Of a stretch of DNA of 64,000 nucleotides, positions 1 to 64,000 are shown piece by piece (the first letter of the stretch is position 1; each line of letters begins with the position of its first letter). This stretch comes from Squalus acanthias. Taxonomy: Eukaryota. The translations under genes were made by a program, and so were the position numbers. The notes under the pieces were generated by a model. It did not search any database and had not been told where the DNA came from. It saw only the letters and a program-made list of their open reading frames with translations. The stretch covers positions 156,116,001 to 156,180,000 of the forward strand of contig CM059429.1 of the NCBI GenBank assembly GCA_030390025.1, given 5' to 3'.

Positions 1-63
1 TATTCAGATAGATGCATCAATCCTGGTGCAATGACCATCCAGAAAACCAAGGTTCAGACACTG

Positions 64-514
64 AAAGAAAAGAAAGACTTGCATTTATATAGCACCTTTC
101 ATGAGCTCAGGATATCCCAAAGCGATTTATAGCCAATTAAGTACTTTTGAAGTGTTGTCACTGTAGTAATATTGGGAAACGCAGCAACCAACTTGCTCAC
201 AGCAAGATCCCACAAACAGCAATGTGATAATGACCTGATCTGTTTTTTTAGTGGTAATGGTTGAGGGATAAATATTCGCCAGGACATCGGAGAGAACTCC
301 CCCTGCTCCTCTTCAAAATAGTGCCATGGGATCTTTTACATCCACCTGAGAAAGCAGACGAGACCTCGGTTTAACGCCTTATCCGAAAGACGGCACCTCT
401 GACAGTGCAGCACTTCCTTAGTATTGCAGTGGAGTGTCGGCCTAAATTTTGTGCTCAAGAACCCACAAACTTCAGTCTCAGGCGAGAGTGCTACCACTGA
501 GCCATGGCTAACAC
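64..514 (-). mobile_element. tRNA-derived SINE (DeuSINE/SacSINE1-like)
   Basis: tRNA-like head tggctcagtggtagcactctcgcc and tail aaaggtgctatataaatgcaagtctttc; many copies in the window. Confidence 0.85.
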
Positions 515-699
515 CTAAGACACTGATCTAAAGAATGAAAAATGTATAATAACGTGCACCTGAATCTGTTGGGTGATTGTTTTTAACTGATTCCTCTTAA
601 AGTGATTGCTCTCTATTTGATCAATTTTTATACAACAAATTTCACAAAATTAATTCCCACTGAAACAATGCTCATTGCCACAACTGTTTAATACACAAA

Positions 700-3600
700 T
701 GTGTTGAGAACTTTTTATTTTGGGGTAAATGAGTTACATTTAGTTGATACTGTATGATTTGAACACAGCACAAGATCAGAAAATACATAACTCAGGGCTA
801 TTGGTGAACTGTGCCGATTAGAGCACATTGTTATTGTTTGTATAAGATATCTGGCTACTTCAAGACATTCAAGTTAAATGCGCAGTCACAGGAATTTAGA
901 AGCTGCCTCTTCTGTTTCTCTTGCTAGTTCGTGCTGTACAACACCAGTAGTTAGATCTGATGAAGTTGACTAATGCGAGGGTTCTCCATGTGTGTACGTT
1001 TCACTATATAGTCTAAGGGAAGAATTATCTTTCATTAAATGAGGCTCACTAAGTACTAACTTGCACAGGTTTATTTTCCTTTGTGAAAATACACTTAAAT
1101 ACTTAGAGAAAATGTAACTCTGCCAATAGAGAAAAATCGCAGATAATATGTAGACGGACTGGTCAAAGTGACAATGAGAACAATGAACACACAATAGTAT
1201 GCTGTTATAGTAGCTTAACTGTGCACTCTGACAGTGATTTACAATGCAGAAAACATGTAACATTTGGCTATATATTGTGTAGTTTGGCCTAGGAGATCTA
1301 TACATATCAAACACTAATAACAACAACTCTGGAGTCTGACAAAGACTTTTGATACTTCAACAATGTCCTTATCACGCACATTTTGCTATCGTAGTAGAGC
1401 AAGAGGTTTGGCTCAACTTCCATAGTTGCAGTATTCATGTTAATTCAGTTGCCACAAGTTACATTTCAAGTTCTTTAAATGACAAATTGTTTTAATAGAG
1501 CTCACAGCAGCAATATTTGTAGTAATTTAAAACAATCCCTCCCCAAGGCAAAATTACATTTTAGTACATAGAGTGACCACTAAAAACTCTAATTGGAGCA
1601 CCAAAGTGCTGTGCAACAGCAGTGAGTGAATGCAAATTTGACCATGCCCTCCTCTGCTCCTCCCCGTCATAGTGCAGGAAACTCTCGTTTAAACGGCACC
1701 TAAATATCCGGAAATCTCTAAACCGGCAAAATTCAGGAGTAGGTTCAGGTAAGTTTTACTGTATATTAGTGGCCGTGTAACTGGGGTTCCTGGATCTGTG
1801 GCCGTGTAACCGGGGTTCCTGCACCTGTGGCCGTGTAACAGGGACTCCTGGATCTGTGGCCGTGTAACCGGTGTGCTGTGTAACGGGGCTCTCGTACCTT
1901 GGTAGGTATACCTCTCCGTTATCCGGAATTTTTAATCAACCGGCACCATCCCGGTCCCGTAGGTGCCGGATACCAAAGAGTTTCCTGTATCTAGTTGTTT
2001 ATCTTAACTATACTGTTTAGAGAGGCTCCAAACAGGCCAAGTGCCATCCTGTGAGGATGGGAGAAATTGGAGAGAAGAGTCATCTCTGACAAACTGTTGG
2101 CATGCTTCCAAGATGGTGGCCAAGAGCAATATTTGTAGAGGCCTGGGATTAAGTTACTTGCTTGCTCTTGGGATGCTGGGCGCTGTATGGCCCAGGTACA
2201 CCAAGGGAAAATAGAGAATATAATACCCTTTTGAGTGACTGTTGGCTTCAGCTGTTCACCATTAAAAATCTGCCCACTGATGCCCATCTTTGAAATAAAT
2301 GGTGTTAGTGTAAAGTATGATGTAAAGTGGCTGTATCCCTTTAACCAAGTTACTCTATTGATTCTAATGCATGATGAATGGGATTGCATGTTTTAATCCA
2401 CCAACTTTTGTGAAAAATGGTAATTAGTGTTTTCAATCAAATGAATGATTACAAATATTCTATTTTTTTCTGCTACCATTTGTAATATACAGATGAACAT
2501 TTAATGTTCTTAAAAATAGGCTGAGAATACTTGGACATACAGCCACTTAAATGGTACAGAACAAGGCAAACCTCTACTTCGTGAGGGTAGAGCCCAAACT
2601 CATCTATTTTCCAGAACGAGTGTTTAGCTTTGTTCCCTTATGATTGTTCTCTCAATGGTGTGAAATACAGTGGCTTTAGAACATGCAACTACCCATTAAA
2701 GTCTTGTATGACATTCATTAGTATAAAAGGAAAATCCTTTTTAAAAAAATCTTATATCAATAGAGACAGGTTACAATAACAATTAGCATACAAATAAAAA
2801 TTATACAACAGAATATGTGCTGGTTTGAAAGTTTTGAATTGCATTCTAAAAGTGCAGCTTCCAGTTTAAAAACTCCCAGAGTCTTTCTGCATAATTTGTT
2901 CCTCCAATAAGATGTGAACATTTTTAGCTTTTTATATAAATTATACTACAGTTACATTCCAGATGATTCTATTTATTACAGACAATATTATCCAAACCAA
3001 ACTATAACAATACCATTATTTTGACGACAAAAGTGCACAAAGAGTTGAACAACATGACCAGCAGGGGAGTGTTCACATTCTAAATAGTAACACTGGTAAC
3101 TGCTTGTTAGTTGTTAAGAGTGATTGACCTCAACTCTTGCAATAAAGTAGGGCAGCACGGAACAACCATAAACAACCAAATCAAGCCACACTGCAAAAGC
3201 TCAAGAACTTATGAGGTTTAGAATTGCTTGCACACAGTGTTGGTGTCACTGAGTTGCCATTATATTGGCTTTCCAAAATTAAACTGTAAGAACACGGAGT
3301 TCAGGTTTCCCATAAAGATCTTTGAAAAGCTAAGGCCAATTTCCAAACATAATATTGAGTATTTTAGTTTTCCCTTGAAAATGTGCACACTACACCTATA
3401 TGCTTTTGTCTCAAAGTGGCCTATGTGTAACTATTAATTTCACAATTTATTTCCTAAAACTTTACACCTCAAGGTACAGAAGCATATTTGAATAAACTAG
3501 CAAACATTTTAATGAGAACTCTGCACAGACATGTGATGTCCTACATAGATGTTTGAAACACTGAAAAATGCCCGCAGACCCTACACCATCCTCAAATCCT

Positions 3601-6600
3601 TTAACACCTAGCAGTTAACTTGAAAAACAAATACCCTAAAAAAAATTCCCATTTAATCACAAAGAATAGTTGACGAGACCAAATCCAGTAGGAATCTGAG
3701 AGGGAGGGATTCAACAAGCCCATAGTAACTTGTCAGATAGGACTTAGGACAATATTTCATGAAAGGGCCCTTTCAAAACAATTCCAGCAATGAGTATGAA
3801 TATGGAACTGCAGCAGTATGTTGCCACATTTGTTTACCAATCAATGTTTCACAATACATTGAACAAATAATGTGTACAAGATGTTGATTAGATTAGATAT
3901 TAGACGTTTATTTAGGATTTCCTATTTGACCATCTGAGATTTAAAAACATTTCAGAATTGATTGTGTGTGAAAGCTCAAGAAATACACACAAGTTCTTAT
4001 ACACCTATCCTTTATCAAAAATGGGAAAAAATATAATTACGCATAAAGTAAGATCACAGCTACATTAATAGGAACTGCATCCAGGTCCAGCAAAAATAAA
4101 TGAGTGCAAAATAATAGCTTACTATAAGGGAAATATAGCATTTCTGGTGTAAATATGAGTATTTCCTAATTCTATGTAGAGAGGCATAAAATATTAACCA
4201 TTTAATGCTAATATATCCAGGACTTTTATAGGTATCTAGGTAAATTAGCAAAACAGGCTTAGCCTGCTTAGTTATTCACTGGAATAATTTAGAATAAGAC
4301 ATGACTCATTTTCTATGTTACTGGTTTATTTTTTAACAAAGTGCAATGTGATGGTCATATTTTACACTGTTAATCATGGTCATATTTACAAGTAATGGGA
4401 ACAGTAATATCAGAATCCAGTGCTGAAACAAGGTCACAAATGAGGTTGGTTAAGATCTAGTAAAGGATTTTGAAGTCACTGAGATGATATATGAGTGTCT
4501 GCAGAAAGACATATCTGCACATACATGCAGTTCCTCACAACAGTTTGCCTTTGCAAGTGAGAATTTACTGGTGAACAGCTGATATGTTTTGCAGACATTG
4601 AAAGCTCTATTAATTTTATTTACAAGTTTTATTATATTTTAAAAATGTTTCTATGGCCCATAAACCACAAGCAGAATTATCTGCTTAAAAATACAACAGG
4701 AAGTAAATTAACTTTTTTTCTTCTCATTTTTTAAGTTTTTTAGGGGAAAGTAGTCAAGATTATGTGCTTCACATGTAAAATCTGGTAACAAAATATCTGA
4801 ATGTGCAAAAAGAGAGTAAACTAGAATATTAACTGAAGCCCTCCCCCGTGTGCATGTGTGTGGAATGAGACTGACTTGCCCACCTTTTTGGATGTGAATG
4901 AATCCTATTCTCTAACTAATGTGTAGTTCTTTTGTTTTTATGTTTGCACTATCTAAATATCATAAATTTATTCAATCAGGGCTTTTGAAATCTAAGTATA
5001 TATTTTGCTGATGCGACCATCTAAACTAAGAATCAGTGTTGTACTTCATTATACTAGTTATAAGCACGAGTACAGTTACGTGTTTTGTTAAGTGGAACAA
5101 GGTTACAATTGACATTAAAAATCAAATCTACTGGACTTTTCAGGCGACTTAATTAAATTTATTTGGGGGAGGGGGCGAGGTTTAAAAAATGGTCTTATGC
5201 CTTAAACCTCTATTTTTGAAACAAAACTGAAGGTAACAATTATTTGCTACATCAACTCAAAGGGTTTTGTACAATGGCAGGTTGTTCATCATTTGTATTT
5301 TCAAATGAAAATCAACAATGAACGAACAATGGCTGCTTGAACTGGCTTTTACCACACGTTGCAGTTCATTAGGATTGTGTTACCCTTTCATGTACTGTGG
5401 AAACATTTCAACACCAAAATATAAACTAACACTGCCCATTTGTGAAAAGCATCCAGTGTATAATGGGACTATGCATAAAATCTGCTAACTTAAAGCAACT
5501 GAAACTTAAGTTTGTTCAAAATCTAAAAGCGCGTTAAAGATACCAAGGTGTTAAGTTGGCAATTATGTACACAGATACAGTTTACTGATTAAGTTTTCCT
5601 TTTTTCCTGCTCCCTTGCACTCGAGCATTACTTCTGAGTGGATGGAACAGATCAGTCATGACAAGGACTGTCAATGTCACGCCTCGTTCAGCCACTTAGA
5701 GCTGCTGTGACATTGCAGGTAGATCTTCCTCCCTTTAGCCAAGTATCTCACCTCTGTTTGGTGTTTCAACTGGTGAACTGGCTGATAGGAGAAACCTTCC
5801 CTCTTACGGGAGCCCAGTTAGGAAAGTCAGCCGAGGCGGAAGTTCAAACCCAGGTCTCCAAGTCCCTACCCAATTCCTAAAGGAACACTCTATTTAATGA
5901 GAGGGAGACACTGACAAAAGTATATTAAATTCTAATACAGTAAATATGTTTACATTATTCACATGACAAGGAATCACCAAATCATGAATCCTTCTCTAAT
6001 GTGCTGTACAAGGGTCACAGGCCCCATTTTAGTCAACTCTGTACCTGGATATTTGTGTTACTGACTAAAAATCCTTCTGAAGTGGTTTACAGTAACTTAT
6101 GACACTCCTTGGCTTGGCACCTTATTTTTTAAATTTTGCTCCTAAAATGTTGGAATCAAGTGCTCAGAGGCAAAATTATTAACTTTATTTAATGAAGTAC
6201 ACAGTCCAAAATGTATGTTCTCTCCCCCACCCAAAGAAGGTTACCAAAAATACAGTTTGGCTTCTGTAATTCTCCCTATAAAAACTTGCGCAAGCCACCA
6301 AAACTTTCACCTCACAACCAAATCAGTTCGGTTCAGAACCACCGGTCAAAGTTTGGAAAAACAAATTCAAGCCCTGCATTAGTATAATGTTTATCATCAC
6401 ATAGTCTGAAAACTTGAAAGTGGAATGTAGAGATGAGAAAACTATGCACTAACAAATGGAGGAGACATCTACAAACTTTAATTTCACGTTTTTAAATGTC
6501 GCGTATAAAACAGTAAACAAAATATGTTCCACGGATACTGCAGCATCGGAAGTTGCAGTATTCCTAGACAGCTTTTGCAGGTACTTGATAAAGTTGCCAT

Positions 6601-6642
6601 ATGTGGCTTTTCAATGTACAGAAATACACATGTATATTACCC
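700..6642 (-). other. ITSN1: Putative long 3'UTR of ITSN1-L; end uncertain
   Basis: About 5.9 kb, AT-rich and almost repeat-free after the stop; several AATAAA on the minus strand (e.g. 6184-6189, 1070-1075, 714-719). Confidence 0.5.
1675..1987. mobile_element. Tc1/mariner-pogo (Tigger-like) MITE with internal 29-bp tandem repeat
   Basis: Imperfect ~26-bp TIRs CAGGAAACTCT...CGGCACC, TA on the right flank (TG on the left); repeat units start at 1769, 1798, 1827 and 1856. Confidence 0.75.
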
Positions 6643-6791
6643 TTATGTTTCATCAAAAAGTTGCAGATCCAGGCGAACAACTATCTCACCAGTAGGGACT
6701 TCGTGCAGCAGGAGTCGCTTTGTGACAGGACCTTTGGAGCCCTGATCTTTTTTGATATCAGCAACACGAATTTCTGTGCGCCCCAAAAAAT
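6643..6791 (-). CDS. ITSN1: ITSN1-L last coding exon, C2 C-terminus and TAA
   Basis: [49 protein letters not shown]; strong pyrimidine acceptor. Confidence 0.96.
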
Positions 6792-6844
6792 CTGAGATGG
6801 GGGAAAAAAGGACATTTACAGTAAAGTCTTAAACTACTGAACCA

Positions 6845-7837
6845 GAAAAGAAACAAAAGAAAGAACTTGCAATCGAAATAGTGCCATGGGATCTTTTACG
6901 TCCACTTAAGATGGCAGACAAGGCTTCCATTTAACGTCTCATCCAAAAGACGGCATCTCTGACAGTGCAGCACTCCCTCAGTACTGCACGGGAATATCAT
7001 AAGAAGCAGAAGGCCATTTGGCCCTTTGAGCCTGCTCCGACATTCACTAAGATCATGGCTGATCTACCTCATCTCTACTTTCCTGCACTATCCCCATATC
7101 CCTTGATTCCCTTAATATTCAAAAATCTATCGATCTCTGTCTTGAATACTCAACGACAGCCTCCACAGTCCTCTGGGGTAGAGAATTCAAAGATTCACCG
7201 CCCTCTGAGTGAAGGAATTTCTCCTCATCTCAGTCCTAAATGGCCGAACCCTTATTCTGAGACTGTGACCCCTGGTTCTAGACTCCCCAGCCAGGGGAAA
7301 CATCTACCCTGTCAAGTCCTGTAAGAATTTTGTATGTTTCAATGAGATCACCTCTCATTCTTCTAAACTCTAGAGAATATAGGCCGAGTCTACTCAATCT
7401 CTCCTCATAGGACAATCCCCCCATCCCAGGAACCAGTCTGGTGAAACTTTGTTGCACTCCCTCTATGGCAAATATATCCTTCCTTAGGTAAAGAGAACAA
7501 AACTCTACACAATACTCCAGGTGTGGTCTCACCAGGGCCCTATATAATTGCAGTAAGACGTCTTTACTCTTATACTCAAATCCTATTGTAATAAAGGCCA
7601 ACATACCATTTGCTTTCCTAATTGCTTGCAGTTACTGCATGTTAACTTCCAGTGATTCTTGTAGAAGGACACCCAGGTCCCTCTGAACACCAACATTTCC
7701 TAATCTCTCACCATTTAAAAAATACTCTGCTTTTCTATATCAACCTAGATTTTGTGCTCAAGTCTCTGGAGTGGGACTTGAATCCACAACCTGCTGTCTC
7801 AGAGGCGAGAGTGCTACCACTAAGCCATGGCTAACAC
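6845..7837 (-). mobile_element. SacSINE1-like SINE interrupted by a CR1 LINE 3' fragment (~6997-7738, minus)
   Basis: SINE halves flank a CR1 RT C-terminus (ORF 7278-7604: LVRPHLEYC...LGLYSLEFRRMRGDLIE). Confidence 0.88.
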
Positions 7838-8964
7838 CTAAGACACTGATCTAAAGAATGCAAAATGCTGTAGAATAATGTGCACCTGAATCTGTTGGGT
7901 GATTATTTTAATTTGATTCCTCTTAAAGTGATTGCTCTCTATTTCATGAACAGTCATGTTTTATACAACAGGTTTATCAGAATTAATTCCCACTGAAATG
8001 GTGCTCATTAAATAAGTGCTTGCCACAACTGTTTAAGACACAAGTTGCCGTGTCACCAACGAACATTTTATAATTTCTAAAGTCCTTGCATTTCCTTATT
8101 CAGAACACACTTATCAGTGCGACCTCAGCAATTATGTTTGTACTCACTAAGTTAGAACTGATAGATTTATGGATCAGAAAGCCCACTATGCAGAACCTTA
8201 GCCAAGTACATGGCAGTAACAGGTGGTCATAATCCCTCTCTGTTAAGCACAACTCTTATTAGTTGATAGGGAGTGGAATGTTGCCCTATGCCTTTGGCAT
8301 GTGGAGACCATGGATGTGCAGAGACCAAAGATTTGCCTCTAAATAGCAGTGGCGAAGACATTTTTGTCTTTGGGGGTAACTTAGGTCCATATCATGCAGC
8401 CTCGTGAGCAACATATAAAGTTTAAATCAATGTTCCTATTAATCTGCGTACATCTGAAACTGTGTAGACTAAAAGATCTTGGTGTTCTGACTAATGAAGC
8501 AATAACATTGAAAACAGCCTTTTCCAAACCTCCAGGCCATTGCAATTCAAACAAGACAAACCAGTGAATAAGAAACTAAGCACAAGTAGAACTGAACATC
8601 CTGGGCTTCATAAGTCGTTAATGGGGTTTATGAGCCAACCTTGAAGACATTTAGTTAAGACATTAAAATAAAATCTAATCAATTTAATTTTTTTAATGAC
8701 CTTCCACTGCCCAGTGGCACAACAGATTAATGTCCTGCAAGTGTCCTAGATGAAAATAGTTTGGCAGTCTCAACTCGGGTCTTAGTGAGCACAAGCCCGC
8801 TCCCTTCAATGTGCCACTGAACGTCATTTCCTCACTCGGGCCAGAAGATTGCTAGTGTGGGAAATGAGAAAAATTGCACAGCTACAAAGGAGGCACATTC
8901 TGGCTTTTCTGAAGTACATTCCCAGGACATTGAAAAAGAACTACTTTGATCTGTTCCTGCTATT

Positions 8965-9398
8965 GTCAGCCGTGGCTCAGTTGGTAGCACTCTCGCCTCT
9001 GAGTCAGAAGGTTGTGGGTTCAAGTGCCACTACAGGGACTTGAGCACAAAAATCTAGGCTGACTCTCCAGTGCAGTGCTGAGGGACTCCTGCACTTTCGG
9101 AGGTGCCGTCTTTCGGGTGAGACGTTAAACCGAGGCCCCGTCTGCTCTCTCAAATGGACATAAAAGATCCCATGACACTATTTCGAAGAAGAGCAGGGGA
9201 GCTACCCCCGGTGTCCTGGCCAATATTTACCCCTCAATCAATTATCACATTGCTGTTTGTAGGAGCTTGCTGTGCACAAATTGGCTGCCATGTTTTCTTC
9301 ATTACAACAGTGACTACACTTCAAAAAGTACTTCATTGGCTGTAAAGCAATTTGGGACATCCTGAAGTGAAAGGCGCTATATAAATGCAAGTCTTTCT
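8965..9398 (+). mobile_element. SacSINE1-like SINE, near full length
   Basis: A/B-box-like head (gtggctcagttggtagc...ggttcaagt) and the typical tail. Confidence 0.88.
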
Positions 9399-10388
9399 AT
9401 TGCTTTGATACTGTGCCACATAAGTCCACAAGTAGGAAAGTACAAATTGGTGGCAAGCGTCTGCCATTTGCACTGATTCAGGGAAATTTATAAACATTAA
9501 AGAAATCAGGACCCAATTATTCCTTTGAATGAGAATCTACAACAAAGAGATATATTTCTTAGAGTAGGGAATGTTGGGCTAGGTACTATGTTACGTATAT
9601 TTAATGTAAATAAAGGCCAGCAGAGGGAGTGCCAAGTTACTGTAAAGAAAGAAAGCTGGTATATTCCAGTCTGGGCTGGCGAATATTGGTAGCGTTTTCA
9701 CGGGTCTAGCTGGAAGCGGAAAATAAAGTTATGGTCTGAAGATCTCTTGTATCTGAGGTTATTCTAGAAGAATTATCAGTTCAGCAATAAAAATAGGTTA
9801 TAAGCTCACAAAACAACCTTTGCTTTGATGCATCTGTCTTACAGTCTCTGACCACTTAATGTTTTACATATTTTTAGTGAGGATTTGAGACTGGCAGGGA
9901 GATTGGGTTTTGCACACTTTTTTTCAGTTGGGCCAAATTGTATTTAATGCCATTGGCATGATGTTACATGTAGGTTACATGTATATGCCTGCTCCAAGTT
10001 TCACAGCAAACAGCCCATTTCTCATGGCCAAATATACAGAAATCGAACGAGGACAGCAGACTGAGAGGTGAGGGGTCGGACTTGTGCTTTGAAGGAGCTA
10101 GGATAGTTCAAATGGTTTTGTGGTGTCGTGAGCTTCTTTGGTTTCTGGGCCACTTCTGGCCATGTTGCCGAAACAGCACTACTCAAGGGTCAGGGTAACT
10201 GAATTGACTGGGTCTTGCTGGAGCCGAGTTGGAGTATTAAAGTAGTGGAACCAATCCCAGCTAGTTTAGATCAGGCTTAGGTTCATGAGCAAAAAGGATC
10301 CACATACGGACACAGATCTTTACGAGGAAACTTCAATTAGATCCAGATTTTCACATAGGTCTGAGGAATGGAGACAAATCATTCTTAC

Positions 10389-10562
10389 CATCCGGTGAGA
10401 ACTGGTCACGCTCAAATACAGTAATACAGAGCACATCCTGTTCCAGGTCTTTTATGAAGAACTGACAGTTCGAATTCCATTTGGGGTTCAGAGTATCCTG
10501 AATGGTTTTCGTGATGTGACACTGAGACCCCATGGTCACTTCACAGTAAGGATTACTCTTTC
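10389..10562 (-). CDS. ITSN1: ITSN1-L exon, C2 domain
   Basis: [36 protein letters not shown]...FERDQFSPD; 174 nt. Confidence 0.96.
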
Positions 10563-11149
10563 CTAAAAGGGAGATGAAAAATAACCTGATTAAAATCCTA
10601 CTTTGGCTTTAATGGAACATATAAATCAGTTATTTGTTTCCTGGGTATCGTAGCAATAATTATAGTGAATATCTACTGGAAATATACTTTGTCAGAGATT
10701 CTGTTGAGAGTCTTTTTATAATGCATCCTCTCGCTCAGTCTTTGTTGTCAAACTGTCTCATTTCAACTTTTTCCAAGAAGATTTTAAGTTACCGGTGTGG
10801 ATTTATGAATGTGTTGATATTAAGCAATATTATTTGCCAAACCAAGGATGCTGTCAGCTGCAACATTTTCTTACAAATGAATAGGAGGTTAAAAGGTTTA
10901 TTTCACCGCATCTTGAACTTGGTAACTCACAGTGGGTATACTTTTATGTGTAAGCTTAGACAGTGAATGGCGGAAGGTCATTCATCGTGAGGGAGTATCA
11001 CAACTGAAACCAATCCTTAGATGCGCATATTCCTGCAGGTTCCTGATCACAGTACTCCCCCAGAGGAATACTGGGATCAGTTGTAGTGGCCCTAATGCTG
11101 TCCCCAGTGAGATCAGCGAACTCAGCCCAGATCAAATATCCAATCTGGG

Positions 11150-11715
11150 ACATCTATGGTCCAGCAACATGAGTAGACCATTTGACCCATTGTGCCTGCT
11201 CCACCATTTCTTAGCCACAGCGGCTCTATCTTTTTAATCCCGTATCTCCATCCTTTCTCCATATTCCTTAATACCCTTACTTCCCCATTAAGTATCCATC
11301 TCTCTTTTAAAAACTTCACTTGATTTTGCATCTATGGCCTTCTGGGGCAAAGCACTGCTGAATTTTCACAATCTGTTGTTTGAAATTTTTTTTCTTGTAT
11401 TTACTTTTAACCAGCTTAGCCCAAAATTTAAGATGATGTCCCCTTGTTCTGGATTCCCCTAACAGGGAGAGAAGAGTCATTCCTATCTGCCCTGTCAATT
11501 TCCTTCATTATTTTGAACCCTTTGATCAGATTGTTTCTTGACCTCCTCATTTCCAGGAATATAACCCAAGTTTACTTAGTCTCTCATCATAGCTCAGTCC
11601 CTTCATCTCAGGTATCATCTTAGTGAATCTTCGCTGAATTTCTGCTAAGCTTATATATACTTGCTAAGGTGAGGCGTCCAAAACTGAACACAATATTCTA
11701 AAGGAGTCTTCATGT
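11150..11715 (-). mobile_element. Degraded CR1 LINE 3' fragment
   Basis: GESRTRGH motif and CR1 3'UTR-like sequence. Confidence 0.7.
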
Positions 11716-12394
11716 GACCAAATTCATATTTTCAGTCTTGCATTCCTACTTAACCTGACATCGGCAGAACATCATCTGCCGTCGCTTTCCTTCCCGTGCC
11801 TGCAGGGTCACCAGTGATGTGCCCTTGCTCCACCCTTAACCTATTCCGTTCTTCATCTGAAAGTTGCCAGTGTCATTAACTGTAAGAATAGGGTCAGCTT
11901 CGATATATATGTTGACTACACCCTGCTTTACCGCTTTGATACAACCCATCCCCATTCCATGACTTTGCTGTGGTGTCTGGTTGCCAATGTGACAACACAT
12001 TGAGGAGGAGCAGAACTTCCTCCAACTAAACATTAGCAAGACTGAAGCCATCCTGTTTGGTTCTCTGGTTACGCTGGTTTTCAGTGGCTCTTCTACTGAA
12101 GTTACGTGTTATGAGCTGGAGAGCCCCCACGGAGAATCACCCCCATATGTTACAAAGACTATTACTTGATCAGATCGCTCTTGGGAATTGAATTTATGTT
12201 TTTTTGGTTGGGAATAAAGTGTTAAATTGTTTGAGTAACAAGGCTGTCCTTTAGAGGAAGTTTTATTGAATGACTATTGTGTAACAGGTTTATTTGTGCA
12301 AATGTCAGAACATACAAACCTCTTCATCAAGTGAATTAACATACCTGTTAAAGAGAAAATACTGTACTCCCTCCCAAATCCTTGCTAAGATATG

Positions 12395-12725
12395 GTTCCA
12401 TGAGTAATGAACCCAGGTAGTTATTATTGTATGAAACTTGAGTGTTGGCAGGCTGTTATTTCCAGAGAGTGCATCATAGCATAGCCTAATCCTGTCTTCA
12501 CCTTAACATACGTGTAGACTTCCAGCATGGGTTGCTGGATAGTGATCAGCAGTGAGAGCTCTAGCCAGTTTTTTCCTCACTAACCCAGTGGTGCTGAGGC
12601 CAATTGTTGTGCACCTACCACTGCTCCAGCTGTGATTAGCTATCTGAGCACAGATCAGGTCCTGAACCTTGTGTCTACATGGATCAGTCACTCACTGGCT
12701 ATGCTCCCTGAGCCATTAGAGAAGC
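12395..12725 (-). mobile_element. Old SINE-like repeat (related copies ~30540-30710, ~42960-43210, ~55430-55720)
   Basis: Shared motif gatcactatccagcaaccc with the 55.5-kb copy; tRNA-like head. Confidence 0.55.
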
Positions 12726-12940
12726 CCTGAAAACCAACCTGTTGAAGTATGACAGGCAAATCCAAATGATCAACCCAATGTTTCAAGTGGTTCAGCACTT
12801 GACTCTGAGCTGGAAGCTTAAGCTTAAACTACTGGCTTTCTGTTGGATGAATTTTGCCAGTTCACGGCTGTCAAACAAACATCCAGATGTAGCAATATAT
12901 AATAGTAAAGTATTGCACTTTGAGAATGCAAATCATCATT

Positions 12941-13227
12941 ACTCCAAAAATGTGTGGGTTAGGTTGATTTGGCTATGATAAATTGACCCTTAGTGTTAGG
13001 GGGGATTAAATATGTGGGGTTATGGGGATAGGATGGGATATGTTAGGGGGAATTAAATACGTGGGGTTACGGGGGTAGGGTGGGATATGTGTACTGTGGG
13101 GATTAAAGCAGGGACAGGGTACTGGATTTGGATGATCAGCCATGATCGTATTGAATGGCGGAGCAGGCTCGACGGGCCGAATGGCCTACTCCTGCTCCTA
13201 GATTCTATGTTTCTATGTTTCTATGTT
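12941..13227 (+). mobile_element. HE1/V-SINE-like fragment ending in a CR1-type tail
   Basis: gtgtgggttaggttgatt...aaattgacccttagtg core; gggccgaatggcctactcctgctcct followed by (ttctatgt)n tail. Confidence 0.65.
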
Positions 13228-13313
13228 TTCTTCCAGCTGATATTTTCTCTGGGGATTGATGTTTAACATGAAAAACACAGAAGAAGTATTTCAAGAAAAT
13301 GAGTCATTCTTAC

Positions 13314-13397
13314 CATTGGATCTACATGCTTTCAGCTCTATACCTTCAACAATATTCACCATTAGCCTTCCAATGCCTGTAGCCCTTTGAGAACGAA
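13314..13397 (-). CDS. ITSN1: ITSN1-L exon, start of C2 domain
   Basis: [28 protein letters not shown]; 84 nt; preceded by an 89-nt intron. Confidence 0.95.
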
Positions 13398-13486
13398 CTG
13401 TGGAAAAGAAAAAGGAACACGTACATGAATATGAGCTGCTGTTGAAGAAACCTTGTTTCCATGCATGTACACACTGCTTTACTTAC

Positions 13487-13569
13487 CCAAATAAGCTTTT
13501 TCTCGCTTCTTTTTTTCAGTTTCTATGTAGAGTTCTGAAGCAGCTTTAATTTTCTGCACCCAAGCGGTT
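13487..13569 (-). CDS. ITSN1: ITSN1-L exon, PH C-terminal helix
   Basis: [27 protein letters not shown]; 83 nt. Confidence 0.95.
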
Positions 13570-13624
13570 CTGTAGAATGAAAAGGTAATGAATAGTTAAC
13601 GGATGCGTGGAACAAAACTAATAT

Positions 13625-13985
13625 TGGAGGTCTTTCATTTCTTGGACCAGGTTCAAATCTAGCCCAGACTGAGGGATGAAAATCTGCTCTGTCTGCTAGT
13701 TGTGGGTGACCTGTGTGGAATGAGTTTGGGCAGCCTCAATCCAATTTCTAGTGGGCACTGGACTCCAGCACAAAATTATCCTTAATTCGGCACTAATATG
13801 CAATGTCAGTCTGGAAGGCCACATGGGTGCTCATTTGAGGCTGGGACTGAGGCATGCTATTGGGTCAGAGTAGGAAGAGCTTTACTCTGCATTTGGGAGT
13901 GCTTAATGGTGACATTGGGTACCTGAAATGGGAAAGTTCCATTCCCCAACACTGACATCCCTTAACCTTGATGAGCACATAAAAA
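13625..13985 (+). mobile_element. LF-SINE-like ancient SINE (second copy ~51700-52090, minus)
   Basis: ggttcaaatctagcccag...gaatgagtttgg...ctagtgg...ggcactaat resembles the LF-SINE consensus as I recall it; repeated in the window. Confidence 0.5.
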
Positions 13986-14039
13986 ACAAAATGTATGTTT
14001 GTTGATAGGAATGTTACACTGATTAAAAACAAATTCTAG

Positions 14040-14235
14040 GATAATGAAACAGAAAATGCTGTAAATACATAGCAGGATGATCTGCATCTCAAAGATAAAG
14101 GGGGGGTGGGGGGCCTTCATTAGAACTGAAATTGTAACATATCTTTCTCAGATATGACTGACCCCTCCCCTTGACCTGCTACGAAGTTCCAGCATTTTCT
14201 GTTCGTATTTCAGATTTGCAGTTTTCCTTTTTATC
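14040..14235. mobile_element. Degenerate Penelope-like inverted terminal remnant
   Basis: Inverted acagaaaatgctg / cagcattttctgt ends; similar to the segment at 22370-22450. Confidence 0.45.
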
Positions 14236-14859
14236 TTTGCCTTTGTAGAAATCCGTAAATGTCTGTAATATAAATGATTCAAAGCTTTTTTTTTCCAAAA
14301 AAGACAGTTGGATACACGATTACTAATCTCCGGCATTACAGGACAGTTTTCCAGACGTCTGGTTCAGTATGTTCCTGCAATGCTGACTGTCTTGTTAAAA
14401 CCTCTAATTAATCTGCAATATTTTCAAGATTTGAACTCCAGGGGAATTCCAGCAGCACAGTAATTAACACATCAACTTTCCAGTCACAGGTTTGAGTCAC
14501 AGTATGTATTTATACCAACGCAACATCAGAAGTCTCTTAATTAGTTTTTTTTAAATTAAGCAAAGCGCTTTGCTTACCATGGGCTATTTCTAGAAAGAGA
14601 TCTCTAGCAAATGTGATAGAGCCTCATGGCTGCACAATCCTAAATCATTGATTCTTAGTAAAAATATATTTTTAAATTACTGGAATATTATCATTCAATA
14701 AAGCTAAACTGGCAAAAGAATTGCTTAAAAAAAGTGATTTATAGTTAAATCTATTCCATAGCCTGGGGACGTTGAAACCTGCTGCAGCAAAATGCTAGAT
14801 AAGAATAGGGAGTCAGTCATATCATTATACCCCAGCAATGGTACATTAGTAAACATCAG

Positions 14860-17080
14860 CTATTTAGGACTGAGATGAGGAGAAATATCTTAACTCAGAG
14901 CGTTGTGAATCTTTAGAATTCTCTACCCCAGAGGGTTGTGGATGCTCAGTTGTTGAATATATTTTCAGACAGAGATCGATAGATTTTTGGGCACTAAGGG
15001 GATCAAGGGATATGGGGATCGGGCGGGAAAGTGGAGTTGAGGTCGACGATCAGCCATGATCTTATTGAATGGCTGAGCAGGCTCGAGGGGCCGTATGGCC
15101 TATTCCTGCTCCTATTTCTTATGTTCTTAACTCTCCTTACTGATGTACCATATCAATCTACCTGCTCTACACACCATCAATCTGTGTGCAAAATTACCTG
15201 GGTATCAAACAAATTCATACAAATTAGAAGTACTCCCTCTTGGTAGGCGCTTGACTGAAGCTACAAGTTTGAGAGTTCCCTTTAGGCAGACACTGGAAAA
15301 AATGAAATACCTTGGGAATCTTCCTTTTATCCCAATTGGAGACTGCCCAAAAAATGTTGAGGTTATAGAATCACAGACCTTTGTGGCACAGAAGGAGGCC
15401 AGTCCGCCATCGGTCCTCTGCATTGCTCACTGAGAAAGCTATTCAATAAGTCCCACTCTGTCGCCCTTTCCCGATACATTATTAAATTCTCATCTTTCAA
15501 ATATTTATCCCATCCCTTTTAAAAACTACTTTACATTCTGCTTCCACCGCTATCTCTGGTAGGCGATTCCACATACTAACAACCCTCTGCACAAACAAAT
15601 TATCCTAATCTGTCCCTTTGTTCTTTTGCTGATTTATGCCCTCTAGTTACTGACCAGTGGTAATAGTTCTTTCCTTATCAAAACCCCATATAATTTTGAA
15701 CACCTCCATCAGATTTCTACTTAACCTTCTTAGAATAAAGATCTTTCTTGAGACTACCAGCTTGTCTCTTAAGATAAATAGCACCAAAATGGCAGTTCTT
15801 GAATGAGTTTAAGAGTTTACTTCAGTTAGGTTGATAGTCTAGAGAAGCTGGGGTTGTTCTCCTTAGAGCAGAGAAGGTTGAGAGGGGATTTGATAGAGAT
15901 GTTCAAAATCATGAGGGGTCTAGACAGAGCAGATAGAGAGAAACTGTTCCCATTGGCGGAAGGGTTGAGAACCAGAGGGGACAGATTTAAGGTGATTGGC
16001 AGAAGAACCAAAGGCGACATGAGGAAAAACTTTTTTACGCAGCGAGTGGTTATGTTCTAGAATGCACTGCCCGAGAGGGTGGTGGAGGCAGACTCAATCA
16101 CAGCTTTCAAAAGGCAATTGGATAAGTACCTGAAGGAAAAAAATGTGCAGGACTATGGGGAAAGGGCGGGGGAGTGGGGCTAGCTTAAGTGCTCTTGCAG
16201 AGAGCCGGCATGGGCTCAACGGGCTGAATGGCCTCCTTCTGTGCTGTTTGCCCCTGAACTGCACCTAGCGTTGAAGAAAACCTGGGTGCAAAGCCCTCTG
16301 ACATTCATTGATATGAAATTTATATTGCTACGCCCTCTTTAGTTGTAGTCAAGTGGGACAACAGAAGTAGATCGAGAGGAGCAAAATGGAACTAAAGGAT
16401 ATAGTGCCCATTTTCTCTTTATGTTGCACCCATTTTTCGGGTGTTATTTCGGAGCAGGACAGAGAAAAATTGACCCTACAAGCTATTTCACCTTGTCCAG
16501 AACTGTAGGATCAGAGGACATGGCCTGCACTTAAAGGAGGGGTAAATTCAAAACGAATCTGCGAAAACAATATTTTAGTGAGTGAGTGGTCAATCTATGG
16601 ATCAGACTCCCTAGGGAGACGGTGGAAGCAGACAGTATTGATTCATTCAAATGCAAATTGGATAGATTTAGTTCAGAAAACAACATTTTGGGAGACAGTA
16701 CATGAGTAATTTGAGACGTGACCTGTGGTAAGTGTAGCATTCTTGGGAGGAACAGGTGACTTTGGACCTATGCTTCTCAAAACTCTCCACCACTGGGGTT
16801 TTTCTTGTGTAATTTCTGGGTCTGTTGTAGACTAATTGGTAGAGATTGATTGCTATGATTCGTCAACAACTCCATTATCATTGTATCATCCGACTTCCCG
16901 GTAGTTGCATGACAGAGGACTATAGAGTTACTAATAGTTCATGTGACGGGGTGGTAGGAAGATCCACAGAGATCTTGAATGAGGATGGCGTCCATGATTG
17001 TAGTCAGGCATGGACCGCGTGGAAGGAGTAGGTTTGTTGGGTTCAATGGACTTTTCTCGTTTCGAGATTTCTTATGGCCT
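14860..17080. mobile_element. Cluster of CR1 LINE 3' fragments (14860-15130 +, 15355-15730 -, 15825-16250 +, 16470-17080 +)
   Basis: ORF 15854-16060 FSLEQRRLRGDLIEMFKIM...FFTQRVV; CR1 3' tails. Confidence 0.8.
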
Positions 17081-17865
17081 TAAGCTATCTCTGAACTTCC
17101 AATTGGAAGATTTTTTTTATCTAATTGTTTTATGCACTTGTCTCACACCACAACATTTTTAAATAAACAATTTTAATACATTTCTACCATTTGCCTTTCT
17201 GCTAACTAAACAACCTGCTTTACACAGCATTAGAAAATTGCAATCAGCAGTTTCTTACTGAGTTGTGCAAGGTATAGCATTTCAAAATCAAATGAAAATT
17301 AATATTGTCTAAGCACAGAAGGGAATGGGGGGAGGCAGGAGGAACTGATATGCTGCTGTATAATTACAAACAAGGAGCTGCTGCAATGTGAAATACTGTG
17401 TGGATTGGCCTCTTTTTAAAAAAATTGATTATGAACGAAAATCAGTTGCTACATAACTTCTAAAAATGAACTCACATTAGTTTGTCAGTTTGAAAAGTCT
17501 TAAAAGGAAATTATATTGGCACCCCATCCACCACCTTAAACATTCACTCCCTCCACCACCAGCGTACCGTGGCTGCAGTGTGTCCATCTACAAGATGCAC
17601 TGCAGCAACTCGCCAAGGCTTCTTCGGCAGCACCTCCCAAACCCGTGACCTCTACCACCTAGAAGGACAAGTGTAGCAGGCGCATGGGAACACCACCACC
17701 ACCTCCAAGTTACACACCATCCTGACTTGGAAATATATCGCCGTTCCTTCATCGTCGCTGGGTCAGAATCCTGGAACTCCTTCCCTAATAGCACTGTGGC
17801 AGTACCTTCACCACACGGACTGCAGTGGTTCAAAAGGCGGCTCACCACCACCTTCTCAAGGGCAA

Positions 17866-18072
17866 ATGTGTGAAGTCGCACAACACCAGGTTATAGTCCA
17901 ACAGCTTTATTTGAAATCACAAGCTTTCGGAGCGCTGCTCCTTCGTCAGGTGATGAACGAGCAGCGCTCCGAAAGCTTGTGATTTCAAATAAAGCTGTTG
18001 GACTATAACCTGGTGTTGTGCGACTTCTCACATTTGTCCACCCCAGTCCAACACCGGCATCTCCACATCAGG
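17866..18072. mobile_element. Short palindromic Penelope-like insertion with 15-bp TSD
   Basis: TSD ccttctcaagggcaa at 17851-17865 and 18073-18087; inverted arms of ~80 bp. Confidence 0.85.
17917..17953 (-). ncRNA. Minimal type I hammerhead ribozyme (Penelope-type)
   Basis: UCAC-CUGACGA-A-GGAGC(AGC)GCUCC-GAAAGCUU-GUGA: intact core boxes, stem II and palindromic stem III. Confidence 0.75.
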
Positions 18073-18330
18073 CCTTCTCAAGGGCAATTAGGGATGTGCA
18101 ATAAATGCTGGCCTTGCCAGCGACGCCCACATCCCATCAATGAATTTAAAAAAATGCACAGCATCAGATCAGAAAGGTCATGGGGAAGAAATCCACTCTT
18201 GCCAGTTTATAGTAAGATTATAAATGCATTTTATAAACACGTTTATGATTTTGCTATATCTAGCCAAAGTGGAAATCTCCCCCATCCCATGTGTTAGAAA
18301 GCAACAAGCCTGACGTCTGTTCTCTCTTAC

Positions 18331-18452
18331 CTTTCATTGATACTCTCAGCACGAAGTGTGTACACCCTGTCGATGTGGGAGATGTGGAAAATAGGCTCAT
18401 CACCAGAAGGGTCTGTAGGCAATTTCACCAATACCTCATTCAGAAAGATAGG
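18331..18452 (-). CDS. ITSN1: ITSN1-L exon, PH domain
   Basis: [41 protein letters not shown]; 122 nt. Confidence 0.96.
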
Positions 18453-18899
18453 CTGCAGACATTACAGAAATGAAAAGGGTGTACATCAGCACAACACAAA
18501 ACCTCTTGGCAGCAGCATTGTTCATGCATGGGCTAATAACAGATCAATAAAATTCTATCGCATCACATAACTAGTGACCACTGAGTCTCTTCAAACTGCA
18601 GTTTTAATGTGTTATGCACCTGGATGTGGCACTTATTTTTGCACACCAGGAAGTAACAACAGAGTGACTGCTGCCAACGAACTGGAAGCTGTGCAGAAGC
18701 ATTCTGTGCATAAATGTTAACTTTCATAAGTCGATAGAAACACCAATTCAATTTTTTATTTTTATTTTCTTTTCGGCTCAGTTCGGCAGCGCATAAATGC
18801 TAATTCAACTCTTAATTTTTATTTTCTTCTCTTGACGTGGCTGAGCTCGGCAGCAGCGATCTCTTTTCCCCACTCCCTCCCCTTTCTCATCAATCTGTG

Positions 18900-19600
18900 G
18901 GAAGTCCAGCGAGAACAACCCAAAGACCACTGGAATTGCGCAGGTGGAACTACTTTACTTCGTTGGCAGCAGTCGCGTCCAATAAAAAAATACAGACAAT
19001 GGGTACGATTTGCAAATAGCACCCAAAATGGGTGAGAAGTCGGCAGAGCGGCTGTTCCACCCACCTGTTCGTGGCGGCATGAGGCCAGAGTTGTTTTTTG
19101 GAGGTCCGGACCTCATTAACATGCCAAAAAATTGCTGGAGAAGTGCACTAAGGTGGGAAAAAGGTAGTCTGCCGGTTGGGCCGGGGGGGAGTCTGCCGGT
19201 TGGGGAGTCTGCTGGTTGGGCCGGGGGGAGTCTGCCGGTTGGGCCGCGGGGGGAGTCTGCCGGTTGGGCCGGGGGAGTCTGCTGGTTGGGCCGGGGGAAG
19301 TGGTGTTGCTCACACAGGCCGCTGCAGGCCACAATTCTTTTTGATGGCCCAGGAGCGCTCCTCTCGGCACCCAAAAAAATATGAAAAGTTTCAGTTGCGT
19401 GAGCGATCACCAATGGTCCCTTTAACACCCACTGGTTAGGCTGCTCAACACCTGGTACAAAAGGGTTTGCATATTTAAGCAGCCTATCGCCCGTTACATC
19501 ATTAATGGGCATTAATGTGGCAGCTGAGGTGCCTCCTCCCAATTTTCAATTGCTGGCCGCACGAATTTCAAGTTGAGAAATTGGCAGCTGGCAATTGAAA
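18900..19600. repeat. GC-rich MITE-like insertion with G-rich minisatellite at ~19165-19298
   Basis: Repeated gtctgccggttgggccggggg(a) units of variable length; termini not resolved. Confidence 0.55.
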
Positions 19601-20169
19601 ATCGCCACCAATGAATCTATATAACTTAACACATCTTTTAGCGACCCACTCAAATCATTTCTATCCCCCTCTCCAATGCCCTAAGATTTGTGCTAAACTT
19701 ACATCTCACGATCCCTTGCTGAATCAGGAATCTGTCCATTTCTTATTTGATTTCTACAACCAAGTCTGGATTTACTCTGGCTCTTGAACCTTAAGCTGTA
19801 TATTCTTATATCACATTTAGAAGCAGCATATCCTCCATTACGGTGCAATGAACATTCCCACTTCTACCAACTTACTGAAATTTATTTTTCATTATTTTCT
19901 TGCAAATAATGGTGATGCCTAAAATTTGGGAGCCCAATCCTGTCCTCTCCAACATCCACACACACACACACTTTGTATCAGGGCTTGCTGCAAAACAAAT
20001 CCTTGCTGACTTTCTCCTCACTAGCTATGGAGATTAAGAACTGTAGGCACCCACCACAGCCATGGCTGAGATGAGATGACTCACCACAAACCAAGAATCG
20101 AACCTTGGGTCTTGCTGGTTTGTGCTGCTCAGTGCATCACCTTAAGGTGCTCTTACCTGCCGAGCCAAG

Positions 20170-20705
20170 ATTGCAAACATACGAACAATGACAGACAGGT
20201 AAAGACCCTCTGCTCCATCCAGCCTGTCCCACACAATTGCGATACCCACAATATATACATCCCCACCCCAAACCATGAGATCTCCTGGGAGAGGCAAAAA
20301 AAAACCAGATAAGTAACCCAGGCCCATTTGGGGGGGAAAAATCTGGGAAATTCCTCTCCGCCCCATCCAGCCGATCCAAACTAGTCCAGGAGATCACTCT
20401 GGCCCTGAATTCCCTGCAGTACCTACCTTCTGTAAGAGGTGATCTCCGCCCCAGCCAGAAACAGGCCCAGCTCTCGCTTGAAGGAATTCAGCGAATCCGC
20501 ATCCACCGCACGAGACGGCAGCCTGTTTCAGAGGTCCACTATTCTCTGGGAAAAGAACCACCTCCTGACATCTAACCTAGATGTGGCCTTGTACAACTTA
20601 AATTTGTGACCCCTGGCCCTCCCTAACAACTGAAACAAACTGTCAACTGGAACACAATCTATTCCCTTCATTATCTTATAAACCTCAATCAGATCACCCC
20701 CTAAC
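20170..20705 (-). mobile_element. CR1 LINE 3' fragment, distinct subfamily
   Basis: Minus strand reads RGDLIEVYKIMKG...RGHKFKL...FFSQRIV. Confidence 0.75.
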
Positions 20706-20776
20706 AAGTTACATGTTTTTTTCTGTTTATCTGTAAGAAAGATTACAACTTGGTTGAAATGCTAAATTTTACTTAC

Positions 20777-20989
20777 AGTCTTGTACATTTTGTACTGTAG
20801 GTTTGACTTAGGGCTGAAGACTTTGTCAGTTCCTGAGGAACCTAGTGGTTTAATGATCTGTGTCAGTAGCAGGAAGTCATTGAAGAGAAACCCATAAAGC
20901 TCCTTGTTACTCTTGGCTTTGTAAAGTTTACCACTGTGCAGGAACTTTCGAGGACCCAGGCAGTTTGTGACAGAATTAAAAACAAGTTG
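20777..20989 (-). CDS. ITSN1: ITSN1-L exon, PH domain
   Basis: [26 protein letters not shown]...QYKMYKT; 213 nt. Confidence 0.96.
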
Positions 20990-21789
20990 CTGCAATAAAA
21001 AGGAAACAACGGCAATTACCTTTAAAAAGAATTATACATGCATCAGGGCACTGAAAAATATAAATTTACAAGCAAAAGTCCATTGGCTGAAATCTATACT
21101 GTAGCGCACTCTAACCTTAAAGACCTTGATCACTGATGTATGACCGATAGCACAAATCCTAAACCTGGACATTTGAGTAACACGGTTTCCTGTGGCATGG
21201 ACTTTTGTCAGACATATCATTTCAAAAGGACAGTATACTTTTCCTTACACATGAATATGACTTTAAAGCTTTTCTCGGCATTGTATGATTGAAGCATAAC
21301 TACTTCAGCCTGTTAACTTGATCTTTCCCCTCAGGTATAAATAAAACGCTAAAGTGCGAAGTTAGTTATTCTTATGGCCCCAAATTGGATGATTGCATTC
21401 CTGAGAATGGTGAGCTTTTTTTTTATATTCGTTTATGGGATGTGGGCGTCACTGGCAAGGCCAGCATTTATTGCCCATCCCTAGTTGCCCTCGAGGTGGT
21501 GGTGGTGAGCCGCCTTCTTGAACCGTTGCAGTCCGTGTGGTGAAGGTACTCCCACAGCGCTGTTAGGGAGGGAGTTCCAGGATTTTGACCCAGCGACGAT
21601 GAAGGATCGGCCGATATACTTCCAAGTCAGGATGGTGTGTGACTTGGAGGGGAACTTGGAGGTGGTGGTGTTCCCATGCGCCTGCTGCCCTTGTCCTTCT
21701 ATGATGTGGAGATGCCGGTGTTGGACTGGGGTGGACAAATGTGAGAAGTCGCACAACACCAGGTTATAGTCCAACAGCTTTATTTGAAA

Positions 21790-21826
21790 TCACAAGCTTT
21801 CGGAGCGCTGCTCCTTCGTCAGGTGA
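21790..21826 (-). ncRNA. Minimal type I hammerhead ribozyme
   Basis: UCAC CUGACGA AGGAGC AGC GCUCC GAAAGCUU GUGA. Confidence 0.75.
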
Positions 21827-22626
21827 AGTGAAGAGATACATATAGTCACAGCATATATAGTCAGAGAACACTGCCAGATGATTACAGTTAATCTATCTAA
21901 CTGCCCTTTATCACACCTCGGCAGAGAGATAATCACGGCAATCAAAGGTGTGGATGGTGTCCAAACAGGTCAGTCAGGAAAACATTACATCAAAGACAAT
22001 GTGGCAGATGCTGGGGTCTGTATAGAAAACAAAAAACTTGTTTTGCTGAAAATCACAGCAGGTCCGGCCGCATCTGTGTAGAGAGAACAAGCCATTGACG
22101 ACTCGAGTCTGGATGACTCTACGTCAGGTGGGGTTACATGTAGCGTGACATGAACCCAAGATCCTGGTTGAGGCCGTCCTCATGGGTGCGGAACTTGGCT
22201 ATCAGTTTCTGCTCGACACAATACAACGCAAAATCGTCGAGCAGAAACTGATAGCCAAGTTCTGCACCCATGAGGACTGCCTCAACCGGGATCTTGGGTT
22301 CATGTCACGCTACATGTAACCCCACCTGACGTAGAGTCATCCAGACTCGAGTCGTCGTTGGCTTGTTCTCTCTACACAGATGCGGCCGGACCTGCTGTGA
22401 TTTTCAGCAAAAAAAGTTTTTTGTTTTCCATACAGACCCCAGCATCTGCCACATTGTCTTTGATGTAATGTTTTCCTGACTGACCTGTTTGGACACCATC
22501 CACACCTTTGATTGCCGTGATTATCTCTCTGCCGAGGTGTGATAAAGGGCAGTTGGAAAGATTAACTGTAATCATCTGGCAGTGTTCTCTGACTATATAT
22601 GCTGTGCCTATATGCATCTCTTCACT

Positions 22627-22663
22627 TCACCTGATGAAGGAGCAGCGCTCCGAAAGCTTGTGA
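22627..22663 (+). ncRNA. Minimal type I hammerhead ribozyme
   Basis: UCAC CUGAUGA AGGAGC AGC GCUCC GAAAGCUU GUGA. Confidence 0.78.
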
Positions 22664-23783
22664 TTTCAAATAAAGCTGTTGGACTATAACCTGGTGTTGT
22701 GCGACTTCTCACACTTGTCCTTCTAGGTGGAAGAGGTCGTGGGTTTGGGAGGTGCTGCCGAAGAAGCCTTGGCGAGTTGCTGCGGTGCATCTTGTAGATG
22801 GTACACACTGTAAGCCACGGTGCGTCGGTGGTGGAGGGAGTGAATGTTTAAGGTGGTGGATGGGGTGCCAATCAAGCGGGCTGCTTTGTCCTGGATGGTG
22901 TCGAGCTTCTTGAGTGTTGTTGGAGCTGCACTCATCCAGGCAAGAGCTAAACCCCTGATTGACAGGTGGAGGAGTTAATCTGTTCATCGATGACAGGTCT
23001 ATTGTGGGGGTGTCTGCTTCATCTTCACAGCGACCTTTTCACTGTAACAGGTTGCTTTTTAATTGTTTCTTTTATGCAGTAAATAACTCAGAGTATTCAC
23101 TGCAGTCTTTCACTGTCCTCGGTTAAATGCTGCCTTGATGTTCTTACCCCTCCTCTGGCATTCAGCTCTTGCACCGAAGTCTGATCCCTGGAGAACTCGA
23201 ACAGAGAATCAGTTAGCAGGTTATTGGTGAGTAGGTGTCACTTGATGACTCCTTCCATCACTTTACTGATGATTGGGAAGAGGTTGATAGGGCGCTAATT
23301 GGCCTAGATAAATTTATCTTGTTTTTTTGTGGATAGGATGTACGTGGACAATGTTCTACATTAACATATAGATGCCAGTGTCACAGCTGTACTTAACATA
23401 AGGATGAGATTTAAAATCTGACATTATTTAATACATTCAGTATATAGGAACAGGAGTAGACCATTGAGCCCCTCGTGCCTGTTCTGCCATTCAATGAGAT
23501 CATGGCTGATCTGCAATCCCATATCCCTTAATACCTTTGGTTAACAAAAAGCTATCAATCTCCAATTTAAAATTAACAATTGATCCAGCATCAATTGCCG
23601 TTTGCGGAAGAGAGTTCCAAACTTCTACCACCCTTTGTGTGTTGAAGTATTTCTAATTTCACTCCTGAAAGTATAACAAACACATTGAAATCCCACATAA
23701 TGCATTACTCTAGCACATACTGCTGTCAAAATATCAAATATGTACGTGAGACAATAGGGTCCAATTAGTTCCCAAGACTTCCA

Positions 23784-24591
23784 GGGGGAAAATTTCGGTT
23801 GGTTAGCGCCTCCGGGGGGCGCTAACGGGGCGCTAGGAACTTAGCACCCGAGCGAGCCGATTTTAGTGCCGCTCGCGAAATTGACCAGTCATTTTGCAGT
23901 GGCGCTAAATACTACCGCCACGATCTCCTGCGCCCGCAGATCGTGACGTCAGTCGAGTGTCCAATGCCCCAGTAGCGCCCCGGACCGGATATTGAGTCGT
24001 GCCCGCTGCCTTAGCGCCTGCCGCTAGGAACAACAGGTAGAGGGGAACGTTTTCAGGTTGGGAAGGGGCTGGGGGAGCGCTATTTAAAGGCGGGCACTTC
24101 CTGCCTTTTCTTGTCGGCAAAATTTTTGGTACACGCAGGTTGAGAGGGAGAGAGACGTCTGGAGAGATTTAACACTGTCCTAAGGAGTTCTGGCCCTCAG
24201 CACCACTTTTGAGGTTCTTAAGCGCCGAGCTCTTACCCTGGGCCTATCCATTAGTGCTTCCAACACAATTGCTTTATAGGTCTCTCCAGGCCGAGATTCA
24301 AGGCTGCAATGAGCAAGGTGTGGCTGGCCAGCAAGATGGCCCCTCCCCTTTAAGAACTGGACGGCGCCAGTCTGTCTGGCTTTCACGGTAACTGACATCG
24401 CCTGAGCTTCGGTAGTGTTCTGAGGTAGCGCCTCGCTCCCAGACGTTTGCGCCTTAAGAGAGGTGTGTAGCGCCTGATTTAGTGCTCAAATCACCTTCAG
24501 GGGCGATAGTGGTGAATTTTGCAGTTGGAGGTGATAATTAGCGCCGGGCACTAAACTTTTCGCCTGGCCGATATTACCCAATTTTTCCCCT
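23784..24591. mobile_element. GC-rich non-autonomous DNA transposon (PIF/Harbinger-like MITE)
   Basis: Ends gggggaaaattt and aatttttcccct; apparent 3-bp TSD cca; many agcgcc motifs. Confidence 0.65.
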
Positions 24592-24844
24592 CCAATATTT
24601 GGCATTGTAATCCAAAATGGCACAAGGTATTTAGAAATCCCCCCAAAACTACAAAAAAACATAAAATTTCATAACAAATATTATTTTAATCCCATATAAA
24701 CTTAGTTATTTTTAATTTGTAAAATATGGCCTTTGCTTTCATCAAAAGATTTTAATACTTCACATAGCATTGCTACAATTGTAGGATCATCAAGGTTCAA
24801 TCATTTGCAGACATGACACATTTTGGCTACTTTCACTACCTTAC

Positions 24845-25012
24845 CTCAGATAAACCTTCACATTGCACATGTGTCTGGATCCACTCCAGCCTGTCAGAAT
24901 TTTCCTTTTCTCGCACACCCTCATTCACCTGAGAACACAGTTCCTCGGCCTTTTCAAGCGCCTGTTTCAAGTGGCTAAAATCAGGATGATTTTCTGGGGT
25001 GTTTTCCAGAAT
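24845..25012 (-). CDS. ITSN1: ITSN1-L exon, DH C-terminus
   Basis: [56 protein letters not shown]; 168 nt. Confidence 0.96.
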
Positions 25013-25775
25013 CTAGGATATTTATTAAAAAGTAAAATTGTTTTAAAATCAAACGAGGTGCGGCTCTGAGAGGGAGTTTCCCCTTCAACGTCCCATTTCG
25101 AAAAACCAACTTTATTATTTTTGAAAGAGTTAACAGAATGTTAATGTTTAAGCAATAACTGATGACACAGCGTTTCTGAGCCCAAGGTTGCCAACAGCAC
25201 GTTCAAAAAAAATAAATCTTTCTGTCAGAACTTAGATGGCCTCAGGAACGCTAGCTTAAGGTGGTGAAGAAGCTGTATCAAAGGGAACTACAGTGCAAAA
25301 GAGGCCATAGAACATCCAGAGGGAACTGGGAAACACGAGGAACATCACACACACAGATATGCTGACCCGGCCTTAAAAATCTTACATTTTTGGCCCAGAG
25401 AATGTTGCCCTCTAATTTTTTTTTTGGTGCGCGGTCCCTTTAAATTTGCTGCGTGGCCACGCGCGGTATCTTTTCCAGCGGCAGCAGTGGGTGAGCGGCC
25501 TGCACGGGACCTTCCGATTGGTGCGCGGCCATTGCACCCGAACCCAACTTTCTCCCAGCAGCAATTTCAAGCAATAAAATTCCCCTATGTTTTATTTCAT
25601 TGTAAAAGCAATAGTCAGTAACAAACCTGTGCGCGTTTTATTTATGCTTGTATCATTGTAAAAGTTGAAAAGCAAAAGCTTCTCGGAGTGGTCTATGTTG
25701 TGACAAATTGCGTAATAACAGTTTTTAACTGGTTCAAGTAGGAGAACGTACATCCACATAAAAATATGTACTTAC

Positions 25776-25874
25776 ATTTTTTATTATTAATGGACAGCGT
25801 GTTACCCTCTGCATAGGCTTCAGTAAGAAACTTGATAGTGGCATTCCTTTACATTGCGGGTCCATGGCTAGTCT
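25776..25874 (-). CDS. ITSN1: ITSN1-L exon, DH domain CR3
   Basis: [33 protein letters not shown]; 99 nt; acag/gtaagt boundaries. Confidence 0.95.
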
Positions 25875-26099
25875 CTGTCATAACATAAATAAGCCAAGTG
25901 TCAATAATAATGCCACAGTATCAAGAAAATCACATTTTATATATTGTACAGCACCTTATCACATCCTCAGGACATCCCAAAAAGCTTTGCAATTACTGAA
26001 GTAAAGCATTTCCTACATTACAACAGTGACTACACTTCAAAAATACTTCATTGGCTGTAAAGCGCTTTCGGTTGTGACAGGCGGTATGTAAACACAAGC

Positions 26100-27230
26100 C
26101 TTTCAAGTCTTTCTTTAAGTGTAGTCACTACTATGTAGGCAAACATGGCAGACAACGTGTACACAGCAAGATACCATAAACAACAAATGAATCAATGATA
26201 GATAATCTGTTTTTGGTAGTGTTGGTTGAGGGAGGAATGTCGGCCAGGACATCAGGAGAACGCTGCGGTCTTCTTCGAATAATAAGATCTCACGGGGGTG
26301 AAATTGGGTGCCTTTGCTCCTCCAGTTAGTGCCCCCGTGGGCGCTAACGGGATGCAAATGGCTTTGCGACTGGGCGCGGCGCTGACATCGACTCCCGCCA
26401 TATTCAGCAGGAGTTTTGTGGCAGCGCTACGGCGTTGCGTCCAGATCTCCTTCGCCCGGAGATCATGACGTCATCGCCGTGCGCATTGCACCAGACCCGA
26501 AATTGGCTTCCGCCCCCTGCAGCAGCGCTGGTCGAAAACACCGACAGCTGCAGGAGGCGTGCATCGGACGGCCGGCCATTTCGGTGGCGATGATTAAAGG
26601 CGAGGTGGCCGAGGTAAGTAAAAAAAACTTACCTTTCTTGTTGCAGTTTTTTCCGCAGTTCCCTGCCCGCGATTGATCAGCCCGGCACGCTGCTTGAGTG
26701 CCGGGCTGATCGCGTGGGATCACAGCTGCCTTGGTGGTCCAGGTAGGTACTTTTTAAATTGCAGAGCCTGCAGCGATGGCCCTTCCCTTTAATGGAGGGA
26801 AGGAGCCTTTGAGTGCGGCAGTGCTGCACGGCCCAGTGTGCAGCGCTGTTGAAGTCTCCGCCCCGCTTGCTGCCAATTATGCGCCAAGAAGGAAGTGGAA
26901 CGCTTGATTTAACGCTCCACTTCCTTCTTGGAGCGCAAACGGCGAATTTTTCAAAAGTTTGAAATCGTTAGCACCTGGCGCTAACTTTTCAAACATTTAA
27001 AAATTAGCACCCCAAACGGGGCGATGGTGAATTTCTCCCCACTTATGTCTACCAGAGCCGCAGGCAAACAGGACCTCAGCCGAAAGGCAGCACACCTCTG
27101 ACAATGCAGCAATCCCTCAGGGCTGCACTGATGGGTCGGCCTAAATTATGTGCTCGAGTCCGTAGTGAGGCTTGAACCCACAATCTTTTGATTCAGAGGC
27201 GAGAGTGCGACCTACTGAGCCAAAATGACA
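26100..27230 (-). mobile_element. SacSINE1-like SINE interrupted by a Harbinger-like MITE (~26294-27039)
   Basis: SINE halves flank an element with gggggtgaaatt / aatttctccc ends and a probable cac TSD. Confidence 0.7.
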
Positions 27231-27351
27231 CTTCAAAAGCTTTTCAGAAAATAATATTTGACTGAAATCAAGGGTTTCACGTTAAAGCAAGCTAAAGGTG
27301 ATGCAGAGATTGTTTCTTTTGCTGTGCTGCGGTAATGCGATGATCACTTAC

Positions 27352-27535
27352 TTTCACAAATTCCTTGAATTCTGGAACCTCATCTGTCTTTTGCTGGATA
27401 AGTGCAGCTCCGTTTAGCTGACAGCTGCAGAATCGGATGTATGGCTGCATGTGAGGCAGTTGTGCTGTTAATATGTCACCAATCATTTTCACTGGCATCC
27501 TCTCCCCTGACATCTTCTTCCTTACTCGCAGTGCC
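27352..27535 (-). CDS. ITSN1: ITSN1-L exon, DH domain
   Basis: [22 protein letters not shown]...PEFKEFVK; 184 nt. Confidence 0.96.
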
Positions 27536-28465
27536 CTACAGTGAGGCAAAAACAGATGCACATTAGAATAGATGACAAGTATGCAGACAAATGCAACATA
27601 TTCAGCATTGCATTAGGGTTTATTTAAAAAAACAAAAAAAAATGTATTTTAACTGTATTTGTGTTTTCTAGATAAAGCACTGTACTGACAGTAAGAATCA
27701 ATTTGTATCATTATCAATGCTTGTGTAAATACCGTGGGTATTTGTTGATATCAATCAATGTTTAGAAAACTTAGTGATCACTGTGCCTGCTTATCCTGAC
27801 TCCACATTAACATCAATGAACTTTATATCCAGGTTTCCAATTTCAAAGTCCAACAATCTGAATTAAATCCCAATGTTAAGAAACTTGTGTAAAGTAATTC
27901 TTGGCGTTCATTCTAAATGCAACCCAGATGTCAAATGCACTGCTGGAAGTATTTGCCGTTGGTTATATACCGGACAATAGATAGGTTCTGGTGTGTTACA
28001 ATCAGGTGAAGGGTTCAGGTGAAACTGCTTGAGCACGTCCATGTTACCTAAACCTGAAGATGTGCTACTCCTTTTAAATGCACTCCAGTCTGTGTTATTC
28101 CAATTGTAGAACTGTTTGTAGGAGGCCTATGTCAGCCAGCAGCAGCTGGCAAGCTCCCATGATAGAATTGCGTGATTTGAACTGAAATGCTAATTGTACT
28201 ATGTGATTTGAGCTGCTCTGACACCAGATTGTATTTAATTGCACATTACAGGGAAATAAAATGGCCCGTGTGTATTATATGAAGAGAGAGCAAATGCCCT
28301 GTCCGATATTATTTTATCCCACAAGGGAGTTATACTACAAGCAAAATAAAAATCTGAACAAATAGCTCAAAATGTAGAACTTCCACTTCGCAACAAAAAA
28401 CCTGTTTCCTGTTGCAAAGATTGGCTTTCAATCTATTACCCAGATTTACTCCAGTGTCACTCCAT

Positions 28466-28905
28466 AACTGAGTCAGAAGATTGTTGGTTCAAGTCCCACT
28501 CTAGGGACTTGAGCACATAAATTTAGGCTGACACTCCAGTGCAGTACTGAGGGAGTGCTGCACTGTCAGAGGTGCCGTCTTTCGGATGAGATGTTAAACT
28601 GAGGCCCCGTCTGCTCTCTCAAGTGGACGTAAAAGATCCCACGGCACTATTTCGAAGAAGAGCAAGGGAGTTATCTCCGGTATCCTGGCCAATATTTATC
28701 CCTCAATCAACATGACAAAAACAGATTATCAGGTCAATCATCACATTGCTGTTTGTGGGAGCTTGCTGTGCGCAAATTGGCTGCCGCGTTTCCTGCATTA
28801 CAACAGTAACTACACTCCAAATGTACTTCATTGGCTGTAAGGCGCTTTGGGACGTCCGGTGGTCGTGAAAGGCGCTATATAAATGCAAGTCTTTCTTTTT
28901 TTTTT
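28466..28905 (+). mobile_element. SacSINE1-like SINE
   Basis: High similarity to 8965-9398. Confidence 0.88.
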
Positions 28906-29323
28906 CCATAACTGACTACCAGGACGAAGATCTGGAATGACTCAGGCTCCAATTTTCCTTTACTTGCTGAGAAGGACCAAGACATCAGCAAGACGTGCAC
29001 TGGGACAGATTGCAAATTTGGAATCGAACATGTGAACCTCAGTCCTGCCACTTCTTGGAAAAATGCCACATTAGCCCAGACCCATCAACTCAGATTTGAC
29101 ACTCTTTTTTGCCTTTATATGGAATCACAAACTTTGTCTTCATTCCAGACTTAGTGTTGCAACACTTTGTGTTTTACAAGAAGATGGTCCCGTGATTCCC
29201 ATTCTGCATCCCCCACAGGAAGGAGATTTTGAACATGGCAGTGGAGAAAGATAGTAAGATACAGACATTATTATAAAGTGACTGTCATCAGGGTACCATA
29301 CCAAGATGTCAACATGTACCTAC

Positions 29324-29430
29324 TTCAACAATTTGATATTGCACATGATGAGCTCTTTCCAGTTAACAAAAATCATGGCCACTTCTTTCTCTGTCAGCAG
29401 ATCAGACTCTAGTAGTGGTTTTTGAAAGAC
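29324..29430 (-). CDS. ITSN1: ITSN1-L exon, DH domain
   Basis: [36 protein letters not shown]; 107 nt; ttag/gtaggt boundaries. Confidence 0.95.
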
Positions 29431-29609
29431 CTAATGGAACATTAGCAGCAACAGCAGTTTAATTCAGAGTCAGCAAAACTTTCCTGACAAGAACAAAGAA
29501 AGATCATTAACAAAAAAGCATTCAGTCGTCTCTAAGTATAAGTTTACCGTATGGGTGCAACAGATTACTCAAATTGGGAAATGCACATTGTAGGAAGATT
29601 ATTATACAT

Positions 29610-30150
29610 TCAGGAAAGCGGTGTTCCACAAGGATCAGTGCTGTTATTCATAATTTACATTAATGATTTGGGCTTAGGAACAGGTAACTCAACTTCAAAA
29701 TTTTCAGATGACACCAAACTGGGGGAGTATAACTAACACAGAGGAAGAATGCAACAAAAACAAGACAACATTAGAAAAATTGCAGACTGGGCAGTTAAGT
29801 GGCAAATTAACTTCAACATAGATAAATGTGAGGTGATGCACTTTGGTTGGTAAAACAGAAACATCACCTACACCTTAGACAATTAGAAACTGAATGGGGT
29901 AGAAGAGCAAAGGGAGCTAGGGATACAGGTGAATAAATCATTAAAAGCAGCATCGCAAGTCAGTAAAGCAGTTAAAAATGCTAATAAAGCCCTGGGATTT
30001 ATTTCTAGGGGTGTAGAATTCAAAAGTAGTGAAGTTATGTTAAAACTTGTATCGGACCCTGGTCAGGTCACATTTAGAGTACTGTGCACAGTTCTGGTCT
30101 CCATACTATAAAAAGGACATAGAAGCACTGGAGACACTGCAGTGGCAACA
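29610..30150 (+). mobile_element. Degraded CR1 RT fragment
   Basis: SGVPQGSVL...YINDL...SKFSDDTKLG and DKCEVMHFG motifs. Confidence 0.82.
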
Positions 30151-30767
30151 ATACTGAATCAGCAACCCAGAGGTCCTGAATGCAAATCTGACACTGAATT
30201 CAATAAATCTGGTAATTTGTGGGCTGGTGCCAGAAAAAATAACCATGAAAGCTGCTGGACTGTCGTAGAAACTCAACTGGTTCTCTAATGTAATGCAGGG
30301 AAGGTAAGCTGGCATCCTACCTGGTCTGACCTGTGTGTGACTCCAGTCCCATACTACAAGGCTGACTCGTAATGCCTTATTACCCAAGCTAGCCATTCAG
30401 TTGTAAGAATAATTGCTACGATGAAGGCCCACCGCCACCTTCTCAGGGCAACTAGGTATGGGCAATAAATGCATCCTTGCCAACCCGAGAACAAATTTAA
30501 AAATAGACTGCCCTCCAAACAAATGCACTCTTCTGCAGGTGTCACTAGATAGTGATCATGAGCAGGAACTCGGGCTGATGTTTATTTCCCTCCTTGTACT
30601 CAGGGAACACTGAATCAAACTACTGCTTCCACTGTTGCTCCAGGTAAGATCAGTAAACACAGTGTAGGGTGGAGATTGAAACTGGGATGTAATATTTACC
30701 CACTGAGCTTTCGGCACAGCCTGAAAATTGCGTGTGCCATCCGGTCCACAAGATAACTCGATCTTAC

Positions 30768-30889
30768 CTCAGTGACCAGCTGCAGATCACTCACATAGTT
30801 TTCTTCTGTCACGATGAGCTCGTGGATATAGCCCTGTCGCTTTCGCTCAGAAGGAGTTAGCATGTCCAATAAATGTAAGTCAGCACACC
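30768..30889 (-). CDS. ITSN1: ITSN1-L exon, start of DH (RhoGEF) domain
   Basis: T|GG gives W; [41 protein letters not shown]; 122 nt. Confidence 0.96.
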
Positions 30890-31719
30890 CTACACAGAAG
30901 AGGGGAAGACTAAATAGTATACATCACGTAGCATTCTAACATACATGGTTTCATACGCAGCTGAGGCACTTGAACTGCCATCCAATAGTAATTAATAACA
31001 TAGCCAATCCATCAGTCTGGATAAAAAGTTAGGCAGAGTACTATACAGATAACATTTTACAGGATAGAATCAGAGAACACAAACTGTGACATCCGAGTAA
31101 ATTGGGTCGATGTCTTCATTTTAATTTTTTAAATATTGTTTCAGACCAATTCACAATACGTGGCGAGCTGGTTGTGACAATGTTCCCGCTAATTTTTTTG
31201 GGTGCGCGGTCCCTTTAACTGGCATGTGCGGCTCATTCACATTTCCGCGCATGCACAGTCTTTCCATTCAAAACACCATTGACCGGCCTGCGGGGGAACA
31301 TCCAGACCGCTAAACTTGAAAAATATATTTTGGCATTGATTTCAGTGTCAGTTATGTTGTACTGCATTAAAGTGATTGCCAAGCAGAAATACAAATCTAA
31401 AGCCTTTCATCTTTTCCCCCTACCCAAGGTGCTCATTCTTTCAATAAGGTTCTTTTGCACAGATTTTCAGCAAAACTAGCATAGGAAAAGTTTTTAGGTG
31501 CCAGGCTCTTTATCAGAGCTGCGAACATCAAGAAAATATTAGGAGTGAGATTGACTCAGAATTCCAACCCATTTAAACATAAGGAGATGGATTTATTTTA
31601 AGCGTGATACTCTTAAAAGTCCATTTCTAATTGTCTAAACACAGCCAGCGTATCTCCAGAAATGGTTTCTCTTTCAGCCCTGGCCAATCACCACTGAGGT
31701 TCACCTTCCTCTTGCTTCC

Positions 31720-32570
31720 CATATGTATGCTGACAACACCTCGCACCACCTCTCCTGACCACTTCTGTGCTGTCAAACTGCCTCATCGAAATTGTTGTGG
31801 GTGAGTCAAAATTTTCTGCAACTGACCATAAGGAAAACTGAAGCCACTGTTTTCGGCCCTCTAGTTCCTTGCCACTGATGCCATCCTCCTCCCGCGTTGC
31901 TCACTCAGGCCGAATCGGACCACGCAAAATCTTAAGGTCCTGTTCAACACGGTTGAATTTCAAACCCAACATCACCAAGACTACTTACTTCCAGCTCCAC
32001 AGCATCTCTTGCGCCTCTGTCCCTACCTCACCTTACTACTGCCCAACCCTTACCCACACTTTTGGCACCTAGAAACTTGATTTCTGTTATGTCCTTGCTC
32101 ACCTCCACTCTCCATAAAATTCAATCGAAGTTCAGCTGTCCATGGCCTCTCCTGCGCTGGCTCGCTTGCCCATCACCCCCATCCTTACTGATCTACATTG
32201 GTTCCCCGTCCCCAAATGCAATGAATTTAGACTCCTTGCCCTCAACTTCAAATCTCTTCATTGCCTCAACTTTGCTTCTGCATCCTTCTCTAGCCTTACA
32301 TCCTTTTCTAAATCCTTCAATTCTCCGACTCTTGCATCTGTCCTCCCTTTGCCTCAGCAATCTTTGCAGCCCTTTCAACTGCCTCAGCCCCCTCCCTTAA
32401 CTCCTCTACCTCTCCACTCCCACTGCCTTCTTAAAACTCATCTCTTTGATCAAGCTTTCAGGCATCTTTCCCAACACGTCTGTTCCTTTTGTACATTTTT
32501 CTCTTTTTAAAGCATCTTGAGACATTTTCCAGCTTAAAGGTGCTGCTTAATGCAGGTTATTGTTATTATT
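31720..32570 (+). mobile_element. Degraded L2 LINE 3' fragment
   Basis: YADNT-like motif, PITPILTDLHWFPV and LKTHLFDQAF. Confidence 0.75.
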
Positions 32571-33403
32571 GATCGATATAAATGAAATTATATAAGCTCC
32601 GATAAAGCTACTATAGGAACAGTGCTCCACAAATTACCAAAGGTACCTTCAAAATTCTTCAGGGGAATTACCGACAATGTGCTTAAAATTGAGTTTTAGC
32701 TTGAAATCTGACCACATAAAAAGGAGTTCAGCTATCGAACTGAATGCTTGGTAAAAGCTTTTAGCCAACACAAGTTCTCAGCTCGTTCAAACCATTACCC
32801 AGGCTTTTTGGGCATAAAATCTTCGAAGCTGAAGGCCATAATTGAAATAAAGCTTTAAAACCTCGAGGTGTGCTGCACCAGCAAGGTTTGTGTTATATTA
32901 TAGGCAGGAGACGCCATTACCTCTCACTCAAACCACTTAGGTAACACCTAATAGAACATGAAGATGTCACCTTTTTCTATTTGTGTGAGGATAAAAAAAA
33001 ACTCTCAAAATGCAAGATCAGTAAAGGGGAGGTTGTAAAATATCGCAGACGTAAAGTCTGTCTTACTGGGGAGGAAAGCCATGAGCCAGCGACGCAATGA
33101 CAGCCGCAGGACTCCGTTTTTATCAAGTTTGATTGGCAGTCAAGGGGTCAAAACCTTCAGGCATCAGTGACATCCTAATTGGTTAAGTGAATGTAGGGTG
33201 CCCTTTAAAATTAAGATAAAAAATAGAGGGCTGTGCACCCCTCAGACTCGTCAATGTTAGATGATCGGTAGCCTAGTAGTAGCAGTAATAGACAATCTAC
33301 AGTAATCTTGTCTAGAGCGAACGTGCTGTCTTTGTCATTGTAGGAGTAGCAGTCTCTGTTAGTTCACTTAGTTTCTCTTTGCTCTAAGAACCTTTACCTA
33401 GCA

Positions 33404-33770
33404 ACAATAATTTGCATTTATATAGAGCCTTTAACGTAGTAAAACGTCACAAGCCCCTTCACAGGAGCGATTATCGAACAAAACTTGGTACCGAGCCACG
33501 TAGATATTAGGACTGGTTTGGTCTGAGGTAGGTTTTAAGGAGCGTCCTAAAGGAGGAGCGAGAGGTAGAGAATTCCAGAGTTTAGGGCCTTGGCAGCTGA
33601 AAGCACGGCTGCCAATCGTGCAGCGAAGAAAATCGGGGATGCGCAAGAGGCCAGAATTGGAGGAGCGCAGAGATCTCGGAGGGTTGTAGGGCTGGATGAC
33701 ATTACAGAAATAGGATGGGGCGAGGCAATGGAGGGATTTGAAAACAACGATGAGAATTTCAAAATCGAGC
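33404..33770 (-). mobile_element. L2 LINE 3' end (related tail at ~45767-45935)
   Basis: TIGSRAFSCQGPKLWNSLP; tail ggctctatataaatgcaa. Confidence 0.75.
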
Positions 33771-35299
33771 AGACATAGAAAGGTGCCTTTTACAGGTACA
33801 GTGCATTAGGACAAAAAGTAAATACCGAGTTAGCTTGTCCAGGCTGTACCAGCCAATTGCAGGCAAAATGCTCGAAATTAGAGAGAGGCGAGAGTGAAGC
33901 CAGCTCAAGTATCATTGCTCGTGTGTAAGGAGAGTTCAGTTGAAACCAAAGGTCCAACTGGAATGGATAATCCCACTGCCGAAAGGGGGTTCGTTGACTT
34001 GTCACTCCAGAAGCCAGCGCCTGCGTCCCAGGGAAGGATGGCCACTCGTAAATGCAAGGTCATCTAAGCTCCGAGTGTTGTTAATCACACGTAGACTTGA
34101 ACTATTTAATAGACTGGCTACTCAAAGCAGTTAACTTATCAGCTGTCGTAAGGAATTATTCTTCAAGTAATCTTGCCAATTGATATCCTCAACTTTGAGC
34201 ACTGCTGTAATTAATGCTTAGTATCAGTTTGTGGTAATTTACAGCGATACACTGAATTGCTTGTGTAACTGTTGTTACTCGTTTTGTTAAGTAACTCTCC
34301 ATTAATGATTCGCTGCTCAACTGCTGGATAACTCGGATTACATTTATGCACTTCTCTTAAGCATTTGTGTACCCAACTTTAACTTTCAGTTGTGATTTGT
34401 AATCAATAAATATCGTTTGGTGCAGGACTTATGGTCTGGCTTCTTGATAATTAGGCATGAAAGAGTTAATTCACTCACTCACTCAGCAGCTTCAGGGTAA
34501 CCTAACCGAGGGTTAATGAATTAAATTTGTTTTGATCTGAACTGGGTTAAATGCAAGACACCTACCCTGGCTGGTAAAACCCCAGACAAATAATTCGTCA
34601 GGAACTAAAAAGGGAAGGAATTAAGGATTTGTCTGGTTCCTCAGCATATATTGGTCAGGATGCCAAAACCCAGCTTTCTTACACTACAGCCTAATCGCCT
34701 CCTTACTTTGCCAGCCAGAGCATCCAGGTGAAAGTCCAGAGTCTGGTGGGTGAACAAGTTAGGAACTTCATTAAAGGAATGATTAAAGATACAATAAACT
34801 TATCGTGCTCCTTTGTGTTTTTTTCAAGTCACACACTGTTACCCCATTTCAGTAAGAGAGAGGACCTCTCATTCAAACTTATTAAGCAGAAGCCTGCATG
34901 AGCCAAGTTTCTTCTCTTGAAAGTAGCTAGGTCTAAACAGCAATATTGGTGGGTTTGTGAAGATTGAACCATTTACTTTTCCTTGGTGCGATTATCTTAA
35001 AATTACTACACACCATACATTTTTGTTGAATGAGACTTAGTGGGAAGTGACCTTCCTGACAAGGTTAACAGTAAGCAAAATGGATACTGCCCACTAACCA
35101 TTTCCCATTACCTAACACAAGCTTCAGCAGTTCTGACTAAATCATATTTGATCTTTTATATACAAAGGAAAGTATTCCAGCTAACAATTGCTTAGGAGAG
35201 AGTTCCGCTTGCAGAATGGTGCATGAACATTCACCACTGATATTCAGATGCATGGTTCCTGGATCGAGAGATTATTGAAGTTCGGTGGCAGCAAATTAC

Positions 35300-36420
35300 A
35301 ATGTGTATCTGCCTCAATCTCGACAAGGACTGCGGAGAGTGCATCCTACCATGCATGATCATTCTTATTCAGTACACTAGTTTCGAGGGCTTCGGACGGT
35401 AATGAGTCCAGACGAAGATGAGTTTTCTCTACAATACTCTACCAATGTCTAGAATCAGGTTTTATAATATTTAAATTTCCAATGATGGAGTATGCATGAA
35501 CTTACTTGAGAATTCTGACTATCAGCTTTTCCAACTATCTTTGCCATTTGTTTGCTATGGTGAACATCAGATATAAATACCATGTTTAATATTTGTAACC
35601 GAGGAAAGCTTGCAGCCCTTTTAGAACTGGGTGAGTAACATAGTCGGCTTTTCCCAGTACTGAAGGTATTGTACCATTAGACCACCGACTGTTTGGTTCA
35701 AACTGCACCAAGCTACAGCAAGTCAGTCAATGCCTGTCTTTTGGATGGGGAATTAATGTTCTCCCGAGAAGAAAACAGGCCATCACTTTCGACAGCATCC
35801 ACTAGGCCAACATTGAAGATGAGAAAAGTAGGACAAAGCACATCCTTCAAGGACCACTGCATAGGTTTTATGGCGATGATCTGGTGTTTCCATCCTTTGA
35901 GGAAGTCACAGATTCTTCGTTCAGCAAGTCACCTGGTATATCACAAGAAATCTCAACAGCTATTCCTCTTTGTGCTAGGTACTGCACTGAAAGAATCACT
36001 TCACATCAAGATGACGAGGTGGTTCAGACTGTTCAAGTGGACCAATTTACTTTGAAGCCAAATTGATAACCAGATAGCAAGATATTACAGCAGAGATGTT
36101 GCAAGCATTTCTAATTTACTATGCCAAATGAGTTTTGATACCTCTAGCAGCAGACATACTGGTCTGTAACTATTGCGCTCTGATTTGGATACCTCCTTGA
36201 GGAACATCACAATTTGACAAGAGTATTGAAGTAGACAAACTCGTAGCATCTTTGAGTTTTCAAGCCTACAAGCGATTGGAGCCAGGAGCTTATCCAGAAT
36301 CAAGATTTTGAAGGAGATGTGCCGGATTCAACAGATTGGGTTGCTATACTTTTCTCTTTCGGTATTTCCAATGATTTCTAAGCAAAAGAAATCCATTTTA
36401 TCCAGAGATACGTCATGTGA
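35300..36420 (-). mobile_element. Ancient, heavily degraded LINE reverse transcriptase fragment
   Basis: ORF 36085-36303 contains NSYRPVCLLLEVSKLI (NYRPISLL..SK motif); YQFGFK follows downstream. Confidence 0.6.
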
Positions 36421-36919
36421 CCTTTTCCTCTCGAGGGAAAAAAGCCATAGTAGAGCTTGCTGTGCTCAAACCAGATCTGGCAATGGATGGCAAAGCTAGA
36501 TACGCTCAAGTCTGTGCTCCTCAGACTTGAGGGAACAATAATGCAGCTGCATCAGGAGAATGCGGGGATGGGAGATGGTCAAGGTTTTGCTGGGGACACG
36601 GTCATCAAAGTAGAGGTGAGGAAGCGGTTGAGCAAATCAAAAGCTGCAAAGAAATCATGGAAACTGGGGGGGCTCAGCAGCCGTGAATCCACATACAAGA
36701 GTTAATATGAAGGAAAAGGCTTCCTAAAGGACAGGAGGGCAGTGAATTCAGAGAATGGCCAAGATTGAAAATGTGGAGGATAAGAAGTTGCTCGGTGTAG
36801 AGACTGATGGTAGAATGGAGAAAGTATATTTTGGAATGGGACTTGGGGCGGGGCCGGTAGACGATGAGGATTTCATATCCTTGTTGTAAATTTTAGACCA
36901 GAATTGATTATTCTGCAAA

Positions 36920-38040
36920 GTTATTGTGCAAAGTTAAAGCACATGGGATTGGGGGTAAGGTACTGACTTGGATAGAGAACTGGTTGGCAGACAGGAAGCA
37001 AAGAGTTGGAACAAATGGGTCTTTTTCCAAGTGGCAGGCAGTGACTAGTGGGGGGCCCCAGCTATTCACAATATCTATATATCTATATATATGATCTAGA
37101 CGAGGGAACTAGATATATCTCCAAGTTTGCAGACGGCACAAAGCTGGGTGGACGTTTGTGCTGTGAGGAGGATGCAGAGAAACTCCAGTATGATTTGGAC
37201 AGGTTGGGTGATTGGGCAGGTGCATGGCAGATGCAGTATAATGTGGATAAATGCGAGGTTATCCACTTTGGTGGCAAAAACAGGAAGACAGATTATCTGA
37301 ACGGCAATAGATTGGGAAAAGGGGAAGTGCAACGAGACCTAGGTGTCCTTGTGCACCAGTCGCTGAAGGTAAGCATGCAGGTGCAGCAGGCGGTTAAGAA
37401 GGCAAATGGTATGTTGGCCTTCATAGCGAGAGGATTTGAGTACAGGAGCAAGGATGTCTTGCTGCAGTTGTACAGGACCTTGGTGAGACCACACCTTGAG
37501 TATTGTGTGCAGTTTTGGTCGCCTTATCTGAGGAAGGATGTTCTTGCCATGGAGGGAGTGCAGCGAAGATTCACCAGACTGATACCTGGGATGGCAGGAA
37601 TGACGTATGAAGAGAGATTGGGTCGATTAAGCTTATATTCGCTAGAGTTTAGAAGAATGAGAGGGGATCTCATTGAAACTTATAAAATTCTAACAGGACT
37701 GGACAGACTAGATGCAGGAAGGATGTTCCCGATGGCGGGGAAGTCCAGAACCAGGGGTCACAGTCTAAGGATAAGGGGTAAGCCATTTAGGACTGAGATG
37801 AGGAGGAATTTCTTCACCCAGAGAGTGGTGAACCTGTGTAATTCTCTACCACAGAAGGCAGTTGAGGCCAATTCATTAAATATATTCAAGAAGGAGTTAG
37901 ATATACTTCTTAAGGCTAAAGGGATATGGGGAGAAAGCAGGGACAGGGTACTGAATTTGGATGATCAGCCATGATCTCATTAAATGGCGGAACAGGCTCA
38001 AGGGGCCGAATGGCCTACTCCTATCTTCTATGTTTCTATT
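36920..38040 (+). mobile_element. CR1 LINE (HER1-like) 3' part of ORF2 plus 3'UTR
   Basis: 308-aa ORF 37048-37974 with SKFADGTKLG, DKCEVIHFG, LVRPHLEYCVQFWSP and RRMRGDLIETYK; catalytic FADD altered. Confidence 0.93.
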
Positions 38041-39549
38041 CCAGTCTACACAATTTCAAATCTGTCTCATATAGTTACTTATAGGTGAAGTTATTAAGTC
38101 CCATGTATATATTCAATTCAAAGAATGTCCAATCTTGCCCAATGTTTTAATAGTGAACCATCTTAACTTTTATTTATTGCAGTGTCTAGCAACAATAACT
38201 TGCATTTATAGAGAAACTATAAAAATGACGCAATAAAAATCTTTGCTTTTGGCTACTTAACATACTTGTCTGGTAAAAAAAGTGAGTAATTTATATGTTG
38301 AGGGAAATTAATTACAAGTCAGTATCCTTGAAGTATTTTACAGAACCACAATTACTCTGTCTTTGGTTTTAAATCTGCCCCTGTTGAGTTTTTGTATTCT
38401 CAAATAACCAACAACAAAATGCAGCTTAAAACTCAAAAGGAGAAATGGAAAAGAAAGAGGCTGTGATTGACAAAACTATGTGCTGCTCCAATGACACATA
38501 TCGCAAAATAGCCAAGCACAATGGATTGCACCCGTTTCAATGAAATGTCAGACTGCAGGAACTAAAAGGAGGTCTTTAGGTTACTCTAAGTATAAAATCC
38601 TTAAAGATTAAGGGCTTTTGGACACATCATGTAAGAGATGTACTTTACACTGAAAATAATTCGACCCCCCCACCCCCCTTTCCTGATGTGTGTGTGGGGA
38701 TAACAAGGTTAGCCCAAGCCACCTTTGCACAACTTCCACTGGCTGGTTATAGTGTGTCATCACCACTGGCAGGTTGCACTCCATCTCAAATTACATCATG
38801 TGCATACAGGGTGGGTTTAAATCAGGTGAAAGCTGGGTAGTTCCCCATAAAAATAGTAGGCAAACCACCTGCGGTGTCTCACGTGTAACACACCCCAACT
38901 ATATTGACTTTCAGCTCTCATCCTTTCCTTGAAGCCATTAATCAAAAAAAAATTGTTGTAGCCATTTGAAAATCTCCAAAATCAGTGAAAGAATTTGGAC
39001 CACTAGATCCTTAAATTTGAGAAACTCTCTCAGGTGATCAAGATCCTACTGAAAACTTTAATCTTGATTTAACGAGTATGAAATGTGATTTATTCCATAT
39101 TTTACTCTGAAATGCAGATGGTACAATTACAGTTTTAGAAACTAATTAAAAAGCTCCTGTACTGTACTCCAAAATATCAATGTGAATAATGAGCAATTAT
39201 AACACTTAGCGTGCAGAGATTCCTGCAGTTAGCAAAAGGTCATTCACTCAATTATATGAAACTGGGAGGGGCAAGCTGTTTCAGTATTCAATTTCCTTTA
39301 CAGCCCAGAATAATTTTTTCTCTGCATAAAAAGAATCTGCATGTCTGAAAATTTGAATGAGTTGAAGAGTAAAATATTCAATTTTAAATAAAAGTTTGAT
39401 ATGCATGGGTTTTCACAGTACTAAAGGGATTAGTGAATAGTCATGAAAATTATTTTGATGGTTCAAGAACTATAATCACACAGTACCGACATTCTTTATG
39501 TACGATAAAGAAACAAGGACACACATTACAGTCAATTTTAAAATGGAGC

Positions 39550-40850
39550 TTTTAATTTTTTACCTGTACATGTAGTTCAAGGATGCATGTGACAACCAGT
39601 TCTTAACACTGGTCATACCATATATATTTATATATACTTTATATTTATAACAATGAAATACTTCCACAAACAAATGAAACCAAATTTGAGCCTCAGTTGT
39701 TTTGTGCACTACCCAAATGCCTCATGAGAAGCAAACACTACTTATACTGCTTGTATTAGGAAACAGTGATGTTGCAGAGAATAAAAAAACCTGAAACGAT
39801 ATTACTATTTTTAAACTGAACATAAGCATTCTAGCATGAATTTTACCTCATACTTACAGCACCTGATGGTGACATGTAACTGAGCCACAGAATTTATCGA
39901 ATTTTGTCTCTCATTTCTAAGTAAAAGCTCCATTGTTTGTTAATTTGTATAAATACAATGCACTAAAAGATTACAATTTGTAAACACTGTAGTTAATTGT
40001 AGGATAGTATTTCTATACATTCTTTCTTGTCAAGAATTGTTTGTTCAAATGACCATTTTCCACAGTAATGAAAATGCAGAAGCAAACTTGTGAAGGGGGT
40101 ACGACACAAAATACATTTGTTTTTGTTGCACTAAAAGGTGTTTTATGCCATTTCTTATAAATCATAGTACAGTAGGTGCGACATTTTATTTCAAACTAGC
40201 TCAGCAGAGCCATAATATACTGAGGAACATTCATTGAGAATTATCACAAAAACACTTTGAATTAAGCGCATCAATAACCCCTTCAAAAAGCACCTCTACC
40301 TTTCACAGAATGGCTATGACTTGCATCATTTTTAATACTGGACATAGTGACATGTTTGTTCAATATAAACGGACGCTGAATTAAAAAAGCTTTTGAAGGA
40401 GGACATACTGAAGAGTTAATACCACATGCAGCATTCCTTGATAGTGGGTCGTTTTGCAAGACAAAAGCATGCAGGCATTTAAAATTAATATTTAAAAATG
40501 GAAACATTGGTTTGGCTTAATTTTATAGGGTTGATTTTAAAAACTAGTACAGTGGTGTTTTCCACAGGTGCAGAAATAAACTGGGGGCAGCAAAAGCCAC
40601 AAAAGGACCCACTATCCTTTTTAAATTTTTTTTAATAGACTTAAACTAAAAATATCTAGGACTATACGCAACTAAAGTAAAATGAGGTAAAACTGCTCTG
40701 CAGTGTTCTTCTAGTCAGTAGGCAGTTGATGATCATGCAGAAGTCACATGATCAAGGCTGCATCTCCCATCATCCCTCTGGCAGTGATATGGGATAGTGG
40801 GTCTCTTTGAGGACTTTCAAGCCTGAGTGGGGGATGGGCAACATATGATC
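39550..40850 (-). other. ITSN1: ITSN1 short-isoform (ITSN1-S) alternative terminal exon and 3'UTR; 3' end uncertain
   Basis: ctttttctag acceptor at 40851 followed by GA, which joins the terminal T of the SH3E exon to make TGA. Repeat-free sequence follows; candidate polyA hexamers AATAAA 40185-40190 and ATTAAA 39551-39556. Fits the known ITSN1-S/-L architecture. Confidence 0.85.
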
Positions 40851-41107
40851 CTAGAAAAAGGAGGAAAACACAACACATAAGCAAACAAAACATGTGCAAA
40901 TTCAAGCTAGGAAATGAGTCGGGCATGTACAGCGTGATGCAAATGATAAAAACGTACATGCTATAAAAAGGGATGGGAACTGAAAGGAATTGCTTTACAG
41001 AAGGTCTTCAAAGAGACTATTAAATGCAGCAGCATAGCAGAACCACAGCAATGCTGCATGTTTTCATACTGACTAGACAATAAACAAACTTTTTATAAGC
41101 CACTTAC

Positions 41108-41299
41108 ATTGCTGGCTTGGGTCCATATCTGTTGTTAGCTTCACGTAGTTGGATGGGAAGAGACCCATGACTCCATTGAGCTCCCCTTTCCACCAATCTG
41201 GATCGTCCTTGTTAAGAACACCAATGATCTGTCCTTTGGCAAACGCAAGTTCATCATCATTCTGTGCAATGTAGTCATACATACCAATCACCTGGAACA
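41108..41299 (-). CDS. ITSN1: ITSN1 exon, SH3E domain
   Basis: [19 protein letters not shown]...[17 protein letters not shown]; 192 nt; ends T|gtaagt. Confidence 0.97.
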
Positions 41300-44200
41300 C
41301 TGTCAAAATAGAAACAGAAATTGGTACCGCAATAGATGTTTCATAATTCCAACACAAACTCTCTGAAGATAGTAGCTTAGCATTGAGAGAAATACATTTC
41401 CTTCTAGGTTTGGTGGCAAGGCAACCTTGGTGAAGCAGGCAATTGAGATTTTTGGGGGTGACTACATGGACTGCAGTGTTTTCTGGTCCTATGCTTTGCT
41501 ATGTTTCTAACCTAAGAGCTGGAATATAGTTACTAAGCTTGTGACCTCAAACTGAAATTTGATAATTAAACAACATTATTTTGCTTTGACTAAACTAGCC
41601 TGATTGAAAGTTGCAATTATAACTAAAACATCACTTGGAAGCAATATAGGAGGCTAGCCATGTTCTCTTTTAAAAAAAAACTTAAGTTTAACAAGCCAGT
41701 TGTATGATACATAGAAAGTAGTTGCATTATCAATTCCTGTGCATTGGTACAATTCAACAGACAGATCACTGCATGAATACCAAATGTGCACAAGTGGCAG
41801 TTTAGGAATAAATATTTTATTTCTGGGGGGGAAAAAGTGTAAAATGTTTCACCTCTCCTGCAGTTCCAACATCCACATGATCTCTGGCTGGAAATACCAG
41901 ATTGTTGAATCCACCATACTTATTCCAGAAGGTAATTTTTTGGCTGACCTCCCAGAAGACCCGCTTTTAGTGACGGGACAATTATCTCTGCTGTAGAGTT
42001 TCACCTCCATCCCCAGAATAAAGTGGATGCTTGCAAAGCTTGCACTCTCTGGGACATGTGTACACAAATGTCTGTCTAGAGTGGATCTAGACTGCGCTCT
42101 TGGTTCGAAGTCTATAGTTGCATTGCAACAGCAGAGCCGTGTAAATGCATCAAAAAAAAACCCTGAAGGTACTGGAGTAAAATTCTCAATCTACACAAAA
42201 GGAAAGCCTCCTCCACACACACTTCGGTTTTGGGCCAAAATGATAAATGTCTCAAATAACATTTTTGAAACCAAACAATCTGATCGCTTTTGCAATGGAA
42301 AATAATTTACTGCAAACACACAACAGATTGGAGATGGGGAGTGGAATCCACTGCTGATGACATTCCTTTCCTTTGGGGATTTATTTCTTTACAAGCCTAC
42401 AGACTTCGAGGGAATATGTGAGAAATTACATAAAGGCAGCTAAAGGTCAAAGGATGAAGCAACTTACACAACAAACCAGGATGAGATCACTAAATTCTTA
42501 GTAGAGTAGGGAAAAAAATGATGAAGACCAGAGCAAGTATTTCTGAGTTCAAGTAAATGTACAGAAGATAGAGCACTTTAAGGATCCCAATACAACTCAA
42601 ATTAAAAACTATTGGCATCATAGGGGTATCACGGTATAAGTCATCATCAAACACCCATTACTAACGACTGTGTTTCACCTTCAAACTGTAAAAGTTGTAT
42701 CGGCTGCCTGTCAGCCAACCGTAGTAGCATTTGCATGGATGAAGTAACAATGATATCTGCTTGCACCTTTACTGAAAAGTATGTCATTAAAAATAGAATC
42801 AATGTGGATCGCAACAGTTTCTTTACTCTCTTTCCCCCCCACCCCCAAGGCAGTGACTTCCACTCGGGTACATTCACAGTACCAGTGGCTCCCCAACGTC
42901 TTGCCAAAGCAACCATTCTTAGCGTATGAGCTGAGGCAGTCAACAGGCTACTTGACTATGGAGGGAAGCTGCAATCTAAGCTAATTGCCTCCTTGGAATT
43001 ACACCCAACAGGAGGAGCAGCTGAATAACAAAGAATAGGAGCTCTGGCTTATAGTCCTCTTTCTTCCCAGAAAAATTCAGGTCAAATGAATGCCCTCACA
43101 GCATTCCTGGCTAAGGTCAGAAAACTCTGCACAGACCAGGCATTGAACCTGGGATCTTCTTAGAGTGTCCAGCTCGTTACCACATCATGTAATGCATTCA
43201 CCCAAAGCAGCAGCCTTCTTCCTAATTGTTTATTTGAAACAAGGTAATGATGGGGACAGTTTTAAGGTCACAACAGACACTGGACAGTTCACTGAAAAAT
43301 ATAGTTCCTTGACGAGCATCAGAAGCTGATGGCAAAGCTACTCCAAATATCTCTATTTGTTGCGGTCAACCAAAAGTAAGAGTGAAATGTTGCATGGACT
43401 TGCCCTGTGGACTGCAATCGCCTTTTCTGGCTTGCAGCTTCTTGCATCACTAGGTATCTGCATGCACTGTGGGAGAAATTGAGCCAGTGTGTGTGGCTGG
43501 CAATTTATGCAAATTAGTCACGAAATACAAAATTTCACAAGAACAGGAAAGTCTTGTGTTTTTATGTCAAGAAAGATAGTTAGGGCTTAATGTGTGGAGT
43601 GCCAAGGTTGAAGCAATGATTAAGTGGGTTTGGGGTTTTAAAAGCCTGTAGAGGAACAGCAGACCAACGGAAAATCAGGAATTCAATGGTTTTGGGATCC
43701 TTGCAAAGAATGAATTGGAGTAGGCTGTACAATTCCTTTCTTCTCTAATTTGAAATACAACTGAAAGCCCAAATACAGATAGAGGTGTGTCTGTATAAAA
43801 ATGATTAAAGGATACTCTTTCCAAAATGTACACCAAACCAGTCATAACTCTGAGCTAACTTCTTGAAATCTTCCTGGTACTGAAATTCTACAGTATAAAA
43901 ACCACAGAAAGCTTCAGTAGTCTAGGCATGAACTTAAATTGGCATTGAAACGTTTTACTACTCAGATGTTCTCAAAGACTGAATATTGGGGATGCACTGC
44001 ATCTTAATGTGGCATTCACTGGTGACAGAAACATTACTACTGCTCTCCTGCCAGAGGTTTTTTTGGGTGCGGAAAAAGAGGGGGGGGAAAAAAGTATAAT
44101 TCAATTAATTAAAAAAAAAATCAGCCCAACATTCATGCTACCCTGACAAAGCTGCCATGTTAGGTGTTGGGGGGGCTGAGCAGACATACTTGTTTTGCCA

Positions 44201-45126
44201 CCCTATAGTTATCTTATGGGAGCGTGTAGCTCCCCAACACATCGGTCAGGTTGACTAGGAATTAATGCACTAATTTAACCATATTTAAGTAGTGTCCTCA
44301 AATAACTAATTTGCATATACAGTCTCCACCACTTACACTGTGCCCGCTTATGCTGGAGGGCCGCCTATAATTGGGGAAATGGCATTAACCATATTCAGAT
44401 GTCAAATACAAATGCGCCGCTTAAACCAAATGCCGCACGCCAACTATTTTGGGTAGTTCAAACAGGAATAGCAGCTCCACCGTCTCCAGCCTCCCAGGAC
44501 CCATAGAACTCCTGTGAACCCTTCTTGCTGGCTTTTTGAGTTCCTCGTCGTTGTGAGGATCCAGGCCCCGATGCTGGATTCAGGACTCCAACCCCGGCCC
44601 TGACTGCCCCCCCCGACCCGGTAGTGGATAGTCTGCTAATAAAAATCATCTAGGCACCCATATAATAATGGCCAATTAAGCTAGTACCATAGGGCTGTCA
44701 ATGCAATGGTGTATGGTAATCTAAGGATGAATCAGGAGGAAAAAAAACTGCAAAAACAAAATGCAAAGCTAGTGAATCTATTCGAATAGATAGATAGAGC
44801 TGGATAGAGTAGTGTAAATGCTGGGAGCCAACACATCTCCAGAATCTAACCTAAACACCTCTATAAAAAGTGTTTATGTACCAAGTGGGTGATTTAGAGG
44901 CCATTTGTAAGGATATGGGAACAGATCACCTGCCGATCACCTTTTGTAAATATTGCCAGATAACTGGGGACCTTAGAGGCCAAAGATTACTCATCAGAGG
45001 GAAAGAAAAAAAATGGTTGAAGAATGTAGTGAAATAAAACAGCTAGAAATGCCAACCAGCAAACCTCACTCTGTGGTGCCCGTTGATAAAAAAAAATTGC
45101 TTGCATAATTAATGAGACAAACTTAC

Positions 45127-45247
45127 AGACATTTGTTGTTACGGGGGGTTTCGCAGCATCAGTTGGGGTACTTTTACTTGTTCCAGGGCTCAGAAGTTTC
45201 ACATAATTGGCAGGAAACCATCCGATTTGTCGCTTCTTCCCTCGAGC
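45127..45247 (-). CDS. ITSN1: ITSN1 exon, SH3D C-half and linker
   Basis: [25 protein letters not shown]...; 121 nt; gcag/gtaagt boundaries. Confidence 0.95.
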
Positions 45248-46129
45248 CTGCAACAACAAAAGAAAAAAAAGTGAATTCAGCAGTACCAAAAACCTCCAAA
45301 TAAAATACTGGCATATAATTAGAAATGAAGACATAAACCAAACAGATGAAAAAAATAAGCAATCAGCAGGATATTAATCTGAGCTGGATTTGAACCTAGA
45401 AGTTAAAAAAGTAATGTCCGACGCCACCCACTACCCAAAGACCTTTTAAGTTTGTTATTTTTCTGTAAGTAGAAATCCAATATATTCCACTGACACATCT
45501 ACTTAACTAGATTTCTAGATTCTCATTTGAATGGTACCTACGCATTTTTCACTACAAAGCCAACACACACACACAGGAGTGCTCACGTCACCCTCCATAG
45601 GTGAGAGCTTCACTCCTCGCCATGGTGGAGACTTTAACTCAAGCTGCTATTACAACAGCACAGTAAGGACATGCTCTGTACAGCATTAAGGGGGAAAGAG
45701 ACCGATTGGAGCCTTTAACGCATCTGTCAATTCATTTAAATTGCTGTACAAGTTACATACAACAACAACAACTTGTATTTATATAGCGCCTTTAATGTAG
45801 CAAAACGTCCCAAGGCGCTGCACAGGAGTATTTTAAGACAAAATTTGACACCGATCCACATAAGGATAAATTAGGGCAGGTGACCAAAAGCTTGGTCAAA
45901 GAGGTAGGTTTTAAGGAGCGTCTTAAAGGAGGATACTGCATACTGCAATTATAACAGAAACTGTATCCAATTGGTCAAGACATCCAAACCACAAGCATCT
46001 CAATTCAAGTAACACCAGATTCATGGTTGGCAATAGTTGCAATAAATATCAGATCTCCCCCAATAAGTGACCTTAAATCATTTAAGCCAGTGAAGCAAAT
46101 TTAACAGCAGAATGAATACAGCTACCTAC

Positions 46130-46251
46130 CTGAAGCTCTCCTTCCCACCATCCACCAGCATTTCTCTTGCGAATGAGAATGAGCTGGCCGGGTGCTAGTG
46201 TAAGTTGTTCGGCACCTGTTGCCGTATAAGGAGCTATCACTTGAGCAATTT
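46130..46251 (-). CDS. ITSN1: ITSN1 exon, SH3D N-half
   Basis: [41 protein letters not shown]; 122 nt; cag/gtaggt boundaries. Confidence 0.96.
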
Positions 46252-46751
46252 CTGTAAAAGGCGGATGACATTGAGACATTAATTACTAGGGGTGCATCAA
46301 ATCAATTCTGGGGGGGGGTAAAAAAAACATTTCCAGAGAGAGTTCTTCCCTCAAGGAAAGTGTTTAAGAGAAGGGAGAATCAGTCATCTTTTCTGGCCGG
46401 AAATGAAATACATTTTATGAGTTTTTACAAGTCAGAGAGAAGTCATACATCCATAGTAGAGGACCTCAGTCCTAGTTTTTGGAGACTTCAATTCATGCTG
46501 CTTTTATACTGCTGTGCCATCATGTTAGTGCTGTTAACTCCCAATATGCAGGTCTCACGCAGCCACTGGAAACAAAGTAAACTTGCCAGATTCACCGAGG
46601 CCAGCAGCTGGGAAGGCCCCCAGCAAAAAAAAAAAGGGTCTTTCCAGGGTTTGACCGTAGCATATCCAACATACTTTGGTGTTGCGGCCAGCTGCTCGAG
46701 ACCAGCTCATCAGGAATTAGCAGCACCAACAATGCATTACAATAGAATACA

Positions 46752-47150
46752 GTGTCAGCTGTGGCTCAGTGGGTAGCACTCTCGCCTCCGAGTCAGAAGG
46801 TTGTGGGTTCAAGTCCCACTCCAGAGACTTGAAAACAAAAATCTAGGCTGACACTCCAGTGCAGCGCTGCACTGTCGGAGGTCCCGTCTTTCGGATGAGA
46901 CGTTAAACCGAGGCCCCACCTGCTCTCTCAGGTGGACGTAAAAGATCCCATGGCACTATTTCGAAGAAGAGCGGGAGAGTTAACCCCAGCCAACATTGCT
47001 GTTTGTGGGAGCTTGCTGTGCGCAAATTGGCTGCTGCGTTTCCTACATTATAAACAGTGACTACACTTCAAAAGTACTTCATTGTCTGTAAAGCGCTTTG
47101 GGATGTCCTGAGGCCGTGAAAGGTGCTATATAAATGCAAGTGTCTCTTCT
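46752..47150 (+). mobile_element. SacSINE1-like SINE
   Basis: Head and tail match the other copies; internal deletions. Confidence 0.85.
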
Positions 47151-47569
47151 AAAAAAAGCAGCTCAAGTTAAAGCATACTCAAGCACATTCCTTACAGACT
47201 CTATCCGTTTCTCTTCCCACCACCCACTCCAAGTCTCCCGAGGGAAAATTGTGCTCCTAATCCCTAAAAGCCATCAAGCAAAACTTGAGAAAAAATTAGA
47301 AATGAAAGAAAAAGTGGCAGAGAGGAAGTATAAAATTGAAGTATTTTTTCCTCACAATAACTAGGTCCGTCAATCAACAGGGAGAGTGCATGCCACGATA
47401 GCAAAGAGATGAGATCGGTCATCGGGCTGGGTATCTGGTCAGAGGATTCAGTCATATAGACAAACAGCACAAGTACAATGGCATCGAGAGTTGAGCCCAT
47501 GGGGCAACAGGTGGGCAGGGATTCACATGACAATGCAAAAGAAAACTCTTCAGGTCCAAGTGCCAAACA

Positions 47570-48790
47570 CTTTTTGGGAACATAGGAATTGCTAGATGAA
47601 AAAAGACCAAGGTCCATCTAGTTGGCCTTCTACCATCTGGTAGTCTCATATCACAACAACAATGGAGTTGTTGACTAATCATGATAATCAATCTCTATCA
47701 ATTCGTCTGCAACAGACACAGACATGAGGCAAAGAATCCTGCAGTGGTGGAAAGCTTTGGGAACCATAGACCCAAAGTCACTTGTCCCTCCCAAGCATGC
47801 TACGCTTACCATATGTCAGGTCTCAAATTACTCTCATACTATATCCCAAAATATTTTCTGAAAGAAATTATCTAATTTTGCATTGGAATGAATCAATACC
47901 AGCCGCTTCCATCATCTCTCTTGGGGGCCTGCTCCCAGATTTACTGTTCACTCACTGTAATAATGTTTGCACAGATTAGTTTTGAATTTACCTTCCCGCC
48001 CCCTTCAAGCCCATGCTGTGTCCTCTGGTTCTACTGTTCTGCACAAGGTGAAACAGCTTGCTGTGGTCTACATTACCTGGTCCCTTTAGAATCCTAAAAA
48101 CAGCAATCATTTCTTTACCTTAAGGTTGCACAGCTGTTCTGCAACCATGCAGGTACTAATGTGAATAGTGTCACAACTCACCTCTGCAGCACCCTCTAAT
48201 TCCCTTTCCAGATCAAATAAGTTACCCATCTCCTCCTTGGTAAAGACTGGGGCAAAAAAAATGAATTTAGCACTTTGCAGCCTGTTATCATCAGTTGTCA
48301 CGTTACCTCACCCGATCCCATTGTCAGTGGCCCCACTTTATCCCTCGTTTTTCTTTTTCTCAATAACTAAAAAATATTATCCTTCACTTCCCATTATATT
48401 CAATTCAAATTTTTGTTTTGCCATTTAATGCCGTTTTTACACTCCAGGCATACCTTTTGCTATTGAATCTGTCTCAAATCTGTGCCATTTTCCTTCATGT
48501 CTTTAAAAGCATTTTCCTTCATTACGAGTTGCTTGGTACTCCTGTTTAGCCAGGCAAAAATGTATTTAAGCTTGGTACCTTTACTTTGCATGGGTACACA
48601 TTGGTCCATTGCATTCAAACGCACCTCCTCCACTCTCCTAGCCATAATTAAACCTTCTCGACCCACTCTGACAAGACTGTCCACCCAGAAAGTTGGTCCT
48701 CAAGTTTGGCAACTTTATTTGGGTTTTAGTAACCGCTCCAATTTTTGCAATGTGAAATGTAATCACATTATGATCATGGGTTCTTAAAGA
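47570..48790 (-). mobile_element. Degraded CR1-like LINE pieces
   Basis: AKFIFFAPVFTKEE (LNxFFASVFTKE-like) and a CR1-type 3' tail near 47.6 kb. Confidence 0.55.
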
Positions 48791-49059
48791 CTCACCTACC
48801 TTTGTGTTGCAGATTTGATTGAATAATCAAATCCAGGATGTTTTCTCCCAAAACAGCCCTCATGAAACAGGGTCTAGAAATTTAGGGTTGCTTGCTAGAC
48901 TTCAGAAATGAGATGGAGTAGAAATGCCAGTGGTTGGAGTAAAGGGAGAAGAAGAAGAAGAAAGTACTGACCTCCCAAGTAACAGTTAAAGCTCGTACAA
49001 ATAGTACATTAAAAAAAATGAATCACCCAAGCAGATAGCAGGTCATGAGGATCATGTAG

Positions 49060-49765
49060 TGGAAGCCTGGAATGGCTTCTGAGCCAGAAAGTTGTGGATC
49101 CAAGCCTCACTGTAGGATTTCAGCACATAATCTAGGCCGACACTTCAGCGCAGTGCTGCATTGTTGGAGATGCTGTCTTTCGGGTGAGACATTAAACAGA
49201 GGTCTGCCTATTCAGGTGGACGCAAAAGATACCATGGTACTATTTGAAGAGCAGCAGAGGAGATCTCCTGACAGACATTAATCCCTCAACACCACTAAAA
49301 AGAGACGATCTGGACATCTCTCTCATTGCTGCTTGTGGGACCTTGCTGTGCGCAAATTGGCTGCCATGTTTACCTACATCAGTTGGTAGGATTCCTACCA
49401 CAGTCATAAGATTGAGAGTTGAAACTCCACTCTAGAACTTCAACACAATTTAGTCCGATACTTGTGCAATACTGAGAGCACGCTACATTGTCAGAAGTGA
49501 CGTTTTTCCAGATAAGCTGGAATGAACAGGCAGACAGGGCCTTGGTAAATGACACTACTTAAAGAGGAGCTCATATCTCTCACCAAGATTTCTCCCGCAA
49601 AAAACAACAACTGGTCAGTAATCTCATTTGCGGTTTGTGTAATCTCAGTGTGTGCAAATTGACAGTTTTAGTTACCCTACACAACAGTGACTACACTTCA
49701 GAAGTAAATCATTGGCTGCAAAGCACGGAGATGTCCTGTGGACATGAAAGGCGCTATAGAAATGT
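49060..49765 (+). mobile_element. Two tandem degraded SacSINE1-like SINEs
   Basis: gtgcgcaaattggctgcc core; aaggcgctatagaaatg tail. Confidence 0.65.
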
Positions 49766-49893
49766 CAGCTCGCTCTTTGATGTTCTGGTCATCCAAAAGG
49801 TAAACCTCAAACTTGAGATGTTTTCTCCAAAGAAAATTCTTGGAAAGTTTAAAAATTGGAATAGATATACAAACAGGCAGATCAAAGACTTAC

Positions 49894-49939
49894 CAGGCTT
49901 CCTTCCAAGGCTTCCACTCTTCCCCATTTGTCCAGGTCC
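49894..49939 (-). CDS. ITSN1: ITSN1 exon, SH3C-SH3D linker (GPGQMGKSGSLGRKP)
   Basis: 46 nt, atacag acceptor, gtaagt donor; homologous to GSGTAGKTGSLGKKP. Confidence 0.92.
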
Positions 49940-50807
49940 CTGTATTAAAGGCACAGTTTTTAAATGATCACAAGAAGTGGCTGATTAAATACACAGGACC
50001 TCCAAACTATTAGTAGAAGCATTTATTAATTTTACTCCACTAGCAAAGATGACAGCAAAACTCACAATAATGAAGTGAGACATACCAGTTTACTTCATAA
50101 GTGGAATAAAACGGTTAGGAAATACTACGTTGTCCACTTTATCTCAAAATATTTAATATGAATTCAGATTGCACATTTTTCTATTGGATTCTGACTATTG
50201 ATGGCTGAGGTAATGATGCTTATTCAAATGAGTGTATGTGAGATAACATGAATGAGAACCAAAAAAATAAACAGTTCCCACTTGTATTACAATTGCCTAG
50301 AATATATTCCAAGGTAGCAAGGCAGGAAAGTTCAAATGTTATCAAAGCCCTGACATGTGAGCTCTTTGAAATATAGTCCAGGAAGTCAATTCTTTCTAAT
50401 ATGAAACTTGGGTGGAGAGTAAAATTCCTCCAGTCAACAATCCAGTTTTGTACTCATGTTAAAATTAAACAAAAGGAATTTAATCCCTTTAGTGATTTAA
50501 CATTTTCGGTTACCAAAAAGTCTTCAGGCATGGAAAATAGGTTCCTGTGTGGACACCATGTGATTTGATGAGCAATGATATTGCACCACGTGATTTAACA
50601 AGTAGGAACATCAGGATTTATTTAACTGAATGGTACAAGAGAATATAATAGTTGCACTACAAATTTTTGTCAGTTTATCCAGAACAAAGAAATACTAAAA
50701 CTTTGAGAACACTGCAATGAATACGGGGAGGTTTTTTTTTGGGGTGGTGGGAGAAACTGGGGAGAGAAGGGAAGGGAATGGAAGAGAAGACAGCATAGAT
50801 AATTCAC

Positions 50808-50974
50808 CTCAGAGTCCTTCGGTCTGACATAGTTGGATGGAAAGACGCCCACTTTTTCTCCGACAACACCTGTCCACCAATCGCCATCTTTCTTCGTCAC
50901 AAGAATCACATCTCCTTGCTGGTAAGTTAAATCTCCTGGTTCATTACTTTCATACGTGTACATGGCAACAAATT
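50808..50974 (-). CDS. ITSN1: ITSN1 exon, SH3C domain
   Basis: [21 protein letters not shown]...WWTG...[12 protein letters not shown]; tttacag acceptor, gtgaat donor; 167 nt. Confidence 0.96.
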
Positions 50975-53900
50975 CTGTAAAGGAAGATGGCAAGCAGTTT
51001 GAATAATTTCAGAAAAATACGAGCACGGCACATGTGTTTGTATTGAAAGGGTGATAAATGCTTGGAAATAATTTGCTAGGCTTTGTAGGGGAGGCAAAAG
51101 CAAAGATGTTCAAAATGCAGCTTGTTGCTATAATGGGTGAGTTGAAGTAACACAGGCCAGATCTTCTTGTCATTGACATTTTCTCTGATGTGTAGGAATG
51201 GCTGCCCCAATTACCAGTAATTCTCAAAAGTTAAAAGCTGTTGTAATGGATGTAAACCTTTTAGAGGAACTGTGCAACTGAGGCACTTACAATTTTCTAG
51301 GATGTAAAGCTCTCTTTCCACCTACTGCAACCTGCAAAATTGAGCTGAATCTAGCTTGTGCCTCTGACATTCAGAGCTGAGAAGTGTTAAATCCATGACT
51401 ACATCTAATTGGTGTAATTCTCGCACTATATATTCACGACTAACAGAACTGAATTCATCATGCTTAGTTAAAAAATAAATAGGTATTTAATTTGAATCTA
51501 ATTGTTCTAACTTACTACAAAGCGATACAATTAAAATGTAATTGCTAGCGTCCTAATTAGATCAAGATAAAATAGCATTTAGCTGCACTTACATCAATTC
51601 TCATGCATTATATAAATTTCTTGCCATTAACACTGTTGCCCATAATCATAGCAAAACTAGGCTTATCTAGCAAGAACCAAGGCAGCTCTTCCTAATTCAG
51701 GTTTTTTTTTGCACTGCGAAATAAAACACTTCTCTACTCTTGTCACCCAATTTCAGTATCCAGTACTCCCAGGTCAAGTACATCATAGCCAGATGCAGAA
51801 TAAGGCTCTCTTATATTACCCCGAGAATGTACATTAGCTCCAGCTTTGAAAGAGCAATCTGTATTGCACCAGAGTCACCCGGGGGTGGGGGAATCATTAG
51901 CCTCTGAATAAAGATTGCTAATTAGTGCCAAATTGTGTCAATTTCATCCTGTGCCTGTGTCCACTAGAAAGGGCTCAATTTATCAAACCTCATTTCAATC
52001 AGAACACTTTATAGCCAGTGGGACAGAGACTTCCATCTCATCAGACAAACCCAGGTGCAATGAAAAGCAAAGTACAGTGGCTGTCCTACAGTTCCAAATC
52101 CCTTCAAGAATCTGTTTTTAAGCTATTTGCACTTCCACCAAATCAGAGCAGTTTGTTTACACGTACCACTGATCTCTGCTCCTCAACCTTGGCTTCGGAC
52201 TCGGATTGCGTTAATAAGCAAAGGCCAATAAATACAGACACTATTGCTGCCCAAAATTCACATGCACTGTGAAAACTCAATTATCTTCATACTGGATAAT
52301 GCTGGGAAGACATTTGAATTTGTTTTTTTAAATCTAAAAGCTGTGCTTCCTTGGCTCTTGCCTACAAGTAAGTTCACTATGTGGCATTCTAGCTTTTAAA
52401 AACATAAATGGAGGTGATTGACTACAGGCATTAATCAATCATTCAGGGTAATAAACAGCATGGCATATTAGAACTTAGCACAAGAACAATGACTACACAC
52501 TTGTAAGTGTTAGTGAAATGCAGCTGGAATGAGAATCATCAACACATACTTTAGTTAATTTAAATTACAGACCATGTGTGTGTTCATTTTCACTCCAGAT
52601 TTAACATCTAAAACAGATTACTTCAAAGTTATAGCAAAGAACAGCACTAAAAAAAAATAATTGAACAATGCTATAAGAAGGATTCAACATATATGTACTG
52701 CAGATAGATAATTATTAGTGCAATGTGCATGGATTATAAACAATACTGGACTAAGAGCACTATTTAGCGAATGACCATCATGTGCATTCCAATAAAACAC
52801 CCTAACTAGACTATTCTCCAAGACACAGGAAGCTTCCAAACATCTTCACTTTGTAAAAGAGACAAGCACGTCCCTAATATTAGTGCTGAAGGGAGTTGTC
52901 AGCTGCTAGCGCTTTGCTAATAGTTCTATGGTCTTAATTTCAGACCCTGAATATGGCCAGTTTTACTGTTGTGTTCTATGCAGTGCTAAGTGAAAAAAAG
53001 TACCACCACCTTAATTCATCAGGAGAGCTCGGCAGCTCAATTCTAGTTACATTTTTCTAAGGTTTGTTTACTGAATTTCCTTACCCATTTTTCAGCTTAT
53101 TTTCCTCAATCTATCTTTTGAAGATGTGAAACTGAACATCACTACAAATTCTACTGTGACAACCTGGAACACCAAGTACTGAGTAGCTTACCAAGGCTGC
53201 AGTAAGCACTATTTTGCCACCAGGGACAATAAACCCTAGCAAACTTTTTCCCCAGGCTTTAAACTCAATGCATCACAAATTCCCCACATCACTGAAAAGA
53301 TGCACACACTCAAAAACCCTATGGAAGTGGAGAAAATCAGTTTGGCAAACAAGTTTTTTTTTAATACATAAAGCATTTCAGGATTTCTGCATGCAAGCAC
53401 CTAGTATTAGTCACTTAGATTTAGCATAGTCTTCACTGTCCCCCACCACCAAAAGAAAGACAAACCTTTAATAATAGGCTACAACTTTACATTTGGGGAG
53501 GGCGGGGAAACAGACTCCCAGTTTAAACATTTCCCCTTGAAATGGCAAAAAATATTTTGGATGCGCTCATTGCCAATTTGTTTTCCTCTGTTCAAAGAAC
53601 TCTGCTTTAATTTTAACACCCAGAGTTTCAAGCGCTTACATTGTACTTTCAGGATTCATCTGAATACTTAAATCTCAGTTACATGAAAAACATTTAAAAT
53701 GTTGATTCTGTAATAAGCAAAGCTGAAGTGAATTTCTTGTAGGAGCTTCAGGTTTTTAATTGCTCCATGACCTGTGAAGCTAAGTGCCAAAGTTTCCTGG
53801 ATCGTACTTATGCAGAAATTATGCCCGTTTCTGCGTCGACCATGCCGAAAGGAACTGCAGAGCTCATCTGCTTACAACCAATGTAAAAACCGCCAGAAAA

Positions 53901-55040
53901 CAAACGCAAACGCAGCACCACCGATAGGGGAAATATATCAGGCTGCTATCTTCTGTCATGGTGCCTCGCACTCGGAGCCTCTTACCTCTGCTGCTCCTCT
54001 CCCACTATTACGCAGTATGCTCATTGGGAAGGCTTACTCCTCAAGAACACATGGGGAATGGGGAGGGGGAGCGGGAAGTCTCAAATTCGGTGCATCAAGA
54101 CTGACAACACTTTGATTAAGTGCAGGTCTTAGTACAAATTTTTTTGTAAAACTAAGATTTAAATCAGTAAGAATTTTTTTTTTTAAATCACGAAGAAAAT
54201 CATTATCAAACACCAGAAATCTCAATTACACCAAAATCAGGTGACTTTGGGCCTTGCTGCACCTACATTTTTGGATGTAAATCTATGCCAGCGCAGTATT
54301 CACAGCCATCCAGCAAATGCGCGCAAGCTTGCCTTTTGCATGGGGGCAGAGCTACGTAAATGAGCGGACATAGCTCAGAAGTGGCGCAAATAATCGACGA
54401 AATTTTTGTATAAATCCGGCGTAAATCAATTACGCACGAATTTCCTTGGGGATAAAAACTGCTCAACTCTGCTCTTACACCACAGATACGCCAAACCCTT
54501 CCGTGGAAATTGTGGGCCGAAATGATGCAATCTACACGATCAATTTTTCAACCAATGTTGCTAGGTTTTAAAAACATGACGATGGGTTCTGTGTGTTGCA
54601 GCAATTTAAAATTACCATGGTTAATTTCTTTAGCAGCACATAAAGTTCTAAAATTAAAAAGAGCAAGTTTAAGGCAAATACATGGATCATTTGCTAATAT
54701 ATTCCAAAAAGTTAATTCTTAATCAATTCTATTAACTAGTAGTTTTATCTGCTGACAAATGAGATCAGTTTGTTTTATATTTTAGTTCTCAATCTAATTT
54801 TTATATTTGCCAAATTTGTTTTTTATTTTATGAGCATCCCAATAATAGCTGACTATTAGTTTTAACAAGAGCACAAAACAAACCACACAGCAAGACAAAT
54901 GCAAGACAAAATATATTAGGATTGAACTCGTACCACAGCAATAAAAAAAAAACACTGATGGCTGCAATGTTGCTTATGCATATTGCATTAAAACACAGGC
55001 ATTGCGGTCAGTGTTTTTTTTAGCAGAAAATTCTAGTTAC

Positions 55041-55070
55041 CTTCTCCACCAGAAGCAGCAAAGAGCATCT
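55041..55070 (-). CDS. ITSN1: Candidate 30-nt microexon (EMLFAASGGE)
   Basis: ttccttgcccttcag acceptor and AAG|gtaact donor; phase 1-1, no stop. No transcript evidence. Confidence 0.5.
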
Positions 55071-57894
55071 CTGAAGGGCAAGGAACCCTCAAGTTGGAAT
55101 CTGAATGAATGAGGACCATTATGGTTTGATCATATTAAAAGGACATACATAAAATATATTATGCAAAACAGTTTTCCTACATTTATATTGCTATCAACAG
55201 AGATGAGCTATATCTATATCTTCTAAACGAAATGCTTGTTTCCTGCCATAAACTAGTCAGCACTTGAGGTTTTGCTTTCCTTTAAGTGCTGAATGGATAT
55301 GCTATTCTACAGATCAAGTGCTCAACTGCACTATCCTTTCGTTTGGAAGTGGGGGGGGAAATGGCGGAGGGGTAAAAAAAAAAAGAAATCTCATTTCATA
55401 AAAACACATGGCAACGTCTTCCAGAATAACTCAGTGGCTTTACAACTCAGCAGCTGAGACATGTGGACCAACAAAGTACCAGGTTCAATCCCTGGTCTGG
55501 GGCATGCACTACAACTGGCTTCAGCACTGCCAGTTTAGGAAATAGAAAATCAGTCAGAGATCATGTTTCTGATCACTATCCAGCAACCCCACCTGTGTGA
55601 ACATCAGGTACAGGATCAGCTTGGCGACGATGCCCTCTGTGGTCCAATAGCTTGCCAACTCTCACCGCCAAGGCTCATAATCAATTATGGCTGCTTGATA
55701 GGAAAGCAATTCTGGTGGAGGTGTACCCCAGCAAGGAGACAACATCTTCAGGAAAGGAGGGGAGAAACTTGGCAAATAAAAAAAACAAATTGCACAAAAC
55801 AAAAATTGGCGACAGAAATGTGAAAGACACAAATCGTTAGTTTGAGTACAAAGAAAATTGTCAATGCTGGAAATACCAGACCCTGAAGGTTCATGCACAA
55901 AACATTAACTTGTAGGGCTAGCTATGCATTTCCAGCAATTTCTGTTTTTATTGCCAATGTAAATCAGTTGAAAGGATCAGGATAAAATTGAGACTAAAAC
56001 TTCAATTGATCAGATTTCAGTTAGTGCTTACAGTGATACTAAAATCAAAAGCTGCCCAATTCCAGTCTCTCTTCATAAACTATTTCTTTACTGACTTCCA
56101 CAGAACCATTTAATTTAAATATACAAGAAGTTAGAATTCTATATATGAAAATAAAAAGAAGAAAGTTTCAAAACACTCATCATCAGGACATCCTTTGAAA
56201 AAGATTAAGATTGAGTATTATTTTTCTGTAATTTTTATTTTTAAAACAGTGAGCACTGGGAGACTAAATGGTACTGTGGGTGATCACATGCTCCATTCAC
56301 CTCTTGGACAACAATTCCACTCCTGCCCAGACTGGATGGAAAAACCTCCTCTCTGATTGGGTGCTGGATTTAGGGGCCCAACATGGTGACTTTGGGCACT
56401 TCTGAGCAAGTGCGGTCCACAGCATAGTTTTTCAAATTAACAATTGCATGTAAGAAAGGCCACAGGATAGCTGGTGTGTAATGAGGGGAAATTTTCCTTA
56501 CTGGAGGAAATGGGGAGGGAGATAAAGAATAGGGTAGCCTGACTAGTAAAGCAGTGGGATGGTCCATTGGCAAGTTGCTGGTCTGATGGATGGAAAGTGA
56601 TTATGCTCAAGAGTTTCCAATCCATGCTATTGAGAAATCCACACAGGTGAAGTTTCTGTTTGTGAGATGTGGAGAATACACACTCTCCCTTTGCTGGTAA
56701 GCTGCTGGTTTAAAAAAAATTCTCGGGATGTGAGCGTTGCTGGCAAGGTCGGCATTTATTGCTCATTCCCAATAACTTAGTGGCTTGCTAGGTCACATCA
56801 GAGGTAAAGAGTGAACTACATTGGTGCAGTCACATATGGGCCAGATTTGGTAAAGACAATGTCCTTCAGGGAAGGAAACCTAACGAATGAGTTGTTTTTA
56901 CGACAACTGACTGCTTCATGATCACTTTTACTGATAGCAGCTTTTCATTTCAGATTTTTTAAAAAATTAATTCAAAGTCTCAAATTGCCATGGTGGGAAT
57001 GGAAGTTCAGTTGTCTGATTAGTCCAGCCTCTGGATTACTAGTCCAGGAATGTAACCACCATATTACTGTAACCCGGTTAATGTGTATTTTGCCATGAGC
57101 AATGGGCTATCTGCTGGAGGTTCTGGAGCCTCAGCTCTTGCCAACCTGTGCCTAAGCATCCTGGACTAGTTACGCAGGGTGTGTCCCTTCAGGGAGAGAG
57201 CACGCACTCCATATCTTACGAAACAGAAACTGAGAGAGTGTTTCTCAGTAGCTTGGTTTGGAGACTGTTAAGTGTCAGATGCTTTGATAACCCCACCCCT
57301 GGATCGAATAATCTGCCAACGCTCGTTTTCTAGGTTTACAGAGAACCATAGACAAGGTACCAGAAAGCTACTGGTGTTCATGGAACCACAGTCCAGCAAG
57401 AGCCATTGGTTCAGGAATTTTTTTTTTAAAAACACAGATCAGAGAACTGGACGGAAGACTGAAACAGATAGATGATTCATCATCAACTGTCTGTTATTTT
57501 AGCTCCCTCACACCAATGGATTAAATACACACCAAACTGTACTCATTGTTTCAAGAAATATTTACCAATCGAATACAACATAAGGATGCCAAGCTCAACA
57601 AAACAGTCATAGATGAATTTAAGTGGAGTCCTGATGAGGAGATTCCCTCCATAACCAAAAATTAATGTCCTATAACTTGCCACATTTCTAGTATTCTATT
57701 TACATTTAAAATATACAAAAAAGTTATAATCCATTTATTTTAAAAGGCATTCAGTACACTTCCTCATCCATGCAAAGCAACACTATCAATAATGCTTCTG
57801 AATTCAGAACATTTTTATCAGAAAATAAAGATTCAAAGTGGGCTACAAAAGCATGACTGGTTCATTAGAAGCGTCAGTGAGATAGTTACTGTAC

Positions 57895-57948
57895 CTTTCC
57901 TTGGGAGAGAGGGAGGTCGAGGCGGAGGAGCCTCCTCCCTGCACAGTT
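57895..57948 (-). CDS. ITSN1: Candidate 54-nt alternative cassette exon (ELCREEAPPPRPPSLPRK)
   Basis: Long pyrimidine tract ttcttttctttgttttctgatgtctgctgtag and AAG|gtacag donor; phase 1-1, no stop, GC-rich patch in an AT-rich intron. No transcript evidence. Confidence 0.55.
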
Positions 57949-59109
57949 CTACAGCAGACATCAGAAAACAAAGAAAAGAACAGTACAGCATGATAAAGTA
58001 AAGTGACAACAAGAGTCAAAGTGATGCACAGAAATGAGCAAAAATAGCAATGACAATGTAGCGACAGCAATACAATGTTATAGCTAACAATACAAAAAAC
58101 ACAAGAGCAACAATGCAGTAACCTGATTGGAAACAAATCAAAGTACACTCTATATCTTGTGGTTTGATACATGGGACAGTTGCATAATACTCCAGGCCAC
58201 GAATTTACAGTGACCAAGTCAAATTCCATTTTAATTACATGGGATTGCACAATGTAATTTTTAAACCAGTTTTGAGATCACATTTGATAATTCTGCTATT
58301 TACAATTTGGGCCACTGGTTTTTAAGTCAAACTAATTTTACATTCCATCGAATTCCAGAATTTGGAGAACCACACTTCATTCATTTATCTTGAAAGTTGT
58401 AAATCAACAACCTTTAATAGAGTACCTTGAATGATAATTTTTGAAATAATTTTGGACTATGAGTTCCGACGACAGAAAATGCATTGTGTTATCACATGCA
58501 CCTTGGTATACAATGAGCTGGCTGGCACAAATCTCAATTTATAAAATCATAACGCATATATCATTTTTTTTTGAGCAGCCAGGTGTTCCAACACCCATCA
58601 TGTTTAAGAGTGTGCAATCCGAGTGACTGAGAAATCCACACAGGTGGAGTTTGTTTGCCCAATGTGGAGTGCACACTCTTCTCTGATGCAGAACACCCCA
58701 CTTACCCAGAAAGCATAGGCACAGGTTGGCAAGAGCCAAGGTCAATTGACCCTCAAGGGCATGTGTACTTCTGGAGCTTTACCACCCCAGAGTTGCACAG
58801 CTTTTCATGCCAAATCACGACCAAGTTTCCTGTTACTTTTCCAGCCAGGATCACCGCTTGGATAGGTTTATTTACAGCCAAGCAGGAAAGAGTTGAATTG
58901 CCCAATGACAAGTCTACACTTCAGGGACTATTAATGAACCAGGCTGGCTGGTCAATTATCAACAATGCCCTGAAATACTGTTCACCTCTCTGACACTGTG
59001 CAGTGCAGGGGGGATGGGGGGAAATCAGAGCAGTGACAGAGTGGAGCATGGGGGGAATGTCCCGTAGACCGTATTTAAAAACAGCACTGGAGAATCGGAG
59101 TGGCAACCT

Positions 59110-59520
59110 GTCTGAAACAAACGGAGGGAAGAATTTGAAGAAAGTGATGCCTTAGCTATTGCAGAGGAAGGAGCGGCAGAGCCCGAAGAATTAAGTGTTC
59201 CAATTATTTATTTATGCTTTAATGTTTAACTATAAAATAGATTATAGGGCTACTAAACGTAAAAGAATTAGTACACAAGAGGCAAGCAAAAAAATAAGCT
59301 TTAAATAAGTAAACAGACTTGAGACTAAATATACTACAATGAATAGAAATAATAGAAATCAAATTAAAGCCATCTGATAATCAACATTTAGTATTAAAGG
59401 TGGTAGAGTTAAATTAATAACAGATGTATAATAAATAAATGTAGAGTAGATAATGGCAGCACAGGCAGTGTGTTGGGACTGCAGAATGTTGGAATTTGTG
59501 AACAGTGAGGCAGAGAATGC
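59110..59520 (+). mobile_element. Probable CR1 5'UTR and ORF1 start fragment
   Basis: A-rich leader, then ATG at 59453 reading MAAQAVCWDCRMLEFV (CxxC-x-M motif like CR1 ORF1 N-termini). Confidence 0.45.
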
Positions 59521-60835
59521 AACCTGTTCCTATTCCAAAGTCACTTAATTCAAATTATCTGATTCAAATTTTTTTGAAGGCATTTGATGTCCACGTCACT
59601 AAGCTATTTATGTTGCTTAATTTGAATTATTTGGGGGTATTTGAATTTTTTAAGTGCAAAATTATCAGGAGTGGACCGTACACCAAGTTAAGATAGCCTG
59701 CAATGAAGGCAGATAGAAGGGGACAAAATTGAGACAAATAAAAACTCTGAAAATAGGGTCTGGAAGTTAAGTCTGTACCAAGTTGAACATTTTAAATGTT
59801 TCTCAGATGTTACCCATTCCATAGTGAAGACGGATTTAAAAATGCCACATGAATACAAACTAATTTCCAAGGTTCTGAATTGGGACTCCTCGTCTACTTT
59901 CTGCAAAATAACACTTGCTGCTTTAGACAAGGATTCTAGGTGATTGGTGAAACACAATGGTATTTCGCTTTTGTCCGTCTTTTATAGAAGAGAAACGATT
60001 GAAGTAAAGCCATGACCCTGGCTCCAGTTGCTAACAAAAGCAGTATTGTTACTGGTCCACTCACATTGACTAATTTTCACATCATATAATTTAAACAATA
60101 GCTTTTTAAATACCCCCAAACCACTGGAGTTGAATTTACACTGCCGATGACAAATATGTCTATATTTGCTGATTGGAACACATTAACGAAGAACTACACA
60201 TTCTTAATTTATACAGCTAATGAAAATCACTCAAACTGAAACGGCTTTTTTTTAAAAAAAGTCTTTGTCCCTAGTTCATATTGGCAGGAGCATTAAACTA
60301 GCTGGTTACAGTAAATATTTGCACGTGTGTACAATATAATGGTTTTGTATTTTATAATGGCAACCTATTTGACAAAAACCAAGGGAAAACATTAATTTGC
60401 ATCAGCATGCTTGTGTTTTATGTATTAAATTGAGGGGTCATCTGACACGGATATCAAGATTTTGGTCTGTTTACACCTTACAAAGCTGCTTTGAAACCAG
60501 TGTATGTTTTAATACTGGTTTAGTATTTGAATCTACAGTAAATTGGTAGGTTAAGTGAAGTACTTCCAGTAAAATCTCTCGTGTTAAAAGATTACCAAAA
60601 CAGCAACCAATTTAAAACTTGCATTTAATGCAAATACTAATGACATCACAAGTCAATTGAGATTCACAATAATAAAAATTCAGAAGGGGTAAGCACCGGG
60701 TTGCACCACTACCTACTTTACCCTTGTGCATTAAATTGTCACCTCCTGGTGGTTGCAAACTGAAATTGGGGTTAAACTATACCATGCAGACTGCGCTCTT
60801 CCTAATACATTAAAGTTCAGCAGTTGTGCACTTAC

Positions 60836-60921
60836 CATCTCCCTGTGATGCAGTCACCTTCGATGGTGGGGTGGTCATTCGCTTCAAGCTGGGTGGGCTT
60901 TCGGAAGAAGTGGAATCCACA
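60836..60921 (-). CDS. ITSN1: ITSN1 exon, SH3B-SH3C linker (VDSTSSESPPSLKRMTTPPSKVTASQGD)
   Basis: ccctgaag acceptor and G|gtaagt donor; 86 nt, phase 2 to 1; resembles mammalian MDSGSSESPASLKRVASP. Confidence 0.88.
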
Positions 60922-63204
60922 CTTCAGGGAGGACAAAAACTTGGGTTATACGGTTTGTTTTTAGTGTTCTGAAGCTGCAATGCCCTGAAATTACTATATA
61001 ATTTATTTAAAATTCACAATTTTCAATGTAAAACAAACTTTTTTTTTTAAACTGTGTTTAATCACCGATAATCAAGTAATTCAGCTTTTGGTTTACAATT
61101 TAAGGGACAGAGAGTCGAGTGGAGGTGACTAGGAGTATAAGCCCACTTTTGCTCTTATGACCAGTGAAACAAAATATCCAGTTGATAATTGATGCCTTCT
61201 AAAATTTTAACGTTGTAGTTAAAAGCACTAGCTCATTAAGAAAGCCTCAAAATGGTTGCTTTGATTTAAAATCTTCAAAACCATCGAGAATATCTGTATA
61301 ATTTTTTTAATTTATTTTTTTATTAGATATACCCTTTTTCAAAGATACTCTTCTCCTACATGGCCTCTCCAACTTGTGTTTTGCTCCTTCTCATTTAGAT
61401 GTCTGCACCACATACTGATCTTGTTAACAAGGAGGTGGGCAATCTGCTCCCAAGCCCCAGCTATCAAAACCATGTGGAGTCCTGAGGTCTCCCATCCCTG
61501 CAGAGAAGTGGCAAACCTTCATTCAGCACCTGTTCTTGACCAGGATCAGTTGGTTGCTGTTTGCAGAGATCACAGGCACAAACTCACATCCTACCAGTCC
61601 ATGGCAACAGACACCCGAGGTTTCACAACAAATTAGAGTTTATAATGTACAATTTGTTCTGTGCAGTTTTGAAATGAGTCATCTCTTATCCATGTATCCA
61701 ATATATTATTGAACTTGCAGTCTCGATCAAAAGCTGCACTTTCTGCCAGGACAGACATGAATCCCAAATTATGCCAAATCTTTTCCTCGTGTTCTTTTGA
61801 ATAGCTTGCCTTTAAATAAACAATCCAGTTACGAACACAACTGGACGCGAACTGCAAAATAACTTGCCTGAAAACAAAGTGTTTTTAGAATTTGAAAAGC
61901 CTTGAACTTTGATATTTACTTTCAATAGTGTCGTGTGTACTGTGCCAACTACATTAATTTGCTCTTTTCACAGAAATCCAGGCAGTACATTTTCTTTGGA
62001 AAGTCTGGCCTTTTGGCTGCAACAGTGTGGGGCAGTTTGTTTATAAACAAGCCCACATTCTGGAGACTGTACAATCCTAGCAGTATTTTCTCTCCAAGCT
62101 CTGCCCATGCAATCAAACCCAGTTATAATTTGAAAGAGGGCTTTAAAGTATTTTTTTTTTTTAAAAGAAAATGTTAATAAGTACCCATGCCTACTCAAAT
62201 GCTGAATTCCCTGACCAAGTGACACAAGTAAAAATCTTAAACTCACATGCTGTGTTTCTCTCGTACACAGCATACAATTCCATGTTCAAAAGTCTGGGGG
62301 AAGTCAAATAGGGTTTCTCACTCGGAATAATAATTGCTTAAATAAAATTGCAACTGGTCTACAATGAACGTCGGTTTTTCTGTAATATACCACTGAATTT
62401 GCACCCAGAGAGCTGTATTTCAGTTCCATAGGTTCCAGTAGCCGTTCAATGCCTCACCCAAGTGGCTACTCTTCTTGTGAGCCTAGATAGGCGCGTGTTA
62501 GCAGGTTAGCTAACAAAAGCAAAGCACAATGAACGAGGAAAGACCTTCTGGTCCACCAAGCCCACATCTTTCACAGACTCTGTACAACTATCATCCTTGA
62601 CTTCACCCCATTGAATTGATCTTCTGACAAGTTTTGCACAAATGCACCCAAATATCCATCCCTTAATATTTTTGCTTCAACAGACCATCTCTTCCTTGAA
62701 ATGTCAATACTGTCCTCCCTGTAATGGGAGGTGTGCGAGATTGTCTTGGTGGGACTGTACTTTGCCTAAATCCATAAATTACTATTGTGCAAAACAGCAC
62801 ATTTATTTTGCTTAAAATTCAGCTGATCATAGCTTAACTGATGGATTTTTTGAATGTTTATTTCCTTACATCGGTCACTTGGCTTGACATTAGAAAATGT
62901 TATATTACTTGTACTTTCCAAGCCATTTACAACTGCTGTGAACAGGGGAGCCTGATCAGAACCCGAGGCAAACTGCTGCTCAATGCCCACAGACACAGCT
63001 TTTTCCACTGATCACCCCCTCTGCTGCCTACTGCCTAGCCAGATGTGAGACAAATAACACAAACTTAAAACTACTTTTTTTTTAAACAAAGTCTCAGACT
63101 TGGAACTTCAGATGTCTTCTGCAAATCCAAGTAATTTTTATCTACTAGGCAGCCTGCATCCACCAATTCATTAACCCGCTCAAAGAATTCAGACAAATTA
63201 GTGA

Positions 63205-64000
63205 GATAAGAAATAGGAGCAGGAGTAGGCCATTCGGCCCTTCCGCCATTCAATGAGATCATGGCTGATCTTCTGCCTCAACTCCATTCACCGGCCCTAT
63301 CGCCATATCCCTTAATGCCTTTACTAGTCAGAAATCTATCCACTTCTGTTTTGAATATATCCAATGACTGAGCCTCCACAGCCCTCTGGGGTAGAGAATT
63401 CCAAAGATTCACCACCCTCTGAAGAAATTTCTTCTCATCTCAGTCCTGAATGGCCTACCCTTTATCCTGAGGCCCCAGGTTCTAGACTCCCCAGCCAAGG
63501 GAAACATTCTCCCAGCATCCACCCTATCAAGCCCTGTAATAATTTTGTATGCTTCAATGAGATCCCCTCTCATTCTTCTGAATTCAAGAGAATACAGGCC
63601 TAGTTTACTCAATCTCTTCCCATACAACAGTCCTGCCATCCCAGGAATCAATCTCATGAACCTTCGTTGCACTCCTTCTATGGCAAGTATATCCTTCCTT
63701 AGGTAAGGAGACCAAAATTGTACACAGTACTCCAGGTGTGGTCTCACCAAGGCCCTATATAATTGGAGCAAGACTTCTTTACTCCTGTACTCAAATCCTC
63801 TTGTAATGAAGGCCAGCATACCATTTGCCTTCCTAATGGCTTGCTGCACCTGCACATTCACTTTCAGTGACTCATGTACAAGGGCACCCAGGTCCCTTTG
63901 AGCATCTGCATTCCTCAATCTTTCACCATTTAGGAACGACTCTGCCTTTCTGTTTTTTCTACCAAAGTGGATAACTTCACATTTATCCACATTATATTCC
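63205..64000 (-). mobile_element. CR1 LINE 3' part, runs off the window edge
   Basis: ORF 63409-63990 DKCEVIHFG...LVRPHLEYCVQFWSP...RRNFF; CR1 tail. Confidence 0.93.

Follow-up and report, generated by a model that had tools for sequence, protein, structure and literature searches.

Competing complementary arms at the short-form terminal exons of intersectin 1 and intersectin 2

In the bacterial trp attenuator, four arms in series pair as 1:2, 2:3 or 3:4, with two outer helices set against the middle one and the outcome decided during transcription. In the docking-site/selector family of RNA switches, one arm is complementary to several others, each selector sits by its own exon of a duplicated cluster, and the arms are intronic and are spliced out. 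The arms R1, R3 and R4 of ATE1, as described in the parts of PMC7797038 cited here, are conserved among vertebrates; the outer arms compete for the middle one, an additional long-range pair is present, the result depends on co-transcriptional folding, and the arms are intronic and serve two mutually exclusive internal exons. In Drosophila, PGRP-LC, CG42235 and Pip have competing pairings near alternative 3' cassettes that follow one upstream donor, each selector lying upstream of its own cassette and activating it by proximity, with pairings that are lineage-specific (sections of PMC6191721). The terminal-exon loop-out of FGFR1OP2 uses conserved long-range complementary regions that enclose a regulated splice site, and the catalogue to which it belongs lists single pairs (PMC8052449). 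The passage on the duplex between intron and 3' UTR of the short SON isoform in PMC11838218 describes a single edited duplex and no competing trio.

We analysed a window of 64 kb (the whole stretch of DNA shown above) whose minus strand carries intersectin 1 (ITSN1). The terminal exon of its short form contains three complementary arms: a hub P, an arm M that can pair with P, and an arm D that is the second partner of M. The intron upstream contains an arm B that can also pair with P, an arm A whose partner A' adjoins D, and an arm C that is a local rival for A. The earlier note on this DNA had proposed a docking-site/selector type of switch for the three exonic arms, and its pairing logic stands: M is one arm complementary to several. 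The family assignment does not, because two defining features are missing. There is no duplicated exon cluster with a selector by each exon, since P and D share one exon instead of each having its own; and the arms are not spliced out, since the short form carries P, M and D in its terminal exon and keeps all three in its mRNA (they are intronic for the long form only, while A, B and C are always intronic). The alternative exon of the long form is an unrelated DH exon 10 kb away, and the core sequence occurs nowhere else in the window.

The likeness to ATE1 extends to all four points given above, from vertebrate conservation to dependence on co-transcriptional folding, the last being predicted for intersectin. 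The intersectin arms P, M and D differ in lying within one terminal exon and being kept in the mRNA; moreover, B is added as a fourth arm to form a chain, the core is common to paralogues, and the arms are known from sequence and folding, whereas those of ATE1 have been proven by mutagenesis. Compared with the PGRP-LC type, D has no exon of its own, the last two exons are unrelated, and an intron-exon helix would loop the acceptor out. B:P and A:A' resemble the FGFR1OP2 helices, in contrast to whose single pairs the intersectin arms compete. The likeness to the trp attenuator, in arms, order and timing, is a logical analogy, with no leader peptide, terminator or homology. No description of these arms was found in the literature searched, though catalogues and supplements (PCCR, RIC-seq, dsRNAscan) may list some of them unnamed. 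Neither ITSN1 nor ITSN2 is named in the main text and examined supplements of PMC8052449, whose full Zenodo catalogue may list arms; both are absent from the text and examined supplements of PMC11838218, and ITSN is not mentioned in the main text of PMC10573301.

The choice between short and long forms sets whether intersectin has its Cdc42 exchange-factor module. The parts of PMC3645719 consulted give ITSN1-L as brain-specific and ITSN2-L as ubiquitous, and those of PMC9519902 report that the S/L ratio tracks glioma grade. Competing pairings in both paralogues, in a 3' UTR and without duplicated exons, would, if true, broaden a mechanism described chiefly for clusters of mutually exclusive exons. 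Compact conserved arms around an acceptor also make control in cis directly testable in an existing minigene and offer targets for splice-switching oligonucleotides.

Three arms in the ITSN1 short-form exon

The exon at 41299-41108 encodes an SH3 domain (SH3E) that scores best against Intersectin-1 (3jv3), which identifies the gene as ITSN1. Joining 41108 to 40850 forms the stop codon TGA of the short form across the junction (T, then GA), and splicing to the long-form acceptor at 30890/30889 runs on into the DH region, so P, M and D lie no further than 411 nt into the ITSN1-short terminal exon. The layout is as follows.

41108..41299, minus strand: last shared coding exon of ITSN1 (SH3E), equivalent to human exon 29; its donor serves short and long forms
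40851..41107, minus strand: 257-nt intron that leads from the shared exon to the terminal exon of the short form
40848..40880, minus strand: short-form 3' splice site (40851/40850), pyrimidine tract and candidate branch point A at 40878
39089..40336, minus strand: remainder of the 3' UTR of the short form; poly(A) signal candidates at 40336, 40190, 39556 and 39094
30750..30889, minus strand: first long-form exon, where the DH region starts, with the competing acceptor some 10 kb downstream; the lower boundary is an approximation

Eight runs guessed to be RNA (2 studies, two organisms) contain a fraction of 0.68-0.72 of the words in 40300-41300. The spliced short form would be expected to give 0.70, and the near agreement is only a hint. 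A donor-like site at 39857, inside the putative short terminal exon, could turn this exon into a stop-containing internal cassette, the way in which PMC9519902 treats human exon 30. The distal UTR also contains two inverted pairs, 39934-39919 with 39557-39542 (16 nt, 94%) and 39382-39366 with 39108-39092 (17 nt, 88%).

Three elements had been placed on the mRNA (minus) strand, and we find them there, P at 40809-40792, M at 40617-40600 and D at 40456-40440. With their extensions the arms are:

40792..40818, minus strand: arm P, extended; hub, at exon +33 to +59, pairing with B or M
40592..40617, minus strand: arm M, extended, +234 to +259, pairing with P (24 pairs) or D (19 pairs)
40440..40461, minus strand: arm D, +390 to +411, second partner of M

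P begins 42 nt past the acceptor (33 nt for the extended arm), in agreement with the ~40 nt given for the proximal copy before. One set of M bases serves both P:M and M:D, so the two pairings exclude each other and M can pair with either outer copy but not with both, as the earlier note had it. Its helix length of 16-17 bp has to be revised: P:M has 24 pairs over 27 columns, and M:D has 19. The single mismatch that it gave for both helices is present, but it is not the same mismatch, being A.C in P:M and C.C in M:D.

How often would such a trio arise by itself? The 11-nt core has exactly 3 copies in the window, two in one orientation and one in the opposite. An ordered 11-mer trio (X, anti-X, X) was found in 0/3000 dinucleotide shuffles of the first 500 nt and in 7/3000 of the first 1800 nt. 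Real 1800-nt tiles contained one in 4 of 63 cases, two of these being the two intersectin loci, and real 500-nt tiles in 0 of 227, which is a weak control in that tile borders split even a true trio. A search with 40400-41300 against the 3.7-Gb genome gave 2 places only; this bears out the claim that the region has no transposon sequence, and an origin from a transposon or repeat element was rejected on this ground. Rfam gave 0 matches at E<=1 in 38000-42000. The P 17-mer, too, occurs at 2 places in the genome, one in ITSN1 and one in ITSN2, both in short terminal exons.

The same trio in ITSN2

The only other genomic match to 40400-41300 is a locus (L002) whose flanking exons correspond to SH3C-E, DH and PH exon by exon and whose SH3E scores best against Intersectin 2, which makes it ITSN2. 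Its short-form UTR contains P, M and D, ordered and oriented as they are in ITSN1. Measured from the acceptor, the three arms start at +38, +522 and +672 in ITSN2 and at +33, +234 and +390 in ITSN1, so that the offset of P is nearly equal and the M-D spacing similar, while the P-M spacings are about 280 nt apart. When the intron-plus-UTR regions of the two genes (2.3 kb and 6.7 kb) were compared by BLAST, two stretches were significant: the acceptor with the first ~125 nt of the exon (E 1e-15) and, as the sole one beyond that point, M by itself (35 nt, 89% identical, E 2e-6). ITSN2 D matches ITSN1 D at 15/16 nt, with an E of 0.54 by itself, and six further rows all have E of 0.15 or worse. Twenty-two nucleotides of P are identical between the genes, and M followed by D appeared in 0/20000 shuffles of the ITSN2 UTR. 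Because the same trio is found in both genes, and M is the sole significant UTR match beyond ~125 nt, the P/M/D trio likely predates the ITSN1/ITSN2 duplication and forms the ancestral core. We take this duplication to date from the early vertebrate genome duplications.

The pairs are kept along with the arms. ITSN2 has 24 pairs in P:M and 20 in M:D, against 24 and 19 in ITSN1, and the duplex energies are -34.4 (ITSN1) and -39.5 kcal/mol (ITSN2) for P:M and -27.7 and -31.4 kcal/mol for M:D. Beyond the core, the differences between paralogues include one-sided changes that leave a pair intact, 2 in P:M and 3 in M:D. The 4 columns of P:M that differ include 1 broken and 1 repaired pair, and M:D has 1 break and 2 repairs. 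Two-sided changes from one pair to another numbered 0 between the two full sequences, ITSN1 and ITSN2, so strict covariation is not shown. Conservation of P, in addition, need not stem from pairing, because the exon start is highly conserved as a whole (31/32 before P and 72/76 after it).

The ITSN2 UTR has further arms of its own. A second X/anti-X/X trio lies on the minus strand at L002 1598-1586 / 1440-1423 / 1157-1140, where one middle arm has two rival partners, a distal copy and the 5' flank of P; this trio could stand in for the intronic B of ITSN1. A third (L002 1371-1345, 1277-1253 and 251-225) consists of two 27-nt copies, identical at 100% of positions and 1120 nt apart, that have an imperfect complement in between; a 20-nt direct repeat flanks the distal one, and the trio may be a recent duplication. 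Lower in the UTR, 33-nt inverted arms at L002 880-848 and 150-118 lie 697 nt apart (-27.5 kcal/mol).

Intronic arms around the short-form acceptor

Four further arms, which the earlier note did not have, involve the 257-nt intron of ITSN1.

41047..41061, minus strand: arm A, intronic, 46 nt past the donor; pairs with A' (14/15) or with C as a local hairpin
41024..41034, minus strand: arm C, intronic, local partner of A and rival of A:A'
41000..41017, minus strand: arm B, intronic; complementary to extended P over the 18 nt at its 5' end, with 16 Watson-Crick pairs and 2 A.C
40424..40438, minus strand: arm A', adjoining the 3' side of D; partner of intronic A, and would stack beside M:D

The B:P helix encloses the branch point, the pyrimidine tract and the short-form acceptor in a loop of 181 nt. 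Both B:P and A:A' enclose the 40851/40850 acceptor, which is the arms-around-splice-site arrangement of the PCCR type, and they do so with unrelated sequences (A/A' on the one hand, B/P on the other) nested in a consistent geometry. As predicted helices, A and B give the trio a concrete link to the 3' splice site. The ITSN2 intron (3693 nt) contains no analogue of A or B that we could find and no exact match to P, its partners for P being weak and irregular, so on present evidence the link to the acceptor is not ancestral.

A metagenome scan for further vertebrate copies returned 4 loci, 1 of them a true ITSN1 (L016); the 3 others were unrelated 19-mer matches and were dropped. Scans of prokaryote genomes and viruses gave 0. 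L016 is the ITSN1 locus of another, distant vertebrate, 79% identical overall, on a contig that stops 78 nt past the motif and before M, and it therefore covers A, B and P, with M and D missing. A is identical at 15/15 and B at 18/18 positions (33/33 together), and P at 27/27, whereas the rest of the intron is identical at 135/188 positions with long indels. B:P and A:C refold in L016, the A:C hairpin with a different loop. Two more intronic islands are invariant or nearly so in L016: 40913-40895, which can pair weakly across the acceptor in the L016 fold, and 40980-40969, which resembles the exon-start stretch that pairs with 40776-40765. A local hairpin of 10 bp after P, at 40754-40730, is present in all folds shown, that of L016 included.

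Human primers in supplements 1 and 2 of PMC9519902 allow a comparison by eye for parts of the arms, with P, B and the 5' half of M, where the putative G-U-compatible change given for human M in the earlier note would fall, outside their cover. One matches the last 13 nt of A (18/20 overall); one matches 14 nt of the 3' half of M and continues with C in place of the U that faces a G of P in the window, so that the last pair of P:M, a terminal G-U, becomes G-C; and one matches the D/A' boundary (the 3' end of D and the 5' part of A') at 18/18. Joint conservation of the three elements, the main check set in the earlier note, is borne out more strongly than claimed there, by the trio in ITSN2 and by the parts of M and D that match human primers. 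Judged by sequence, the conserved feature is real and richer than first described, and at least some of these helices are very probably real and selected.

Could the arms be conserved for a reason other than pairing in RNA? Coding constraint through stop-codon readthrough, or chance, has a negligible share in our assessment. The window does have a 34-codon open frame past the stop, spanning P; the same frame is shifted in L016 and in ITSN2, which excludes readthrough coding, and chance is opposed by both shuffling series with 0 hits (0/3000 for 500 nt, 0/20000 for the ITSN2 UTR). An orientation-independent motif bound as DNA or by protein, for example a homotypic transcription-factor cluster, could occur three times and leave complementarity as a by-product. 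Such a motif would fit the strand comparison, which gives no preference for the RNA strand: the four trio helices hold 9 G-U against 3 A.C, their energies lie within 2 kcal/mol on either strand, and for B:P the antisense strand is favoured by 9.8 kcal/mol. It does not fit the presence of the P core at just those 2 places in 3.7 Gb, the fixed order and orientation, or a nested geometry around the acceptor built from the unrelated A/A' and B/P, and we regard it as very improbable.

Predicted folds and a possible gate on the acceptor

In equilibrium folding of the ITSN1 pre-mRNA, B:P and M:D dominate (0.97-1.00, with M:D at 0.98-1.00), P:M has a probability of 0.00-0.01, A:A' of 0.01 at most and A:C of 0.94-0.98. 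Forcing P:M costs +9.7 kcal/mol in the full pre-mRNA and +3.9 before D is made, but +3.0 in the spliced mRNA and +0.7 in spliced RNA without D; forcing A:A' costs +4.1 kcal/mol and leaves the fold fully nested. ITSN2, by comparison, favours P:M, and M:D costs +3.5 to +5.8 kcal/mol. When a growing transcript is folded at equilibrium, P:M is never populated and the pyrimidine tract is 53-58% unpaired at each length tried; folding at 15 C instead of 37 C brought no change. P:M occupies all the M bases that D would use, and B leaves the last 9 nt of P (40800-40792) free as a candidate toehold for M, which together suggest a kinetic choice between early invasion by M and the pair of helices B:P and M:D.

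The reading that we prefer, at a probability of roughly 45%, is an RNA switch that gates the short-form acceptor, in which B:P with M:D, possibly joined by A:A', would lead to skipping and P:M to inclusion. It starts from arms whose complementarity, exclusivity, conservation and position are observed, and models the chain B-P-M-D plus A/A' as two exclusive folds. In the first, the predicted default of the pre-mRNA, B:P would loop 181 nt around the acceptor while M:D withdraws the competitor for P; A:A' could enclose the whole, and skipping and the long form would be favoured. In the second, M would invade P through the 9-nt tail before D is transcribed ~130 nt later, B would be released, and the acceptor, no longer looped, would favour the short form. 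The balance might be tipped by the rate of transcription or by a protein on the pyrimidine-rich arm B; blocking of B by PTBP1, the candidate, would fit this composition. Human exon 30 is regulated and PTBP1 promotes its inclusion, according to the sections of PMC9519902 cited; the mapped human PTBP1 site, elsewhere in the exon, has no match within 3 mismatches in the 64-kb window. From arms and folds together, it is likely that the chain can fold in two exclusive ways; that cells would switch between P:M and M:D, that M would invade kinetically, which way the S/L ratio would then move and what would trigger the change are our inferences.

With the intron gone, the predicted energies of the two states differ by no more than about 3 kcal/mol, and the alternative between P:M and M:D could instead act on the finished short mRNA, through 3'-end choice, export, localisation, stability or escape from NMD. 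In a variant of this explanation the duplexes would serve dsRNA-binding proteins or ADAR, and P freed from B could report that splicing is done. The ancestral core is fully exonic and persists in the mRNA; the states are closest after splicing (+3.0; +0.7 before D); the distance of P from the stop codon, located at the junction, is fixed as well; and the ITSN2 UTR has more long-range arms. ADAR prefers A.C mismatches, and P:M (40818-40792 with 40617-40592) retains one per paralogue, at differing positions. We nevertheless find a role confined to the mature mRNA, in either variant, somewhat unlikely, because it would leave the invariant intronic A and B unexplained and because the literature search turned up no report of editing or of Staufen. 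The B:P helix (41017-41000 with 40818-40801) retains two A.C mismatches, invariant in L016, and retained A.C mismatches of both helices are possible ADAR editing sites on sequence grounds.

Selected helices might also exist without any switch, with one fold per gene (B:P and M:D in ITSN1, P:M in ITSN2) or a fixed order of pairing during transcription, and the third arm a relic or an aid to folding. That one state dominates each ensemble, by M:D at 0.98-1.00 in ITSN1 and by the +3.5 to +5.8 kcal/mol cost of M:D in ITSN2, is what this explanation predicts. It is harder to reconcile with an 'unused' arm that both genes have kept since their duplication, with changes that keep pairs in both helices, or with the 3' tail of M, which pairs with the P flank only and yet is conserved in ITSN1, ITSN2 and the human primer; we judge it distinctly unlikely.

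Returning to the gate on the short-form acceptor, a wider form of it would be an attenuator-like relay, older than the ITSN1/ITSN2 duplication, that decides the last exon and senses splicing. The hub P would pass from B to M by toehold displacement before D appears, elongation rate and PTBP1 would govern the choice of long or short form in neurons, and the structure that remains on the short mRNA would record the path taken and direct its later fate. Taken as a whole, we consider this relay unlikely. One further complement of P lies in the coding SH3E exon, at 41176-41158 (-21.9 kcal/mol); in the spliced mRNA this pairing has a probability of 0.03, and the stretch is not the same in L016.

Follow-up and report, generated by a model that had tools for sequence, protein, structure and literature searches.

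A cassette exon of cartilaginous-fish ITSN1 encodes a candidate ligand for the Crk/CrkL N-terminal SH3 domain

Introduction

The window analysed here is a 64,000-nucleotide stretch of the Squalus acanthias genome (genome size 3.7 Gb). On its minus strand lies the 3' portion of ITSN1, the gene of intersectin-1, which is a hub of endocytosis and a Cdc42 exchange factor with an array of five SH3 domains. The initial annotation proposed that a small exon of this gene is a cassette that adds a proline-rich, SH3-ligand-like peptide directly N-terminal of SH3C. The locus therefore raises three questions: whether ITSN1 transcripts both include and skip the exon, which lineages carry it, and which SH3 domain, if any, its peptide would bind. 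Splice events described for ITSN1 include microexon 20 in SH3A, skipping of SH3C by exons 25-26, truncation at exon 6, and exon 35 (PMC3645719). The cassette resembles these events in that in-frame alternative splicing retunes the SH3 array.

Results

Gene context and exon structure

The exons from EH2 to C2 were placed over the window plus the 60 kb next to it by tblastn, with the catshark long isoform as query (Table 1). Intersectin-1 records of sharks and rays match the SH3C exon at 96-100% identity. The candidate is bounded as AG|54 nt|GT, and the symmetric phase-1 exon described from the letters alone is correct. The donor of the upstream linker exon at 60836 is taken from spliced joints, and its 5' end is placed from a loose end at 60923 together with an AG. 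The Squalus gene also has the neuronal microexon of 15 nt that encodes VKGEW in SH3A, 13,603-13,617 bases past the window end (77603-77617 in extended coordinates, minus strand; L003).

Table 1. Features of the ITSN1 SH3B-SH3C linker region, in window coordinates
Feature	Position	Strand	Description
Cassette exon	57895..57948	-	54 nt, phase 1-1, AG...GT, stop-free; reads (E)LCREEAPPPRPPSLPRK; SH3B-SH3C linker
Codons of PPSLPRK (PPxLPxK motif; predicted Crk/CrkL N-SH3-type ligand)	57896..57916	-	
AG-exclusion zone	57951..58083	-	133 nt, U/UG/YGCY-rich; upstream of cassette acceptor
UGCAUG, RBFOX-type hexamer	57769..57774	-	121 nt downstream of cassette donor
60-nt exon	55041..55100	-	phase 1-1, (D)SNLRVPCPSEMLFAASGGE; joint 55041>50974
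Upstream linker exon	60836..60921	-	(...SPPSLKRMTTPPSKVTASQGD); common to bony vertebrates; tblastn support
SH3C exon of ITSN1	50807..50974	-	translation

Splicing of the cassette exon

Spliced contigs come from eight runs of two studies (P1, runs X1-X4; P2, runs X5-X8). They are presumed to be RNA and are unlabelled for tissue; their joints remove GT..AG introns (all CT..AC). Because the contigs carry no tissue label and rare forms are dropped, they indicate the presence of a form and not its level.

The 54-nt exon is a genuine, frame-preserving cassette exon that is spliced in and out. The inclusion joints 60836>57948 and 57895>55100 are present in six of the eight runs (X2, X3, X5-X8), and the skip joint 60836>55100 is present in three (X1, X3, X4). 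Both forms occur in a single run, X3. In study P2, all four runs contain both inclusion joints, and no skip joint is listed among them. A single contig in X7 spans 60836>50974 with 114 letters between, which equals the sum of the 54-nt and 60-nt exons. The short side of the inclusion joints is 54 letters long at both joints in X2, X5, X6 and X8 and only 28-29 letters long at one or both in X3 and X7; for the skip joint it is 60 letters in X1 and X4 and 29 in X3. Inclusion looks like the common state.

The upstream junction predicted in the initial annotation is thus the one in use. Its two predicted downstream junctions, 57895>55070 and 57895>50974, occur in none of the eight runs and are replaced by 57895>55100. 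The acceptor in use is 55100; an acceptor at 55070 and a direct joint to 50974 were both rejected. A strict splice-score scan of the intron detects neither the 54-nt nor the 60-nt exon. Its sole output, a candidate exon at 59111-58986, has no supporting joint and was also rejected.

Phylogenetic distribution

The peptide is found in ITSN1 of 18 cartilaginous-fish species, including sharks, rays and skates, and a chimaera. There are 54 chondrichthyan ITSN1 records, three of them without a readable linker, and the cassette is present in 44 of the remaining 51. The seven records that lack it comprise five that skip the cassette alone (from Mobula birostris, Hypanus, Stegostoma, Heterodontus and Callorhinchus) and two chimaera models without both extra linker exons. 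The exon is already contained in RefSeq and UniProt automated models of many species.

Among the matches listed, neither the cassette nor the 60-nt exon occurs in any of 239 non-chondrichthyan ITSN1 records (240, one unreadable), which cover sturgeon, gar, bowfin, bichirs, teleosts, coelacanth, amphibians and amniotes. The record sets are the best 120 of 631 and the best 120 of 1676 matches, and the latter search favours insert-free linkers. The isoform lists of gar (9), bichirs (13), Xenopus (12, one unreadable) and coelacanth (8) are all without the cassette. Gar, coelacanth and amphibians had been named as taxa in which to look for the peptide, and it was not found in their protein records. 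The statement that the peptide is foreign to the canonical mammalian linker holds, as mammalian ITSN1 linkers do not contain the exon. The peptide is also absent from one hagfish and one amphioxus record; the searches brought up no record from lamprey or lungfish. A search with the peptide region returns eight matches among 23 candidates, all of them chondrichthyan ITSN1. Within the Squalus genome the exon gives a single match only, which is weak evidence against a repeat origin. By inspection, Squalus ITSN2 has no counterpart of the cassette and apparently a single linker exon of phase 2-1.

As seen in protein records, this distribution is most simply explained by a gain in the chondrichthyan stem; alternatively, the exon may have been lost in bony vertebrates.

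Further proline-containing stretches occur in intersectin linkers. In the chimaera Callorhinchus milii (P0176), the upstream linker exon ends with an extra polyproline segment, KPILPPPPPQP, which the elasmobranchs do not have. Hagfish ITSN1 (P0264, approximately residues 993-1004) contains a different stretch, VPSRPAPAPP, directly before SH3C. The intersectin of the acorn worm Glandiceps talaboti (P0275/P0414) contains PTLPRK at residue 986 of P0275, in the SH3B-SH3C linker about 10 residues before SH3C. This is one of 81 linkers examined, against approximately 0.1 expected at the background rate, and reflects convergence or chance.

A second linker exon in cartilaginous fishes

The 60-nt exon is present in 49 of 51 chondrichthyan records and, among the matches listed, in none of the 239 others. 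It is included in 8/8 runs, where it is joined to the SH3C exon. Thirteen of its 20 positions are invariant, including LRVP and a cysteine. We take the LRVP to resemble the calcineurin docking motif LxVP. Homology to the ITSN2 linker (SEMLFAAS against EPIYAS) was rejected; the phases differ, and ITSN2 shows one linker exon of phase 2-1.

Conservation of the peptide motif

Across the 18 species, with one record each, the core of the cassette peptide is P-R-P-P-[S/F]-L-P-[R/K]-K. PPxLPxK is present in all 18; the P, P, L, P and K are invariant, and variation is confined to the two x positions (S/F and R/K). PxLPxK and the loose class II pattern PxxPx+ each score 18 of 18. Strict PxxPxR and class I motifs each score 0 of 18. 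The only PxLPxK among 263 ITSN1 records compared is that of the cassette. Against the chimaera, residues 10-18 are identical at 9/9 positions and residues 1-9 at 3/9 (Fisher p=0.009, with the split picked post hoc).

The two ways of describing the motif differ in what they tell. In 200,000 shuffles of the 18-mer, PxxPx[RK] appears in 29%, PxLPxK in 1.1% and PPxLPxK in 0.29%. The class II-like PxxPx(K/R) end pointed out in the initial annotation is therefore real, being present in 18/18 species, but uninformative, since 29% of shuffles of such a proline-rich 18-mer give one.

Several features limit what conservation can say. Nine of the 18 cassette positions are invariant among species that are related and not independent, and ITSN1 is slow-evolving in cartilaginous fishes. 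The 60-nt exon is equally or more conserved (13/20 vs 9/18) without any tested motif, so conservation alone is no proof of function. The invariant lysine is encoded by letters that also belong to the splice donor (AAAG|GT), and a splicing constraint may account for some of its constancy. C3, E6, P10 and R11 are invariant as well, although the Crk consensus does not include them, so a second site may overlap the first.

Predicted SH3 partners

The reported consensus of the Crk/CrkL N-terminal SH3 domain is PxLPxK, with the lysine held by D147, E149 and D150 (PMC8705818; consensus also in PMC10279719); PMC2689226 states it more broadly as PxxPx(K/R). The cassette peptide matches PxLPxK in 18/18 species. 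It shares this core with the Crk/CrkL ligands C3G/RAPGEF1, PEAK1-3, Abl and DOCK1. For example, the skate core PPSLPKK differs at one x position from PPPLPKK of PEAK3, for which a KD of 1.7 uM is reported (PMC10279719). The Squalus genome encodes both Crk (L017, DEED) and CrkL (L019, DVED) with the D-x-E-D pocket intact. By hand alignment, none of the five ITSN1 SH3 RT loops contains all three pocket acids: SH3A, SH3C and SH3E have two of the three, SH3D has one and SH3B has none.

On these sequence comparisons, we favour the reading that the alternatively spliced exon, here in cartilaginous fishes only, inserts a PPxLPxK peptide that binds the N-terminal SH3 domain of Crk/CrkL, with a probability of roughly 0.55. 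A predicted Crk-type ligand of this kind agrees with the earlier suggestion that other SH3 proteins dock on the peptide. Lysine is also read by other SH3 domains, which weakens a specific assignment to Crk; the exceptions named in PMC10453029 are Crk-1 (first SH3), cortactin and TSPOAP1-2. The lysine of the core is followed by D-S-N, with an acidic residue next, while C3G and the PEAK ligands carry further basic residues, so the affinity for Crk may be lower.

The Squalus Crk (L017 1116-2141, minus strand) and CrkL (L019 838-1950, plus strand) sequences each run from SH2 through N-SH3 within one uninterrupted GC-rich reading frame. Crk is located on a small contig beside a long tandem repeat.

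The other suggestion of the initial annotation was that the peptide serves as an intramolecular ligand of the five-SH3 array. It would then fold back on SH3A, SH3C or SH3E and compete with dynamin, SOS and synaptojanin. Because the PxxPx+ ligand, conserved in all 18 species, is tethered approximately 20 residues N-terminal of SH3C, even weak binding could be enough in cis. Three of the domains, SH3A, SH3C and SH3E, are reported as class II binders (10.1101/631440) and keep two of the three pocket acids, and isoform-specific binding of an SH3 domain in cis is reported for BIN1 (PMC6246682). The same three domains are reported to prefer PxxPxR (10.1101/631440, citing Teyra 2017), however, and the position is lysine, in a PxLPxK frame, in 18/18 species, which makes autoinhibition less likely. 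SH3B, SH3C and SH3D are reported not to bind any of the proline-rich peptides assayed in PMC10814857; for SH3C the reports disagree, as RhoU is pulled down in 10.1101/631440. Inclusion is seemingly the common state, and bony-vertebrate ITSN1 functions without the exon. We regard autoinhibition as distinctly unlikely.

The consensus of CIN85 is PxxxPR and that of endophilin is PxRPP. PxxxPR is present in the cassette peptide of 16/18 species and PxRPP in 17/18, and the invariant P10-R11 suits a second, overlapping motif. An external adaptor other than Crk (CIN85/CD2AP, endophilin or cortactin), or a composite site, could account for these matches, and ITSN1 is already reported in complexes with CIN85 and endophilin (PMC10453029, PMC12457278, PMC3645719). 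Two skates have lysine for the arginine of PxxxPR and the chimaera breaks PxRPP, whereas PxLPxK is intact in 18/18. The mammalian endophilin-ITSN1 contact, as described in PMC10453029, is an SH3-SH3 contact with SH3B that involves no proline motif. Docking of another adaptor is unlikely.

The match to Crk would be incidental if the exon mainly alters linker length or stiffness, or provides a phosphorylation site of the 14-3-3 type. RxxSxP is present in 10/18 species, the chimaera and batoids among them, and Crk and 14-3-3 sites are reported to lie next to one another in PEAK proteins (PMC10279719). The neighbouring lineage-specific 60-nt exon is as conserved as the cassette without a tested motif. 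Against this, all eight galeomorph sharks with the exon have phenylalanine at the serine position, and conservation is uneven, being focused on the motif positions (9/9 vs 3/9 against the chimaera). A spacer or phosphorylation role is an outside chance.

Tissue distribution of inclusion

Whether inclusion is neuronal is a question separate from the choice of ligand. In the initial annotation the exon was called tissue-specific, which in combination with the RBFOX hexamer reads as neural. The VKGEW microexon (microexon 20, SH3A) is described as neuron-specific and the short ITSN1 form as mainly non-neuronal (PMC3645719). A neuron-specific exon of the RBFOX/SRRM4 type, like microexon 20, would be consistent with the UGCAUG downstream of the cassette and with UGC near its acceptor. 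It would also be consistent with the isoform records, most of which are automated gene models: all seven VKGEW records include the cassette, and none of the five skip records contains VKGEW.

The inclusion records point the other way. VKGEW is missing from 37 of 44. The skate cluster holds ten full-length, run-derived assemblies; all of them include the cassette and terminate as the short form, and nine of the ten are without VKGEW. The cassette is therefore not neuron-restricted, and inclusion is not limited to neuronal transcripts on this indirect evidence. The hexamer is near chance level. A neural, RBFOX-driven exon is accordingly highly improbable, and such a neural reading is not borne out. 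The pattern fits default inclusion with skipping in some non-neural tissue.

Splice sites and regulatory sequence

Both splice sites were scored with a simple, uncalibrated matrix. It gives 1.1 bits for the donor AAG|GTACAG, the third lowest among 19 approximately mapped exons, and a middling 3.5 bits for the acceptor. Good splice sites, as first claimed, overstates them.

The U/UGC-rich upstream intron is confirmed. The 200 nt upstream of the exon are 50.5% U and contain 29 UG and 8 UGC; the share of minus-strand 200-nt windows that reach these values is 0.16%, 0.16% and 3.1%, respectively. The last 200 nt before the acceptor also contain 7 YGCY. The 133-nt AG-free stretch is the longest of 4147 AG-to-AG gaps on the minus strand of the window, and branch-like YTNAY candidate sites occur at -87, -68, -51, -46 and -13. 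At this length it belongs to the class of large AG-exclusion zones (at least 100 nt; Gooding et al., PMC1431707), and exons with such zones are reported to be cassette exons more frequently (PMC1431707). The zone is likely regulatory, or marks a candidate distant branch point.

The UGCAUG noted about 120 nt downstream is where it was placed (57774-57769), but its significance for RBFOX is doubtful. Eight copies occur in the 9.9-kb span 60835-50975, and per 64 kb there are 23 copies on the minus strand and 28 on the plus strand, so the sense strand is not enriched and one copy within 200 nt has a chance of approximately 7%.

Elsewhere in the window, the acceptor at 27535 of a DH-domain exon on the minus strand also has a long AG-free zone, of 115 nt (27536-27650). 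This exon is possibly a further regulated one.

Discussion

If the peptide docks Crk/CrkL, its core would adopt the form of a class II polyproline ligand, with the terminal lysine in the three-acid pocket of Crk. The Crk SH2 domain would then tether ITSN1 to tyrosine-phosphorylated receptors or adhesion scaffolds, and the tethered ITSN1 would bring along the endocytic partners of its SH3 domains and, when the long form is made, also its Cdc42 GEF. Skipping would remove the Crk link in some tissues. The weak donor, together with factors that bind the long U/UG-rich, AG-free zone, would likely promote skipping.

A broader reading, to which we give slightly less than even odds, is that a splice switch retained by cartilaginous fishes couples ITSN1 directly to Crk/CrkL. 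This would be a route from Crk to Cdc42 and endocytosis that bony-vertebrate ITSN1 lacks, with ITSN2 reaching Crk by phosphotyrosine and SH2. Retention of such a switch would span over 400 million years. Among the entries listed in searches of mainly the open literature (20 of 822 in one case), no paper deals with the exon or with an SH3 link between ITSN1 and Crk. The Crk review PMC2689226 does not contain the word 'intersectin' and the ITSN review PMC3645719 does not contain the word 'Crk'.

The predicted site has both similarities to and differences from known systems. Several Crk/CrkL N-SH3 ligands are GEFs, as is ITSN1-L. Unlike those ligands, the cassette site is predicted, is present in a single copy and has no trailing basic residues, and the protein whose alternative exon encodes it is both a scaffold of endocytosis and a Cdc42 GEF. 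The known ITSN1 splice events alter or delete SH3 domains, whereas the cassette adds a ligand motif, was found in cartilaginous fishes only and is not neuron-restricted. In BIN1 isoform 1, the CLAP-SH3 closure (PMC6246682) likewise involves an isoform-specific segment of an endocytic adaptor and a potential SH3 ligand. The BIN1 ligand binds its own SH3 domain, whereas the cassette motif suits Crk better than the SH3 domains of ITSN1 itself.

If Crk/CrkL docking is correct, the cassette would be a clean example of how a single small exon can rewire an interaction network. A short motif that is lineage-restricted, anciently conserved and switchable would tie a core scaffold of endocytosis, which also acts as an exchange factor for Cdc42, to tyrosine-kinase adaptors. 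The surprise is limited, as motif-bearing alternative exons are well known, the exon is already in automated models, and it was found in cartilaginous fishes only.

In that case, comparison with ITSN2 would suggest that each of the two intersectin paralogues came to Crk in its own way, one with an SH3 ligand and the other with phosphotyrosine. The Crk SH2 domain is reported to bind human ITSN2, and not ITSN1-S, after EGF (PMC3723668), which would fit such a division between the paralogues. The interdomain phosphotyrosine sites of ITSN2 (PMC3723668) are likewise linear motifs outside folded domains that join an intersectin to tyrosine-kinase adaptors. They differ in that ITSN2 uses phosphotyrosine and SH2, on an apparently single phase 2-1 linker exon, while ITSN1 would use proline and SH3 on a phase 1-1 cassette. 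In Squalus, the ITSN2 linker exon (L013 4480-4543, minus strand; G000 C9) lies in the same SH3B-SH3C linker and contains a tyrosine site, EPIYASVNK. This tyrosine presumably corresponds to human ITSN2 Y968.
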